DNA of 64,000 bases, from contig JAPYRX010000001.1 of assembly GCA_029936815.1 (NCBI GenBank), positions 4,256 to 68,255 on the forward strand, written 5' to 3'. This DNA is from Dehalococcoidia bacterium (GTDB lineage Bacteria; Chloroflexota; Dehalococcoidia; Lucifugimonadales; GCA-002694895). The position numbers and the translations under genes were made by a program. The notes under the pieces were generated by a model that worked only from the letters and a program-made list of their open reading frames with translations, made no database searches and had not been told where the DNA came from. This document shows, one piece after another, positions 1-64,000 of this stretch (the stretch's first letter is position 1; each line of letters opens with the position of its first letter).

Positions 1-1278
1 AATATCATTTGCATACATTTCCATAGGGTCGCTAAGTTTTTCACCTAATTTAAATGCAGTAGATGGGGAAGTTGGAGTAACTAAAATATCAACTTTAGTA
101 AATATATCATTTAGTTCAGATTTTATAATTTGTCTAGCTTGCTCAGCTTTACCATAGTATTCATCATAGTATCCCGAAGATAAAGAATAAGTTCCTAGCA
201 TGATTCTTCTTTTAACTTCTAATCCAAATCCATTAGATCTAGATTTTTCTATTCTTTCCCACATATTATCAACTTCGTTTTCAGAATAACCATATTTTAC
301 CCCATCATATCTAGACAAATTAGAAGAAGCCTCCGATGGAGCTAGAATATAATAAACAGAAAGAGCATAATCTGTGTGAGGTAATGAAACCTCTTCTATC
401 ACTGCGCCTTGATCTGATAAAAAAGACACAAAATCCATAACGCTATCTTTAACTTTTTCATCCAAATATTCTGAAAAATATTCTTTTGGTAATCCTACTT
501 TTAACCCATTCAATATATTTGTTTCGTCATCAATTATTTCCGAACTCAATCCCCTAGATGTTGAATCGTACTCATCTTTACCAGAAATAATATCTAAAAT
601 TAATTTAGAATCTTCTGCATTTCTAGTAAATGGTCCTATCTGATCTAATGAACTTCCAAATGCTATCAGCCCATATCGACTAACTGCCCCATAGGATGGT
701 TTTAGCCCTGTGATCCCACACAAAGATGCTGGTTGTCGAACACTTCCACCTGTATCAGATCCCAAAGAGAAAACACTAAATCCTGCACTTACAGCTGCTG
801 CAGGGCCTCCGCTACTTCCACCTGGAACACGGCTTAAATCCCACGGATTTTTAGTTGCCCCAAAAGCCGAATTTTCTGTTGATGAACCCATAGCAAATTC
901 ATCTAGATTTCCTTTCCCAATCAATATAGCCCCATGTTCATTTAAATTCTTTACTACAGTAGCGTCATAATTGGAAGAGAAACCATCTAAGATCTTAGAT
1001 CCTGCAGTTGTTTCGAAGTGCTTGGTTGATATATTATCTTTCACCATATAAGGAATTCCAGTTATAATATTAGATTCTTTTCTGTGAATGAGCTTATCAG
1101 CTTGTATTGCTTTATCTATAGCATAATCTTTATCCATAGAAATAAATGAATGAATTTGAGATTCGTATTTATCTATTCTGTCAAAAAAATATGTAACTAA
1201 TTCAACTGAACTAATTGTTTTATCAGATAATAATAGACTTAACTCTTTTATACCTTTGTTATGCAAACTATTTAACAT
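1..1278 (-). CDS. gatA: Glu/Asp-tRNA amidotransferase subunit A (GatA); 3' end runs off the window
   Basis: Absent from the ORF track because it is open to the window edge. Reverse translation from the ATG at 1278-1276 gives MLNSLHNKGIKELS.... The amidase signature DLSRVPGGSSGGPAAAVSAG reads on the minus strand at about 781-840. The start abuts the gatC stop (1279-1281). Confidence 0.9.
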   Translation of the reverse strand, partial: MLNSLHNKGIKELSLLLSDKTISSVELVTYFFDRIDKYESQIHSFISMDKDYAIDKAIQADKLIHRKESNIITGIPYMVKDNISTKHFETTAGSKILDGFSSNYDATVVKNLNEHGAILIGKGNLDEFAMGSSTENSAFGATKNPWDLSRVPGGSSGGPAAAVSAGFSVFSLGSDTGGSVRQPASLCGITGLKPSYGAVSRYGLIAFGSSLDQIGPFTRNAEDSKLILDIISGKDEYDSTSRGLSSEIIDDETNILNGLKVGLPKEYFSEYLDEKVKDSVMDFVSFLSDQGAVIEEVSLPHTDYALSVYYILAPSEASSNLSRYDGVKYGYSENEVDNMWERIEKSRSNGFGLEVKRRIMLGTYSLSSGYYDEYYGKAEQARQIIKSELNDIFTKVDILVTPTSPSTAFKLGEKLSDPMEMYANDI

Positions 1279-1575
1279 TTATTCTTCTCCCAAAACAAGC
1301 TCTATAAACAATTCATCTCCATTATGATTTGGGGCATTCTTCAATATATTTTCTTTATCCCAAGATGGTTCAGATTGATCTTCTCTTGTCTGATTATTTT
1401 CTTTTAAACTATCATCAAATTCATTGAAATTATCTAAATTAATGCTGTTTAATTTACTAAAACTACTCAAAATATCAGTCAAATCTACAGATAATTTCTT
1501 GATTTCTTGATCATTCAAATTTAATTTCACTAATCCTGACAGCTTTCCAATTAAATTTTTATCAATGTTTTCCAA
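1279..1575 (-). CDS. gatC: Glu/Asp-tRNA amidotransferase subunit C (GatC)
   Basis: 98 aa acidic helical protein immediately upstream of and abutting gatA. It shows the GatC-like pattern LSGLVKLNLNDQEIKKLSVDLTDILSSFSKLNSI. Confidence 0.85.
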   Translation of the reverse strand: MENIDKNLIGKLSGLVKLNLNDQEIKKLSVDLTDILSSFSKLNSINLDNFNEFDDSLKENNQTREDQSEPSWDKENILKNAPNHNGDELFIELVLGEE

Positions 1576-1580
1576 TTATT

Positions 1581-2156
1581 TCACCTGCTTTTTCTATTGG
1601 TAGATTCCATAGCTTTAACTATTCCATTTTGAAATATATTATCCAAAGCTAGTAAACACTCTTTAATCATTCCATCTACATATTTGTATTCAGTTTTTTT
1701 AAATTTCCCTAATACAAAAGAAATTAATTCATGATTATATATCTCTTTAACTCCAACCCCTAGCCTTAATCTCGCTATATTTTGAGTTTGCATTTCATTA
1801 AAAATTGATTTGAGACCATTATGCCCGCCTGCACTCCCGTTTGTTTTCAATCTGACTATACCAAGAGGTAAATTTATATCATCTACAAAAATAAGTATTT
1901 CTTCAATTTTTAAGTTTAATTTTTTGATTACTTTTTTTAATGGGGGACCTGAATTATTAACATAAGTTAATGATTTCATGGTATATATTTCTAAATGATT
2001 ATATATACCTTTGCTAATTTCATATTCTTTGTTTTTATAGACATTCTCAGATTCTATGATTTTATTAAATGCATCTATAACTTCCCATCCAATATTATGA
2101 CGAGTATTATTGTATTTTCTACCCGGATTACCAATTCCAATTAATAATTTAAACAT
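1581..2156 (-). CDS. pth: Peptidyl-tRNA hydrolase
   Basis: N-terminus LLIGIGNPGRKYNNTRHNIGW and the GGHNGLKS motif are typical of Pth. Confidence 0.95.
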   Translation of the reverse strand: MFKLLIGIGNPGRKYNNTRHNIGWEVIDAFNKIIESENVYKNKEYEISKGIYNHLEIYTMKSLTYVNNSGPPLKKVIKKLNLKIEEILIFVDDINLPLGIVRLKTNGSAGGHNGLKSIFNEMQTQNIARLRLGVGVKEIYNHELISFVLGKFKKTEYKYVDGMIKECLLALDNIFQNGIVKAMESTNRKSR

Positions 2157-2170
2157 AAGGGTATTTGATT

Positions 2171-3085
2171 TTAAAATTTAAAATCACCACTTTTCCCACC
2201 AGATTTCGAAATCAAATGAATTTCATTAATTAATATTTTTTTATCAACAGATTTTAACATGTCATATATAGTCAAAGATGCCACTGAAACTGCAGTTAAC
2301 GCTTCCATTTCTACTCCCGTAGAACTATTACACTTAACTTCTGAAAAAATTGAAATGGAGTTTAGACTTACATCTAATTCAAAATCAATCTCAACGTTTG
2401 TTAAATTAATCTGGTGACAAAGTGGGATTAACTCATGTGTTTTTTTAGCCGCCTGAATCCCAGCTATTCTTGCCGTAGCTGTAACATTGCCTTTTTTAGA
2501 GTTATTGTTTTGAGCCATATGAAATGCTTCTTCAGACATAATTACTTTAGATGTCGCTTTAGCAATTCTAATTGTCTTTTTTTTATCGGAAACATCAACC
2601 ATATTCACATCACCATTGCTGGACAAGTGAGTCATCCTAGCTTGTGTATTAGCTTTTTTATCAACATTTTCATTGCCTTCAATCCCCGCATGCGCTTTTA
2701 CCCACTTCCAATTACATTTCAGATTTTTTTTAATTATTATATTGCTTAATTGATCCCACAATTCAATATTTTCTTTCTTTTTCCAATTTTTAGTCATAGT
2801 ATTTATAATCAATTGACTATCAGATTTAATAACAACATTAGAATCAATTGGAATAACATCGTCTTCGAACGCTTTAATCACCGCAGTTAATTCCATTTTG
2901 TTATTGGTTGTACTTTTGTCCGCTCCGCTTGATTCAATAATTTTATTCTCATCCTGATCTCTAATTTCATATGCCCAACCACCTTGCCCAGGATTTGGTA
3001 TGCACGACCCATCGGTATAAATAATAAATTTTTTAGAATCCGAATATTGCACAAAATCTTCTATGCTAAATTGTTTTTCTTCCAT
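2171..3085 (-). CDS. moaC: In-frame fusion of RNase HI (aa 1-150) and cyclic pyranopterin monophosphate synthase MoaC (aa 151-304)
   Basis: The N-terminal half has the RNase HI motifs YTDGS, MELTA, KSDSQ and NENVDKKA. The C-terminal half begins MTHLSSNGDVNMVDVSDKKKT and continues with IPLCHQI and GVEMEALTAVSVASLTIYDM, the MoaC hallmarks. No stop separates the two halves. Confidence 0.85.
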   Translation of the reverse strand: MEEKQFSIEDFVQYSDSKKFIIYTDGSCIPNPGQGGWAYEIRDQDENKIIESSGADKSTTNNKMELTAVIKAFEDDVIPIDSNVVIKSDSQLIINTMTKNWKKKENIELWDQLSNIIIKKNLKCNWKWVKAHAGIEGNENVDKKANTQARMTHLSSNGDVNMVDVSDKKKTIRIAKATSKVIMSEEAFHMAQNNNSKKGNVTATARIAGIQAAKKTHELIPLCHQINLTNVEIDFELDVSLNSISIFSEVKCNSSTGVEMEALTAVSVASLTIYDMLKSVDKKILINEIHLISKSGGKSGDFKF

Positions 3086-3087
3086 TT

Positions 3088-4104
3088 TTAGCCACCTATT
3101 TTAAACATTTCAACCTTATCTGATTCAAGCTTACCTTTTGATCTTAAAACAGAATATTGATCAGTCCTGTTTTCCCATATCGATTTTACATATTGCTCGA
3201 AATCATCTAATTTTTCAGATCTTATCGCAGTTCTCAAATCATGTCCTGAATTTGTAAACAAGCATGTATACATTTGTCCATCAGCAGTAATTCTAGATCT
3301 GGTACAATCAGAACAAAAAGGTTTTGAAACAGACGATATAATTCCTATCTCACCTAACCCATCTGAAAACCCATATCTCGAAGCAACTTCTCCGTAGTAA
3401 TTTGAATCTAAAGGAGTTAATTTATACTTTTTTTCAATAATATTTATAATATCTTTTGCACTAACAACATGTTCTGGTTTCCATCCATTTATATTTCCTA
3501 CATCCATATATTCAATATATCTAACTATTATATTATTCTTTCTACCAAATTCAGCTAAATCAATAATTTGATTTTCATTAATTCCCTTCATAACTACACA
3601 GTTAATTTTTATATTTTCGAATCCTAGCAAATTCGAGTATTCAATTGCCTCTAATGTACGATCCAAATCTAAATTTTGTCCATTTAATTTTTTATACGAT
3701 TCGGAATTCAAAGAATCTAAACTTACAGTCAATCTATCCATTCCTGCTTCTTTTAAATCTTTAGCATGTTTTTTTAACAAAAATCCATTAGTTGTTAATG
3801 CTATCTCTTTTATATTATCAATTGATTTCAATTTTTGAATAAGAACAGGTAATTCTTTTCGCAACAAAGGTTCTCCGCCTGTGATTCTTAGTTTCTCTAC
3901 CCCTATTTTAGAAAAAATATTCGTTATATTGTATATTTCATCAAATGATAGCAGTTCATCATTTTTTAAAAATTGATACCTTTCTCCAAATATATCTTTA
4001 GGCATGCAGTAAGGACATCTGAAATTACATTTGTCAATTACAGATATTCTTAAATCCTTGATAGGTCTTTTCAATTTATCTCTTATATTCATAGTACAAA
4101 ACAA
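3088..4104 (-). CDS. moaA: GTP 3',8-cyclase MoaA (radical SAM)
   Basis: CNFRCPYCMP radical-SAM motif, a C-terminal CSDCTRSRITADG cluster motif and 338 aa length. Confidence 0.95.
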   Translation of the reverse strand: MFCTMNIRDKLKRPIKDLRISVIDKCNFRCPYCMPKDIFGERYQFLKNDELLSFDEIYNITNIFSKIGVEKLRITGGEPLLRKELPVLIQKLKSIDNIKEIALTTNGFLLKKHAKDLKEAGMDRLTVSLDSLNSESYKKLNGQNLDLDRTLEAIEYSNLLGFENIKINCVVMKGINENQIIDLAEFGRKNNIIVRYIEYMDVGNINGWKPEHVVSAKDIINIIEKKYKLTPLDSNYYGEVASRYGFSDGLGEIGIISSVSKPFCSDCTRSRITADGQMYTCLFTNSGHDLRTAIRSEKLDDFEQYVKSIWENRTDQYSVLRSKGKLESDKVEMFKIGG

Positions 4105-4199
4105 TATACATATTCATAAATAAATTCAATGAATTTTAATAGGTTATTCAATAAATTAATTTGTTAACAGATTTATAATTATTAAATCTAATTATAAAT

Positions 4200-4792
4200 C
4201 TATAAGTTGAAATTATCATCAATAAATTTTGAAAGTTTATTCAATGCTTTCGCTCTATGGCTAATTAGGTTCTTCACAGAAATATCTAATTCTCCAAATG
4301 TTTTAGATTTTTCTGGCACATAAAATATTGGGTCATACCCATGGCCTTGAGTTCCTTTTTGAACCCTACTTATATTGCCTCTAAAAGAACCTTCAAAAAA
4401 CATTACCCATCTATTCTTGAGATAAAGTGTTATAACACACTTGAATTTCGCTTTAAGGTTAATTTCATCTACAGGTAAATTTGAAATCAAAAAATCATTT
4501 CTTTCTTTATCTGACAAATCTGCCCCTCCATATCTTGCGCTATATACTCCTGGTTGATTGCCTAAACAATCTACTTCTAATCCAGAATCGTCACTCAAAG
4601 TAATCATTCCTGTATATTGAGAATAATAATTTGCTTTATAAAACGAATTCATCATAAATGAATTATACGGCTCATCAGGACTTGAATTTATATTAAGAGA
4701 ATTCAAATCATGAATTTTAACTTTTTTTTTTGAAAAAACCTAGAAATTTCAGCGATTTTACCTTTATTTCTAGTAGCAATTAAAATATCCAT
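4200..4792 (-). pseudogene. rdgB: RdgB/HAM1-type non-canonical purine NTP pyrophosphatase, reading frame broken in an A10 homopolymer
   Basis: The track ORF 4200..4706 carries the C-terminal GHGYDPIFYVP and SHRAKA motifs but lacks the N-terminus. The N-terminus MDILIATRNKGKIAEISRFFQKK is encoded from the ATG at 4792-4790 in another frame. The two frames meet at the T10 run at 4722-4731 on the plus strand. Confidence 0.75.
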
Positions 4793-5802
4793 CAAACTTT
4801 TAAAAGACCTTCTCTAGCCAAAGATACTTGCTTGCATCTATCAATAAATTCTTCTTGAGCATCTTTAATATATTTAGTTTGTCCAGCCCATTTTTTCAAA
4901 GTTGAAGTTTGTAAGCCTCTGCCGTAAGAAAAGCTTAATTCCCATGGAGGGGTTTTATCATTTGCTAATTTATTTATCGAATCTAAATTTTCAATTGATT
5001 CACTATCAGACTGCCCTCCTGAGAGAAAGATAATTCCAGGAACCTCTGTAGGGACATGTTTTTTTAAACAATCAATTGTCATTTTAGCTACTTTGTTTTT
5101 ATCAGCTCTATTGATTGAATCTTTCCCTGATAAAATCATATTTGGTTTCAATAAAATACCTGGTAAATATACATTTTGTTGATTTAATTGTTTAAACACT
5201 TCATCTAAAGTAGCTGAAGTAACCTTATTGCAAGTATAAATATCATGATTTCCATCCATTAACACTTCTGGTTCGACTATGGGAACCAATCCTGCTTCCT
5301 GGCTAGCAATTGCATATCTAGCTAATAATATAGAATTAAACTCTATACATTGAGCTGAAGGGATTTGGTCACCAATTGTTATTACAGCTCTCCATTTACT
5401 GAACCTAGCTCCATCTTCATAATATTTTTTCATCCGTTCAAATAACCCGTCTAATCCCTCAGTAATTTTTTCTCCAGGGAATCCTATGAAATCTTTTGCA
5501 CTCTTGTCAACTTTTATCCCAGGAATTATATCTTTACTTTGCAATAATGAAGATAACATTTCTCCTTTCAAATTTTTTTGATATAAAGTTTCTTCATATA
5601 AAATCACACCACTTATATATTCATTTACAGTTTTTGTGGAAAAAAGCATATCTCTATAATCTCTTCTATTGTTTTCATTTGATTCAACACCTATTGAATC
5701 AAATCTATTTTCAATGGTAGGATTACTCTCGTCTGCAGCTAATATCCCTTTTTTTGGAGCCACTAATTTTTTCGCAATACTTGATAATTGATCTTTGTCC
5801 AT
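4792..5802 (-). CDS. fba: Fructose-bisphosphate aldolase, class I (Glycolytic/PF00274-like)
   Basis: ILAADES, LLKPNM and IIFLSGGQS motifs plus 336 aa length match class I FBA. Confidence 0.9.
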   Translation of the reverse strand: MDKDQLSSIAKKLVAPKKGILAADESNPTIENRFDSIGVESNENNRRDYRDMLFSTKTVNEYISGVILYEETLYQKNLKGEMLSSLLQSKDIIPGIKVDKSAKDFIGFPGEKITEGLDGLFERMKKYYEDGARFSKWRAVITIGDQIPSAQCIEFNSILLARYAIASQEAGLVPIVEPEVLMDGNHDIYTCNKVTSATLDEVFKQLNQQNVYLPGILLKPNMILSGKDSINRADKNKVAKMTIDCLKKHVPTEVPGIIFLSGGQSDSESIENLDSINKLANDKTPPWELSFSYGRGLQTSTLKKWAGQTKYIKDAQEEFIDRCKQVSLAREGLLKV

Positions 5803-5818
5803 AATATAACTCCTTCTT

Positions 5819-6751
5819 TTATTCTATATTTTTTGTCAAATTCGCATTGCCTATAATCAATGAAACTGTTTGATGTATACCTTCAGGTTCCAATTCTAAT
5901 GTGTCAACACCTTCAGAAAAAGATTTTCCACCTGCAATGTTAATGATGTATGCCAATGGGTTTGCTTCATACATTAATCTTAATTTAGATTTGTTCATTC
6001 TCACATTCTTAGGATTTAAATGAATCCCCCCTTTTAAGAGGTTTCTATGAAAATCAACTACTAATGAACCTACGTACCTTTGTGTCAAAGATTCATTAAT
6101 TCTAAGAGTATCAACATATTCTTGTATATCTTTGGACCAATTCTTATTATTACTTAAGTTAGTACTATAATATTTAGGGTTGAGTGGTAATTTAATATTT
6201 TGATCCAACATTACGAATTTAGACTCGGAGTCTAAAATAAAAGAAATAACTTTAGAATCATATCCAATAACTAAAATCGTATTCGGGCCATATATTGCAT
6301 ACATAGACATTTTCAAATTAGATCCTTTGTATGATTTGAAATCAGAATAATCAAAATTGTTTTCCCAAACACCAAAAATAGAGCCAATACTAACTGAAAC
6401 ATCTACATTAGAAGACCCATCAAGTGGGTCCATCATAACTAAATAAGAATCATCATGCCCATGAATCTGTTTAATATCATCTAATTCTTCACATACTACA
6501 GCTGAAATATATTCTGTCTGAATAAAATTCTCAAGAAATATATCATTAGCAAGCAAATCTAATTTTTCCACTTCTTCTCCATGTATATTTTCCCCTCCAT
6601 ATTTCCCAAACAAATCAAGCGAGTTAATTCCATAAAGGAGTTTTGATATTTGAATCACGCCATCAGATATTTTATTTATTATTTCAAATATTGCTTTATC
6701 TTGATCAGAATTGGCAGAATTTTGATTTATATAATCTTTTAAAGAAATCAT
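5819..6751 (-). CDS. fbp: Fructose-1,6-bisphosphatase class 1
   Basis: DPLDGSSNVDVSVSIGSIFG, GSLVVDFHRNLLKGGI and LRLMYEANPLAYI motifs. Confidence 0.9.
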   Translation of the reverse strand: MISLKDYINQNSANSDQDKAIFEIINKISDGVIQISKLLYGINSLDLFGKYGGENIHGEEVEKLDLLANDIFLENFIQTEYISAVVCEELDDIKQIHGHDDSYLVMMDPLDGSSNVDVSVSIGSIFGVWENNFDYSDFKSYKGSNLKMSMYAIYGPNTILVIGYDSKVISFILDSESKFVMLDQNIKLPLNPKYYSTNLSNNKNWSKDIQEYVDTLRINESLTQRYVGSLVVDFHRNLLKGGIHLNPKNVRMNKSKLRLMYEANPLAYIINIAGGKSFSEGVDTLELEPEGIHQTVSLIIGNANLTKNIE

Positions 6752-6876
6752 AATTATTTAATAACTCTCTTATATAATATTTAGTTTATACCAATCAATC
6801 AGTTTATACACCTTAGAAATATAAGGATTTTGATTTATAATATGTAGAATAATCAAATTTAATAGTATGTAAAATA

Positions 6877-8160
6877 ATGAAATTTAAACAAAATAAAGAA
6901 AAAGAAAGACAAATAATACTAGATGTAGATTTAGACGAATCTGACGTAGCTCCTTATTATAAAATCGGATATAAAAAACTTGTCAAAAAAATTAATATCC
7001 CTGGATTTAGAAAAGGGAAAGCGCCTTATGGCATCATTGAATCTCAGTACGGAAAAGAATCTCTATTATCCGAAGCAATGGAAGATTTAATATCCGACAA
7101 AACTTCAGAAGCCATAAAAGAATCTGAATTAGAATCATATATGACTCCTAAAATAGAATTGCTCAATATTAGCCCAATCAAATTTAAAATCACTCTACCA
7201 TTACAACCCAAAATTGAGATAGGAGATATAAGTAAAATTAAACTCGATAAAATATCAGACCCAGATTTTGATAAATTAATAGATGAGCAAATTGCAAATC
7301 TTCAAAAACAATTCACAACATGGACACCTGTAGAAAAAAAATCTAAAGCAGGTGATCTTGTAAATATAAATATTATAATCAAAATAAAAGAAACCGAAGT
7401 ACTCAATCAACCTAATACAGATATAGTTCTCGAAGAACAGAATGATGAGTTTGCCCCTGGTTTAATCAAAAACTTGATTGGTCTAAAATCTGGAGATAAC
7501 AATTCTATTGAATTGAAAATTTCAAAAACACACCCTTCTGAAGAACTTGCTGATAAAAAAGGACTGTTTGATTTAACGATCAATTCTGTTAAAAGTCCAA
7601 ATACTCCAAAACTTAATGCTGAATTCGCAAAAATGGTATCTAACAATGAAATCAAAACAATAGCAACATTAAGAAAAAAAATCCAAACTAGTTTGGAAGA
7701 AACTCACAAACAACAAACTGAAACCGAATATACAAATATTTCTATTAATCAATTAGTAGAAATTTCAAAAATAGAAATTCCACCTCTAATTATAGAAAGA
7801 GAAACGGAGTCTGAAATTCAAAATCTTGAAAATTTATCCAAACAATTTAAAATGTCTCTTGAAGAATATCTAAATAAAAACAACCAAAATTTAGATGAAA
7901 CAAAAAATACTATAAATACTGATACTATTTCAAAATTAAATAGAACTTTTCTATTATTGGAAGTATGTAAACAAAACAATATTGAACCTACGGACAAAGA
8001 AATTGTTGATACAGTTCAACTATTAGTAAATCAAAAATCAACAAATAGCCAAGGAACTCAACTTTCAAAAGACGAATTAAGAGCAGAATCAGAATATAGA
8101 TTAAAACTAGAAAAAGCTTCAAAATTTTTATTTGAACTAACCTTGAAAAACATTGAATAA
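6877..8160 (+). CDS. tig: Trigger factor
   Basis: The IPGFRKGKAPYGIIESQYG motif, 427 aa length and position upstream of clpP-clpX. Confidence 0.9.
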   Translation: MKFKQNKEKERQIILDVDLDESDVAPYYKIGYKKLVKKINIPGFRKGKAPYGIIESQYGKESLLSEAMEDLISDKTSEAIKESELESYMTPKIELLNISPIKFKITLPLQPKIEIGDISKIKLDKISDPDFDKLIDEQIANLQKQFTTWTPVEKKSKAGDLVNINIIIKIKETEVLNQPNTDIVLEEQNDEFAPGLIKNLIGLKSGDNNSIELKISKTHPSEELADKKGLFDLTINSVKSPNTPKLNAEFAKMVSNNEIKTIATLRKKIQTSLEETHKQQTETEYTNISINQLVEISKIEIPPLIIERETESEIQNLENLSKQFKMSLEEYLNKNNQNLDETKNTINTDTISKLNRTFLLLEVCKQNNIEPTDKEIVDTVQLLVNQKSTNSQGTQLSKDELRAESEYRLKLEKASKFLFELTLKNIE

Positions 8161-8212
8161 GAATAGAATTTATAAGAAAATTACAAACCTATCTTAAAAA
8201 TAAGGAAAAAAC

Positions 8213-8809
8213 ATGATACAAGATCCTAAAAATATTATACCTATGGTTATTGAAAGTGGCGCAAGAGGTGAAAGGGCATTTGATATATATTCTCTTTTAT
8301 TGAAAGAAAGAATTATATTCTTAGGTACTCCTATTAATGATCAAGTTGCTAATTTATTAGTCGCTCAATTATTGTATTTAGATAGAGAAGATCCTCAAAG
8401 AGACATAAGTATTTATATCAATTCTCCTGGAGGAGTTATAAATGCTGGGTTTGCAATATTAGATACTATGAATCTGATTCGCCCTCCTGTTTCTACAATA
8501 TGTGTAGGGCTTGCGGCAAGCATGGCAACTGTATTACTTACTTCAGGCACAAAAGGTAAAAGATATGCCCTCCCAAATTCAACAATCCATATGCATCAAG
8601 CATTAGGCGGAGCACAAGGACAAGCGTCAGATGTGGAAATAGCTGCACGAGAAATGCTTCGACTAAATGATAAAGTAAGACAAATGATTTCTGACTCAAC
8701 CGGGCAACCTTATGAAAAAATAGCCAAAGATACTGATAGAGATTATTATCTTACTGCTGAACAAGCTAAAGATTACGGACTAATCGACGAAGTTTTAAAT
8801 AATAACTAA
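8213..8809 (+). CDS. clpP: ATP-dependent Clp protease proteolytic subunit
   Basis: [19 protein letters not shown], the active-site context GLAASMA and the HQALGG motif. Confidence 0.97.
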
Positions 8810-8821
8810 CCCGAGGATATT

Positions 8822-10102
8822 TTGGATAATAATACTAATAAATACGTTTGTTCTTTTTGTAAAAAAACCCAAACACAGGTTAATAGGCTCATAGCAGGTC
8901 CAGAAAAAGTTTTTATTTGTGACCAATGTGTCAAACTTTGCTCTGACATGCTTTCAAATTCGAAAACCAAAGAAATAAGCAAATATACTAATGAAGAATT
9001 TCTTAATGAAATAAGTTACCCAATTTCCATAAAATCTGAATTAGATAAATTTATTATTGGGCAAGATACAGCAAAAAAAATCTTAAGCGTTTCTGTATAC
9101 AATCATTATAAAAGAGTTAATACCCATAAAATTTCCAAATTAGATATTTCAATTGAAAAATCTAATATAGCACTCATTGGCCCTCCAGGATCAGGTAAAA
9201 CCTTATTAGCACAATCTTTAGCTAAAATTCTAGATGTCCCCTTTGCAATAGTAGATGCAACATCATTAACTGAAGCAGGATATGTTGGTGAAGATGTTGA
9301 AAACATATTGCTTAGATTAATTCAAGCAGCAGATTTCGATATTCAAAAAGCTGAGAAAGGAATAATATATATTGACGAGATTGACAAAATAACAAGGAAA
9401 TCTGCAAACCCTTCATTAACTAGAGACGTTTCTGGCGAAGGAGTGCAGCAAGCATTATTAAAAATAATTGAAGGAACAACTTCTAATGTTCCTCCTAAGG
9501 GCGGACGTAAACATCCTGATCAAGAATTCTTACAAATTAATACACATAATATCCTATTTATTGTAGGTGGAGCTTTTGAAGGGATAGAAGATATCGTTAG
9601 CAAAAGAGTTCAAACAAACTTCCAATCTATTGGATTCCAATCAGATAATACAGAGGAATCTGAAAAAACTGATCATCTTGCAAGTAACGAAGATCTTTTA
9701 TCGTTTGGGTTTATCCCAGAATTTGTTGGAAGATTACCAGTCATCGCTCAATTACATGAATTAAGTGAAGATCATTTATATGATATCCTAACACAACCTA
9801 AAAATTCACTTGTTGAGCAATATAAAACTCTTTTTTCAATGGATGATTTGAAATTAGAATTCGAAAAAAACGCATTGCAAAAAATAGCTAAACTTGCAAT
9901 TCAAAGAGGTACTGGAGCAAGAGGGCTGAAATCTATACTAGAAGAAACATTAATTGATGCAATGTATGAATTACCTGGTAAAAAATTACTTGCAAAAATA
10001 ATAGTCACTGAAAGCTCAATAAATGAAAAAAATAATTTCCTCATTTATGATAAAGATAACACAAAAATAAAATATAACGATTTATTATCTAAATCAGCTT
10101 AA
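8822..10102 (+). CDS. clpX: ATP-dependent Clp protease ATP-binding subunit ClpX
   Basis: N-terminal zinc finger CSFCKK...CDQC, Walker A GPPGSGKT and the [10 protein letters not shown] motif. The start is a TTG preceded by GAGGA. Confidence 0.97.
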
Positions 10103-10879
10103 AGAACCTTCGACTTCTTTACTGAAGTCTGTAGTCTTGTAACTAGATTTTTGATTGGCCTTATATAAATGAAATAATTTTTCTTTATTGTTAACAAAAT
10201 CGTTAATAACTAGCAATAGCAATATTCTTTCTCTATCTAGTATTTTATTTCTAATACTATTAAAAAGGGTTAAATTTTCAAAATCTATACTGCTTATACT
10301 ATTAACTAATTTATTATATTCATTCCATTCATTTTTCATATTATGTTTTATAGAAAATCTACAATAACCCAAGCTGGTTCCTGCATCTAATTTCTCATTA
10401 ACAATGTGTACATTTAATCCTGATTCTGACGCATTATTACAAATAAGTTGTTTGATGACGTCAGTCCATGTACCCTTTGGCCCATTTGGTAGAGCAGGGT
10501 GTAAATTGATAAAGTTGAAGTTGTTACATAAAAACGAGCTTAAAATCAACATGTACCCAGCCATGATTATAATATCTGTATCATAATTACTAATTAATTC
10601 TTGTACTTTTATATCGTACTCTGCCCGGCACTCTGAAAATGTTTTATTTGTACTATTTTCTAGGAATTTTTTCGAAGAAAAAGTTATTGTCTTTATGTTG
10701 TTATTTTTCAGAAAATCAAGAAATTCATTACTACCTTCTGATTCATTATAATCTCTGTTACAAAAGACATATTCTAAAGATATATCTAATGAATTTTCTT
10801 TAACATAATCCAAAAAAAATCTTATAAAACCTAAAGATCCTTTCCCGTTTCCAGTGGAAAACCAGCCTATTTTTAACAC
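10094..10879 (-). CDS. Formyltransferase-family protein (PurN-like N-terminal domain with an extra C-terminal region)
   Basis: [21 protein letters not shown] and EKLDAG resemble the folate-dependent formyltransferase core. The roughly 90 aa C-terminal region is unassigned. Confidence 0.5.
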
Positions 10880-10892
10880 TTATAATTTTCTT

Positions 10893-11588
10893 TTATATAT
10901 TAACTAATAAAAATATTATACAACTCCATATAAAAAAACTTAAGAAAATATAAATTCTTTTATAATTTGAGTGAATTCTAGAAACATTAAATATACCTAA
11001 TGAAAAGCTATTTAAATTAAAATTTATTAGAACAAAGGAGCAAAACATCCCACCTAACAATCCACCTAAATGAGCCCAATTATCTATTCTACTGGAGGAC
11101 AATCCATAGAATAAATTTATTAATAACATTAATCCTAGTCCATAAAGATTATTTTTAGCATAATCTGGGTTAACTTTTTTCATAAAAAAATAATATATTA
11201 TCAATCCTCCTAACATTCCAAATATAGCTCCACTAGAGCCTACAGAAATAATATTAGAATTAAAACTAACACTTAGTGCACTACCCGATATTCCAGAACA
11301 TAAGTATAAAATTAAAAAATTTCGTTTACCAAATATTGTTTCAATTAAATTACCAAACGCAAGCAATGCAATTGAATTGAATATAAGATGAGAAATTCCT
11401 GAATGCAAAAAAATAGAAGTTAGCAATCTCCATGTTTCTCCATTCTTAACATATGGCCCGTAATTTGCTCCAATATTAATTAGAATTTTTGTTGATCCTC
11501 CAAAAATCATTTCAGAAAATAACCAAATAAAAAAATTAATTAATAAAAGATAAACATATATTGGGCGATTTTTAATATACAAATTCAC
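10893..11588 (-). CDS. Rhomboid-family intramembrane serine protease
   Basis: Multi-TM protein with the HSGISHLIFN, GSSGAIFGMLGG and WAHLGGLLGG motifs. Confidence 0.85.
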   Translation of the reverse strand: MNLYIKNRPIYVYLLLINFFIWLFSEMIFGGSTKILINIGANYGPYVKNGETWRLLTSIFLHSGISHLIFNSIALLAFGNLIETIFGKRNFLILYLCSGISGSALSVSFNSNIISVGSSGAIFGMLGGLIIYYFFMKKVNPDYAKNNLYGLGLMLLINLFYGLSSSRIDNWAHLGGLLGGMFCSFVLINFNLNSFSLGIFNVSRIHSNYKRIYIFLSFFIWSCIIFLLVNI

Positions 11589-11602
11589 TTTAAATTATTA
11601 CT

Positions 11603-11800
11603 TTAAAAATTTTCATGTTCTTTTATAACTAATCTAGCGTCATCAAGAATTTTATTACATTTTTGTATTAAAGATTTTCCTTTTTCATACAATTCCATAG
11701 TTTTAGATAGAGACAGTTCGTCATTCTCCAAATCAGAAATAATTTTTTCTAGTGTTTTGATATCATTCTCAAAATCAACATATTTTTCATTTTTACTCAT
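11603..11800 (-). CDS. xseB: Exodeoxyribonuclease VII small subunit
   Basis: 65 aa helical protein directly downstream of xseA with the typical LEKIISDLEND.LSL pattern. Confidence 0.85.
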   Translation of the reverse strand: MSKNEKYVDFENDIKTLEKIISDLENDELSLSKTMELYEKGKSLIQKCNKILDDARLVIKEHENF

Positions 11801-11803
11801 AAT

Positions 11804-13003
11804 TTACTCCTTAGTTTTACTTTTAATAATTGAATCTAAAGTACCATCAGACATCATTATTTTTATTTGTTCATTTATTTGAACATCTGAGATTGTTTTG
11901 ATTATTTTTCCGTCGATATTTTCAATTAAATTAAATCCTCTTTCTGACATTTGTTTAATATTATAAATTTCTAAAGAATTATTCGCATATTCCAATTTTG
12001 ATTCTTGAATATTTATCTTATTTTTTAAATTATTTATTAATTCAGAATCATATCTATCAATTTCTTGTAAATAATTCTCTATATTTTTCTGATATAAAGT
12101 ATCTAAATTATCATTAATATTTTTTAATATCGGAGATTTAAGCTGAATTTTAAATTCTAAATGTTTGCTAATGTTTGCTAATGTTTGCATAAGATATTCT
12201 TTGATGTTTATAATATTCGGAACTATCATTTGAGCGGCAGAAGTTGGTGTTAATCCTCTGTGGTCAGCTACCATATCCGCAGTTGTAAAATCATCTTCAT
12301 GACCTATCCCAGTAACTATTGGAATAGAAGAAGAGAATATTGATCTTGCAATGTTCTCTAAATTAAATGGCATCAAATCTTCTTCAGATCCTCCGCCTCT
12401 AGAAATCAATATTATGTCATCGAAGTCTAATGAATTTACATAATTAATTGAATTCACAACATCGTCAGCACAATTATCTCCTTGCATTACAGTAGGAATC
12501 AAATTTAATTTAACCAAAGGGTATCTAGTTTGAATGGTTTTTTTAATGTCCTCCCAAGCAGATGAATTTGGAGAAGTAATAACAGCTATGGATTTTGGGT
12601 ATTTGGGTAAAATTCTTTTTCTACTTCTATCAAAAAGGCCTTCATTTTCTAAAATTTTTCGCAAATTTTGAATTTCTTTAGATATATCTCCAATACCTTC
12701 TTTTTTTACAAATTTAACTTTTAATGTTAAATCTCCTCGAGGCTGGTAAATCTCCATCTCGCCGTTCATTAATACAAAATCTCCATCCTCAATAATATCA
12801 GATCTTTTTTGTAAAAATTTAAAAAACACACATTTCAACAAACTTTTTTCATCTTTAAGTTGAAAATATTTATGCCCCGAAGAGGCTGCTTCTTTTAAAT
12901 CTGTGATTTCTCCCTTTATCCAAATATCTTTAAGATAAATGTTTTTATTAAATAAAGTATTAATATTGTCTAATAGGCTAGAGACTTCAAAAATATTATT
13001 CAT
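11804..13003 (-). CDS. xseA: Exodeoxyribonuclease VII large subunit
   Basis: VISRGGGSEEDL-like motif (ILISRGGGSEEDLMPFN), GIGHEDDFT and a C-terminal coiled coil. Confidence 0.9.
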   Translation of the reverse strand: MNNIFEVSSLLDNINTLFNKNIYLKDIWIKGEITDLKEAASSGHKYFQLKDEKSLLKCVFFKFLQKRSDIIEDGDFVLMNGEMEIYQPRGDLTLKVKFVKKEGIGDISKEIQNLRKILENEGLFDRSRKRILPKYPKSIAVITSPNSSAWEDIKKTIQTRYPLVKLNLIPTVMQGDNCADDVVNSINYVNSLDFDDIILISRGGGSEEDLMPFNLENIARSIFSSSIPIVTGIGHEDDFTTADMVADHRGLTPTSAAQMIVPNIINIKEYLMQTLANISKHLEFKIQLKSPILKNINDNLDTLYQKNIENYLQEIDRYDSELINNLKNKINIQESKLEYANNSLEIYNIKQMSERGFNLIENIDGKIIKTISDVQINEQIKIMMSDGTLDSIIKSKTKE

Positions 13004-13004
13004 A

Positions 13005-13568
13005 TCAAAGTCTACCTATATATTCAGAAGTCCTCGTATCAATTTTAATCAAATCTTCATTCAATATAAATAATGGAACATTTATCTCTAATCCCGTTTC
13101 TAAAATAGCTTTTTTTGTTGCTCCTTGTGTAGTGTCTCCTTTTACAGCGTTATCAGTAGACACTACTTTTATTTCAACCGAATTAGGTAGTTCAACTGAA
13201 ATAGGGTTGTTTTCATAATATAATAAGTCAATTTTTAATTGATCAACAAGAAAATTAATATAATCAGACAACATATTTCTATCTAATTTTATCTGCTCAT
13301 AGCTACTCTGATTCATAAAATAATAATTATCTTGATCAGAATACAAATAAGTTGCAGCTATTCTCTCTATTTCAGCAGCTTCAATTTTTATGTCATAACC
13401 AGAAAAAGTTTTTGATAAAACTTTGCCTGATATGATTTCTTTATACCTCATCTTAATAACCGGGGCGCCTCTATCTTTCTTTGAACGTGAATGCTCCAGT
13501 AAAATACATGGTTTTTCATCTATATCTAATGCCATTCCTTTTTTTAACTCGTTATATGCTAATGACAA
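13005..13568 (-). CDS. efp: Elongation factor P
   Basis: 187 aa. The three-domain EF-P pattern includes KGDTTQGATKKA and LETGLEINVPLFI. Confidence 0.92.
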   Translation of the reverse strand: MSLAYNELKKGMALDIDEKPCILLEHSRSKKDRGAPVIKMRYKEIISGKVLSKTFSGYDIKIEAAEIERIAATYLYSDQDNYYFMNQSSYEQIKLDRNMLSDYINFLVDQLKIDLLYYENNPISVELPNSVEIKVVSTDNAVKGDTTQGATKKAILETGLEINVPLFILNEDLIKIDTRTSEYIGRL

Positions 13569-13571
13569 TAT

Positions 13572-14003
13572 TTACTCCTCATAGGTAATAAAATTATTTA
13601 ATGCTAATTTATATCCTTTTGTTCCAAGGCCAATAACAGATGAATCGCAAACATCTGATATTACAGAATGCTTTCGAAAATCTTCTCTAGCAAAAATATT
13701 AGATATATGTACTTCCACAACTCTAATAGATACAGACGCAATAGCATCTCTAATAGATATACTATAATGACTTAAAGCTCCAGGATTTATTATTAACCCA
13801 TCATATTGATTTTCAGATTCTTGAATCATATCAACTATTTTACCTTCATGATTAGATTGAAAAGATATAATATCAATTGAATAGTTACTTGCATATGATT
13901 TCAAATCATTAATTATAGATTCCAAATCTTCCTTTCCATAAATTTCTGGTTGCCGCTTACCAAGCATATTAAGATTAGGTCCATTTATAACTAATATTTT
14001 CAT
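13572..14003 (-). CDS. aroQ: 3-dehydroquinate dehydratase type II
   Basis: ILVINGPNLNMLGKRQPEIYG, INPGALSHYS and EVHISNI motifs. Confidence 0.95.
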   Translation of the reverse strand: MKILVINGPNLNMLGKRQPEIYGKEDLESIINDLKSYASNYSIDIISFQSNHEGKIVDMIQESENQYDGLIINPGALSHYSISIRDAIASVSIRVVEVHISNIFAREDFRKHSVISDVCDSSVIGLGTKGYKLALNNFITYEE

Positions 14004-14908
14004 CTTGGAGTTACTCTAGGATGAAAATTAAAATAAGATTTTTCCATGTCTTTATTTGCTACGTGTGTGTATATCTGTGTGGTTGAAATTTTTGCATGTC
14101 CTAATAAAGTTTGAACTGTTCTTAGGTCTGCTCCATTAGACAACATTTGTGTTGCAAAAGTATGTCGCAACATATGAGGATGCAAAGACAGATCTAACCC
14201 TGCTTTATTTCCATATTTTTTGACAATTTTTTGAATTGATCTGACAGACAATCTTTCTCCATATTTATTTATAAATAATGAATCAGTTTTAGTATTTTTA
14301 TTATTCCTTATATTCAGATAATTATCTAAAAACTTTTTTGATTCGTCATTAATATATACTACTCTAACTTTCGACCCTTTCCCAATTATTTTGATTTGTT
14401 GCAAATTAAGTATATCTTCCTTATTAATAAACGAAAGTTCTGAAACTCTCAATCCTGTAGAATACATTAGTTCTAGTAAAGTCCTATTTCTAAGTCCTAA
14501 GAAAGTAGATATATCAACAGAATCAAGAATGTCTTTCATCTGCCTATTATTCAATATTTTAGGTAAATTTCGATTCGATTTACTTTTTCCAAACATTATT
14601 AAATCTTTATTCCCAAATTCAGAATTTGTTGAAATATATCTGAATAGAACTCTCAAAACACTTAATTTTCTATTAATACTAGATCGTTTATAGTCTAAAT
14701 TATTTAAATGTTTTATATATTTTCTAACAATAGATCTATCTAAATCATCAATATGATATTTCTTTTCAGTTCTAAGAAAATTGTCAAATCCTAATAAATC
14801 ATTTTTATAATTTCTAATCGTATATGGTGATAAGTTTCTATAATTACTGCAATATAATATAAATTTATGTATAGCATCTTCTAATTCTGTTTGATTATAA
14901 GATTTCAT
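14000..14908 (-). CDS. Tyrosine recombinase XerC/XerD type
   Basis: TGLRVSEL, HMLRHTFAT and LLGHAKISTTQIYTH catalytic motifs. It overlaps aroQ by 4 nt in a housekeeping operon. Confidence 0.85.
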   Translation of the reverse strand: MKSYNQTELEDAIHKFILYCSNYRNLSPYTIRNYKNDLLGFDNFLRTEKKYHIDDLDRSIVRKYIKHLNNLDYKRSSINRKLSVLRVLFRYISTNSEFGNKDLIMFGKSKSNRNLPKILNNRQMKDILDSVDISTFLGLRNRTLLELMYSTGLRVSELSFINKEDILNLQQIKIIGKGSKVRVVYINDESKKFLDNYLNIRNNKNTKTDSLFINKYGERLSVRSIQKIVKKYGNKAGLDLSLHPHMLRHTFATQMLSNGADLRTVQTLLGHAKISTTQIYTHVANKDMEKSYFNFHPRVTPR

Positions 14909-14913
14909 GTTTT

Positions 14914-17097
14914 TTAATTATTTGATTTAATTATCTCTGGTAATTCATTAAATGCCTTGCATAATAAACATTGCATTTTTTTACCTCTAATAAATTGAGT
15001 TGGAGCAGCACATGCCTTGTCTTGGCATTGGTGATCGATTGGTTCATACTTAGATGAAAATTTACACTTAGGGTAATCGGAGCAACCATAATACACACTC
15101 CCTTTAGAACCTTGTAATTGCCTTAATTTACCATTTCGACATTCAGCACAACTGTTTTCTAATTCCACAATTATAGCTTTTGTGTTTTTGCACGTTGGAA
15201 ATGCAGAACAGCCTAAAAATTTTGTACCTTTTAATCTAGAGGCTCTTATTATCATTGGACTTTCACACTCGGAGCAATGTTCGTCAGAATACTCTTCGAT
15301 TTCTTCTTTTGGAACTCTTTCTTGCTCAAGAGCATTCTTAATACTTTCCTCAAGTTTGATATATAAATCATTTAAAAGCAATTGCCAATTCATATCACCA
15401 GTTGCAATTAAATCTAATTTTTCTTCCATATCAATAGTATATGTTGGGCTTACTTCTGTTGAAAAATTCTGCTTCAAAAATTTCGAAATAGCTCTACCTA
15501 ATTTTGTAGGATGCAATCTAGATTCTTTTTTCTCTAAATATATCTTTAAATTCGTTTTGATTGTATTAGCATATGTACTTGGGCGGCCGATACCTTCTTG
15601 TTCCATTTTTCTTACTAACATTGCTTCATTAAATCTTGGAGGAGGTTTCGTATGATCATATTTAGATTTAACATTGTTAATATTGATTTTTTCTCCAACT
15701 TTAAAACTAAATTCCGTTCCCACTTCATCTTCTGATTTTTCTCTATCATCTCCATACAAAACTGAATATCCATCAAAATTAACTACCCAATTTTCTATTC
15801 TAAATATTAATTCTTCATCTAGATATTTTTTTTCACATATTATATTTACTTTACTTACGTCGTAAATTGCTTTCTCCATCTGAGATGAAACAAATCTTTT
15901 CCAAATTATTTCATATAATTTTAATAATCGTTCGTTATCACTAGAAATTAATGTTTTAAGTTTCTTTGGAGACATAGCAACATCTGTGGGTCTTATGCAT
16001 TCATGTGCTTCCTGTGATCTTTGCTTGTTTTTATAAATATTAGGTTTTTCAGGTAGATAATTCTGTCCATATTGATCCTTAATATATGATCTGACAGTAT
16101 TCATAGCAGTTTGTGTAATAGTAAAAGAATCTGTTCTCATATAGGTTATTAATCCAACTGATCCTTTTGCTTCTAATTCAATTCCTTCAAATAATTGTTG
16201 AGCCAAACTCATAGTAGCATCAGGCGACATTCCTAATTTTTGACTAGCTTCTTGTTGCAATGTACTTGTAATAAACGGAGCTCTTGGGGATCTGAAGCTT
16301 TTAGTTGTATTAACTTCTTTAACTATTCCAATATTATTTTTTAGAACCTCAATAATTTCGTAAGTCTTATTTTTATCAAAAATTCTGTATCTTGCTAATT
16401 TATTAGATTTGGGGTCATTTAAATAAGAAGCTAGGTTACTCTTTTTATATTTCAAGTCAACTAATATATTCCAAAAGTCTTCAGGGTTGAATTTTTCAAT
16501 TTCTTCTTCTCTTTCTATAACAAATTGCAATACTGGCGATTGAACTCTTCCTGCAGAAGTATTATATTTTACTTTTTTCCAGAGTACAGGACTTACTTGA
16601 AATCCATATAATCGATCCAGTAATCTTCTTGCTTGTTGAGAATTAAATAAATCAGAATCTAATTTTCTTGGATTAGCTAAAGAATCCAAAACTGCTTTTT
16701 TAGTAAACTCATTAAATACTATTCGATTACTATCATTCTCATCTAAATCTAAAAATTGAGCGATATGCCATCCTATTGCTTCGCCTTCTCTATCGGGATC
16801 TGTTGCAATATAGATCTCGGAAGCATTTTCTTTTCCTTTCTTTAATTCTTTTTTAACTTTTTGCACATCTTTTTTACTTGACACAACGTAATTTGGAATA
16901 AATTCATATTTAATATTTTTTTCGTTATCAATTTTATCAGAAGATAATTCTTTTATTTCAATTCCAAAATCTTTTTTTGACAAATCTCTAAAATGACCTA
17001 CTGTTGCAATAGACGTATATTCATTACCAAGTAATTTAGAAATTGTCTTAGCTTTGGTAGGGGATTCGACTATAACTAATTTTTTTTTGTTTACCAA
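14914..17097 (-). CDS. topA: DNA topoisomerase I
   Basis: TOPRIM motifs LVIVESPTKAKTI and TDPDREGEAI, the active-site context ITYMRTDS and C-terminal Cys4 zinc ribbons. Confidence 0.97.
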   Translation of the reverse strand: MVNKKKLVIVESPTKAKTISKLLGNEYTSIATVGHFRDLSKKDFGIEIKELSSDKIDNEKNIKYEFIPNYVVSSKKDVQKVKKELKKGKENASEIYIATDPDREGEAIGWHIAQFLDLDENDSNRIVFNEFTKKAVLDSLANPRKLDSDLFNSQQARRLLDRLYGFQVSPVLWKKVKYNTSAGRVQSPVLQFVIEREEEIEKFNPEDFWNILVDLKYKKSNLASYLNDPKSNKLARYRIFDKNKTYEIIEVLKNNIGIVKEVNTTKSFRSPRAPFITSTLQQEASQKLGMSPDATMSLAQQLFEGIELEAKGSVGLITYMRTDSFTITQTAMNTVRSYIKDQYGQNYLPEKPNIYKNKQRSQEAHECIRPTDVAMSPKKLKTLISSDNERLLKLYEIIWKRFVSSQMEKAIYDVSKVNIICEKKYLDEELIFRIENWVVNFDGYSVLYGDDREKSEDEVGTEFSFKVGEKININNVKSKYDHTKPPPRFNEAMLVRKMEQEGIGRPSTYANTIKTNLKIYLEKKESRLHPTKLGRAISKFLKQNFSTEVSPTYTIDMEEKLDLIATGDMNWQLLLNDLYIKLEESIKNALEQERVPKEEIEEYSDEHCSECESPMIIRASRLKGTKFLGCSAFPTCKNTKAIIVELENSCAECRNGKLRQLQGSKGSVYYGCSDYPKCKFSSKYEPIDHQCQDKACAAPTQFIRGKKMQCLLCKAFNELPEIIKSNN

Positions 17098-17134
17098 TTT
17101 ATTTCTCTTATATATATTAAATTATCATAAAATT

Positions 17135-17221
17135 CGGAGAGGATGGGATTCGAACCCATGGAACTGTTTCCAGTTCACGCGCTTTCCAAGCGCGCCTATT
17201 CGGCCACTCTAGCACCTCTCC
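17135..17221 (-). tRNA. tRNA-Ser (anticodon GGA)
   Basis: Hand-folded cloverleaf: acceptor GGAGAGG/CCTCTCC, anticodon stem CGCGC/GCGCG with loop TTGGAAA, a long variable arm, and T-arm ATGGG-TTCGAAT-CCCAT. Confidence 0.9.
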
Positions 17222-17249
17222 ATAATTTGCCTGCCAAAGTAATTTCAAT

Positions 17250-17336
17250 CGGAGAGAGTGGGATTCGAACCCACGATCTGAAAAATCAGATACTGGTTTT
17301 CGAGACCAGCTCCTTAAACCACTCGGACATCTCTCC
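17250..17336 (-). tRNA. tRNA-Ser (anticodon CGA)
   Basis: Hand-folded cloverleaf: acceptor GGAGAGA/TCTCTCC, anticodon stem CTGGT/ACCAG with loop CTCGAAA, a long variable arm, and T-arm GTGGG-TTCGAAT-CCCAC. Confidence 0.9.
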
Positions 17337-17453
17337 AATACAAGTAGTACTGATCTAATAAGTATTTTATCAAAAAAACATTAATAACTTAAAACAGTAT
17401 ATTTAATCAAAATTAAAAAAAAACTAGTTATATAGTTATTAATTCATCTTATT

Positions 17454-19244
17454 TCATGGTTTTTCTACTGTAATTCCTAATTCTTTTAACTGATCAGCTG
17501 TCAAATTACTAGGAGATTCAAATAATGGGTCAAAACCGCTTTGTGTTTTAGGGAAAGCAATAACATCTCTGATATTATCAGTTCCAGCTAAAAGCATCAC
17601 AATTCGATCTATTCCCGGAGCAATACCTCCGTGGGGGGGAGCTCCGTATTCAAACGAGTTTAATAATTGAGAAAAAAGTTCGTTAGTCTCTTTTTTCGAA
17701 TAACCTAAGATAGAAAAAACCTCTTCCTGTAACTCTTTTTTATGTATCCTTATACTACCACTTGCAATTTCTGATCCATTAGCAACCAAATCATAACAGT
17801 ATGCTCTTATACTTGAAGGATCATTCTTCAAGTCTGAAATATATTCATCATGAGGCATAGTAAATGGATGATGGGAAGAAGTCCATTTTGATCTTTCTTC
17901 ATCCCATTCAAATAATGGAAAATCTGTAATAAAACAAAACTTCAGGTCGTTTTTATCATACAAATTAAGATCTTTTCCTAATTTGTTTCGTAAATTCCCT
18001 AATATTTCTAAAGTTTTTTTATTTTCTCCGGCTACTAGTAAAATCATATCACCAATATTTGCATCGCTTAACTTCCCGATATTCTTAACAAAATCTGAAT
18101 CTAAGTATTTTTTGACTATACTCTTAAACTCGAAATCTTGATTCGCAGATTTCGGATCATCTTCTAAAACAATCCATATCAACCCTGATCCACCTAATGC
18201 TTTAACATATTCAACTAAAGAGTCTATTTGCTTTCTTGAATAATTATTGCCATTTGGAGCAACTAATCCTTTAACAACACCTCCATTTCCCACTGTGTCA
18301 GCAAGAACTTTAAATTGATTATTTTTAGACTGAGTTGTAAAATCTTTTATTTTCATTTCAAATCTTAAGTCCGGTTTGTCAGACCCATACAATTCCATTG
18401 ACAGATCGTAATTCAATCTTTCAAATGGAGAGTTTATGCTTTTACTAGGAGCAACACTTTGAACTAACCCTATAAACATTTTTTCAGTTAAATTAAGAAC
18501 ATCTTCTTGTGTAACAAAACTCATCTCAAGATCTAATTGGGTAAATTCTGGTTGCCTATCAGCTCTAGGGTCTTCATCTCTAAAACATTTAACAATTTGA
18601 AAATACTTATCTACTCCGGATACCATCAATAACTGTTTTAATTGCTGCGGTGATTGTGGAAGTGCATAAAATTGTCCTGGGTTATTTCTACTTGGGACAA
18701 CAAAGTCTCTAGCTCCCTCAGGGGTACTTTTAATCAGTATAGGAGTTTCAACTTCTAAAAATCCTTGCTCATCTAAATAATCTCTAATATACTTAACAAC
18801 TTTGTGGCGTAATTTAAGAACTTGATATTTATTAGCTCGCCTTAGATCTAAATATCTATATTTCAATCTGATATATTCATCAGTTTCTTCTTTGTAATCA
18901 GACAATTCAAAAGGTAATGTCTTGGAAATATTTAACACAGTATATTCTTGTGCTAATAATTCTATTTTCCCTGTAGATAAATTTAAATTTTCTGTTCCTC
19001 TTGGCCTAGATTGAATCAGTCCCTTAACTTGAATTACCCATTCAGATCTTATCTGATTCCAATGAATATCAGATTCAGATAATTTCTCCGGGTCAAAAAC
19101 AACCTGAATTAATCCAGATCTATCTCTTAAGTCAATAAATAATAATCCCCCGTGATCTCTTCTTTTATTGACCCAACCTGAGAGCTCTATTACTTCTCCA
19201 ATCATTTTTTCATTTGTCTCTCCACAATAATAGTCTCTATACAA
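17454..19244 (-). CDS. aspS: Aspartate--tRNA ligase (bacterial type, 596 aa)
   Basis: GGLLFIDLRDRSG, FRDEDPRADRQPEFTQLD and PPHGGIAPGIDR class II motifs. Confidence 0.96.
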   Translation of the reverse strand: MYRDYYCGETNEKMIGEVIELSGWVNKRRDHGGLLFIDLRDRSGLIQVVFDPEKLSESDIHWNQIRSEWVIQVKGLIQSRPRGTENLNLSTGKIELLAQEYTVLNISKTLPFELSDYKEETDEYIRLKYRYLDLRRANKYQVLKLRHKVVKYIRDYLDEQGFLEVETPILIKSTPEGARDFVVPSRNNPGQFYALPQSPQQLKQLLMVSGVDKYFQIVKCFRDEDPRADRQPEFTQLDLEMSFVTQEDVLNLTEKMFIGLVQSVAPSKSINSPFERLNYDLSMELYGSDKPDLRFEMKIKDFTTQSKNNQFKVLADTVGNGGVVKGLVAPNGNNYSRKQIDSLVEYVKALGGSGLIWIVLEDDPKSANQDFEFKSIVKKYLDSDFVKNIGKLSDANIGDMILLVAGENKKTLEILGNLRNKLGKDLNLYDKNDLKFCFITDFPLFEWDEERSKWTSSHHPFTMPHDEYISDLKNDPSSIRAYCYDLVANGSEIASGSIRIHKKELQEEVFSILGYSKKETNELFSQLLNSFEYGAPPHGGIAPGIDRIVMLLAGTDNIRDVIAFPKTQSGFDPLFESPSNLTADQLKELGITVEKP

Positions 19245-19255
19245 AATTTACCTCG

Positions 19256-19882
19256 TCATTTATTTTTATATGAATTCGAATCAAATAAAACTCTATTTAT
19301 AAATACACTCAAATCCAAATTCATACTTATGTTATTAGTTATAACTCTTTTAAACAATAATAATATGAATATAAGTTCAAAAAAAATTACAAAAAGAATA
19401 TCTTCAAATGAAAATGGAATTACAAACATAAAAGTTATAATTCCAAAAAATGTTGAAAGACCATTGTTTTTCCATAAAAAATATTCGAGAATCTTAAATA
19501 TTAAAATTATTACTAGGACTTCTTTCCAAAACCCTAAAGCTAACACTATGCCAATTGTAGTCAATATACCCCTACCTCCCTTAAAACCATTAAATACACT
19601 AAACAAATGACCACATATAATAACCAGAGAAGATAAGTATAAGTAAAGGTTAGAAATATTAAAACTATCTAATAAATATATAGGTATAAATCCTTTTACT
19701 GCTAAGTCAAAAATTCCTACTAACAAGCCAGGTCGTATACCAAATTCTCTATAAACATTAGAAAATCCAGAATTTTGATACCCTATTGAATAAATATTTT
19801 TTTTATAAAAAAATTTTATAAAAATATAAGTGAATTGCATGCTCCCTAACAAGTAAGCAACTATTAAAATTAAAAACATCAA
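19256..19882 (-). CDS. plsY: Glycerol-3-phosphate acyltransferase PlsY (divergent)
   Basis: 208 aa polytopic membrane protein with a GFKGGRGILTTIG motif and a FDLAVKG-like segment. The GSGN.GATN motif is degenerate (NSGFSN). Confidence 0.65.
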   Translation of the reverse strand: MMFLILIVAYLLGSMQFTYIFIKFFYKKNIYSIGYQNSGFSNVYREFGIRPGLLVGIFDLAVKGFIPIYLLDSFNISNLYLYLSSLVIICGHLFSVFNGFKGGRGILTTIGIVLALGFWKEVLVIILIFKILEYFLWKNNGLSTFFGIITFMFVIPFSFEDILFVIFFELIFILLLFKRVITNNISMNLDLSVFINRVLFDSNSYKNK

Positions 19883-19888
19883 ATATTT

Positions 19889-21412
19889 TTAATTAGCAAT
19901 TTCAATAGATCTCAGTTCTCTTATAACCATTACTTTAATTTGGCCGGGATATGTTAGAGTTTTTTCTAACTCAGACACTATTTCTCTAGATAGACTTTGA
20001 GCTTTTACATCATCAATAGTTTCAGGATTTACAAATACTCTTAATTCTCTTCCAGCTTGAATAGCATAGCATTTCTCGACACCATCAAAATTATTAGCAA
20101 TATTTTCTATTTCAGACAATCTCTTAACATAGTTTTCCAAAGAATCGTGCCTTGCTCCAGGCCTTGCTGCACTAATTGCATCAGCGGCAGAAACTATAAA
20201 TCCTTCTACAGATGAATGGATGTCATCGTGATGCTCTGCGATCATTGCACAAACATCTTTATCGATTCCTTGTTTTTTACATAAATCAGCTCCTACCTCA
20301 GCATGTGGTCCCTGTATTTTATGCGTAAGAGCTTTACCAATATCATGTAAAAACCCTCCCATTTTTGCTTTATTTATATCAGCACCAACCTCAGATGCAA
20401 TCAAGGATGCTAGCCATCCAGTCTCAATAGAATGTTGTAAAACATTTTCTCCATAACTATACCTATATTTTAATTCTCCCAATGTTTTAACTATTTCATT
20501 TGGCAACCCTGAAATCCCAAGTTCCAAAACTGCATTCTTTCCTGCTTTGTGAATATTCTCTTGAACCTCAGAATTACTTCTGGAAACTACATCTTCAATT
20601 CTAGAAGGTTGTATTCTTCCGTCTTTCATTAATGTTTCCACAGAAAGTCTAGCGACCTCTCTTCTAACAGGGTCAAACGAGGATAATACTACCATCCCAG
20701 GAGTGTCATCAATTAAAACATCTACACCAGTAGTGGTTTCAATAGCTCTTATGTTTCTTCCTTCGCGGCCAATTAAACGTCCTTTCATATCTTCATCAGG
20801 CAGTGTTACTGAACTAACACTTTTTTCTGATACTACATCTGAAGCAAATCTTTGAATTGAATCAACGATTATTTTTCTTGCTATATCATTACTTTCTAAT
20901 TTGATTTCTTCAACATGATTGATATAACGTCTTTCTATTTCTTCCTTACTTTGTATTTCAGCTTCAGAAATCAATTGATTTTTCGCATCTTCTAGAGATA
21001 AATTTGTTATTATTTCCAATTCGGAAACTTTTTGGGCAGTTATAGAATCTAATTCCATTTCTTTATTTCGAATTTTTTCTTCTAACTTAGAAATGTTCTT
21101 TTCCTTATAATTCAAAGAATCCAATTTACTTCTTAATTCATTATCTTTCTCAGATAATTTTCTCTCAGATTTTTCAATTTCGAATTTTTTAGAATTCAAC
21201 TCCTTTTCTACCTTTGATACTGTATTTAAAGCTTTCTCTTTAGCTTCTACTAATATCTCAGTTTCTTTCCTTAAAGCATTTTCTATAACTAAATTGGCTT
21301 CTGATCTTGCATCTTCCGTCCTCTTATTATTACTGTATACAAGAAAGAGAAACCCTATTGTTCCTAATAACAAACCAATCACTAGAGATATAAATACATG
21401 TATAATATCCAT
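19889..21412 (-). CDS. rny: Ribonuclease Y
   Basis: N-terminal TM segment, a long coiled coil, a KH domain (GRLIGREGRNIRAIE) and an HD domain (GFLHDIGKA, AEHHDD). Confidence 0.95.
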   Translation of the reverse strand: MDIIHVFISLVIGLLLGTIGFLFLVYSNNKRTEDARSEANLVIENALRKETEILVEAKEKALNTVSKVEKELNSKKFEIEKSERKLSEKDNELRSKLDSLNYKEKNISKLEEKIRNKEMELDSITAQKVSELEIITNLSLEDAKNQLISEAEIQSKEEIERRYINHVEEIKLESNDIARKIIVDSIQRFASDVVSEKSVSSVTLPDEDMKGRLIGREGRNIRAIETTTGVDVLIDDTPGMVVLSSFDPVRREVARLSVETLMKDGRIQPSRIEDVVSRSNSEVQENIHKAGKNAVLELGISGLPNEIVKTLGELKYRYSYGENVLQHSIETGWLASLIASEVGADINKAKMGGFLHDIGKALTHKIQGPHAEVGADLCKKQGIDKDVCAMIAEHHDDIHSSVEGFIVSAADAISAARPGARHDSLENYVKRLSEIENIANNFDGVEKCYAIQAGRELRVFVNPETIDDVKAQSLSREIVSELEKTLTYPGQIKVMVIRELRSIEIAN

Positions 21413-21560
21413 ATTCTCACTTGTAATTAGTTAAATTGTTTTTAATTATAATAATAGTATTATTAGACTGATTTATAGTCAAGTTTTTTTTAAAAACTGT
21501 TAAATGATATCAAATGAAATGCAAAAGGCCTATATTTTTATGTGTGAGATTATTAATTCA

Positions 21561-21569
21561 TGTTATAAT
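21561..21569 (+). promoter_or_regulatory. Candidate extended -10 element (TGTTATAAT) for rpsF-ssb-rpsR
   Basis: TGnTATAAT lies about 45 nt upstream of the rpsF ATG in a 199-nt divergent intergenic region. AT-rich DNA makes false positives likely. Confidence 0.3.
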
Positions 21570-21611
21570 TTCCCCTCGTGAAAAATAATTAGAAGGATAT
21601 GATTAAAAATA

Positions 21612-21956
21612 ATGAATAATAATACATACGAAATAGCCCTAGTGGTATCACCTGAATTAAGAACAGAAGAAATTGATTCTACAACCATGCAATTCATAGA
21701 ATTACTAGAAAAAAACGGCTCCAAACATATTCACACAGGTAAAACCAATTCAAAAAAATTATCTTATCCAATAAATAATTTTATAGAAGCAGCTTATGTT
21801 TATATTATATTTGATTCTAATCCTGACTACATAAATTTATATAAAAAATGGGCTTCTGATAACCCTTCAATTTTGAGACATTTGGTAATTAAATTAACTC
21901 AAGGTGAACTGAAGTTCAGAGAAAACAACATATTAAACCAAGCAATGAGTGAATAA
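21612..21956 (+). CDS. rpsF: 30S ribosomal protein S6
   Basis: The YEIALVVSPEL start, about 114 aa length, and the conserved rpsF-ssb-rpsR gene order. Confidence 0.9.
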   Translation: MNNNTYEIALVVSPELRTEEIDSTTMQFIELLEKNGSKHIHTGKTNSKKLSYPINNFIEAAYVYIIFDSNPDYINLYKKWASDNPSILRHLVIKLTQGELKFRENNILNQAMSE

Positions 21957-21959
21957 TAT

Positions 21960-22472
21960 ATGGGAAGGCTAAATAAAGTAATGTTAATAGGAAATGTTGG
22001 GAATATCCCTGAAATGAGATACACTCCTTCGGGACAACAGTTAGCTAGTATTAATCTTGCTGTAGGAAATAAATATACAAACAAAGAAGGAATCGAAATA
22101 GATGATACTCAGTGGTTTAATGTTACAGTTTGGGCACAGAGGGCAGATTTCGTGGTAAATTACGTAAAAAAAGGCATGCAACTATATGTTGAAGGCAGAA
22201 TATCAGGCAGGGCATATCAAACTGACTCAGGAGAAACTCGAGCTTCATTAGATGTTAATGCTTTTGAAGTGCAAATATTCAACGATCCTCAATCTAAGTC
22301 AAACGCAAGCAACCAAAATGATACTCAACAATCTTCTCCACCAAATTTACAACAACCAGAATCTAATCCTATTCAACCACAACCTAACGTACAACAGCAA
22401 AATAATACAAATCCCACAAACCATAACGAAGAATCCGGAAGTACTAAAAACGATGACGAACTTCCCTGGTAA
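21960..22472 (+). CDS. ssb: Single-stranded DNA-binding protein
   Basis: The OB-fold N-terminus LNKVMLIGNVGNIPEMRYTPSG, a Q/N/P-rich linker and the acidic tip DDELPW. Confidence 0.95.
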   Translation: MGRLNKVMLIGNVGNIPEMRYTPSGQQLASINLAVGNKYTNKEGIEIDDTQWFNVTVWAQRADFVVNYVKKGMQLYVEGRISGRAYQTDSGETRASLDVNAFEVQIFNDPQSKSNASNQNDTQQSSPPNLQQPESNPIQPQPNVQQQNNTNPTNHNEESGSTKNDDELPW

Positions 22473-22504
22473 CAATTTTCACAAATAAAATAACGAGGTA
22501 AAAT

Positions 22505-22840
22505 TTGACAGAAGAAAAAAATATTCAAAAACCAACACAAGTAGAATCTAAGCCTAACATTCCAAAACCAAATATGGCGTTGAAAAATTTCAAGTTTAAC
22601 CCACGTAGAAACAAAATATGTTTTTTTACAGAACAAGATATTACTCCAGATTACAGAGACACAAATGTTATCAGTAAATTTTTATCCCCAAGTAAGCACA
22701 TGATAAGTGCCAGGAAAACTGGAACCACAGCAAAAAACCAAAGATTATTAAGTACTGCTATAAAAAGAGCGAGATATCTTGGGCTTCTACCATATACCAT
22801 CAATCATAAAGGATTGAATGGAAATTGGATGACTAATTAA
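22505..22840 (+). CDS. rpsR: 30S ribosomal protein S18 (with N-terminal extension)
   Basis: The core DYRDTNVISKFLSPSKHMISARKTGTTAKNQRLLSTAIKRARYLGLLPY. The start codon is TTG. Confidence 0.9.
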   Translation: MTEEKNIQKPTQVESKPNIPKPNMALKNFKFNPRRNKICFFTEQDITPDYRDTNVISKFLSPSKHMISARKTGTTAKNQRLLSTAIKRARYLGLLPYTINHKGLNGNWMTN

Positions 22841-22871
22841 TTCTTGATTTATATAAATAAATTAAAGATTA

Positions 22872-23969
22872 ATGTCAAATTCTAATAAGCAAACAAATCA
22901 ATATACTGATAAAAGACACAGAGTAGCTCAAGATCCTTCTATTAAGAAAAGGAACAGAATTCTGTTTATTGGAATATTAACTATATCAATAATTTTTACC
23001 ATCATTCTATCTACAGGTTATATATTAAGATATGTTATTCCTCAGGAAAAAGTAATTGTCGAAATTGGAGAATCGAAATACAAAAGAGCTGATATGTTAA
23101 AGATGCTTAGAGTAAAGCAAAAAAATGCAGAAATGATTGGCTCTACAATCAAAAGTAGTGAAGAGATCTTTAAAGCCCTCCAAAATATGATTGAAAATGA
23201 AATTATTGATCAGGTAGCACCAAGTATAGGAATATCCGTTACTGAAGGACAAGTAGATATATATGTTCGTGATGTTTTTATGCCAACATACAATTCCGAC
23301 GAATCTCCTGACCCAGTCCAAATAGAAAGAGAATTTAGAGAAATTTTCAATAATTATCTCAATTCTGTTGGGCTTACAGAAGAAGAATACAAAAAGTTTA
23401 CTCGATGGAGTATGCTAAGAGAGCAAATGAGACAATTTATAGGAGAATCCGTACCTACTGTAGCTGCACAAGTCTATCTACATAGACTAATGGTAATGCC
23501 CGACGATGAAATTGATATAATGAAAAAAAAGTTTAATGACGGGATACCATTTAAATATATAGTCAGAGAATTCTCTAAAGATAATGAGGAAGTAATTCGA
23601 AGAGGAGGAGAAATAGGATGGGTTCCACAAGGAATTTTCCCCGAATATGACTATATTATATTTGATTTAGAGCCAAACCTTCTAAGTATCGAATCGCAAA
23701 GTATAGAAACTCCTCCATTATTATATTTCTTTATGATTTCAGAAAAAGATCCTGCCAGAAAAATTGCTCTCGAGGAACTAGAACAACTAAAGACAAAGGC
23801 TTTAAATGATTGGCTCAATACTAAAAGAAAAGAATTTAATGTCAAAGCTACATTTAATTCCGAAGTACATTCTTGGCTATCCAAACAATTGCAAGTGTCA
23901 TCACTAGAAAAACCAAAAGAAAAACAATCTCGATTACAAGAATTGGGAATATTACAAGGAAAAAAATAA
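22872..23969 (+). CDS. Membrane-anchored parvulin-type peptidyl-prolyl isomerase (PrsA/SurA-like)
   Basis: One N-terminal TM segment. The C-terminal PpiC-like segment is FSKDNEEVIRRGGEIGWVPQG. Confidence 0.6.
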   Translation: MSNSNKQTNQYTDKRHRVAQDPSIKKRNRILFIGILTISIIFTIILSTGYILRYVIPQEKVIVEIGESKYKRADMLKMLRVKQKNAEMIGSTIKSSEEIFKALQNMIENEIIDQVAPSIGISVTEGQVDIYVRDVFMPTYNSDESPDPVQIEREFREIFNNYLNSVGLTEEEYKKFTRWSMLREQMRQFIGESVPTVAAQVYLHRLMVMPDDEIDIMKKKFNDGIPFKYIVREFSKDNEEVIRRGGEIGWVPQGIFPEYDYIIFDLEPNLLSIESQSIETPPLLYFFMISEKDPARKIALEELEQLKTKALNDWLNTKRKEFNVKATFNSEVHSWLSKQLQVSSLEKPKEKQSRLQELGILQGKK

Positions 23970-23971
23970 TA

Positions 23972-25258
23972 ATGACAAAAAATATTGAAATTGCAATCCT
24001 TGGATTAGGAAATATAGGAAGTGAGTTTTTTGAAATATTACAAAACAACTTGCCTGAAATAGAAAAAGTATCAGATACTAAAATCCAAATTTCTAAAATT
24101 TTAGTATCTGATATTAACAAGAGTAGAAATCTCGAAATTGATAATAATATTATTACTGATGATCCTGAAGAAATTTTCAATAATACTAATATAGACATTG
24201 TTATTGAATTAATGGGAGGAATTAACCCGGCATATTCTTATGTTCTAAAATGTATAGAATCAAACAAATCTGTAATAACTGCCAATAAAGATCTTATAGC
24301 TAATCACGGCAAAGAGTTGTTTTCAAAGGCCAAATCAAATAATGTCTCTATTTTATTTGAAGCTGCAGTCGCTTCCGGAACTCCAATCATTTCTACACTA
24401 ACAAGAGATTTATCATATTCAAATATTACCTCAATTAGGGCGATAATAAATGGAACAAGTAATTTTATTCTTTCCGAAATGGAAGAAAAAAACTCTGAAT
24501 TTAATGATGCTTTAAAATTAGCGAAAGACTTAGGATACGCTGAACCGGATCCAACAAATGATATCGAAGGATTTGATGCGAGATATAAACTGGCAATCTT
24601 GTCGTCGTTATCATTCAATACAGAAATTGATTTCAACGATCTTTATGTAGAAGGAATCACGAATATTGATTCTATAGATTTTCAATATGCAAAAGAACTT
24701 GGATATTCAATTAAATTATTAGCCATTGCAGAAAAGAATGAGCAAAATATCTTGGCAAGAGTACACCCAGTAATGATCGAATTAAATTCTCCTTTGGCAA
24801 AAATATCAGGAGCCATGAATGCTGTAGAAATAAAAGAATCAATGTTAGGGACTCTAATAATTCAAGGGCCGGGTGCTGGAGCATCGCCAACATCTTCAGG
24901 ATTACTTAGTGATTTTATAAGTCTATTAAAAAATAAAAGCAACCTATCCGAAAATATCCCAACCCTTAATAAAAAATTCAATATAGTTAAAATAGAAAAC
25001 CTGGAATCAAGGTTTTATTTAAGATTTATAGTAGCAGATCAAGCGGGTGTTTTATCAAAAATGTCAAACATTTTGGGTGAGGAAAACATATCAATAGCTT
25101 CAGTAATACAAAAAGAAAATATTAACTTAGATAAAAAATGGGCTGAATTAGTATTCATGACTCATAAATCTACCCAATCATCTATAAATCAAGCACTGAA
25201 AAAAATAAATGGGCTATCAATAGTAAAAGAACTAAAAAGTTTAATTAGAGTGGAATAA
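23972..25258 (+). CDS. hom: Homoserine dehydrogenase
   Basis: The start is taken at the ATG at 23972 (MTKNIEIAILGLGNIGSEF, a Rossmann motif) rather than the track start 23873, which overlaps the upstream gene. It also has an LGYAEPDPTNDIEGFDA motif and a C-terminal ACT domain. Confidence 0.93.
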   Translation: MTKNIEIAILGLGNIGSEFFEILQNNLPEIEKVSDTKIQISKILVSDINKSRNLEIDNNIITDDPEEIFNNTNIDIVIELMGGINPAYSYVLKCIESNKSVITANKDLIANHGKELFSKAKSNNVSILFEAAVASGTPIISTLTRDLSYSNITSIRAIINGTSNFILSEMEEKNSEFNDALKLAKDLGYAEPDPTNDIEGFDARYKLAILSSLSFNTEIDFNDLYVEGITNIDSIDFQYAKELGYSIKLLAIAEKNEQNILARVHPVMIELNSPLAKISGAMNAVEIKESMLGTLIIQGPGAGASPTSSGLLSDFISLLKNKSNLSENIPTLNKKFNIVKIENLESRFYLRFIVADQAGVLSKMSNILGEENISIASVIQKENINLDKKWAELVFMTHKSTQSSINQALKKINGLSIVKELKSLIRVE

Positions 25259-25278
25259 AAAAAATCAAAGAAGGTGTC

Positions 25279-25851
25279 TTATTTTTCTTCTTCTTGTGTC
25301 TTAGTATCAGAAAGATTAAGTGAATCAATTCCTCTTCTTACTTGCCCTAAAATCTCTGCCAATCTTTCTTCAAGATCAAATAGAACTTCTTTAGAATAGT
25401 TATCAGCACCTTCTTTCTTAGAAAAAACCTGCTGATCTGAAGAATTGATAATATTTTCAGCTTTTTTTTCAGCTCTTTTAATAATATCTTCAGCTTCATT
25501 TTTACTTTTTTGAATAATTGCTTCAGTTTTTTTATTTGCTTCTACAGTAATAGATGATTCTTCAACTAATTCTTCATATTCTTTTTGGCTTTTAGAACTA
25601 ATATCTGAAGATTCTCTATTAGCAGAATCAACAATTCTTTGAGATTCCATGTTTGCCTGTGCAAGTATACTATTCTTTTGATTTATAATCTCTTTTGCTT
25701 CTTGTATATCTTGAGGTACCAAGTCAGAAACTTGATTAACAAATTCATCTAAGCGAGATTTATCTAACATCACTTTATTTCCAAATCCCGGAACTTTAAC
25801 TCCAGTTTTTATCAAATCACTAATTTTTTGTAACAAATCATCGTTAAGCAT
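25279..25851 (-). CDS. Coiled-coil protein of unknown function (ATPase b/G-subunit-like heptad region)
   Basis: 190 aa, charged and helical, with a conserved-looking N-terminus LLQKISDLIKTGVKVPGFGNKVMLD. It is the last gene of the rsmD-coaD operon. Confidence 0.4.
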   Translation of the reverse strand: MLNDDLLQKISDLIKTGVKVPGFGNKVMLDKSRLDEFVNQVSDLVPQDIQEAKEIINQKNSILAQANMESQRIVDSANRESSDISSKSQKEYEELVEESSITVEANKKTEAIIQKSKNEAEDIIKRAEKKAENIINSSDQQVFSKKEGADNYSKEVLFDLEERLAEILGQVRRGIDSLNLSDTKTQEEEK

Positions 25852-25872
25852 TTTAAACTCCTTAGAAATATA

Positions 25873-26349
25873 TTACTTGAATTTTAAACTTAATGCATCA
25901 ATAACATTATTAGGAGCAAGGCCTGAAATATTACCTCCAAGCCTTGCTACTTCCTTTATTCTACTTGAAGAAACAAATTGAAATTCTAGAGAACTCATTA
26001 AACATACAACATCAATATCACTTTGTAATTTTTTCCACATAAGAGCCATTTCAAATTCCAATTCAAAATCAAATCCTGCTCGCAATCCTCTCAAAATAAA
26101 TTCTGCTTTTTGATTTTTCGCAAATTCTACGGCTAATCCTGAAAAAACCACAACATCAACGTTCTTAATTTTATTACTCAATGAGTCTATTAGCAAATCT
26201 ACCCTTTCATCAGGTGAAAAAAGAACATTTTTGTTCGGTTCTGAATAAACAGCAACTGTTAAATGATCAAATAATTTAGACGCTCTTAATATGAGATCTA
26301 AATGCCCATTGTGAACAGGGTCAAAGGTTCCTGGATATATTCCTTTCAT
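25873..26349 (-). CDS. coaD: Phosphopantetheine adenylyltransferase
   Basis: The GIYPGTFDPVHNGHLDLI motif, the SSSRIKE motif and 158 aa length. Confidence 0.96.
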   Translation of the reverse strand: MKGIYPGTFDPVHNGHLDLILRASKLFDHLTVAVYSEPNKNVLFSPDERVDLLIDSLSNKIKNVDVVVFSGLAVEFAKNQKAEFILRGLRAGFDFELEFEMALMWKKLQSDIDVVCLMSSLEFQFVSSSRIKEVARLGGNISGLAPNNVIDALSLKFK

Positions 26350-26915
26350 TATTCACCGCTCTTTTTTAAAAATATAATTTTAGTATCGCCTTTTGATCTC
26401 TCATAATAATCATACAACCTATTGTTATAGATAAAATCAAAAGATTTATTTCTCATTTCAAAAATTATAACTCCATTATTATTCAAAATTTGCTTAAATT
26501 CAATTTGTTCTAATATTTTATTATATTCTTTTGAATTATACGGAGGGTCAATAAATATGTGTGATCCATTGATTTGAGTGTTATTTAGAATAGACATCAC
26601 GGATTTGCAAATAACCTGTGATCTATTAGTCATATTTAATTTATCTAAATTTTCAGATATCTTTCTACACAAAGTCCTATTTCTTTCTACAAAAATAGCT
26701 TTTTTAGCTCCTCTACTTAAAGCTTCTAATCCCATAATTCCAGTTCCAGAATATAAATCAATAAATGTTGATTCTTCATTTATGCTTTGAATTCTGGAAT
26801 CTAACATAGAAAATATCGCGAGCCTCACAGATTCCATTGTAGGTCGCAGATCAGATGACTTGCCATATGTCATCCTAGAGCCTTTTAATATTCCTGCAGA
26901 AATCCTAATATTCAT
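26349..26915 (-). CDS. rsmD: 16S rRNA (guanine966-N2)-methyltransferase RsmD
   Basis: LRPTMESVRLAIFSML, DLYSGTG and IFIDPPY motifs. It overlaps the coaD start by 1 nt. Confidence 0.88.
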   Translation of the reverse strand: MNIRISAGILKGSRMTYGKSSDLRPTMESVRLAIFSMLDSRIQSINEESTFIDLYSGTGIMGLEALSRGAKKAIFVERNRTLCRKISENLDKLNMTNRSQVICKSVMSILNNTQINGSHIFIDPPYNSKEYNKILEQIEFKQILNNNGVIIFEMRNKSFDFIYNNRLYDYYERSKGDTKIIFLKKSGE

Positions 26916-27057
26916 TATTTAATCTTAATTTAAAGATATTAAATCATTCATTGATACAAAATAATATATAAAGATCGTTCATTTTTTTAATTTTTTATAT
27001 AACAAAAATCATTCTTTAATCTACAATATATTTATTAATAAATCTGGAAAAAAGAAA

Positions 27058-27792
27058 ATGGAAAATATCACTAGCGAAATACAAAATATTAAATCCGGAA
27101 TGGTAGTAACAGCTCATCCGGACGATGCAGAATACGGATGTTCTGGCACAGTAGCAAAGCTTTCTAATTCAGGAGCAGAAATGGTTTATGTTTTATGCAC
27201 AGATGGAAGTAAAGGTACTGAAGATAAAAACTTAAGTCCTTCTGAACTTGCTGGAATCAGAAAAAACGAACAATTAAACGCAGGCAAAGTATTAGGGTTA
27301 AAAGATGTAGCTTTTCTAGGATATCCAGATGCATACTTAACACCTTCTCTCGATGTAAGAAAAGATATAGCAAGACAAATAAGAATTCATAAACCTGAAA
27401 TTTTAATATGCCAGTACCCATTAAGAAATCTAGATGGCACATGGGGGTTTGGGCATCCTGATCATATAGCAGCAGGAGAAGCCGCAATGGCAGCAGTCTT
27501 CCCTACAGCAAGAGATCACAAAACATTCCCTGAATTATATGACGAAGAAAAACTTGAGCCCCATAAAGTTGAAGAGGTATGGATCATGGGACATCCTGAT
27601 CCAGATATTATTATAGATATCACTGATACTATGGATCAATCTATCGATGCTCTTTATAGCCATGTATCTCAGATGGGAGGACGGACAAAAGCTGAAGTAA
27701 AAGAAAGAATAGGGGAATGGAGAAAAAACAGAGGTAGAGAAGAAGGCATGACATATGCCGACACATATAAAAGAATTTCCCTTAGAAGATAA
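27058..27792 (+). CDS. PIG-L/LmbE-family N-acetylglucosaminyl deacetylase
   Basis: VVTAHPDDAEYGCSGT and GHPDH zinc-binding motifs, 244 aa. Confidence 0.85.
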   Translation: MENITSEIQNIKSGMVVTAHPDDAEYGCSGTVAKLSNSGAEMVYVLCTDGSKGTEDKNLSPSELAGIRKNEQLNAGKVLGLKDVAFLGYPDAYLTPSLDVRKDIARQIRIHKPEILICQYPLRNLDGTWGFGHPDHIAAGEAAMAAVFPTARDHKTFPELYDEEKLEPHKVEEVWIMGHPDPDIIIDITDTMDQSIDALYSHVSQMGGRTKAEVKERIGEWRKNRGREEGMTYADTYKRISLRR

Positions 27793-27856
27793 TTATTTGC
27801 AAATAACTAAAATCTAAACTAGTCTATTACTAAACAAATCATAAGGACAGGTTAAT

Positions 27857-28744
27857 ATGGAATTTGAAGGCGTATATCCAGCAATAATCACACCTCTAAA
27901 TACTGAGAATAAATTCAAGGAAAAAGAATTCAGAAAAGTTGTTGAATTTAATATAAATTCTGGAGCTAATGGATTTTGGGTTTCAGGTGGTACAGGTGAA
28001 AGTATTTATATTTCTCCAAATGAAATAAAAAATGTTATCAAATCTGCTGTTGATCAAACCCAAGACAGAGCCAAAATCATTGCACATGTCGGTTCTATTA
28101 CAACAAAAGAATCTCAAATATTAGCAGAATCAGCTGCCAATTCTGGAGCAAATGCAATATGTGCTGTCCCTCCATTTTTTTACCCTCCCAATTTGCAGAC
28201 TATAATAAAACATTACAAAGCAATATCTGAAGCATCTGGCAATCTACCTTTTTTTGTCTATAATTTACCTCAATCTACCGGCACAGAAATAACTCCATTA
28301 ATGATGAGTGAAATCAAATCTGAAATCCCTAATACAGCAGGATTAAAGCATTCTGGTCCAAAATTCACTGATATGACAGGCTTTATAAATTTAAATCTTT
28401 CTTGTTTTATTGGTAATGCAAATCTTATGTTACCAGCATTAACATTGGGTGCGTCAGGATGTATAGACGGACCTTTAAATGCAGCACCTGAATTATGGGC
28501 AAATATCTGGAATGCATTTAAAAAAAATAATTTACTCGAAGCTATGGAAGCTCAAGAAAAAGCTATAAAATTTTCTAACGTAATAAGAGATTTTGACATG
28601 CACTCTTCTATTAAAGAAATAATCTCTTATAGATTGAAAATTGATTGTGGAAGCCCAGTTTTACCCCTACCTCAATTAACCAAAAGTGAAAAATCAGAAT
28701 TAATTTCTGAAGTAAAACAAATGAATATTATTGATATAAGTTAA
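27857..28744 (+). CDS. DapA/NanA-family class I aldolase (dihydrodipicolinate synthase family)
   Basis: GGTGESIYIS, FVYNLP (Tyr) and GLKHSG (Schiff-base Lys) motifs. Substrate is not assignable by eye. Confidence 0.75.
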   Translation: MEFEGVYPAIITPLNTENKFKEKEFRKVVEFNINSGANGFWVSGGTGESIYISPNEIKNVIKSAVDQTQDRAKIIAHVGSITTKESQILAESAANSGANAICAVPPFFYPPNLQTIIKHYKAISEASGNLPFFVYNLPQSTGTEITPLMMSEIKSEIPNTAGLKHSGPKFTDMTGFINLNLSCFIGNANLMLPALTLGASGCIDGPLNAAPELWANIWNAFKKNNLLEAMEAQEKAIKFSNVIRDFDMHSSIKEIISYRLKIDCGSPVLPLPQLTKSEKSELISEVKQMNIIDIS

Positions 28745-28755
28745 GAGAGCTAATT

Positions 28756-29532
28756 TTGTACGAAATAAATTTGAATACTAAAACAGCTTTAATTTTTGGA
28801 TTCTCGAACCATAGAAGTATAGCATGGCATACTGCAAATAAATTATATCTTGCAGGTGCAACAATAATTTTTTCTGTGTATGGAGAAAAAATGAAAAAAA
28901 ATCTTTTGAAAACTACAGCAGATTGGAATTATACTCCTGAAATCATCGAGTGCGATGTTTCTAGCGATGATGACATACATTCATTGTTCACAAAAATTGA
29001 AAAATCAAATCAAAAAATTGATATGTTAGTTCACAGTATCGCTATGGCTGATAAAAACGAATTAGGCGGAGACTACCTGTCTTTGAGTAGAGAAGGATTC
29101 AAACTAGCGATGGATATCAGTGCTTATTCATTTGTTGCTTTGTGCAATGGTGCAAGGAATATAATGAACAATGATTCAAGTATAATTACTTATACTTTTC
29201 AAGCATCAGAAAAAGTATTTCCTGGATACAATGTAATGGGAACTGCTAAAGCTGCTCTAGAGCATGAAGTTCGCCAAATAGCATTTACATTAGGAGAATC
29301 TAATATAAGAGTTAATGCAATATCTGCAGGTCCTTTAGATACAATATCGTCTAGAGTTATCCAAGGCTATAAAAATATGAAAAGTGCTGCATCAGAAAGA
29401 TCTCCGCTGAAGCGAAATATTACATTGGAAGAAGTTGCAAATTCAGCTTTATTTTTACTTTCAGATATGAGTAGTGGAATCACAGGAGAAACATTGCATG
29501 TTGATTCAGGATATAACATAATGGGAATCTGA
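28756..29532 (+). CDS. fabI: Enoyl-[acyl-carrier-protein] reductase (NADH) FabI
   Basis: SIAW, VHSIA, YNVMGTAKAALE (Y-x6-K) and AISAGP motifs. The start codon is TTG. Confidence 0.85.
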   Translation: MYEINLNTKTALIFGFSNHRSIAWHTANKLYLAGATIIFSVYGEKMKKNLLKTTADWNYTPEIIECDVSSDDDIHSLFTKIEKSNQKIDMLVHSIAMADKNELGGDYLSLSREGFKLAMDISAYSFVALCNGARNIMNNDSSIITYTFQASEKVFPGYNVMGTAKAALEHEVRQIAFTLGESNIRVNAISAGPLDTISSRVIQGYKNMKSAASERSPLKRNITLEEVANSALFLLSDMSSGITGETLHVDSGYNIMGI

Positions 29533-29583
29533 TTTATTAATTGCTATACTAAAAATATCAAATTAAAGGTCATAATTAGCAAC

Positions 29584-30093
29584 ATGGACAAATGGGTAAA
29601 AATAATAATAGATTCTTTAAAAGAACATAATATTTCTATTATAAGTTATGTTCCAGACATCAGTATTGATAAAGTCACAAAAGAAATTGAATCAGACCCC
29701 TACTTCAAAGTAATTCCTGCAAGTAGAGAAGAAGAATGTATTGGAATAGCATCTGGATCTTATGTCTCAGGAGTAAATTCAGCGATTTTTATGCAATCTA
29801 GTGGATTTGGTAATTGTATTAATGCATTAACAAGCTTAAATCTTCCTGCACGAATCCCAATTCCCATATTTATTAACCTAAGAGGAGAAATAGGGGAATT
29901 TAATATAGCGCAAGTAACGATGGGAAGATCTACCAAACCTATTTTAAATGTTTTAAACATTCCGCATGTCACTCTTAATAATTATATAAACTTAGAAAAA
30001 AAAGTGTCCGGGAATATTACGCTTTGTTATGCTTCTAAAATTCCTTTGGCTATATGTATATCTCCCCTTTTACATGGAGGTAAAATTGCTTAG
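29584..30093 (+). CDS. comD: TPP-dependent sulfopyruvate/phosphonopyruvate decarboxylase family, alpha subunit (ComD-like)
   Basis: The REEECIGIASGSY..G...AIFMQSSGFGNCINALTSL....IPIPIFINLRGEIGEFNIAQVTMGRST pattern matches ComD as I recall it. Confidence 0.7.
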   Translation: MDKWVKIIIDSLKEHNISIISYVPDISIDKVTKEIESDPYFKVIPASREEECIGIASGSYVSGVNSAIFMQSSGFGNCINALTSLNLPARIPIPIFINLRGEIGEFNIAQVTMGRSTKPILNVLNIPHVTLNNYINLEKKVSGNITLCYASKIPLAICISPLLHGGKIA

Positions 30094-30679
30094 ATACGAT
30101 TTGATGAAATATATACTTCAAAATAGTGAAAATTCTCCAATAATCTCAAACTTAGGGCCAACTTCTGATGAATTATGGCATTTAACTAAAGAATTAGAAA
30201 TACATCCAAGAGAACGAAATTTTTATACATACGGATCAATGGGATTATGTTCATCAATTGCACTAGGTATATCTATAAATACTACAGAAAAAGTTATTTC
30301 AATTGATGGCGATGGCTCTTTGTTGATGAATTTAGGAACGCTCTCAACTATAGGTAGAATTTCACCGGAAAACCTAATTATAGTAGTTTGTGATAATGAA
30401 ATGTGGGCCCAAACTGGTTACCAGCCAACAGCAACGGCATTTAATACTGATTTAGAAAAAGTTGCTAAATCTTGTGGATTTAAAAACACTTTTAAATGTA
30501 CTAATATAAATGAGTTCAAAAATACTTTCAGTAAATCTTTAAATCTAAATGGCCCAACTATGATTGTTGCAAAAACAAAAGAAACTGGTGAATTCCCTGA
30601 AGTCACACCTGTAGAACCCGAATTCACAGTATATAGATTTAGAAACTCTATGATGAATAATATTGAGGCAAAACTATGA
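30074..30679 (+). CDS. comE: TPP-dependent sulfopyruvate/phosphonopyruvate decarboxylase family, beta subunit (ComE-like)
   Basis: GSMGLCSSIALG and the TPP-binding motif IDGDGSLLMNLGTLSTIG. The start is uncertain: ATG 30074 is in frame, overlaps comD and keeps the LRYDLMKYI segment; TTG 30086 and ATG 30104 are alternatives. Confidence 0.7.
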   Translation: MEVKLLRYDLMKYILQNSENSPIISNLGPTSDELWHLTKELEIHPRERNFYTYGSMGLCSSIALGISINTTEKVISIDGDGSLLMNLGTLSTIGRISPENLIIVVCDNEMWAQTGYQPTATAFNTDLEKVAKSCGFKNTFKCTNINEFKNTFSKSLNLNGPTMIVAKTKETGEFPEVTPVEPEFTVYRFRNSMMNNIEAKL

Positions 30680-31605
30680 ATTCTTCAGTAGCTTTTTACA
30701 AAGGAGATTTTGTTCCTTATGAAAATGCAAAATTACACATTACAACACATGCCTTACATTACGGAACATCTGTATTTGAAGGAATTCGTGGTAATTGGAA
30801 TGAAAAAGAAAATACTCTATTTGTTTTTAGAATGAAAGAACATTTTGATAGACTTTTAGAGGGATGTAAAATGCTTATGATGAATATTCCTTACAATTCT
30901 GATCAATTATGCAATATTACTTTAGAGTTATTAGAGAAAAATAAATTTAAAGAAGATGTTTACATTCGTCCGTTAGCTTATAAAAGTGCGGAAGTTGTTG
31001 CAAACTTGAAATTACAAGACTTGGAAAGTGACTTTGCTCTGGTTGCGGTGCCATTTGGACTATATATTGATTCAACTAGAGCAATTAATTGTTGTACTTC
31101 TTCGTGGAGAAGAATAGAAGATACCATGATCCCTACAAGGTCTAAAATAGGAGGCCATTATGTAAATAGCATCCTAGCAAAAACAGAAGCTACTTTATCT
31201 GGGTTTGATGAAGCAATATTCCTAACAGAAAGCGGATACGTTTCAGAAGGGGCAGGAGAAAATTTATTTCTAATAAAAGATAAAACTATTTTTATCCCTC
31301 CAGTATCTGATAATAATTTATCTGGGATAACTAGAGATTCAGTCATTAAGTTAATAAAAAATGAATTAAATTTAGATATAGTAGAAAGACAAATAAGAAG
31401 ATCGGAAATATACCTTGCCGACGAATTATTTTTAACTGGCACAGCTGCTCATGTAACTGCAGTAGGGTCTTTGGATAGTAGGCCCATAGGATCAGGAAAA
31501 GTTGGCCCGATAACAAAATCAATTCAAATTTTATATTTCGATTGTGTAACTGGTGATTTTAAAAAATATATTAATTGGTGTACTCCAACAAATAAGAACT
31601 TATGA
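30676..31605 (+). CDS. Class IV (branched-chain/D-amino-acid type) aminotransferase
   Basis: LHYGTSVFEGIR, the EGAGENLF motif and GITRDSVI. The ATG overlaps the comE-like stop (ATGA). Confidence 0.85.
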   Translation: MNSSVAFYKGDFVPYENAKLHITTHALHYGTSVFEGIRGNWNEKENTLFVFRMKEHFDRLLEGCKMLMMNIPYNSDQLCNITLELLEKNKFKEDVYIRPLAYKSAEVVANLKLQDLESDFALVAVPFGLYIDSTRAINCCTSSWRRIEDTMIPTRSKIGGHYVNSILAKTEATLSGFDEAIFLTESGYVSEGAGENLFLIKDKTIFIPPVSDNNLSGITRDSVIKLIKNELNLDIVERQIRRSEIYLADELFLTGTAAHVTAVGSLDSRPIGSGKVGPITKSIQILYFDCVTGDFKKYINWCTPTNKNL

Positions 31606-31778
31606 TAAAAAAATTATTAGAATTAGTTAAATATAAAACTAAATATATTATTCCAAAAGATGAATATAACTCATTAGAAACTAGGATTGGAGGAATAATT
31701 TCAGATTCTGAAGAATTAAATAATATAAAATTTCATAATATGGAATTCCCTCCCATAAAAAATCATGAAAAACAATAA
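31602..31778 (+). CDS. Unannotated 58-aa small protein, candidate GatC/AtzG-like partner of the downstream amidase
   Basis: Hand translation: MIKKLLELVKYKTKYIIPKDEYNSLETRIGGIISDSEELNNIKFHNMEFPPIKNHEKQ*. Its ATG shares ATGA with the upstream stop, and its 3' end overlaps the amidase ATG by 14 nt. Confidence 0.55.
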   Translation: MIKKLLELVKYKTKYIIPKDEYNSLETRIGGIISDSEELNNIKFHNMEFPPIKNHEKQ

Positions 31779-33171
31779 TTTCTCATATACCTCAATATCT
31801 GATCTTTCTAAATTGATACAAAACAAAGATGTATCTCCTGTGGAATTAACTAATTTTTTCATTGAAAAATTAGTTAATGAAGGCCCGTCATACAATGCTG
31901 TTGCACATATTAATGAGAAATCTGCAATTGAACAGGCAAAAAACGCAGAGAAATCAATTTTAAACAATGAATATTTAGGGCCTCTACATGGTATTCCTTT
32001 TGCAGCCAAAGATTTATTAGCGACAAAAGATGGAAGCCCTACTTCATGGGGGGCAAAACCTTTGATTAAACAAAAATTTGATATTGAATCGACTATAATA
32101 ACTAATCTTAAAAATTCTGGCGCTATTTTATCTGCAAAGACTTCAATGGTAGAATTTGCAGGAGGCATGGGATATCAACAACCTGACGCTAGTGCATTTG
32201 GCCCAGGAATAAATCCTTGGAACAAATCTTATTGGAGTGGCGGATCTTCAAGCGGTTCAGGATCAGCTGTATCAGCTGGGTTAATTCCTTTTGCAATTGG
32301 TTCTGAAACATGGGGGTCAATTCTAACTCCTGCAGCAAATTGCGGCGTCACTGGATATAGACCGACATTTGGAATTGTAAGCAGGTTTGGATCAATGGTT
32401 TTATCATGGACTTTAGATAAAATCGGCCCATTAGCACTATCTGCTGAAGATACAAATATTATTGCCCAATCAATTATTGGAAAAGATGATAATGACCCAT
32501 ATTCAGTAAAAACAATTTATGATACTAATAAAAAACTTCCTCCAAATTTGAAAATCGGAATTCCTAAAGGTATAGACTACAATATACAAAATGAAGTCAA
32601 AGACAATTTCCGCATATCTCTTGCAAAATTAAGTGAGAAATTTGAAATTATTGAAATAGAATTACCCGACATTCCAACTAGTGCAGCAACAAGAACAATT
32701 TTATCAGCTGAAGTTAGTTCTGCATTTGAAGAAATTTTTGATAAAGGGTTACAGACTAAATTAAATGCAAAAGAAACACATTATTCTGTTTTAAGTACAA
32801 ACACTGTATTAGCAAAAGATTACATAAAATCTTTGAGAATACAAAATATGCTAAACGAAAAAATGAACAAATTATTTTCTGAAGTAGATATTATTATAAG
32901 CCCCGTAAAGCCAAAAACCGCATCTCAAATAGATGAAAATTTCAGATGGGCTACTAGAAAAGAATTTAATGAAGAACATCCGATTTCTCTTATTGGCGCT
33001 ATTGGAAATTTAATTGGCCTACCTGCTATCAGCATACCTAATGGATTTGACAAAAATGAGCTACCTACAAGTATTCATTTTATTGCAAACAACCATCAAG
33101 ATGATCTTGTAATCAAAATTGCTGAATATATTCAAGCCACAACAGATTGGCATAATAATCATCCAAATTAA
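31765..33171 (+). CDS. Amidase-signature family hydrolase (GatA/AtzE-like paralogue)
   Basis: GGSSSGSGSAVSAG signature, GSETWGSIL and 468 aa length. It is distinct from the true gatA at 1..1278. Confidence 0.85.
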   Translation: MKNNNFSYTSISDLSKLIQNKDVSPVELTNFFIEKLVNEGPSYNAVAHINEKSAIEQAKNAEKSILNNEYLGPLHGIPFAAKDLLATKDGSPTSWGAKPLIKQKFDIESTIITNLKNSGAILSAKTSMVEFAGGMGYQQPDASAFGPGINPWNKSYWSGGSSSGSGSAVSAGLIPFAIGSETWGSILTPAANCGVTGYRPTFGIVSRFGSMVLSWTLDKIGPLALSAEDTNIIAQSIIGKDDNDPYSVKTIYDTNKKLPPNLKIGIPKGIDYNIQNEVKDNFRISLAKLSEKFEIIEIELPDIPTSAATRTILSAEVSSAFEEIFDKGLQTKLNAKETHYSVLSTNTVLAKDYIKSLRIQNMLNEKMNKLFSEVDIIISPVKPKTASQIDENFRWATRKEFNEEHPISLIGAIGNLIGLPAISIPNGFDKNELPTSIHFIANNHQDDLVIKIAEYIQATTDWHNNHPN

Positions 33172-34268
33172 AAAGTACTTATTTTATCGATATCCATTTC
33201 AATTGATATATTATCAAACCATTCAACTACTTCTTTATGTAATGGTATTCCATTTTTAATTCTATCAGCCTCATTCTCAAATTCCATAATCCCCGGATAT
33301 ATAACTCTTTCAGATTCAGAAATTGAAGGAGTATCAAGTAATTTTGATAACATCAAATCCATATTATCAATAAATTGAGTATATTCAGTAAAAGAGTCTA
33401 TATTAAATGCTGCAAAAAAATGGCATAGATTTCCTTTTGAATCTATCATGTTTGGCACATTTCCAGATAAAATTGTACAAAGAATTTCTACAAATAACGA
33501 GAGCCCATAACCCTTATGAGATCCTTGATCTCTATTGCCTCCGAGTGGTAATAGAGGTGGAATATGAATAAAATCTTCAGAAGTTTCAATTCCAACAGAT
33601 TCCATAATTGGATTACCTTTATTATCAGCTATTGAACCTGAACTTAATTTTGTACCATTTCGAGCAACAAGCCTAACTTTATTACCTGCAATTGAAGACA
33701 TAGCTGCATCAAACAAGAAATAAGGATATGTATTTGATGGCGCTGCCAAAGAAATAGGATTGGTTCCGGTTCTTGTTTCTGCAGCAAAAGTCGGTAATAC
33801 CAAAGTCCCACCTGCTGTTAAACAAATCCCAACCATCCTATTATCTGCGGCTATCATAGCATGGTGACCAACCGCTCCTATATGCCCACTATTAAATAAT
33901 GTTACAACACCAATACCTGTCTTTTTAGCTTTTCCAATCGCTAGTTTCATAGCATCTGGTCCTTGTAAAATACCAAGTCCATTATCACCATCAATATTTA
34001 AATTGGAAATGTTTTCCTTTACAATTTTTATTTTAGGTTTAGGGTTAAGCTTTCCTGATATATAATCTTTAACATAAATTCTAAGCATATTTGAAACGCC
34101 ATGTGTGTCTACACCTCTTAAATCAGTAGATACTAATACATCCGATCCAATTTCAGCTTGATAATCAGGAACGCCACATTTAATAAAAATTTGCCGAACT
34201 ACGTGTCTCAAAGAAGTAGAATCTACTCTTATTTCGTCAGATTTCGGTGTTTTAAATTGATCTAACAT
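33168..34268 (-). CDS. Ldh_2-family (malate/L-lactate/sulfolactate dehydrogenase type) oxidoreductase, ComC-like
   Basis: GVDTHGV, NSGHIGAVGHHA and GSHKGYGLSL motifs typical of the Ldh_2 family. Confidence 0.75.
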   Translation of the reverse strand: MLDQFKTPKSDEIRVDSTSLRHVVRQIFIKCGVPDYQAEIGSDVLVSTDLRGVDTHGVSNMLRIYVKDYISGKLNPKPKIKIVKENISNLNIDGDNGLGILQGPDAMKLAIGKAKKTGIGVVTLFNSGHIGAVGHHAMIAADNRMVGICLTAGGTLVLPTFAAETRTGTNPISLAAPSNTYPYFLFDAAMSSIAGNKVRLVARNGTKLSSGSIADNKGNPIMESVGIETSEDFIHIPPLLPLGGNRDQGSHKGYGLSLFVEILCTILSGNVPNMIDSKGNLCHFFAAFNIDSFTEYTQFIDNMDLMLSKLLDTPSISESERVIYPGIMEFENEADRIKNGIPLHKEVVEWFDNISIEMDIDKISTF

Positions 34269-34289
34269 AAAATAATTTTATATTTTGAC

Positions 34290-35411
34290 TTAATTCAAAG
34301 ACTCTCTAATTTTTTTTATCACAATGTCAACTTCAACATCGTCAACATTTAATGGGTCAAATATTATTTCATCTGGATGTATTAAATTACTTATAAATAT
34401 TGGAGAATCTCCTTCACTCAATCTTTGAATTACATCTTTCGCAGTAGGCCCTTGCCATTCTTCATTAAAAAATATTGAAGCATTAGGTGTTAAATAATCA
34501 TCTTTATCATGTTTTAATTCAACATCTAATCCAGGGGTTTCACTAAAAGCATCTACAACTTTTTGACTACGATTTCTAAAATGTGCCATTTCAGCTTCTT
34601 CATCTTCATTAACAAAATTATGCAATGCAGTTAATATACCGACTATTTCCTCTTTTGCTACTTTTGCAGACCTTCCCAAGAATTGGTGAGGAGAAGCATT
34701 CGCGAATGCTGCATTAATTAAATCTTTTTTACCTGATAATAATCCAGTCCCCTGAGGTCCTCGAATTCCTTTACCTCCACTATGTATAACTAAATCTGCA
34801 CCCATTTTGTGATATTTAGACAAATTCTCTCTTGGGGGTAACATGGAAGCAGCATCTACAATGACAGGAACTCCTCTTGAATGAGCAATTTCTGTGACCT
34901 TGTCCAATGGAAGTGCAAGTTTTGATGTTCCTGGTGAAAAAAGATATGCTACTGCCGCAGTTTTATCTGAAAAAGCAGCTTCTAGTTGCCATTCATGACA
35001 TCTTTTACCATCTCCTATTTCAACAAACTTAGCTCCGGCAGCTCTGTAACATTGATCATAAGGAAATCTTTGTGATCTTTGAATAATGATTTCATTTTTC
35101 ATTCCTTCTGTGTCAGGAAGTTTTGCCATCTTAGCAGGATCATCTCCAGCTATCACTGCGCAAGCTTGTAATAATAAACCGCCAGCCGATCCACTTGTTA
35201 CCAATCCTGATTCAGATCCAGTTAACTCTCCAATCATTTTGCCTGCAGATTTATTTAATTCATCCATATCAAGCATAACTGTGGAAGCTTCAATCATTAT
35301 TTCTGTAACTTCTGATCTTAATTTAGATCCCCCAAATTTCGTGGTAGAACCCGCTGCGCTAATTCCTTTTTTTACGCCTAATTTTTCGTATAATTCATCT
35401 AATTTACTCAT
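34290..35411 (-). CDS. SelA/DgaE-like fold-type I PLP-dependent enzyme
   Basis: VTSGSAGGLLL, DAASMLPP and the lysine context HSGGKGIRGPQGTGLL resemble the L-seryl-tRNA selenium transferase-like family. Confidence 0.6.
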   Translation of the reverse strand: MSKLDELYEKLGVKKGISAAGSTTKFGGSKLRSEVTEIMIEASTVMLDMDELNKSAGKMIGELTGSESGLVTSGSAGGLLLQACAVIAGDDPAKMAKLPDTEGMKNEIIIQRSQRFPYDQCYRAAGAKFVEIGDGKRCHEWQLEAAFSDKTAAVAYLFSPGTSKLALPLDKVTEIAHSRGVPVIVDAASMLPPRENLSKYHKMGADLVIHSGGKGIRGPQGTGLLSGKKDLINAAFANASPHQFLGRSAKVAKEEIVGILTALHNFVNEDEEAEMAHFRNRSQKVVDAFSETPGLDVELKHDKDDYLTPNASIFFNEEWQGPTAKDVIQRLSEGDSPIFISNLIHPDEIIFDPLNVDDVEVDIVIKKIRESLN

Positions 35412-35509
35412 AAAATACCTCCTCTAAAAATAGTAATAATCTAATTAACTTAAATCAATACATATGAGAGGATGTTTATTGACATATCCCTGTTATATAA
35501 CATAATATC

Positions 35510-36397
35510 TTATTTTCGATTTTGAATAATCGTTGCGTTATAAGTATTTTTAAGTAACATAGCTATAGTCATTGGCCCTACGCCACCAGGAACGGGAGTA
35601 ATTGCTTTCACAAAACCTATCATAGACTCATAATCTACGTCCCCAACTAGTCTGAATCCAGATTTTTTAGAATTGTCTTCTACTCTATTTATCCCTACAT
35701 CAATAATTACAGAATTTTTTTTAACCATATCAACTGTTAAAAAATTAGCTCTCCCAATTGCTGCCATTACAATATCAGCATTTTTTGTGTATTCTGAAAT
35801 ATTTTTTGTCCTGGAATGACAAATCGTAATGGTTGAATTGAAGTTTTTCATTTTTTGCACAAACAAATTTCCTAATGGTATCCCAACGATATTACTTCTT
35901 CCTATTATAACAATATTAGAACCTTCAACATTAATATTTGCCCTGTTAAGCATTTCAGATATTCCAAAAGGAGTCGCAGGGATAAATCTTGGTTGACCTA
36001 AGCTAACCAATCCAACATTAAACGGGTGTAATCCATCTACGTCTTTAAGTGGATCTATAGAATATATAATTTTTTCTTTATTAAAATTTTCAGGCAACGG
36101 TAATTGAACTAATATTCCATTTGTGTATGGATCGTTATTTAGATCTTTGATCAAATTAATCACAGATTCAGTTGTGTCTGATGAAGAGAATTTATAGTCT
36201 TCAGCATACATGCCTATGGATAGAGCAGATTTTTGTTTATTTCTAACATAAACTTGCGACGAAGCATCATCTCCAATCAATATAACTGCCAATTTAGGTA
36301 TTATATTGTAATCATTTTTTAATTTGGAAACATCAACAGATATTTCAGATCTTACTTGAGCAGATATTACTTTGCCATCAATTATTTGTGATTTCAC
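35510..36397 (-). CDS. folD: Bifunctional methylenetetrahydrofolate dehydrogenase/cyclohydrolase
   Basis: YVRNKQK, VQLPLP, GRSNIVG and PVPGGVGPMT motifs. Confidence 0.96.
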   Translation of the reverse strand: MKSQIIDGKVISAQVRSEISVDVSKLKNDYNIIPKLAVILIGDDASSQVYVRNKQKSALSIGMYAEDYKFSSSDTTESVINLIKDLNNDPYTNGILVQLPLPENFNKEKIIYSIDPLKDVDGLHPFNVGLVSLGQPRFIPATPFGISEMLNRANINVEGSNIVIIGRSNIVGIPLGNLFVQKMKNFNSTITICHSRTKNISEYTKNADIVMAAIGRANFLTVDMVKKNSVIIDVGINRVEDNSKKSGFRLVGDVDYESMIGFVKAITPVPGGVGPMTIAMLLKNTYNATIIQNRK

Positions 36398-36465
36398 TTG
36401 AATCCCTTACATACAATTTAAAACAGAGATTTTATAATAATGTTAAAAAAGAATAAACACAAGAT

Positions 36466-36831
36466 TTGATAGTTACAGGAACAGATTTAATAGAAATAGA
36501 CAGAATTTCCAAAACTTTGGAAACTTACGGGGAACGGTTTACAAAAAGAATTTTCACTAAACATGAAATAATTTTTTGCAATGGAAAACCAAACTCTCTT
36601 GCAGGAAGATTTGCTGCAAAAGAAGCAGTAATGAAGCTTCTTGGAACAGGAATAAGAGGAGTTGGATGGAAAGAAATTGAAGTACATAGAATAAGAGGGT
36701 TTAAGCCTACAATCAACCTATACCGTAGAGCAAAGATAGTCGCTGAAAAACAAGGCATAATTAACATTGAAATTTCAATCTCTCATTCAAAAACAATGGC
36801 AATAGCTGTTGCAATTGGTGAAATAAAATAA
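36466..36831 (+). CDS. acpS: Holo-[acyl-carrier-protein] synthase
   Basis: GTDLIEIDRI, the FAAKEAVMK motif and 121 aa length. The start codon is TTG. Confidence 0.9.
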   Translation: MIVTGTDLIEIDRISKTLETYGERFTKRIFTKHEIIFCNGKPNSLAGRFAAKEAVMKLLGTGIRGVGWKEIEVHRIRGFKPTINLYRRAKIVAEKQGIINIEISISHSKTMAIAVAIGEIK

Positions 36832-38367
36832 ATGCAAATGACACATTTTGAAAAAATCACTACCGATCAAGAAATAATTGAAATTGAAAAAAACACAATT
36901 AATAACGGGACAAGCGAAGCAACTTTGATTTTGAGAGCAAGTCAAAAAATTTCTGATCATATAGAAAAAACCATCAATAAAAATAGTAAAATTCTTTTCA
37001 TATTAGGGAAAGGTAAAAATGGGAAAGATGGTTATGGGGTATTTAATAATCTGACAAACAAAAATTATAATTGTTCAATATTATTTGTTTTTACTAAATC
37101 TGATTATTCAGATTGGGAAATTAATACTGATCAATCAGAAACAAAATCTTATTATTATGAAGATTCCGAAGATTACAAAAATGTAATTAACACATGCGAT
37201 GTTATTGTGGATGGGATTTTTGGAACAGGTCTTAACAGGCCAATTAATGTGAAAATTCAAAAATTAATATATTACTTAAATAAGTTAAACAAACATGTCA
37301 TATCAATTGATATTCCTTCAGGATTATCTGAATCTAATTTAAAGATAACAGAAAAAAACACAATCATTGCTTCTGAAACTCTATCATTAACAGCTATCAA
37401 ACAATCGTGTTTAAATATCAATACAAATAAATATGCTAATCAAATAATAAATTTAAATATAGGAATTACAGAATTCCCTGATACCTATTTAGGAAAGTAT
37501 TTAATAAACAGAGAATATGCGACGAAATTTATTCATGAAAAAAATAAATATGGTAGTAAAAGAGACTCTGGAAATACAACCATAATTGGTGGGTCGATTA
37601 AATTTCCAGGCGCAATTCTAATGTCTGCTAATGCATGCATGGAAACTGGAATTGGTTTAATCAGCTTATGCATTCCTAATAATATATATACAATTATTGC
37701 AGGTCAAATCCCAGAAGTATCATTAGATATTTCAGAAGATCCTGATAAAAATATAACCATTCATAATATATCTGAAATAATAAAGAAAAAAAGATTAGAT
37801 TCCATATTGATTGGCCCCGGCATGGAAACAAATGAATCTACAATAAATGCAATGGAATATTTCGTTCATAATATTCATGTTAATAATTTAAACGGATTAG
37901 TTATTGATGCAGATGGTATAAATTGTTTGTCAAACATTGGTAATTGGTGGAAATGCAAATTACCAAAAAATACGGTGATAACCCCGCACATAAGAGAAAT
38001 GTCTAGATTAACAAACTTAAACATTGCTGATATTGAATCAAATCCATTTGAAATAATAAGTCATTATTCAAAAAAATGGAAAACAACCATTGTTTTGAAA
38101 GGACCTTTGTCATACATAAGTGACGGGAATAACACTTACGTTTTAAACCACCCTAATCCTGCAATGTCAAAAGGTGGTACGGGCGATGTATTAGCAGGAC
38201 TTATTAATGGATTTTTAGCTCAGCAATCAAATTCGTTATGTAGTTCTATATTAGGAGTGTCATTATTATCCTTAGCAGGAGAATGGTCAAAATTAAAACA
38301 TGGAATCTTAGGGTCCAGTGCAACAAAGTTAATTCAAGGAATTAAAGAGATCAATAAAAATGCATAA
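36832..38367 (+). CDS. nnr: Bifunctional NAD(P)H-hydrate repair enzyme Nnr (epimerase plus ADP-dependent dehydratase)
   Basis: N-terminal YjeF_N domain (GKGKNGKDGY, DGIFGTGL) and a C-terminal carbohydrate-kinase domain (GGTGDVLAGL). Confidence 0.88.
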   Translation: MQMTHFEKITTDQEIIEIEKNTINNGTSEATLILRASQKISDHIEKTINKNSKILFILGKGKNGKDGYGVFNNLTNKNYNCSILFVFTKSDYSDWEINTDQSETKSYYYEDSEDYKNVINTCDVIVDGIFGTGLNRPINVKIQKLIYYLNKLNKHVISIDIPSGLSESNLKITEKNTIIASETLSLTAIKQSCLNINTNKYANQIINLNIGITEFPDTYLGKYLINREYATKFIHEKNKYGSKRDSGNTTIIGGSIKFPGAILMSANACMETGIGLISLCIPNNIYTIIAGQIPEVSLDISEDPDKNITIHNISEIIKKKRLDSILIGPGMETNESTINAMEYFVHNIHVNNLNGLVIDADGINCLSNIGNWWKCKLPKNTVITPHIREMSRLTNLNIADIESNPFEIISHYSKKWKTTIVLKGPLSYISDGNNTYVLNHPNPAMSKGGTGDVLAGLINGFLAQQSNSLCSSILGVSLLSLAGEWSKLKHGILGSSATKLIQGIKEINKNA

Positions 38368-39040
38368 AAATAGTAAATCATTTCAAGTGCAAAAAATGTT
38401 TGACCAAATAGCAGAAAATTATGATTTGATGAATTATATAATGTCATTAGGTAATCATAAAAAATGGGAGCAAGAAATAATCAGTTCAAATATAAATAAA
38501 GACATAAAAATATTGGATATAGCATGTGGGACAGGATCACTTACAAAAGAATTAATAAATATCACATCACAAAAAAATGTGACTGGGCTAGATTTTTCTG
38601 AATCTATGATCTGCTTAGCTCAAAATAAAAATATTAATAATTTAATTTTAGGTGATAGTCATCATATTCCTATAAAAAGTAATACTTTTGAATTAATTAC
38701 TATAGCCTATGGAATCAGAAACTTTGAAAACTTAAGTAATGCTTTAAATGAAATTAAAAGATGTTTAAATAAAAATGGAACTTTAAAAATCATTGAAATC
38801 ATAAAACCAAAAAACACATTGAGATCTATTATCTTCAAAATTGGGTTTAATGTCTTTGCTCCGATATTAGGAATGATTATTTCTAGAAATATAAAAGCTT
38901 ACAGATATCTCCCTAAATCAGCAAATCTATTTTTATCAAAAGATTCACTTTACGACCTTTTAAATTCTCATGGATTTAAAAATATAACTATCAAACAAAA
39001 ATTGTTTGGATCAGTGATACTATTAGAAACAAGTGTTTGA
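38360..39040 (+). CDS. ubiE: Demethylmenaquinone/ubiquinone methyltransferase UbiE/MenG
   Basis: The MFDQIAENYDLMNYIMSLGNHKKW signature, the SAM motif LDIACGTG and IAYGIRN. Confidence 0.88.
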   Translation: MHKNSKSFQVQKMFDQIAENYDLMNYIMSLGNHKKWEQEIISSNINKDIKILDIACGTGSLTKELINITSQKNVTGLDFSESMICLAQNKNINNLILGDSHHIPIKSNTFELITIAYGIRNFENLSNALNEIKRCLNKNGTLKIIEIIKPKNTLRSIIFKIGFNVFAPILGMIISRNIKAYRYLPKSANLFLSKDSLYDLLNSHGFKNITIKQKLFGSVILLETSV

Positions 39041-39041
39041 A

Positions 39042-39821
39042 TCAATTTAAATTAATTCTTTCCGATAATAATTTATTAGATAATTCGTCATAAAAACTAC
39101 TAGCTGCGTTTCCTAAAAATTTCCGTAAAAAAGAAACTTTGGGCTTAAATAAAACTATATCTTTAGAACATTTACCAATTTTAGAAGCATAATTTATTGC
39201 AGTATTGATATCTCCAATTTCATCAATAAGGCCTAACTCTTTTGCTTTAGGAGCCCAATAAATTTTACCATCAGCAATTTCTTTTATTGTAGCAATATCT
39301 TCTTTTCTGCTTTTTGATACTATTTGAATAAATCTAGTGTAATAATCGTCAATAAATTGTTGAAGATACACAGAGTCATTTTTAGTTTGTTTTCTCCAAG
39401 TTGATCCAGAATCTTTGTATTCTCCCGTTTTATTAACATTGATCTTAACGCCTAATTTATTTAATAAATCAGATAAAACAGGTCTTACAGAAATAACTCC
39501 AATAGATCCTAAAATCGATGCTTCTGATGCAATTATTCTTCTTGAAGCACAAGCAACAAGATAACCTCCGGAAGCACCCAATCCTTGCACATAAGCTATA
39601 ACAGGTTTTGTTTTATTTAATTCATTTAATGAGCTGAAAATTAAATCTGAATCAGTCACTCCTCCGCCAGGAGAATTAATATCTAATATTAATACTTTTA
39701 TAGATTTATTTTTTTTAATCTTCAAAATCAAAGGATAAATTTGATCATATTTAATATTGGATCCAATAGTTCCATGTATTTTTAATATACCAATTTTTCC
39801 TTTTCTAAAAATCCTAAGCAT
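39042..39821 (-). CDS. sppA: Signal peptide peptidase SppA, 36K type (S49)
   Basis: INSPGG, ASGGY, GSIGV and LGLIDEIG motifs. Confidence 0.88.
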   Translation of the reverse strand: MLRIFRKGKIGILKIHGTIGSNIKYDQIYPLILKIKKNKSIKVLILDINSPGGGVTDSDLIFSSLNELNKTKPVIAYVQGLGASGGYLVACASRRIIASEASILGSIGVISVRPVLSDLLNKLGVKINVNKTGEYKDSGSTWRKQTKNDSVYLQQFIDDYYTRFIQIVSKSRKEDIATIKEIADGKIYWAPKAKELGLIDEIGDINTAINYASKIGKCSKDIVLFKPKVSFLRKFLGNAASSFYDELSNKLLSERINLN

Positions 39822-39892
39822 AATTTGATCTAATATAAAATTCTGAGATAATAAAATATAATTTATTTATATGGAGTATCTTATTTGAAAAT

Positions 39893-40281
39893 ATGAAAAA
39901 AATCTATGATAGAATTTCAGCAGGAGGATTAGTTTACAAAAATATACAGACAAATGGTATCTACCAAAAGGTACGCAAGAACTAGGAGAAGAAATTAAAG
40001 ACACCGCAATTAGAGAAGTCAGTGAAGAGACAGGGTTGAAAGTTATTATAATTCAATATCTTTCTGATGTTGAATACTCATTTCTAGAAGAAAAAAGTTT
40101 GATTAATAAAAAAGTAAGTTATTATATTATGAATCCAAAAGGAGGATCATTAGATGAACACGACAATGAATTTGACAATGTTATTTGGGTTACTAAAAAA
40201 CAATGTTTAAATCTATTAAAATTTGAAAATGAAAAAAAATTGGTTACCACAACTTATGAAATTGTTGGAAAACATGAATGA
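39893..40281 (+). pseudogene. NUDIX hydrolase with a disrupted 5' region (frame change and probable short deletion)
   Basis: Frame A from the ATG at 39893 reads MKKIYDRISAGGLVYKN... and stops at 39983-39985. Frame B, open from 39913, carries KWYLPKGTQELGEEIKDTAIREVSEETGL (a full Nudix box) through to the stop at 40281. Confidence 0.65.
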
Positions 40282-40828
40282 AGAAAAGTTTACATATAAT
40301 AATATATTGTTAAACAAAGGCGATATTACAGGTAAAAAAATCACTTTAAAAAATAAAAACATAAATGATTTTGCTAAAGATTATTTATGGAGGACAGATC
40401 CTGAATTAGCCACTTTAGATGCATCTTATCCACTAGAAATGTCTTTTAAATCATTCATAAAGGCTTACAAATCTGAAATAAAGAAAAGCGAAAAAAATAC
40501 TGCAAGGTTTTCAATTTTTTCAAATGATGATAAACACATCGGTAATAGCATGTTTTATAACATTAATCATTTTTCAAAATCAATGGAATTAGGAATAATG
40601 ATAGGCGATAAAAACTATTGGGGAAAAGGCTACGGATCAGATACAGTCAAGACCATGATAGATCATATTTTTTCTGAAACTGATTTCGGCAAAATATACC
40701 TTCATACACTTAAATGGAATGTTCGTGCGAAATTTTCATTTAAAAAAAGTGGATTTGCAAAAATCAGAGAAGTATCACGAGATGGAAAACAATTTATTTA
40801 CATGGAAATCTCAAAGAATCCGATTTAA
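40274..40828 (+). CDS. GNAT-family N-acetyltransferase (RimJ/RimL-like)
   Basis: The ELGIMIGDKNYWGKGYGSDTVKTMIDHIF acetyl-CoA site. The start is taken at the ATG at 40274 (MNEEKF), which overlaps the NUDIX stop; the track start 40223 is less likely. Confidence 0.8.
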   Translation: MNEEKFTYNNILLNKGDITGKKITLKNKNINDFAKDYLWRTDPELATLDASYPLEMSFKSFIKAYKSEIKKSEKNTARFSIFSNDDKHIGNSMFYNINHFSKSMELGIMIGDKNYWGKGYGSDTVKTMIDHIFSETDFGKIYLHTLKWNVRAKFSFKKSGFAKIREVSRDGKQFIYMEISKNPI

Positions 40829-41734
40829 TTATTTTCCACTTATTTTTATACCAGATATATTTTCAACAAAAGTAGCTATCCCTGAATGATCCCATTCTCC
40901 TTTTCCTTCCGAAATCAATGAACTTATCATTTGTTGGACCAAGGCTGTTACTGGAAGTGAAACTCCTAATTCTTTAGCAGTAATAAGAGCATTATTCAAA
41001 TCTTTTTGATGCAAATTAATTCTAAATCCAGGAGTGAAATTTCCTTCTGCCATCATAGGCCCTTTCGCATTCATCACTGTACTGCCTGCTAATCCACCAG
41101 ATATAGCATTAATAACTACCTTGGGATCCAATCCGGATTTTTTTGATAATACTAGAGCTTCTCCAAGAGCTTCAATATTTGCAGCAACAATTATTTGATT
41201 TGCTAATTTCGTGGTATTTCCAGCTCCACTATCTCCGCAATAAACTTTACTTTTCCCTAATATATCAAATATAGAGGAAAATTTATTGAAAATTTCTTCT
41301 TTCCCTCCTACCATAATAGCTAAGTCTCCACTTATAGCCATAGGTTCTCCTCCACTAACAGGAGCATCCAAAAAGTCAATGCCATAATTTTCGCATTCTT
41401 TATATATTTTTTGTGAAACCAAAGGTGAAATCGAACTCATATCAATTATAGTAGTCCCTTTTTTCAATGTTCCTAAAACTCCATTATCAGAAATTATAGC
41501 TTCTTCTGAGTTTGCAGAATCTTGCACCATTATAATAACTACATCTACAACTTTACCTAATTCTTGTGCATTATTTGATTTCATAGCTCCCATATTTACC
41601 ATTTCATCAATCACTGTATGTTTATGATCATATACACAAACTTGATATCCTGCATTTAATAAATTTTTCGCCATGGGTTTACCCATAATTCCTAGTCCAA
41701 TAAATCCTATTTTGAGTTCTTTTTTTGTTGTCAT
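40829..41734 (-). CDS. NAD(P)-dependent beta-hydroxyacid dehydrogenase (GarR/MmsB, 2-hydroxy-3-oxopropionate reductase family)
   Basis: IGFIGLGIMGKPMAKNL Rossmann motif, DAPVSGG and the lysine motif KLANQ. The ATG at 41734 has an AGGA upstream and is preferred over the TTG at 41752. Confidence 0.85.
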   Translation of the reverse strand: MTTKKELKIGFIGLGIMGKPMAKNLLNAGYQVCVYDHKHTVIDEMVNMGAMKSNNAQELGKVVDVVIIMVQDSANSEEAIISDNGVLGTLKKGTTIIDMSSISPLVSQKIYKECENYGIDFLDAPVSGGEPMAISGDLAIMVGGKEEIFNKFSSIFDILGKSKVYCGDSGAGNTTKLANQIIVAANIEALGEALVLSKKSGLDPKVVINAISGGLAGSTVMNAKGPMMAEGNFTPGFRINLHQKDLNNALITAKELGVSLPVTALVQQMISSLISEGKGEWDHSGIATFVENISGIKISGK

Positions 41735-41885
41735 TATATTTCCTAAATCCAAAGTTACTAACTGAAAAATTAATTATAAAACATATCTGATGTTAAATCC
41801 AAAAATATAATTATATATAAATAATAATACGACCTTGTCTTTGATATACTAATATCAATTCAATATTAATAATCTAACTGGTTAT

Positions 41886-42407
41886 ATGGTTAACTTTGGA
41901 AACGAAATAAATAGTGTTAAATTTATACAATCTGTTACGGATGGGCAGGCAGGGAATAGGGTTTTTAGTATAGAAATTTTTTCTGACACCCAAAACATAA
42001 AAATCATTATTGAAAAAGAACAATTAATTTCTGCTTGCGAATATATAATCAAAAATTTATACAGAGAAAAAATTAAAAAAAGCAAAAATAATTTAAATTT
42101 TGAATATGAGTCTGTGTTTGATCTAGAATTAAAATCCAATAACATTTCGATTAATATTATAAAAGAATTAAATCAATTTGAAATACATTTTAAAAATCAA
42201 GAAGATGAAAATATAAACACCCTAGTTATTGCGAGTATTTCTTATGAACAAGCTATAACTTTTGCTAAATCAAGTATAGATTTAGCATCAAAAGGTAGGC
42301 CAAATTGTAAGTTATGCTATAAACCAATGAATCTTTCTGATATTTCATCTGAAAATCCTCAAATATGCATAAATTGCCCTAGGAAAAACGGGCATCACAC
42401 AAGGTAA
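41886..42407 (+). CDS. DUF3090-family protein (function unknown)
   Basis: FIQSVTDGQAGNRVFSIEI near the N-terminus and a C-terminal zinc ribbon GRPNCKLC....CINCPRKNGH. Recognised from memory of the family, not searched. Confidence 0.7.
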   Translation: MVNFGNEINSVKFIQSVTDGQAGNRVFSIEIFSDTQNIKIIIEKEQLISACEYIIKNLYREKIKKSKNNLNFEYESVFDLELKSNNISINIIKELNQFEIHFKNQEDENINTLVIASISYEQAITFAKSSIDLASKGRPNCKLCYKPMNLSDISSENPQICINCPRKNGHHTR

Positions 42408-42409
42408 CT

Positions 42410-43165
42410 ATGGAAGACAAAGATAATTTAAATTTGAAAATTGTCGTAAATAGTACACTCGCTAACTCAGAATATCTAGAATTTGAAAATTTAATCCAAT
42501 CAAATATCAATAATATTTATAGTATTCCTAAAGGATCAAACAATAATTTATTAATAGAATTTAGAAATAGCAATTATGCGATTTTCAAACCAAAATTAGG
42601 AGAAAAACCTCTGTCTGATTTTCCGATTGGGTCTTTATACAAAAGAGAATTTGCAAGTTATCTTTTTTCGATATTACTAGGATGGCCTAATATTCCTCCA
42701 ACTACAATTGTTGAAATTGATAAAATAGGATTAGGATCATTACAAAAAATAATAAGCCATAAACATGTAAATTATTTTGACATATCTAAAGATAACCAGG
42801 AAGAGTTTTTAAGATTTGCGGTATTTGATTATTTAACAAATAATGCAGACAGAAAGGCAGGGCATTGTATTTTAGACGAATCTAATAAAATATGGAGTAT
42901 CGATCATGGGGTTACTTTTCACCAAACATTTAAATTAAGAACAATTATGTTTGATATATGGGAAAACAATATTTCTGAAAAATTGATCAATGAAGTTAAA
43001 ATTGCAAAAGTAAAGTTATCTCAACAGAAAAACAAAAAGTTTTTTTCAAAATTAATTTCAGAAATCGAAATCAATGCAACAATATCAAGAATGAACGAAT
43101 TTTTAACAAGCAAATCTCTGCCTATAATAAATCAATATGAAAATATACCATGGCCATTAATATGA
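42410..43165 (+). CDS. SCO1664-family protein (PI3/PI4-kinase-like fold, function unknown)
   Basis: GSNNNLL, FKPKLGEKPLSDFPIGSLYKREFASY, NNADRKAGH and IDHGVTFH motifs. It sits 2 nt after the DUF3090 gene. Confidence 0.7.
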   Translation: MEDKDNLNLKIVVNSTLANSEYLEFENLIQSNINNIYSIPKGSNNNLLIEFRNSNYAIFKPKLGEKPLSDFPIGSLYKREFASYLFSILLGWPNIPPTTIVEIDKIGLGSLQKIISHKHVNYFDISKDNQEEFLRFAVFDYLTNNADRKAGHCILDESNKIWSIDHGVTFHQTFKLRTIMFDIWENNISEKLINEVKIAKVKLSQQKNKKFFSKLISEIEINATISRMNEFLTSKSLPIINQYENIPWPLI

Positions 43166-43996
43166 TTATTCGTTTATAAAAATAATATCAAAACCTATTC
43201 TAAAAGATTTTTTTTCAATATTTTTATATATTTTCTCCATTGATTCCATGTATACCCATTCATTTTTTTTACTTCCAAGTTCCCGCAAATAGATAGATTT
43301 ATTTTGTCCTGAAAATATACCAATCAAACTAGCGACATCCCATATTTTCGGATTATTAGAAAGCATGGATCTTACTTTTCCTAAAGCAACCATGGCGCCC
43401 TCATAAGACATACTACCGTAATTCCTAAAATCGTGAGAAATATATTTTGATTTTAAATAATTTTTGCTTTCTTTGTAATCTGTATATAAATTACCTGGAA
43501 CAAAAGATAAGTTAGATTGATTACTGTTTTTATACTCCATATTATTTAATAACATTCCTGTTTTTTCTGACCAAAAGATATAATCGCCTTTCAAAGAGGA
43601 TATAGACGGGATAAATATATTTGAAAAAATTGTTTTATAATTTTCGATATAAGCAATAGAGCTACCAAAAACATTTAATCCATTAGAAAAATTTGATGTG
43701 CCATCTAAAGGGTCTATAATCCATACTGAGTCATTAAATCCATAATTAAAAGATTCTATATCTTCTTCTGATAATATATTATGATTTGGAAAATTTTTTG
43801 TTATTTCTGCTTCTATATTATTATGAATATCCAAATCTATCTGGGTAACTATCTCTTTTTTCCCATCAGAATTTATCTTGTAATTCTTAGGATTAATTTG
43901 GTTTATATTATTTAATATATACAATCCGGCTTTAACAACCAATTTTTTCGATAATTCTTGAATTTTTTTACTTTCTAAACTATTTAATCCTTCCAC
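43166..43996 (-). CDS. Inositol monophosphatase-family phosphatase (SuhB/CysQ/HisN-like)
   Basis: SEED, IIDPLDGTSNF and WDVASLIG motifs. The start codon is GTG. Confidence 0.8.
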   Translation of the reverse strand: MEGLNSLESKKIQELSKKLVVKAGLYILNNINQINPKNYKINSDGKKEIVTQIDLDIHNNIEAEITKNFPNHNILSEEDIESFNYGFNDSVWIIDPLDGTSNFSNGLNVFGSSIAYIENYKTIFSNIFIPSISSLKGDYIFWSEKTGMLLNNMEYKNSNQSNLSFVPGNLYTDYKESKNYLKSKYISHDFRNYGSMSYEGAMVALGKVRSMLSNNPKIWDVASLIGIFSGQNKSIYLRELGSKKNEWVYMESMEKIYKNIEKKSFRIGFDIIFINE

Positions 43997-44072
43997 TTAG
44001 CACCTAAAGGGTAATATTATTATTGAAATTAATGCGTCAATTCATTAGTTTATTATATTCAAAATAAATAAT

Positions 44073-45206
44073 ATGAAATATAAAAGAATAGTAATAAAAA
44101 TTGGAACTTCCCTCATTACTCAAAATAATGGTGATTTAAACACTATTTTCATTTCTGAGTTAGCAAAACTTTGTGAAAAATTAAATGAATCAAAATATGA
44201 AATAGTTATAGTTTCATCTGGTGCAATTGGAGCAGGTATAAAAATCATAAATGAAACCAAAGACCATTTTTTAAACCAAAACCAAACGTCGATCAAACAG
44301 GTCTTAGCTTCTGTGGGGCAACCATTAGTGATGAAAAGCTATCAAGAAATATTTGACCAATCAAATATTCAAACTTCTCAAATATTATTAACACGAAAAG
44401 AAATCAGTGAAGATAAATCAACTTATTTAAATGTTAAAAATACAATAGAAAAACTTATTGAACTAAAAATAATACCAATAATCAACGAAAATGATGTGGT
44501 TTCCACAGAAGAAGTGGAAGGTGACAAATTTGGTGACAATGATACTCTGTCCGCATATGTAAGTAATCTCATAGATGCAAATTTATTAATAATTTTAAGC
44601 TCTCTAGACGGAGTTTACACATCAGATCCTAATTTAGACCCTGAAAATGCAATACTTATTAAAGAATTTAAAGATATAACTTTTAATGAAATAAATACAT
44701 TAGGAGGACCTAGTTCAGATAAACGTGGAACCGGAGGAATGAGTGCTAAATTAAAAGCAATTGAAATAGCATCTATGTCTGGAACTGATGTTGTAATAAC
44801 AAACGGTAATAATGTAAATAATATTGAGAAAATATTGAGAAATGAAAAAATTGGTACATTTTTTCCTGCAAAATCAAAGATTATTGAAAGAAAAAAGAAA
44901 TGGTTAGTTAATAATATGTCAAGATCTAAATCTATAACAATTGACGATGGTGCTAAAGCAGCAATAACTAATAACAATACTAGCCTACTTCCTGCAGGTA
45001 TAATTAATGTAATTGGTACATTTAAAGCAGGAGAAGTTGTATGTATACTAGACAAAGAGAAAAAAATAATTGCATCCGGTATATCAAGTTATTCTAATAA
45101 AGAAATAAATAAAATAAAAGGGAAACAATCAGAAAATATAATAAATATTCTTGGATATGTACATACAGAAGAAGTAATTCACAAAAATAATTTGGTAAGC
45201 ATATAA
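44073..45206 (+). CDS. proB: Glutamate 5-kinase (with PUA domain)
   Basis: IVIKIGTSLIT, VSSGAIGAG, GDNDTLSA and GTGGM motifs, plus the C-terminal PUA domain. Confidence 0.95.
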   Translation: MKYKRIVIKIGTSLITQNNGDLNTIFISELAKLCEKLNESKYEIVIVSSGAIGAGIKIINETKDHFLNQNQTSIKQVLASVGQPLVMKSYQEIFDQSNIQTSQILLTRKEISEDKSTYLNVKNTIEKLIELKIIPIINENDVVSTEEVEGDKFGDNDTLSAYVSNLIDANLLIILSSLDGVYTSDPNLDPENAILIKEFKDITFNEINTLGGPSSDKRGTGGMSAKLKAIEIASMSGTDVVITNGNNVNNIEKILRNEKIGTFFPAKSKIIERKKKWLVNNMSRSKSITIDDGAKAAITNNNTSLLPAGIINVIGTFKAGEVVCILDKEKKIIASGISSYSNKEINKIKGKQSENIINILGYVHTEEVIHKNNLVSI

Positions 45207-45209
45207 AAA

Positions 45210-46478
45210 ATGAAAAAAAATGAATTAATTAAATTAGCACAAGACACACAAAAAGCTTCTAGAGAGCTTTATAATTTAAGCACAGAACATAAAAATTTAA
45301 TACTATCTAATATTTATAAAAATATATCAACAAATACGGATCTTATTCTAAAAAATAATGATGAAGATATAAAAAATTCTATCAAATTAAAAAAAGATGC
45401 ATCTTTTATAGACCGATTAACTCTTACTGAAAAAAAAATTCAAACCATGGTTTCTTCAATTAAAAACATTATTAAACTTAATGATCCTGTAGGCAAAATA
45501 CTTGATGAAAAAATTATTAAAAACGAAATGAATTTAAAAAAAATAACAGTCCCTTTAGGAGTAGTAGGTGTTATTTATGAAAGTAGGCCTGATATTACTA
45601 CTGATATAAGTTGCTTGGGAATTAAATCTGGGAATGCAATAATACTTAAAGGCGGAAAAGAATCAATAAATACAAATATTATTTTAGAAAAAATTATCAA
45701 ACAATCTCTTAGAGAATTAAAATTTAATACCAATATGATTAACTTGATTAAATCAACGGATCGTCAAATTACTGAAGAATTCTTAATGTTGGACAAATAT
45801 ATAGATCTAATGATACCAAGAGGCGGAGAAACACTAGTAAAAATGGTAGCCGAAAAAGCAAAAATGCCAGCTATCACAGGAGGAATAGGAGTTTCTCACA
45901 TATATATAGATGAATTCGCTGACATTGAAAAAGCAATAAATATAACTCTAAATTCTAAAATTTCAAAGCCTAGTGTATGTAATGCTTTGGATACATTGAT
46001 AATAAATTCAAAAATACAGTCAAATATATTACCTAAATTAACTAAATCTCTTTTGGATTCTGGTGTGGAAATAAGGTGTGATGAACCATCGTATAAAATA
46101 ATGGACAAAAATAATGAAAATATTATTCGATCTACCAAAAATGATTGGGGGAAAGAGTTTTTGGATTATATAATTTCAATTAAGTCTGTCGACAATATAG
46201 AAGAAGCTATCAATCATATACAAAAATATGGATCTGGGCATACCGACGCTATCGTATCAGAATCAGAATCTAATATTGCCAAATTTGTAGACAATATTGA
46301 TTCAGCAGCTGTAATGGTTAATGTTAGTACCCAATTCAACGACGGTGGAGAGTTTGGCATGGGAGCAGAAGTTGCTATAAGCACAAACAAATACGGCGCA
46401 AGGGGTCCAATGGGGCTTGATGATTTATGCTCATACAAATGGATTTTAAAAGGTAACGGTAATATAAGGATTAGATAA
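45210..46478 (+). CDS. proA: Gamma-glutamyl phosphate reductase
   Basis: GVIYESRPD, LKGGKE, the active-site context CNALDTL and GSGHTDAIV. Confidence 0.95.
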   Translation: MKKNELIKLAQDTQKASRELYNLSTEHKNLILSNIYKNISTNTDLILKNNDEDIKNSIKLKKDASFIDRLTLTEKKIQTMVSSIKNIIKLNDPVGKILDEKIIKNEMNLKKITVPLGVVGVIYESRPDITTDISCLGIKSGNAIILKGGKESINTNIILEKIIKQSLRELKFNTNMINLIKSTDRQITEEFLMLDKYIDLMIPRGGETLVKMVAEKAKMPAITGGIGVSHIYIDEFADIEKAINITLNSKISKPSVCNALDTLIINSKIQSNILPKLTKSLLDSGVEIRCDEPSYKIMDKNNENIIRSTKNDWGKEFLDYIISIKSVDNIEEAINHIQKYGSGHTDAIVSESESNIAKFVDNIDSAAVMVNVSTQFNDGGEFGMGAEVAISTNKYGARGPMGLDDLCSYKWILKGNGNIRIR

Positions 46479-46492
46479 TATTAATCTAATCC
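46468..46492. terminator. Hairpin shared by the convergent proA and rpoD 3' ends
   Basis: GGATTAGAT-aatatta-ATCTAATCC is a perfect 9-bp stem spanning both stop codons. Flanking U-tracts are weak. Confidence 0.3.
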
Positions 46493-48060
46493 AAAAAATC
46501 TCTTAACTTCTTAGATCTCATAGGGTGTCTTAATTTTCTAAGCGCTTTCGCTTCAATTTGCCTTATTCTTTCTCTCGTAACACCAAAATCTTTTCCAACT
46601 TCTTCTAATGTCCTGCTTCTTCCATCTTCTAATCCAAAACGTAATTGTAAAACTTGAGCTTCTCTTTCGCTTAAAGTGTGCAATACATCTTCAACTTGCT
46701 CTTTTAATAATTGATGTGAAGCAGCATCAGCTGGTGCTATTGCAGTTTTATCTTCGATAAAATCTCCTAAATCACTATCATCTTCTTCACCAACAGGAGT
46801 TTCTAGCGAAACAGGTTCTTGCGAAATTTTAAGTATTTCTCTAACTTTATCAGGAGTGACTTCCATTTCTACTGCTATTTCTTCATGAGTTGGATCTCTA
46901 CCATATTCTTGAACTAATTTTCTACTGGTGCGTAATAATTTATTTATAGTCTCTACCATGTGAACAGGGATTCTAATAGTTCTGGCTTGATCAGCTATAG
47001 CTCTAGTTATAGCCTGCCTTATCCACCATGTAGCATATGTACTAAATTTATAACCTTTTCTATAATCAAATTTTTCAACAGCTCTGATTAAACCAATATT
47101 ACCTTCTTGAATCAAATCTAAAAGAGACATTCCTCTGCCAATATATTTTTTTGCAACGCTAACAACCAATCTTAAATTAGCTTCTGATAATAATTTCTGA
47201 CTATTATACGAAATTTGTTTTTTCTGATGATAAAAATCTGACAAATCATCACTGTAATTATTGATTTCTTTAAAAATCTCCCCTGATTTTAATGCTTTTT
47301 TTATATCAGAGTTTTTATTGTATTTATCAACAATTTCATGAAGGAAATCAGGAATCAATCTGAGGGAAGTTGAAGTAGATCTTATCATATCAGCTACATC
47401 TAATGGTTCTTTATTCATAGCATCTGCTATGTAATTAATTAACTCTTCATCTAGTATGTCATATACAAATTTATTCCATTTTTTGATTTGTCTTTTATCT
47501 AAACTATCAGCAATCTTAAACAAATCTTTAATCTGCAATCCTTTGCTAGGAACTTTATAACCAATATATTTCAAAATTAATTCAAAAACTTTTATATTAT
47601 CTACGATTTTTTCCACAGCAACATTGGACATAAAAGTATCTGTTAATTCACCTGCCTTTTCCAATTCCGGGTTTCGTGAAACAACATCAATCATTTCACC
47701 TTCTTCCATAGATCTTGCAAGCTCTCTTTCATCTTTGGCAGTTAATAATCCAACCCTCCCTATTTCTCTCAAGTATAATCTGACAGGATCATCTATAATT
47801 TCTGGAGTATCATTAATAACATCGTCCAACAAAACAAGCTCACCTTCATTGTTAAGCTTATAAGAATCTCCAAATTCATCATTAATATTTTCTTCGGCAC
47901 CAGCTTGTTTTTCTCGAGAAATTTTTAAACTCATAAATTCTTTTGCTATATCTTCAGGATCATCACTAAATTCTTCACGTTGTACCATGTTTTGTTTAGC
48001 TGATTGAATAAAATCAACCAATACAGAATCTTGTTCCTTATTCCACATTTTTTCAGTCAT
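46486..48060 (-). CDS. rpoD: Primary RNA polymerase sigma factor (sigma-70, RpoD)
   Basis: Acidic region 1, region 2 [24 protein letters not shown], and region 4 [30 protein letters not shown]. Confidence 0.97.
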
Positions 48061-48064
48061 AAAA

Positions 48065-49864
48065 TTACCTGTTTGAACTATATTTATTAATCTTACTACT
48101 TAATGAAATATCAATATCCTTTATTCTGTTTTGTATAGATATAATTTGCTCTTTTATATCTAACTCATTAAAATCTGAGTTGGTCAATACAGCATTGTTT
48201 TTTATTAAAAGATATTCTCTCTCAATTTGTATCATTAATTTATTAATAACATCTATTAATATTTGATTGTCAAAAAATTTAAATTTATCAGATTTTAACT
48301 CATTAAATTTTTCATTCAAATTTTCATCTAAAATCTTTTGGTCAATCCCTTTAATCCATTCGTATAATATCTGCTTACAAATTGTATCATCAATCATCTC
48401 TATATCCCATTCATTTAATAGGTCTTTATTAGTAATATTGTTTGATATTATTAAACTTATTAAATGTTCGCTTAATAATAATAATCTATTTTTTTTATCG
48501 GGCGTGATAGCTGAGTTAGTATAATCTGTCGTAGAATTGAAATATATTTTTGATTTATTATCAAAACCTGCTCTAATTCTTTGCTCCGAAACATTAAGCT
48601 CCGAACTAAGCATTGCTATATATTGGTCCTGAACATAAGGATTTTTCTCTTGAGAAATAAATGGCTTAACTGTTTCTTCTACTAATTCCTTCCCCTCTGG
48701 AGTATTAGAATCAAATCTTAAAGCTAAAGATTTGATTAAATATTCAATAATTGGTTTAGCATTATCTGTCATTGTTTTCCACAGTTCCGGAGATTTTCTA
48801 ATAAATGAATCGGGATCTGTGTCCTCTGGTAAATCAATAACTCTTAAAAGAAAATTTTTCCTTACTGATTTGTTTGTAATTCCAGTTGGTAAATCTTTTG
48901 AATTTGAAGAAAAAACTCCCCAACTTTTATCTAAAGCATTCAAAGTAGCTTCTGTTCCTGCCTGATCAGAATCTAATGCAATAATTGCAGCATTAGAAAT
49001 ACCAGCAATTTTACTAGCTTGATATACAGTTATTGCAGTCCCCATTGACGCAACAACGTTTTTAAAACCATATTGATGAGCAATAATCACATCAGTATAT
49101 CCTTCTACCAACACACATTCGTCATTATCACGTATATACTCAAATGCCTGGTCAATCCCATACAATACTGCTCCTTTATCAAACAGTGAATTTTTTTTTG
49201 TATTAATATATTTAGGATTTCTATCAGATAACACACGACCTCCAAACCCTAAAATATCGTCGTTTTGGGATTTAATAGGAAATATTAGCCTGTCAGAGAA
49301 AAAATCAAGTTCTTTACCAATCGCAGATTTAGATATCAATCCATATTGAATTAAAGATTCTAATGCATAATCTTTGTTTTGCAAATATTCTGAGAGTTTT
49401 TTTCCTCTAGGGTTATACCCCAAATCAAAATTTATAGCTGATTCCTTTTCAATCCCACGATTTTTCAAATAATTTCTTACGTTTTCACCTTCCGATGAAA
49501 AAAGATTACTTCTAAAAAATTTTAAAGCTAAATAATTTATTTTTTTTATTTCTTCTATTTCTTTAAATTTTTGTGAATTATAATTCTGAGTGGAAATACC
49601 TAATTTTTTTCTCAAAAATTCTAAAGAATCCAAAAAGGATAAATTTTCCTTTTTCATCATAAATGAAAAAATATCCCCTCCAGTAGAGCAGGCTCCAAAA
49701 CATCTCCAAATATTTTTATCTGAATCTACTATAAATGAAGCGGTTTTCTCACTATGAAATGGACAGACTGATTTATATAATCTGCCTTGTTTTTTCAGTT
49801 CAACAAATTCAGATACTAGATCTAAAACTGTTATCTTATTTTTTATTTCATCTGTTAAACTCAT
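48065..49864 (-). CDS. dnaG: DNA primase
   Basis: Zinc finger [11 protein letters not shown]....CFGC and TOPRIM motifs EGYTDVI and DSDQAG. It lies in the dnaG-rpoD order. Confidence 0.95.
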
Positions 49865-49980
49865 AATGCGTATATGTATAATGAATGATTATGTATCAAA
49901 AAATAATTCTATGCTTAAAATATACAGGGAATATAGAATAATAAATTAGAAGAAAAAAAACTATAAAGTTTTGATTAATA

Positions 49981-51978
49981 ATGGATCCAGTTGAAAGAAT
50001 AAAATATTTAAAAAAAATAATAAATAAAAATAGTTATTTATATTATATAAAACAAAATCCTGTTATCACTGACAGTGAATATGATATTTATTTTAGAGAG
50101 TTGATAAATCTTGAAAGCTCTTATCCCTATCTTAAAGAAATTGATTCTCCAACAAATCGTATTGGAGCCGTTCCTTCTGATGAATTCAATACTGTGAAAC
50201 ATATTAACCCTATGCTGAGTTTAAGTGATTGTTTTTCAGAAGAAGAATTTTACAAATGGTATGACAGAAATGCAAAAATAATCAATGAAAAAAATTTTGA
50301 AATGATATCAGAATTGAAAATTGACGGACTTGCAATTTCTTTACTATATGAAAATAGTGTATTGAAAACTGCCTCAACAAGAGGAGATGGAACTATAGGA
50401 GAGGATGTATCCTCAAATGCACGAACAATCAATTCTATACCTTTGGTTCTAAATCATGATATTCAAGGAACAATTGAAGTTAGAGGAGAAGTATTCATTT
50501 CAATATCCGAATTCCAAAAATTAAATCACGAAAGAGAAAAAAATAATACCCAAAAATATTCTAATCCTAGAAATTGTGCCGCAGGATCGTTAAGGCAATT
50601 AGATCCAAGTATAACTAAATCTCGAAATTTAGATACTTTTATTTATAATATTGGATACTCAGATAATAATTCCATAATTCCCCGAACTCAATCTGGTCGT
50701 CTAGCATTTCTATCCAAATTAGGTTTCAAAACTAATGAGCATCACCATGTCACTAATTCTCCAAAAAAAACAATTGAAATATATAATGATTACAAGGTAA
50801 AGATTAAAGAATTAAATTATCTTTGTGATGGAATAGTCGTCAAAATTAATAATATGGATTACCAAGATGAAATTGGGGAATTATCTAGAACACCTAGATG
50901 GGCGATAGCTTTTAAATATCCAGGGAACAAAGCATTAACACAAATAGAAAAAATTGAAATAAATATAGGTAGAACAGGGACAATTAATCCAATAGCAACA
51001 CTAAAACCTATTGAAATCGATGGAGTAATCATCAGAAATGCAACACTACATAATGAAAATTATATAAATAAATTGGATTTAATGATTGGAGATTGGGTAA
51101 ATATTGAGCGAGCAGGAGATGTTATCCCTAAAGTAATATCAGTTGATAAAAACAAAAGAGACGGGAGTGAATACAAATTTAAATTCCCCATAAATTGCCC
51201 GTCTTGTCTAGATCCAATAAAAAAAGATTCTTCTGACGCTATGTACTATTGCGTCAATACAACCTGTAGTTCAAAAACTATCCGATCATTAGAATACTTT
51301 GCTAGTAAAAATGCAATGGATATAGAAGGATTAGGACCTTCTATAATTGAAAAATTAGTATCAAAATCGTTTGTTGTCAATTTTGCAGATATATACAAAT
51401 TAACTCAAGAAGATCTTCTGCAAGTTGATGGGTTTAAAGAGAAAAGTGCGAATAATTTAATTGCTTCAATACATAAAAGTAAATCTAAACCTGCGTCTAA
51501 ATTACTTGTTTCTTTAGGTATAAAACATATAGGCGTTGAAATATCAGAATTATTATTAAAGAAATACAAATCCATTACGAATCTAGCAGATATATCGTAT
51601 AGAGAATTATTAGAAATACCTCAAATTGGACCACAAATAGCATCTAGTATTGTGGAATACTTTACTAAGATATCAAATATCAATCTACTTAAGGAATTGA
51701 TATTGCTAAAACTTAAAAACAACTATGAAGAACTCAATACATTATTCTCAGATAATATTACAAATAAAAATTTTGTGATCACAGGTAAATTAAATAAATT
51801 TAGTAGATCAGAGATTAAAAGCACTATTTTAAAATACGGAGGATATAGCTCAGAAAACGTAACTAATAACACAGACTTTTTAATCATAGGTGAAAGTCCG
51901 GGATCAAAAATAGAAAAAGCAAAAAAATTAAAGGTTAATATTATAAACGAAATTCAATTTTTGAATTTTTTAAAATAA
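49981..51978 (+). CDS. ligA: NAD-dependent DNA ligase
   Basis: The adenylation site ELKIDGLA, VRGEVF, a Cys4 zinc finger and a C-terminal BRCT domain (FVITGKL). Confidence 0.96.
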   Translation: MDPVERIKYLKKIINKNSYLYYIKQNPVITDSEYDIYFRELINLESSYPYLKEIDSPTNRIGAVPSDEFNTVKHINPMLSLSDCFSEEEFYKWYDRNAKIINEKNFEMISELKIDGLAISLLYENSVLKTASTRGDGTIGEDVSSNARTINSIPLVLNHDIQGTIEVRGEVFISISEFQKLNHEREKNNTQKYSNPRNCAAGSLRQLDPSITKSRNLDTFIYNIGYSDNNSIIPRTQSGRLAFLSKLGFKTNEHHHVTNSPKKTIEIYNDYKVKIKELNYLCDGIVVKINNMDYQDEIGELSRTPRWAIAFKYPGNKALTQIEKIEINIGRTGTINPIATLKPIEIDGVIIRNATLHNENYINKLDLMIGDWVNIERAGDVIPKVISVDKNKRDGSEYKFKFPINCPSCLDPIKKDSSDAMYYCVNTTCSSKTIRSLEYFASKNAMDIEGLGPSIIEKLVSKSFVVNFADIYKLTQEDLLQVDGFKEKSANNLIASIHKSKSKPASKLLVSLGIKHIGVEISELLLKKYKSITNLADISYRELLEIPQIGPQIASSIVEYFTKISNINLLKELILLKLKNNYEELNTLFSDNITNKNFVITGKLNKFSRSEIKSTILKYGGYSSENVTNNTDFLIIGESPGSKIEKAKKLKVNIINEIQFLNFLK

Positions 51979-51987
51979 AGGAAAATC

Positions 51988-52764
51988 ATGAATCTAGGAA
52001 TTAAAAATAAAACAGCTTTAGTCACAGGTAGCTCTAGGGGTATAGGGAAGTCATGCGCAATTTCTTTGTCAAAAGAAGGAGCAAATGTTGTTATATGCGG
52101 TAGAGATAAAAAAACTTTAACAGAATCTTTAAGTGAGTTGAAAAATATAAATGAAAACACTAAAGGGATTGTATGTGATATTACTGATGAAAATGGGCTC
52201 AGCAATGTTGTATCAGAAATTAATGACAAACTTGGAAACATAGATATTTTAGTTAACAATGTTGGAGGATCTGTCAAGAAAGAGGGTATTGAGGGAACAG
52301 ATATAAGTGATATGAATAAAGCTTTCGATTTAAACCTAACTCCAACTATCAAGCTTATGCAACTTGTAATTCCTAATATGAAATCTCAAAGATGGGGAAG
52401 AATAATAAATATATCCTCTGTATACGGAAGAGAATTAGGTGGAAATTTATCTTATATGACTGCAAAAGCTGCATTAAATAGCATTACCAAGCATTCAGCA
52501 ATTGACCTTGCAAAACATGGAATTTTGATAAATGCAGTTGCCCCGGGGCCAGTTTCTCATCCTGGAGGAAGTTGGGAAAAATTTCAAAATCAAAATAGCA
52601 GTGAAGTAGTTCAAAATTTTATTGATGAAAATCTACCCATAGGCAAGTTTGGATGGCCTGAACCCATAGGAGATTTAGTTACATTTTTAGCATCTGAAAA
52701 TTCTGGATTTCTTACTGGTACATGTATAAACGTAGATGGGGGATGGAGCCGATCTATAAATTAA
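51988..52764 (+). CDS. SDR-family oxidoreductase (FabG-like)
   Basis: TGSSRGIGKS, NNVG and YMTAKAAL (Y-x3-K) motifs. Confidence 0.85.
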   Translation: MNLGIKNKTALVTGSSRGIGKSCAISLSKEGANVVICGRDKKTLTESLSELKNINENTKGIVCDITDENGLSNVVSEINDKLGNIDILVNNVGGSVKKEGIEGTDISDMNKAFDLNLTPTIKLMQLVIPNMKSQRWGRIINISSVYGRELGGNLSYMTAKAALNSITKHSAIDLAKHGILINAVAPGPVSHPGGSWEKFQNQNSSEVVQNFIDENLPIGKFGWPEPIGDLVTFLASENSGFLTGTCINVDGGWSRSIN

Positions 52765-52874
52765 ATCATCATTATTCTATATACTTCATTTCCTGATAAA
52801 TATAATTAAATATCATATTGCTTTTTCCCCTCAGATTGATCATAATTTTAAATACTTATTCATAGAATATTTTT

Positions 52875-53924
52875 ATGGTAAACAAAGAATCCAAGAAGAA
52901 GAAAATAAAAAGCAAAGCAAATCAAGAAACAATTCTGTCTGTCAAAGATTTACAAACTCATTTTGAGACAAAATGGGGACTGATAAAAGCTGTAGATGGA
53001 GTAAGTTTTGATTTAAAAAAAGGTGAAACTTTAGCTGTAGTAGGCGAGTCTGGATCAGGCAAATCAGTAACTTCTCTTTCTATAATGCAACTCGTACCAT
53101 CTCCGCCTGGACATATAGTAGGTGGAGAAATTAATTTTGAATCTGAAAATCTTTTAAAGAAATCTGATAGAGAAATGCAATCCATAAGAGGATCTAAAAT
53201 CGCAATGATACTTCAAGACCCAATGACTGCTTTGAATCCTGTTTTTAAAATATCTGATCAAGTTGGAGAAACGCTAAATATACATAAAAAACTCAAAGGG
53301 AAAAAATTATATAACTCTATTATAGAAATGTTAAAAAAAGTTAATATCCCTGATCCAGAAGAAAGAATGAAAGATTATCCTCACCAATTAAGCGGAGGAA
53401 TGAGACAAAGAGTTGTTGGAGCAATCGGGGTATCTTGCAGCCCCACTATTCTAATAGCAGACGAACCTACAACATCACTAGATGCTACTATTCAGGCTCA
53501 GTATCTTAGGTTATTAAAAGATCTGCAAGACGAATTTGGAATGGCTATATTATTTATTACACATGATTTTGGAATAGTTGCAAAAATGTGTGATAGAGTT
53601 GCAGTTATGTACGCAGGAAGAATTGTAGAAATTGGTGAAGTTAGAGAAATATTTAATAACCCAAGACATCCTTATACACAGGGATTGATCAAATCTGTAC
53701 CAAGCATGGATGAAGATATCGACCGATTATATTCAATCCCAGGACAACCCCCTGCCTTGTGGGATGTTCCAGACGGATGTAGGTTTTCTCCTAGAAAAGA
53801 AACTTCTTGTTGTGACGAGTGTGTAAATAACAAATATGAAATGGTAGAAGTTGAAGATGGTCATTGGGTAGACGGGTGCAAATGTTGTCAAAATATATGC
53901 AGTTCTCAAAAATCAAAAAAATAA
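52875..53924 (+). CDS. Peptide/nickel-type ABC transporter ATP-binding protein (OppD/DppD-like) with a Cys-rich tail
   Basis: Walker A GESGSGKS, signature LSGGMRQR, Walker B LIADEPTTSLD, and the oligopeptide C-terminal domain HPYTQGL. Confidence 0.9.
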   Translation: MVNKESKKKKIKSKANQETILSVKDLQTHFETKWGLIKAVDGVSFDLKKGETLAVVGESGSGKSVTSLSIMQLVPSPPGHIVGGEINFESENLLKKSDREMQSIRGSKIAMILQDPMTALNPVFKISDQVGETLNIHKKLKGKKLYNSIIEMLKKVNIPDPEERMKDYPHQLSGGMRQRVVGAIGVSCSPTILIADEPTTSLDATIQAQYLRLLKDLQDEFGMAILFITHDFGIVAKMCDRVAVMYAGRIVEIGEVREIFNNPRHPYTQGLIKSVPSMDEDIDRLYSIPGQPPALWDVPDGCRFSPRKETSCCDECVNNKYEMVEVEDGHWVDGCKCCQNICSSQKSKK

Positions 53925-53950
53925 ATTATATTAATTGGGGAAAACAATAA

Positions 53951-54934
53951 TTGAATAATTTAATTGAGTTAAAAAATATAAAAAAAATATTCCAGGTTGG
54001 TGGTGGATTTATGGGGACAGGATCTAAAGATCTAACTGCGGTAAATAATCTCTCCTTTGCAATAGAAGAAGGGCAAACATATGGGCTCGTAGGAGAATCT
54101 GGTTGTGGAAAAACAACCACAGCTAAAATGATATTAATGTTAGAAGAACCTACTGAAGGATCTATAATTTTTAATGAAAAAGATCTTTTTCAAACATCTA
54201 AAACTGATCAAGCATATAAACAAGAATACAAATCATCAGTGCAAGCTGTTTTCCAAGATCCATGGGCATCTCTTAATCCTAGAATGCGTGTAAAAGATAT
54301 CATAGGAGAGCCCCTAGAAATAAATTCAAACATGACTAAAAAGCAAATAAAAACTCGAGTAGACGAATTATTAGTAGAAGTTGGGTTGCAAGCCTATCAA
54401 TCAAATTTATATCCTCATGAATTCAGTGGTGGACAAAGACAAAGGCTAGGTGTAGCAAGAGCTTTGTCTTTAAACCCAAAACTTATAGTTTTAGACGAGC
54501 CAGTATCTGCTCTAGATGTCTCAATTAGAGCTCAAATAATGAATTTACTCGTAGATTTGCAAAAAGAATATAACCTAAGTTATCTTCTTATTGCACACCA
54601 TTTGGCAACTGTTAGATATATGTGCGATAAAATGGGTGTAATGTATCTTGGAAATTTAATGGAAGAAGCTGACGCTACAGAATTATTTGATAATCCTCAA
54701 CATAATTATACTAAAGCTTTAATGTCAGCCGCATTGCCGTCCCATCCCGATATCGTACGAGATGAAATTATTTTAGAAGGAGATGTTCCGAGTCCTATAA
54801 ACCCACCTCCAGGCTGCGTATTCCAACCCAGATGTTTAAATAAAGAAAAATGTAACTGTTCTAAAACACCACCTGAAATTGCATCTGTTAGTGCAAAACA
54901 CAAAGTAGCAGATTGTAAATGTTGCAGATCTTAA
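53951..54934 (+). CDS. Peptide/nickel-type ABC transporter ATP-binding protein (OppF/DppF-like) with a Cys-rich tail
   Basis: Walker A GESGCGKTT, signature FSGGQRQR and Walker B LDEPVSALD. The start codon is TTG. Confidence 0.9.
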   Translation: MNNLIELKNIKKIFQVGGGFMGTGSKDLTAVNNLSFAIEEGQTYGLVGESGCGKTTTAKMILMLEEPTEGSIIFNEKDLFQTSKTDQAYKQEYKSSVQAVFQDPWASLNPRMRVKDIIGEPLEINSNMTKKQIKTRVDELLVEVGLQAYQSNLYPHEFSGGQRQRLGVARALSLNPKLIVLDEPVSALDVSIRAQIMNLLVDLQKEYNLSYLLIAHHLATVRYMCDKMGVMYLGNLMEEADATELFDNPQHNYTKALMSAALPSHPDIVRDEIILEGDVPSPINPPPGCVFQPRCLNKEKCNCSKTPPEIASVSAKHKVADCKCCRS

Positions 54935-55872
54935 ATATTTGTAAGAACTGTTTTAACAATATTGTCTGAATTTAGCCCATATTTATTTACTAATTCTTCT
55001 GTAGTCCCAGATTCAGCATAATCTTGCATAGATATACTTAATACTTTACTTGGATTGTTCTGAGATAAATATTGAGACACTAAACTATGCAATCCTCCAT
55101 ACTTAAAATGCTCTTCTGCAGTAAGAATAAAACCTGAATCCTTAGAACATTTTAATACTATGCTTTCATCTAATGGTCTTAAAGAATACATGTTAACGAC
55201 TCTCGCCTTTATTCCATGTTTTTCTTTTAAGATTTTGGCAGCTTCAATTGCATGATAAACCATATATCCATAACATAAAATTGACACATCATTTCCTTCT
55301 TCATACATAATATTAGAACCACCATGTTCCAATTTTATATCGGATTTATTAATAATAGGAATAGCTGGCCTGGAAAGCCTAATATAAAACGGCCCATTTG
55401 TATTAATCGCTAATTCAACAGCAGCTTGAGCTTCATAAGCGTCAGATGGAACCAGAATAGAAAAAGCATTTAAAGATAAAAACAAAGACAAATCTTCTAA
55501 GCTCTGAGCAGATATGCCATCTTCACCTGTAATTAATCCAGCATGCGTTAAAATAACTTTCACATTAAGATTAGGTTGAGAAACTCCAACTCTTAATTGA
55601 TCCATTGGTCTAGTAGATCCAAATACAGCAAAAGTGCTAACTATAGGGATTTTACCTGAAGCAGCAAGCCCTGCTGCTATATTGACCATGTTTTGTTCGG
55701 CGATACCAACATCAAAAAATCTTTCCGGATACTTATCAGCAAACATATTGGTAAATGTCGATTTATTCAAGTCTGCGCCAACTACGCATAAATCAGAATT
55801 AGTACCTCCTAATTCTAGTATTTTTTTCCCTGCATATTCTCTTGTTGAACCTGTATTCATAATATTTACCAT
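54931..55872 (-). CDS. Transketolase, C-terminal (pyrimidine-binding) subunit
   Basis: FFDVGIAEQNMV and STFAVF motifs, 313 aa. It overlaps the N-terminal subunit gene by 1 nt. Confidence 0.9.
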   Translation of the reverse strand: MVNIMNTGSTREYAGKKILELGGTNSDLCVVGADLNKSTFTNMFADKYPERFFDVGIAEQNMVNIAAGLAASGKIPIVSTFAVFGSTRPMDQLRVGVSQPNLNVKVILTHAGLITGEDGISAQSLEDLSLFLSLNAFSILVPSDAYEAQAAVELAINTNGPFYIRLSRPAIPIINKSDIKLEHGGSNIMYEEGNDVSILCYGYMVYHAIEAAKILKEKHGIKARVVNMYSLRPLDESIVLKCSKDSGFILTAEEHFKYGGLHSLVSQYLSQNNPSKVLSISMQDYAESGTTEELVNKYGLNSDNIVKTVLTNI

Positions 55873-56687
55873 TAATTACTTTGAATAATTTCTTCAATTG
55901 CCTGTTTTAATTGCTCTGGATTAGCAGCTTTTCCATGAAAATCAGGATTGTTTTCCATAAAACTAACTCCTTTACCTTTTGTAGTATCAGCAATTATAAC
56001 TTTAGGAATTTGATTATGATAATCAAGAGAGTTAAATGTTTTCTGTAACTCTGTAATATTATGTCCATCTACTTCATAACAATCCCATCCAAATGATTCC
56101 CATTTATCTGGTAACGGACTCATATCCATTGCTTCATGCGTAAAACGATCATTTTGTATTCCATTTTTATCTACAATTGCAACTAAATTACCAAGTTCAA
56201 ATTTTTTAGCAGACATAATAGCTTCCCATACTTGTCCTTCGTTAAGCTCTCCGTCACCTAATAAAACAAATGTTTTATATTGTTTATCATTTATTTTTGC
56301 TGCTAATGAAACACCGATTCCAAAGGATAATCCCTGTCCTAATGATCCTCCTGACATTTCAACTCCAGGGGTTTTGATATGAGCATGGCCTTGCAATCTT
56401 GAATTTAATTTTCTAAAAGTCATTAACTCAGATTTTGGAAAGAATCCAGTCTCTGCTAATACTGCGTATAAAACAGGACAAGCATGAGCTTTGCTTAATA
56501 TAAATCTATCTCTATCAGCCCATTTAGGATCACCAGGTTCATAGTTCATAACTGAACCAAACAATACAGAAACAATATCAGCCGAGGAAAGAGATCCTCC
56601 TGGATGTCCACTATTAGCATTACTTGTCATTTTCAAAATATCAATACGTATATTTTTTGACAGATCTTTTAATTCGCTTACTTCCAC
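55872..56687 (-). CDS. Transketolase, N-terminal (TPP-binding) subunit
   Basis: SGHPGGSLS, LSKAHA and the TPP motif GDGELNEGQVWEA, 271 aa. Confidence 0.9.
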   Translation of the reverse strand: MEVSELKDLSKNIRIDILKMTSNANSGHPGGSLSSADIVSVLFGSVMNYEPGDPKWADRDRFILSKAHACPVLYAVLAETGFFPKSELMTFRKLNSRLQGHAHIKTPGVEMSGGSLGQGLSFGIGVSLAAKINDKQYKTFVLLGDGELNEGQVWEAIMSAKKFELGNLVAIVDKNGIQNDRFTHEAMDMSPLPDKWESFGWDCYEVDGHNITELQKTFNSLDYHNQIPKVIIADTTKGKGVSFMENNPDFHGKAANPEQLKQAIEEIIQSN

Positions 56688-56795
56688 TCTTTATCTCATA
56701 ATATTTTATATAGCGAAATAATTATAATTTGGTTGATTTTATAAGTCTATCTTAAAAATAAGGATAAAATAAATTTACCTCTATCAAAAAAATAA

Positions 56796-56804
56796 TGTTA
56801 TAAT
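56796..56804 (+). promoter_or_regulatory. Candidate extended -10 element (TGTTATAAT) for the amidohydrolase gene
   Basis: TGnTATAAT lies 25 nt upstream of the ATG at 56829. An AGGAG ribosome-binding site sits at 56819-56823. Confidence 0.35.
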
Positions 56805-56828
56805 CTTTCTAATATTCTAGGAGATAAC

Positions 56829-58058
56829 ATGAATAAAATAATCAAAGGAAAATACTTAATTGATGGTAATGGTGGCAAGCCAAAAGAAAATGCTGCTGTA
56901 ATTATAGAAGACGGAATAATAAAAGATATTACCGATGGTAACAATCTGCCAAAAGATGGTTACCAAGTTTATGACTATCCTGAATCAACAATAATGCCAG
57001 GCCTAATAGAAGTTCACACACATATGCACGTTAGTCCTGAGCCAGGTAACTATGAAGCTGCCTTAAATGATTCTGATACCGTTCTAGCAATAAGAGCTAC
57101 TGACGCTGTAAGAAAAACCCTAATGAGCGGCGTAACTACTATGAGAGATATTGGTAGTAAAAACCATATCGCTTTCCCTGTAAGGGATGCTGTATCTGCA
57201 GGAATAATTCCAGGCCCAAGAATGCTTCTTGCTGGCCAAGTTATTACTACAACTGCAGGGCATTGTAATTATTTTGGAACAGAGGCAGATACTTTAGATG
57301 AAGCTGTAACTGCAGCTAGGGCAAATATAAAACTTGGAGCTGAATGGATAAAAATAATGTCTACTGGCGGAGGTTTTACTCCAAGATCAAATATGAGAGC
57401 TGCTCAATACCCATCAGAAACTTTAGCAGCAGTTGTAAGTGACGCTGAAAGACTTGGCGGTAGAGTTTGTTCTCATGCGCATGGCACAGTTGGTGTGGAA
57501 AATTGTGTCAAAGCAGGTATGCATAATATAATTCACTGTTCTTGGCTTGCTGAAGACCCTGACAAAGCATTTGATTACAAAGAAGACGTAGCGGATCAGA
57601 TAGCAGAAAAAGGGATTTATGTAGACGCAACAGTTGCAACCGGATATATGAGGACATTCAGAGACCCTGAATTTAACCCATCACAAGCACAAAGAATGGG
57701 ATTCAATGCAGAAGAAAGAGTAACAATTTTACAAGACATGAGAAAAAGAGGGGTTAAATTTGTCTCAGGTATTGATAGCGGTATGCTATACGTACGATTT
57801 GATGATATAGCTTACACTCCAGAGCGAATGGTAGAAGTAATAGGTATGGGCAATATGGAAGCTATAGTTGCTTGTACAAAAACTTCAGCTGAATGCCTTG
57901 GTGTAGAAAGCGAAACAGGAACATTAGATAAAAATAAATCAGCAGATATTATCGTTGTAAACGGAAATCCTGACGAAGATATTAAAACTCTCCATAATAT
58001 CAATACAGTTATGTTACGAGGAGAAATTGTTAAAGATAACAGTATAGAATTAGTATAA
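56829..58058 (+). CDS. Metal-dependent amidohydrolase-superfamily hydrolase
   Basis: GLIEVHTHMH (HxH), the KIMSTGG segment and a C-terminal GTLDKNKSADIIVV motif. Confidence 0.8.
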   Translation: MNKIIKGKYLIDGNGGKPKENAAVIIEDGIIKDITDGNNLPKDGYQVYDYPESTIMPGLIEVHTHMHVSPEPGNYEAALNDSDTVLAIRATDAVRKTLMSGVTTMRDIGSKNHIAFPVRDAVSAGIIPGPRMLLAGQVITTTAGHCNYFGTEADTLDEAVTAARANIKLGAEWIKIMSTGGGFTPRSNMRAAQYPSETLAAVVSDAERLGGRVCSHAHGTVGVENCVKAGMHNIIHCSWLAEDPDKAFDYKEDVADQIAEKGIYVDATVATGYMRTFRDPEFNPSQAQRMGFNAEERVTILQDMRKRGVKFVSGIDSGMLYVRFDDIAYTPERMVEVIGMGNMEAIVACTKTSAECLGVESETGTLDKNKSADIIVVNGNPDEDIKTLHNINTVMLRGEIVKDNSIELV

Positions 58059-58064
58059 TTATTT

Positions 58065-59021
58065 ATGATCAAAAATCATTTCACTGTTGTTTCATTTTAT
58101 GAATTTAAAAATATTAAGACAAAATATTTAAAATTCAAAGATGAAATAAACAAGACATGTATTGACTACAGTATTAGAGGTACAGTAATCCTTTCTAAAG
58201 AAGGTATTAATGGAACTCTATCAGGATTAGATAATTCTATAAATTCATTTCTTTTATTATTAAAAACCCTCGAGTTTAATAATTTGGATGTTAAGTATTC
58301 ATATTCTAAAACAATACCTTTCTACAAATTAAAAATTAAAATTAAAAGTGAAATAGTTCCATTTGGGAATAAGGTAAAAAACCCTGTTGATACAGGGAAA
58401 TTTATTGAACCAGAAGAATGGAATAAATTCGTTGAAGATCCTTCTGTTTTAGTACTTGATGTTAGAAATGCATACGAAACTAGAATCGGAAAATTTAAAA
58501 ATTCAACAGATCCTAAAACTACTAATTTCACAGAATTTGAGCAGTATATAGAAAGCAAACTACTAAATAAAAAAGATCAACCTATTGCTATGTATTGTAC
58601 TGGTGGAATCAGATGTGAAAAAGCATCGGCATATATGATTCAAAAAGGATTTAAGAATATTTTTCAACTAAAGGGTGGAATTTTAAAATACCTCGAAGAT
58701 ACAAATCCTGAAAATTCTTTATGGGAAAATGAATGTTTTGTATTTGATAACAGAGTATCAGTAAAACAAGATCTTTCTCCGGGGACATACGAATTATGTA
58801 AAGGATGTAAAAACCCAATTTCAAAAATTGAAAAAGCATCATTTAAATACGAAATTGGAGTTTCGTGCCTTAATTGTTTTGATGAAAGAACAGATAATCA
58901 AAAAAAGAATTCTAGAGAAAGACAAAAACAAATAGACTTACATCAACTCAAAGGTAAAGCATACCCTTTTGATAAACTTGATACATATCAGTACAAAAAG
59001 ATATATAAAAACAAAAAATAA
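58065..59021 (+). CDS. trhO: Rhodanese-domain tRNA uridine(34) hydroxylase TrhO (YceA/UPF0176)
   Basis: The YCTGGIRCEKAS active-site loop, VLDVRN and a C-terminal Cys cluster CKGC...CLNC. Confidence 0.85.
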   Translation: MIKNHFTVVSFYEFKNIKTKYLKFKDEINKTCIDYSIRGTVILSKEGINGTLSGLDNSINSFLLLLKTLEFNNLDVKYSYSKTIPFYKLKIKIKSEIVPFGNKVKNPVDTGKFIEPEEWNKFVEDPSVLVLDVRNAYETRIGKFKNSTDPKTTNFTEFEQYIESKLLNKKDQPIAMYCTGGIRCEKASAYMIQKGFKNIFQLKGGILKYLEDTNPENSLWENECFVFDNRVSVKQDLSPGTYELCKGCKNPISKIEKASFKYEIGVSCLNCFDERTDNQKKNSRERQKQIDLHQLKGKAYPFDKLDTYQYKKIYKNKK

Positions 59022-59051
59022 TTATTTTCCTATTTTTATAGGAAAATAATT
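59020..59051. terminator. Perfect 14-bp hairpin between convergent trhO and the membrane-protein gene
   Basis: AATTATTTTCCTAT-tttt-ATAGGAAAATAATT. On the minus strand it is followed by ATTTTTTGTTTTT. It overlaps both stop codons. Confidence 0.5.
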
Positions 59052-59498
59052 TTCATATAAAAATATAATAATAACCATAGAAATAGAAACTATATTTGAG
59101 TAAACAATTGAAGTCCAAACCGTAGTGTTTGCTACATCCTTCATCATGCCAAATTTAAGCCAATAATCTAATCCTTCATATTCTTCGATAGTACTATTAA
59201 ATGCAAAATAACAAGAAGCTATTGATGTAATTAACACTATTGAAATCGCAATAAATCTATATAAATTCCTATATTCGCTATATATCCACATAGTTAAAAA
59301 AGTCCCTAGTGATGCAAATAAACCAGGAAAATAAAACCAACTAAAAATCACTACATTCTTTGGCCAATATCCTAAAGATCCGCCAGTTATTGCATACGTA
59401 GATTGCACTATAAAAAAGCCTAGGAATCCAAAAAAAACTGATAGGCCTATTCCGCTGAGTACTCGAGTTAAAGATCCTAGATTAGACATAAAAAACAT
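59022..59498 (-). CDS. Hypothetical polytopic membrane protein
   Basis: 158 aa with 4-5 hydrophobic segments and no recognisable motif. It lies downstream of the permease genes on the same strand. Confidence 0.5.
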   Translation of the reverse strand: MFFMSNLGSLTRVLSGIGLSVFFGFLGFFIVQSTYAITGGSLGYWPKNVVIFSWFYFPGLFASLGTFLTMWIYSEYRNLYRFIAISIVLITSIASCYFAFNSTIEEYEGLDYWLKFGMMKDVANTTVWTSIVYSNIVSISMVIIIFLYENYFPIKIGK

Positions 59499-59515
59499 AT
59501 AAGTATCCTATTAAA

Positions 59516-60415
59516 TTACGAGCTTCTAGATAATTTTGGATCCAATGCATCCCTAAGGCCATCTCCAACTAAATTCATTGCCAATACATTAATAGTTAAA
59601 ACCAATCCTGGGAAAAATGCTATCCAAAAAGCTTGTTGCAAGTATTTCCTCCCAAGTGAAAGTATATTTCCCCAACTAGGATCTTCTGGCGGGATCCCTA
59701 ATCCTAAAAAGCTTAAAGAAGCTTCGGTTAATATTGCTAAAGCAAAAAAATAAGTCGCTTGAACTATAACCGGTGCCATAGTATTAGGAGCTATATGTAC
59801 AAATAATATTCTAGAAATCGGAGCTCCTATTCCTCTTGCCGCCTCTACATATTGTTGCTCTTTAACAGTAAGTACGGAAGATCTCACTACTCTAACCATT
59901 CTTGGAGTATCAACAATTGTTATTACAGCTATTACATTCCATACACTTCCTCCTAACATTGCTATCAAAGCTAAAGCCAATAATAGAGTCGGAAATGACA
60001 TTAATGCATCCATTATTCTTTGAACAATAATATCAATTTTTGGAGTATAGCCTGAGACCAATCCAATAAAAAGCCCGGAGAGTGTAACAAATACTGAAAC
60101 CATAAATCCAACAAGTAATGAAACTCTTCCACCATAAATTACTCTTGCATAAACATCTCTGCCTATATTGTCTGCTCCAAACCAATGCTTAGAGCCAGGC
60201 CCCATAAATCTATCGGTAGGATCAATAGCCACAGGGTCATGCGTAACTAGAAAATCTGCGAAAATTGTAAGTAATGAAAAACTAAATAAAATAACTAGTC
60301 CAATTATCATATTAGGGTTTTTTTTCATCATTCTAGAAAATTGTGTCCATACCCTATAAGCTGTACCTTTAGCCTGCCTTATTTCATTTGGATTATAGCC
60401 TCTACTAATAGTCAT
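59516..60415 (-). CDS. Peptide/nickel-type ABC transporter permease (OppC/DppC-like)
   Basis: GADNIGRDVYARVIYG and the EAA-type loop YVEAARGIGAPISRILF. Confidence 0.9.
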   Translation of the reverse strand: MTISRGYNPNEIRQAKGTAYRVWTQFSRMMKKNPNMIIGLVILFSFSLLTIFADFLVTHDPVAIDPTDRFMGPGSKHWFGADNIGRDVYARVIYGGRVSLLVGFMVSVFVTLSGLFIGLVSGYTPKIDIIVQRIMDALMSFPTLLLALALIAMLGGSVWNVIAVITIVDTPRMVRVVRSSVLTVKEQQYVEAARGIGAPISRILFVHIAPNTMAPVIVQATYFFALAILTEASLSFLGLGIPPEDPSWGNILSLGRKYLQQAFWIAFFPGLVLTINVLAMNLVGDGLRDALDPKLSRSS

Positions 60416-61371
60416 GAATATCTAACCCTCGGATCTAGAAATGCGTATAAAATATCAACTGCTAAATTCAAAAACACATACGAAGTTGCAAATATCATCA
60501 TGAGCCCCTGAATGATTGGGAAATCTCTATCGCCAACTGCTTTAACAAACATTCTTCCCATTCCAGGAATTGCAAAGACAGTTTCGGTTATTACAGTTCC
60601 TGTAACTGCTGCTGCAAATACTAATCCTATAACAGTAACAATTGGCATAGATGCTGCTCTTAATGCATGCCTAGTAAGTATGATTCTTTCAGAAAGACCT
60701 TTCGATCTAGCTGTTCTTATATAATCTTCACTTAATACTTCAACCAAGCTTGATCTTGTCATTCTTGCAATTAATGCCATAAATGCTACTCCTAAAGTTA
60801 TAGCAGGCAATGCAATATACCTGAAAAATTCAACCGGGCCATCTGTAAAAAAACTTCTAAATCCAAAAACAGGAAACCATCCTAATTTCAATGAAAATAA
60901 AAATATCAAATTAAACGCTAACCAAAATCCGGGAATAGCAAATCCCAGTACAGCAAAAATCATAACAGCTCTGTCTACCCAGGTATTCATTTTCCATCCT
61001 GCTAAAACACCCATAGGTATTCCTAACACAAGTGCTATAAATATACCAGAAAATACAGTGGATACAGTTGCTTCAATTTTTTGACTTACAAGAAGCGATA
61101 CAGATTCAGTTGTAAAAAGAGATTCTCCTAGATTGCCTACAAAAAATCCTCCTAGCCAATTAAAGTACTGAACCACAGGAGGTTTATTAATTCCCATAGC
61201 CTCTCTTACATCCTCAATTTCTTCGGGAGTAGCGTACATAATATAATCGCCACCTAAGACTATAGCTGCTGGGTCACCAGGAGCTAATTGCATGATAGAA
61301 AAAGTAATTATAGATACAATCAATAAAACTGGTAGAGTTAAAAGAAATCTTCTTAAGATATATTTCGACAT
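60412..61371 (-). CDS. Peptide/nickel-type ABC transporter permease (OppB/DppB-like)
   Basis: The N-terminus YILRRFLLTLPVLL and the EAA-type loop DYIRTARSKGLSERIIL. Confidence 0.9.
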   Translation of the reverse strand: MSKYILRRFLLTLPVLLIVSIITFSIMQLAPGDPAAIVLGGDYIMYATPEEIEDVREAMGINKPPVVQYFNWLGGFFVGNLGESLFTTESVSLLVSQKIEATVSTVFSGIFIALVLGIPMGVLAGWKMNTWVDRAVMIFAVLGFAIPGFWLAFNLIFLFSLKLGWFPVFGFRSFFTDGPVEFFRYIALPAITLGVAFMALIARMTRSSLVEVLSEDYIRTARSKGLSERIILTRHALRAASMPIVTVIGLVFAAAVTGTVITETVFAIPGMGRMFVKAVGDRDFPIIQGLMMIFATSYVFLNLAVDILYAFLDPRVRYS

Positions 61372-61427
61372 ATTAGTCCCTCTATTTCTTCAGTGATTGT
61401 TTTTAGAATTTTTTAAATAATTACCCC

Positions 61428-61461
61428 CAAAGAAGAGCCAACAAATTTGTTGGCTCTTCTT
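61428..61461 (-). terminator. Perfect 14-bp intra-operon hairpin between the binding-protein and permease genes (attenuator or mRNA stabiliser)
   Basis: AAAGAAGAGCCAAC-aaattt-GTTGGCTCTTCTTT sits in the 119-nt gap between 61371 and 61491. There is no clear U-tract. Confidence 0.45.
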
Positions 61462-61490
61462 TGGTAAAACCTATTAAAAGGAATTATTTT

Positions 61491-63284
61491 TTAGTCCAAC
61501 CAAACATTGTGCAATATTGGGAATAAACAATCAAGACAGTAGCCTTTCACGTTATCTCTAATAGCTCTTGGAGGTTGGAATTGAAAGAAGTTCAGAGAAG
61601 GTGGATTTTCATAGAAAATCGCATTCATCTGATCGTACTGAGCTTGTTGTTTCTTAGGATCAGTTTCAACTAAGAAAGCAGCTCTAACTTCATCAATTTT
61701 TGGATTTACATAACCAAGGCTTGTATTTCCAGAGAACATATGAGGTGCTAACGGGTTAAGACCATTTGCGAAGTTTGACCATGATGTCGCAGCTTCCCAA
61801 GGACCTTCACCACCGGTAATAGCAACTCTGCTTCCCCAGTCTAAAGATACTAACTCAGTATTTTCAAATCCTAAATTTCTCATTGCTTCCCACATAACCA
61901 ATCCTGCCTCAGGCATAAATGGCATGTCATTAGCCGCAATAATTCGAACTTCTTTCTGGGAAATACCTGGGCTTAATGCCTCAGCTTTAGCTAAAATTTC
62001 TTTAGCTAGCTTCATATTTCCAGATTTTGTTTTCATTCCTTCAGCCTGAATAGCTGCAGTAACTGATGTTTTCCATGGTGTTCCACAGTGAATAGCCATG
62101 TAACATTGTGTCCATTTTTCTTCACCACCTACGGCTGCCATCATAACTTTACCATTAGGAGCAGCAGCAACAACAGATCTTCTTGCTAATCTGCCTGCTT
62201 CCGACATGTCGAATGGTGCATGGTGGAGGTTAAATGCAAATGTTCCCATGTTACCATCTCTAATAGAAGCCCACGTAACACCGTCAACTCCATTTAAGTT
62301 AGATGCTAAATCGATTGAGAAATCGTCAAGAACGTCTACTTCACCAGTTTGTAAAGCAGCAATTCTAGTGGAATGATCAGGAATATCAAGGGCAACAAAA
62401 CCATCTAAGTATTGTTTAATTTCTCCCTTTGTAAAATTCCATTCTTCTCCAGTATTTGGTACGTATCCATCAAATTTTGAAAATTCTAGCTTGTCACCTT
62501 GGATCCAGTTATCCATACTGTAAGCACCGGTTCCAATTGCTTCTTTAACTGGTTCACCTGGTTTCTTAGACCATTGATTTTTGTGCATAATAGATGGTTG
62601 TCTTGGATCTAGTTGAGCTAAAAATTCTAGTACCATACCAGTAGGTTTACTAAAATTCATAGTAATAGTATTTCCAGAAGCAGATTGATTGAACGAAGAA
62701 TCTTTTGAAGATTTTCCTTCATTACCTGGGGAAATTACTAACAATTGTCGACCTAAAGGATCAACTCTTGCAAATCTAGAATGTGATTCCATGACATCTT
62801 CCATAGTTAATGCGCTACCATCGTGGAATGTAATACCATCACGTACTGTGAAAGTATAAGTTAACCCGTTAGGACTCATATTCCAATCAGTCGCCATTTG
62901 AGGGAAGATATTGTAATCACTATCTCTCCAAAAAAGTTGATCGTAAGAATGTCGTCCGACAGTACCGGTAACAATAGCACCAGTAGCCATAGTATCAATA
63001 TACTTTATACTACCTTGTACTACATATCGTAATATACCTCCAGATTTAGGTTCATCGCTACCTCCCCCAGCAACAGTTTTGGAAGCATCTGCCGCTGGAG
63101 CAGAAGCTTGACCACTAGATGTTGCTTGAGCAGCCTTTGATGGCGCTGCTGCTGCTGGTGCTGCTGAAGCAGCAGGGGCAGGGGCAGGGGTTGCTGCGTC
63201 TTCATCTGAAGAACATGCAATAACCATCAAAAGTGCGAATATAGCTAAAACCGGTAACCATTTAAATAATTTCATATTGGGCAC
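61491..63284 (-). CDS. Family-5 (peptide/nickel type) ABC substrate-binding lipoprotein
   Basis: A signal peptide with lipobox VIAC, an Ala/Pro/Ser-rich tether, then an SBP_bac_5-like body (597 aa). Confidence 0.85.
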   Translation of the reverse strand: MPNMKLFKWLPVLAIFALLMVIACSSDEDAATPAPAPAASAAPAAAAPSKAAQATSSGQASAPAADASKTVAGGGSDEPKSGGILRYVVQGSIKYIDTMATGAIVTGTVGRHSYDQLFWRDSDYNIFPQMATDWNMSPNGLTYTFTVRDGITFHDGSALTMEDVMESHSRFARVDPLGRQLLVISPGNEGKSSKDSSFNQSASGNTITMNFSKPTGMVLEFLAQLDPRQPSIMHKNQWSKKPGEPVKEAIGTGAYSMDNWIQGDKLEFSKFDGYVPNTGEEWNFTKGEIKQYLDGFVALDIPDHSTRIAALQTGEVDVLDDFSIDLASNLNGVDGVTWASIRDGNMGTFAFNLHHAPFDMSEAGRLARRSVVAAAPNGKVMMAAVGGEEKWTQCYMAIHCGTPWKTSVTAAIQAEGMKTKSGNMKLAKEILAKAEALSPGISQKEVRIIAANDMPFMPEAGLVMWEAMRNLGFENTELVSLDWGSRVAITGGEGPWEAATSWSNFANGLNPLAPHMFSGNTSLGYVNPKIDEVRAAFLVETDPKKQQAQYDQMNAIFYENPPSLNFFQFQPPRAIRDNVKGYCLDCLFPILHNVWLD

Positions 63285-63478
63285 CTCCTATAAATAGGTT
63301 TTATAAATACTACATTATTTGTTTATAATCCCTTCTAATCAAAAAATTAAAAGGTTACTCATTTTCTCTCATATAACGTTATTGTGTCAATACACTATGT
63401 ACCTATTCACGGTTTTTATATTAATTTCAATTATAAAAAGATGCATTTTGTATATAAATATGTTTAAAATATCATTCT

Positions 63479-64000
63479 ATGTGGAAAAACAATCTAAAAA
63501 TCTCATTAAAATCAAATAAAATTGTAATTAATCTTTGGTCTGCAGAATTGATAAACAGATCATCTTATATGACGGGGAAATTTGCGTTACCATTCTTTGC
63601 TAAGAATTTAGGGGCAAGCACTACTCTTATAGGTACGATAAGTTCTATCTCTACTTTAACAGGAATATTTATTAAGCCAATTATAGGAGGAATAGGAGAT
63701 AAGATAAATAAAAAAAAATTATTACTTTTAGCTAATCTTATTTTTGTTTTTACTCCGATACTTTACCTTTATATTAACGAATCATACCAACTAGTAATTA
63801 TCAGGCTTTTTCATGGATTATCCACAGCAATTTATGGGCCAATTACACTTGCGATTATTGCTACTATTTATACTAATAATCGTGCTACATACTTGGGATG
63901 GTTCGGAACTGCTCGGACCATTGGTTATTTGTTAGGACCCATTATAGGAGGATTATTACTTTTATACTTTGAACCAAAAAATCTGTTTTTCATAACTGGG
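63479..64000 (+). CDS. MFS-type transporter, N-terminal part (runs off the window)
   Basis: Hand translation from the ATG at 63479: MWKNNLKISLKSNKIVINLWSAELINRSSYMTGKFALPFFAKNLGAS...GGIGDKINKKK..., an MFS loop 2-3 motif. The frame is open to 64000. Confidence 0.7.
   Translation, partial: MWKNNLKISLKSNKIVINLWSAELINRSSYMTGKFALPFFAKNLGASTTLIGTISSISTLTGIFIKPIIGGIGDKINKKKLLLLANLIFVFTPILYLYINESYQLVIIRLFHGLSTAIYGPITLAIIATIYTNNRATYLGWFGTARTIGYLLGPIIGGLLLLYFEPKNLFFITG

Follow-up and report, generated by a model that had tools for sequence, protein, structure and literature searches.

Within the window, i.e. the whole 64 000-nucleotide stretch of Dehalococcoidia DNA that was analysed, a small open reading frame of 58 codons (hereafter the sORF; translation MIKKLLELVKYKTKYIIPKDEYNSLETRIGGIISDSEELNNIKFHNMEFPPIKNHEKQ) lies between the gene for a class-IV aminotransferase and that for an amidase-signature enzyme (Table 1). 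The sORF is joined to both of its neighbours: the reading frame of the aminotransferase ends at 31605, its TGA sharing an ATGA with the ATG of the sORF, and the far end of the sORF overlaps the amidase gene, the ATG of which is at 31765. If the sORF is ignored, a gap of 159 nt (31606..31764) is left between the two larger genes. An initial annotation, made from the sequence alone, had reported the reading frame with a translation by hand, the ATGA junction upstream, the overlap with the amidase ATG and the gap that is thereby filled, and all of these proved exact when read against the sequence and the ORF table. It had also called the ORF unannotated, which holds for the ORF track it worked from but not for public data, where the exact 58-aa protein is a called gene on 26 contigs (NCBI, JGI, ENA, Logan and Tara). 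Relatives of the protein are publicly labelled 'hypothetical protein' and come from Dehalococcoidia, SAR202 or Chloroflexi MAGs.

Table 1. Features of the sORF-amidase locus and comparator features. Positions are those of the window, except in the last row, where they are given as genome:contig:positions.
Feature	Position	Strand	Basis or remarks
gatA, cut by window end	1..1278	-	Adjoins gatC
Canonical gatC, 98 aa; comparator outside the module	1279..1575	-	Pfam GatC 42.4 bits, over cut-off; first row of alignment A4
Class-IV (IlvE-type) aminotransferase	30676..31605	+	NF005146, 372 bits
ATGA start/stop overlap, aminotransferase stop and sORF start	31602..31605	+	Direct sequence reading and ORF table
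sORF, 58-aa small protein	31602..31778	+	ORF table and translation; predicted helix 2-13, helix 19-41 and extended tail with invariant PP
14-nt overlap, sORF end and amidase start (translational coupling)	31765..31778	+	Sequence and ORF table
468-aa amidase-signature enzyme, presumed catalytic partner	31765..33171	+	PF01425, 288 bits
Sub-threshold AtzG-like/GatC matches upstream of other amidases	G036:C17:170666-170797, G059:C104:25333-25473, G015:C2:122828-122968, G027:C1:2785756-2785893, G055:C2:918352-918492, G039:C41:3959-4036, G060:C100:9316-9420, G019:C5:214892-215002		

In the wider neighbourhood (27058..35411) are genes encoding a PIG-L deacetylase, a DHDPS/NanA-like lyase, a FabI-like SDR and ComD/ComE-like sulfopyruvate-decarboxylase subunits, overlapping one another; the IlvE-type aminotransferase gene comes next. 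Past the amidase lie convergent genes for Ldh_2 (ComC-like) and for a DgaE/SelA-like PLP enzyme. Only the series IlvE-sORF-amidase-Ldh_2 is kept within the genus. The gatC-gatA pair to which the initial annotation had likened the gene order (1..1575) is indeed present, on the minus strand and with its gatA truncated at the edge of the window.

Several signals bear on whether the sORF is a coding gene. The local G+C content of 32% corresponds to 0.079 stops per codon, at which a given frame would stay open over 58 codons with a probability of about 0.009. The G+C content of the sORF declines from the first to the third codon position (0.31, 0.19 and 0.10), as it does in both flanking genes. No Shine-Dalgarno site was evident ahead of the sORF on inspection of the window sequence itself; GGAGG stands 6-8 nt ahead of the start in three of five GC-richer relatives (L009, L011 and L012). 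The dN/dS ratio, a check proposed by the initial annotation, was 0.13-0.18 in close pairs. Contigs from seawater metatranscriptomes, 95-99% identical to the window, cross both the aminotransferase/sORF and the sORF/amidase junctions, such libraries being able to contain DNA, and the two variants that they carry inside the sORF (31649 T>C and 31727 A>C) are synonymous third-position changes. The sORF is a genuine gene under purifying selection.

The enzyme encoded downstream scored 260 bits against the gatA model TIGR00132 (cut-off 481), and 216 and 201 bits against the AtzE models NF006631 and TIGR02715 (cut-offs 461 and 426 respectively). Its best PDB matches were GatA of Thermotoga (181 bits) and AtzE (6c62_A, 119 bits). 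Judged by these bit scores the amidase is GatA-like and closest to GatA, yet neither GatA nor AtzE. The catalytic Lys, cis-Ser and nucleophile Ser motifs of the amidase are held by KDL, GGSSSG and GSETWGS, and the Lys of the first and the Ser residues of the other two are invariant in 18 orthologues. The JGI label of the amidase cluster, 'aspartyl-tRNA(Asn)/glutamyl-tRNA(Gln) amidotransferase subunit A', is very probably wrong for this gene, because a canonical gatCA pair exists elsewhere in the window.

The orthologous amidase was searched in 60 related genomes and was found in five genomes of the same genus (72-74% identity) and at about 16 loci in other families of the order (42-50%). A homologous ORF of 58-75 aa abuts it in 20 of the 21 loci, which come from the genus itself and, within the same Dehalococcoidia order, from about 15 further families. 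The initial annotation had suggested looking for just such a conserved ORF ahead of orthologous amidases and had allowed for its being broken by stops or frameshifts in relatives; in all five genus genomes that hold the region it is an intact ORF of 58-59 aa directly upstream of the amidase, the start of which it overlaps by 8 nt, and the encoded proteins are 41-46% identical to that of the window. Of the 16 more distant loci, most of them GC-rich, 15 have an ORF of 62-75 aa in the corresponding position. The proteins there share 13-25% identity with the window protein, and the pattern L-F-x-x-V-x-x-R-Y-G-x-R-L ... A-L-R-x-V-x-L-x-N-x-D-E-P-x-S-x-F-x-P-Y-R is common to both. Pro-Pro and Leu positions are invariant. 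The version found in the window's genus is the most divergent and the shortest, and is without the F-x-P-Y tail motif of other members.

Of the 20 related loci that are not fused, 19 have a tight junction between sORF and amidase, at the closest a 14-nt overlap and at the widest a 5-nt gap; the remaining one has a 61-nt gap. The gene upstream of the pair varies by family (IlvE, MgtE, acyl-CoA ligase, a PAP2 protein and others), the IlvE-type aminotransferase standing there in the window's genus only (L002-L006) and unrelated genes in the other families. Since the upstream neighbours vary between families, the sORF travels with the amidase. Co-occurrence was counted over 61 genomes of the window's order using a family profile of 110 members: the amidase clade was present in 23 genomes and the sORF family in 23, with both present in 22. 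Both exceptions are fragmented assemblies, and in one of them (G005) the end of a contig cuts the amidase. Another genome (G013) has two copies of the amidase, each with its own sORF. The sORF branch occurs mainly within a single order of marine Dehalococcoidia; a phylum-wide scan found the family in only 5 of 301 Chloroflexota genomes, compared with 23 of 61 in the window's order, which rules out a family general across Chloroflexota.

Two genomes showed unusual arrangements. In G014 an intact amidase orthologue (L016, G014:C13) has no adjoining sORF, and a well-conserved sORF copy was detected on a separate contig (G014:C17, L067 2150..3057) beside the 135-aa fragment that is all that remains of a decayed amidase paralogue; this sORF copy may act in trans. 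At a locus of a second genome (L022, G015:C2:127564-129170) the sORF is split between two frames that overlap, and the amidase that follows matches residues 86-467 only; either both genes seem to be in joint decay, or there are assembly errors at this position.

In two organisms the sORF and the amidase are fused in frame, namely in protein P0122 (L008 1195..2907) and in P0123, an 82%-identical protein from another assembly. The two parts are joined by a Pro-, Ala- and Gly-rich linker of about 35 residues, which was predicted to be disordered in the P0122 fold (pLDDT about 32-35). The N-terminal domain of that fold reached a pLDDT of 57-73, with the tail and linker below 35 and no confident docking, the alignment over this domain consisting of two sequences. 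These two natural fusions support a physical partnership between the sORF protein and the amidase, and together with the strict co-occurrence they lend indirect support to an obligate heteromer. MAFFT (alignments A5 and A6) repeatedly put the tails of free sORF proteins into the amidase part of P0122, aligning the tail motif D-E-P-x-S-x-F-x-P-Y-R to an amidase-internal N-D-P-S-T-T-S-R-P-F-R-Y (residues ~340-352); this match may be due to chance, or may be a mimicry of interest.

The initial annotation had proposed a GatC/AtzG-like small subunit, an interpretation that is supported: at the level of the family, Pfam, hhalign and Foldseek point to a remote similarity, while the window protein (P0001) itself lies below both Pfam cut-offs and is no strict member of Pfam GatC or AtzG-like. 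P0001 had no match in Pfam at E <= 10 and none that was significant in NCBIfam, and its genus relatives likewise had none. At 90% identity the family to which it belongs falls into 215 clusters, every one of them unnamed or labelled 'hypothetical' and without a Pfam domain, and at 50% identity (E <= 1e-3) into 954 clusters with a stable length of 65-75 aa. When 110 representatives were scanned singly, the Pfam families most often matched were GatC (18 representatives, best E 6.7e-4) and AtzG-like PF13318 (10 representatives, best E 1.6e-4), all of these matches being below the curated cut-offs (23 bits for GatC PF02686 and 24 bits for PF13318). One member of a 14-sequence sORF alignment gave a weak match to the NCBIfam model HpxX.

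Matches that all stay under threshold are what might be expected if the small protein did partner or assist the amidase but were no homologue of GatC or AtzG, i.e. an independent helical hairpin whose likeness to them is convergent or compositional. The searches against PDB sequences favour such a reading as well: HMMER profiles built from 6, 14 and 110 sORF members retrieved no GatC or AtzG chain, and their best matches were de novo designed helical miniproteins. Against it, the two models that recur at the top among the 110 members are independent and curated, and in whole-genome scans with both of them the sub-threshold matches fell exactly on the sORFs of L008, L012, L013 and L014 (GatC 12-16 bits; AtzG-like 14.5-16.5 bits, the latter in L013 and L014).

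Profile-profile comparison likewise speaks against an independent origin. Aligned by hhalign with a 17-member GatC alignment (A4), the sORF profile gave P = 4.1e-4 with 32 members and 9.5e-5 with 110 members, so that the profile similarity to GatC/AtzG whose absence the initial annotation had named as counting against its idea is in fact found. The register is the expected one, with sORF residues 5-46 on residues 8-49 of the genome's own GatC, and this is the same central stretch that had been picked out by eye as following the GatC pattern. The score of 27.1 compares with 9.4±1.9 (maximum 16.2) for 200 column-shuffled GatC alignments, none of which reached it (0/200, about 9 SD), in a control that is lenient in that column shuffling also removes helical periodicity; the reversed GatC alignment scored 6.6.

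The AF2 model of the sORF protein, built with the family alignment, is confidently helical (mean pLDDT 79.9), with helices at residues 2-13 and 19-41 followed by an extended tail. Among 350 542 PDB chains searched with Foldseek, the four best for this model were all GatC (2f2a_C, 3h0l_C, 2df4_C and 4wj3_C). Their E-values of 2.3-6.7 are insignificant, and two-helix hairpins are common, which leaves some room for convergence; that all four are GatC, and that the enzyme it would partner is homologous to GatA, tell the other way. Taken together, we consider an unrelated hairpin improbable. The converging weak signals from sequence profiles and the structural model show a kinship of the sORF family with GatC and AtzG that is real but remote, and we would class the family as a branch of its own within the GatC/AtzG superfamily, one that no curated model covers.

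It is far less probable that the translated sORF is no more than a leader (uORF) or coupling device controlling amidase expression, with a peptide that has no function of its own. The sORF is small, overlaps both of its neighbours and has no strong Shine-Dalgarno site of its own in the window, all of which would suit a leader. What a leader would not account for is that the amino-acid sequence, beyond the reading frame, is kept even among the most distant members, with its invariant Pro-Pro and Leu, and that dN/dS is well below 1; on this sequence-level conservation and the dN/dS ratio the leader-peptide reading was rejected. The many clusters of stable length, the in-frame fusions with the amidase and the confident helical fold of the model also stand against it.

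That the small protein is merely co-transcribed and has a role that does not involve the amidase polypeptide (a LysW-like amino-group carrier, a regulator or an antitoxin) is just as improbable: many members do end acidic (REEE, RKED, KINHE), but the C-terminal residue varies (E, D, G, A, S, Q or P) and the fusions have no free C-terminus of the small protein, on which grounds a LysW-like carrier was rejected, the family co-occurs strictly with one amidase clade while the upstream neighbours change, and Pfam and NCBIfam scans gave no match to carrier, regulator or toxin-antitoxin families.

The reading we prefer, with a probability of about 0.8, is that the sORF encodes a non-catalytic protein of the GatC/AtzG superfamily which is translationally coupled with the amidase and probably binds it as a stabilising 'belt' subunit. 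Its binding, its stoichiometry and its role in stability are what we infer by analogy with GatC-GatA and AtzG-AtzE. Through translational coupling the small protein would be made together with the amidase; following the same two precedents, its N-terminal helix-loop-helix would pack on the enzyme and its Pro-containing tail would run along the enzyme surface, and without it the amidase would probably have lower solubility or stability. In GatCAB it is the C-terminal half of GatC that extends to GatB. Since the sORF protein is without this half, no GatB-type partner is expected, and the pair would be a stand-alone hydrolytic amidase, with no second transamidosome.

At least eight further amidase paralogues, 30-36% identical to the window amidase, have sub-threshold matches to the AtzG-like or GatC Pfam models directly ahead of them (Table 1, last row). 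Because of these, small partner ORFs seem to be common for amidase-signature enzymes in the window's order. It is quite possible, though we would put it a little short of an even chance, that GatC-derived belt subunits are ancestral to, and general in, a large GatA-like branch of the amidase-signature enzymes. If so, many 'amidase' or 'GatA' genes in marine Dehalococcoidia/SAR202 and elsewhere would belong to enzymes that need both subunits, and expressing the one gene by itself would not succeed. For the window, the gene at 31765..33171 is proposed to encode a stand-alone catabolic amidase with its own mini-subunit, and the 58-aa gene should be co-expressed with it in substrate discovery. While two-part amidases are known already, this helper family is without a database model; large as it is, it is missed by current Pfam and NCBIfam, and a curated model would correct many annotations of marine Chloroflexota, which are abundant.

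Compared with GatC (PDB 2F2A, 2DF4, 3H0L and 4WJ3), the sORF protein has the same predicted helix-loop-helix followed by an extended Pro-containing segment, and its gene lies, like gatC, directly upstream of a GatA-type amidase gene. At 58 aa it is shorter than the GatC of the genome itself (98 aa), and it is without the conserved C-terminal half (R-x-D ... N-A-P in alignment A4), ending at about GatC residue 55-60. Unlike the partner of GatC in GatCAB, the amidase falls far below the GatA equivalog cut-off, so that no role in tRNA transamidation is expected, and a separate canonical gatC-gatA pair is present.

The second known system is AtzG-AtzE, the 1-carboxybiuret hydrolase of Pseudomonas sp. 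ADP (PDB 6C62/6C6G). The Pfam family AtzG-like PF13318 takes in HpxX as well, and an atzG-atzE-atzH cluster, with the DUF3225 gene downstream, is common in Proteobacteria. AtzG is the obligate partner of AtzE, which is insoluble without it, and the pair is derived from GatCA (PMC6219798). The pair described here differs from AtzG-AtzE in that its amidase is outside the AtzE family (less than half of the NF006631 cut-off) and nearer to GatA, and in that its hosts are marine Dehalococcoidia and not Proteobacteria. The small protein also has a tail motif of its own, (D/E)-E-P-x-S-x-F-x-P-Y-R, which reads E-F-P-P in the window's genus. No DUF3225 (atzH), atzD or atzF gene was found near the amidase among the ten neighbours scanned, the downstream gene being the convergent Ldh_2 dehydrogenase. 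As in AtzG-AtzE, a protein of about 60-70 aa, here predicted to be non-catalytic, is encoded just upstream of an amidase-signature gene and coupled to it, an arrangement that the initial annotation had recognized and that is seen both in the window and in the orthologous loci. As with AtzG, it is only the N-terminal, GatA-binding part of GatC that the small protein of the window matches. With no new mechanism involved, the idea of a 'vestigial transamidosome' would gain a lineage outside Proteobacteria, with an amidase other than AtzE.
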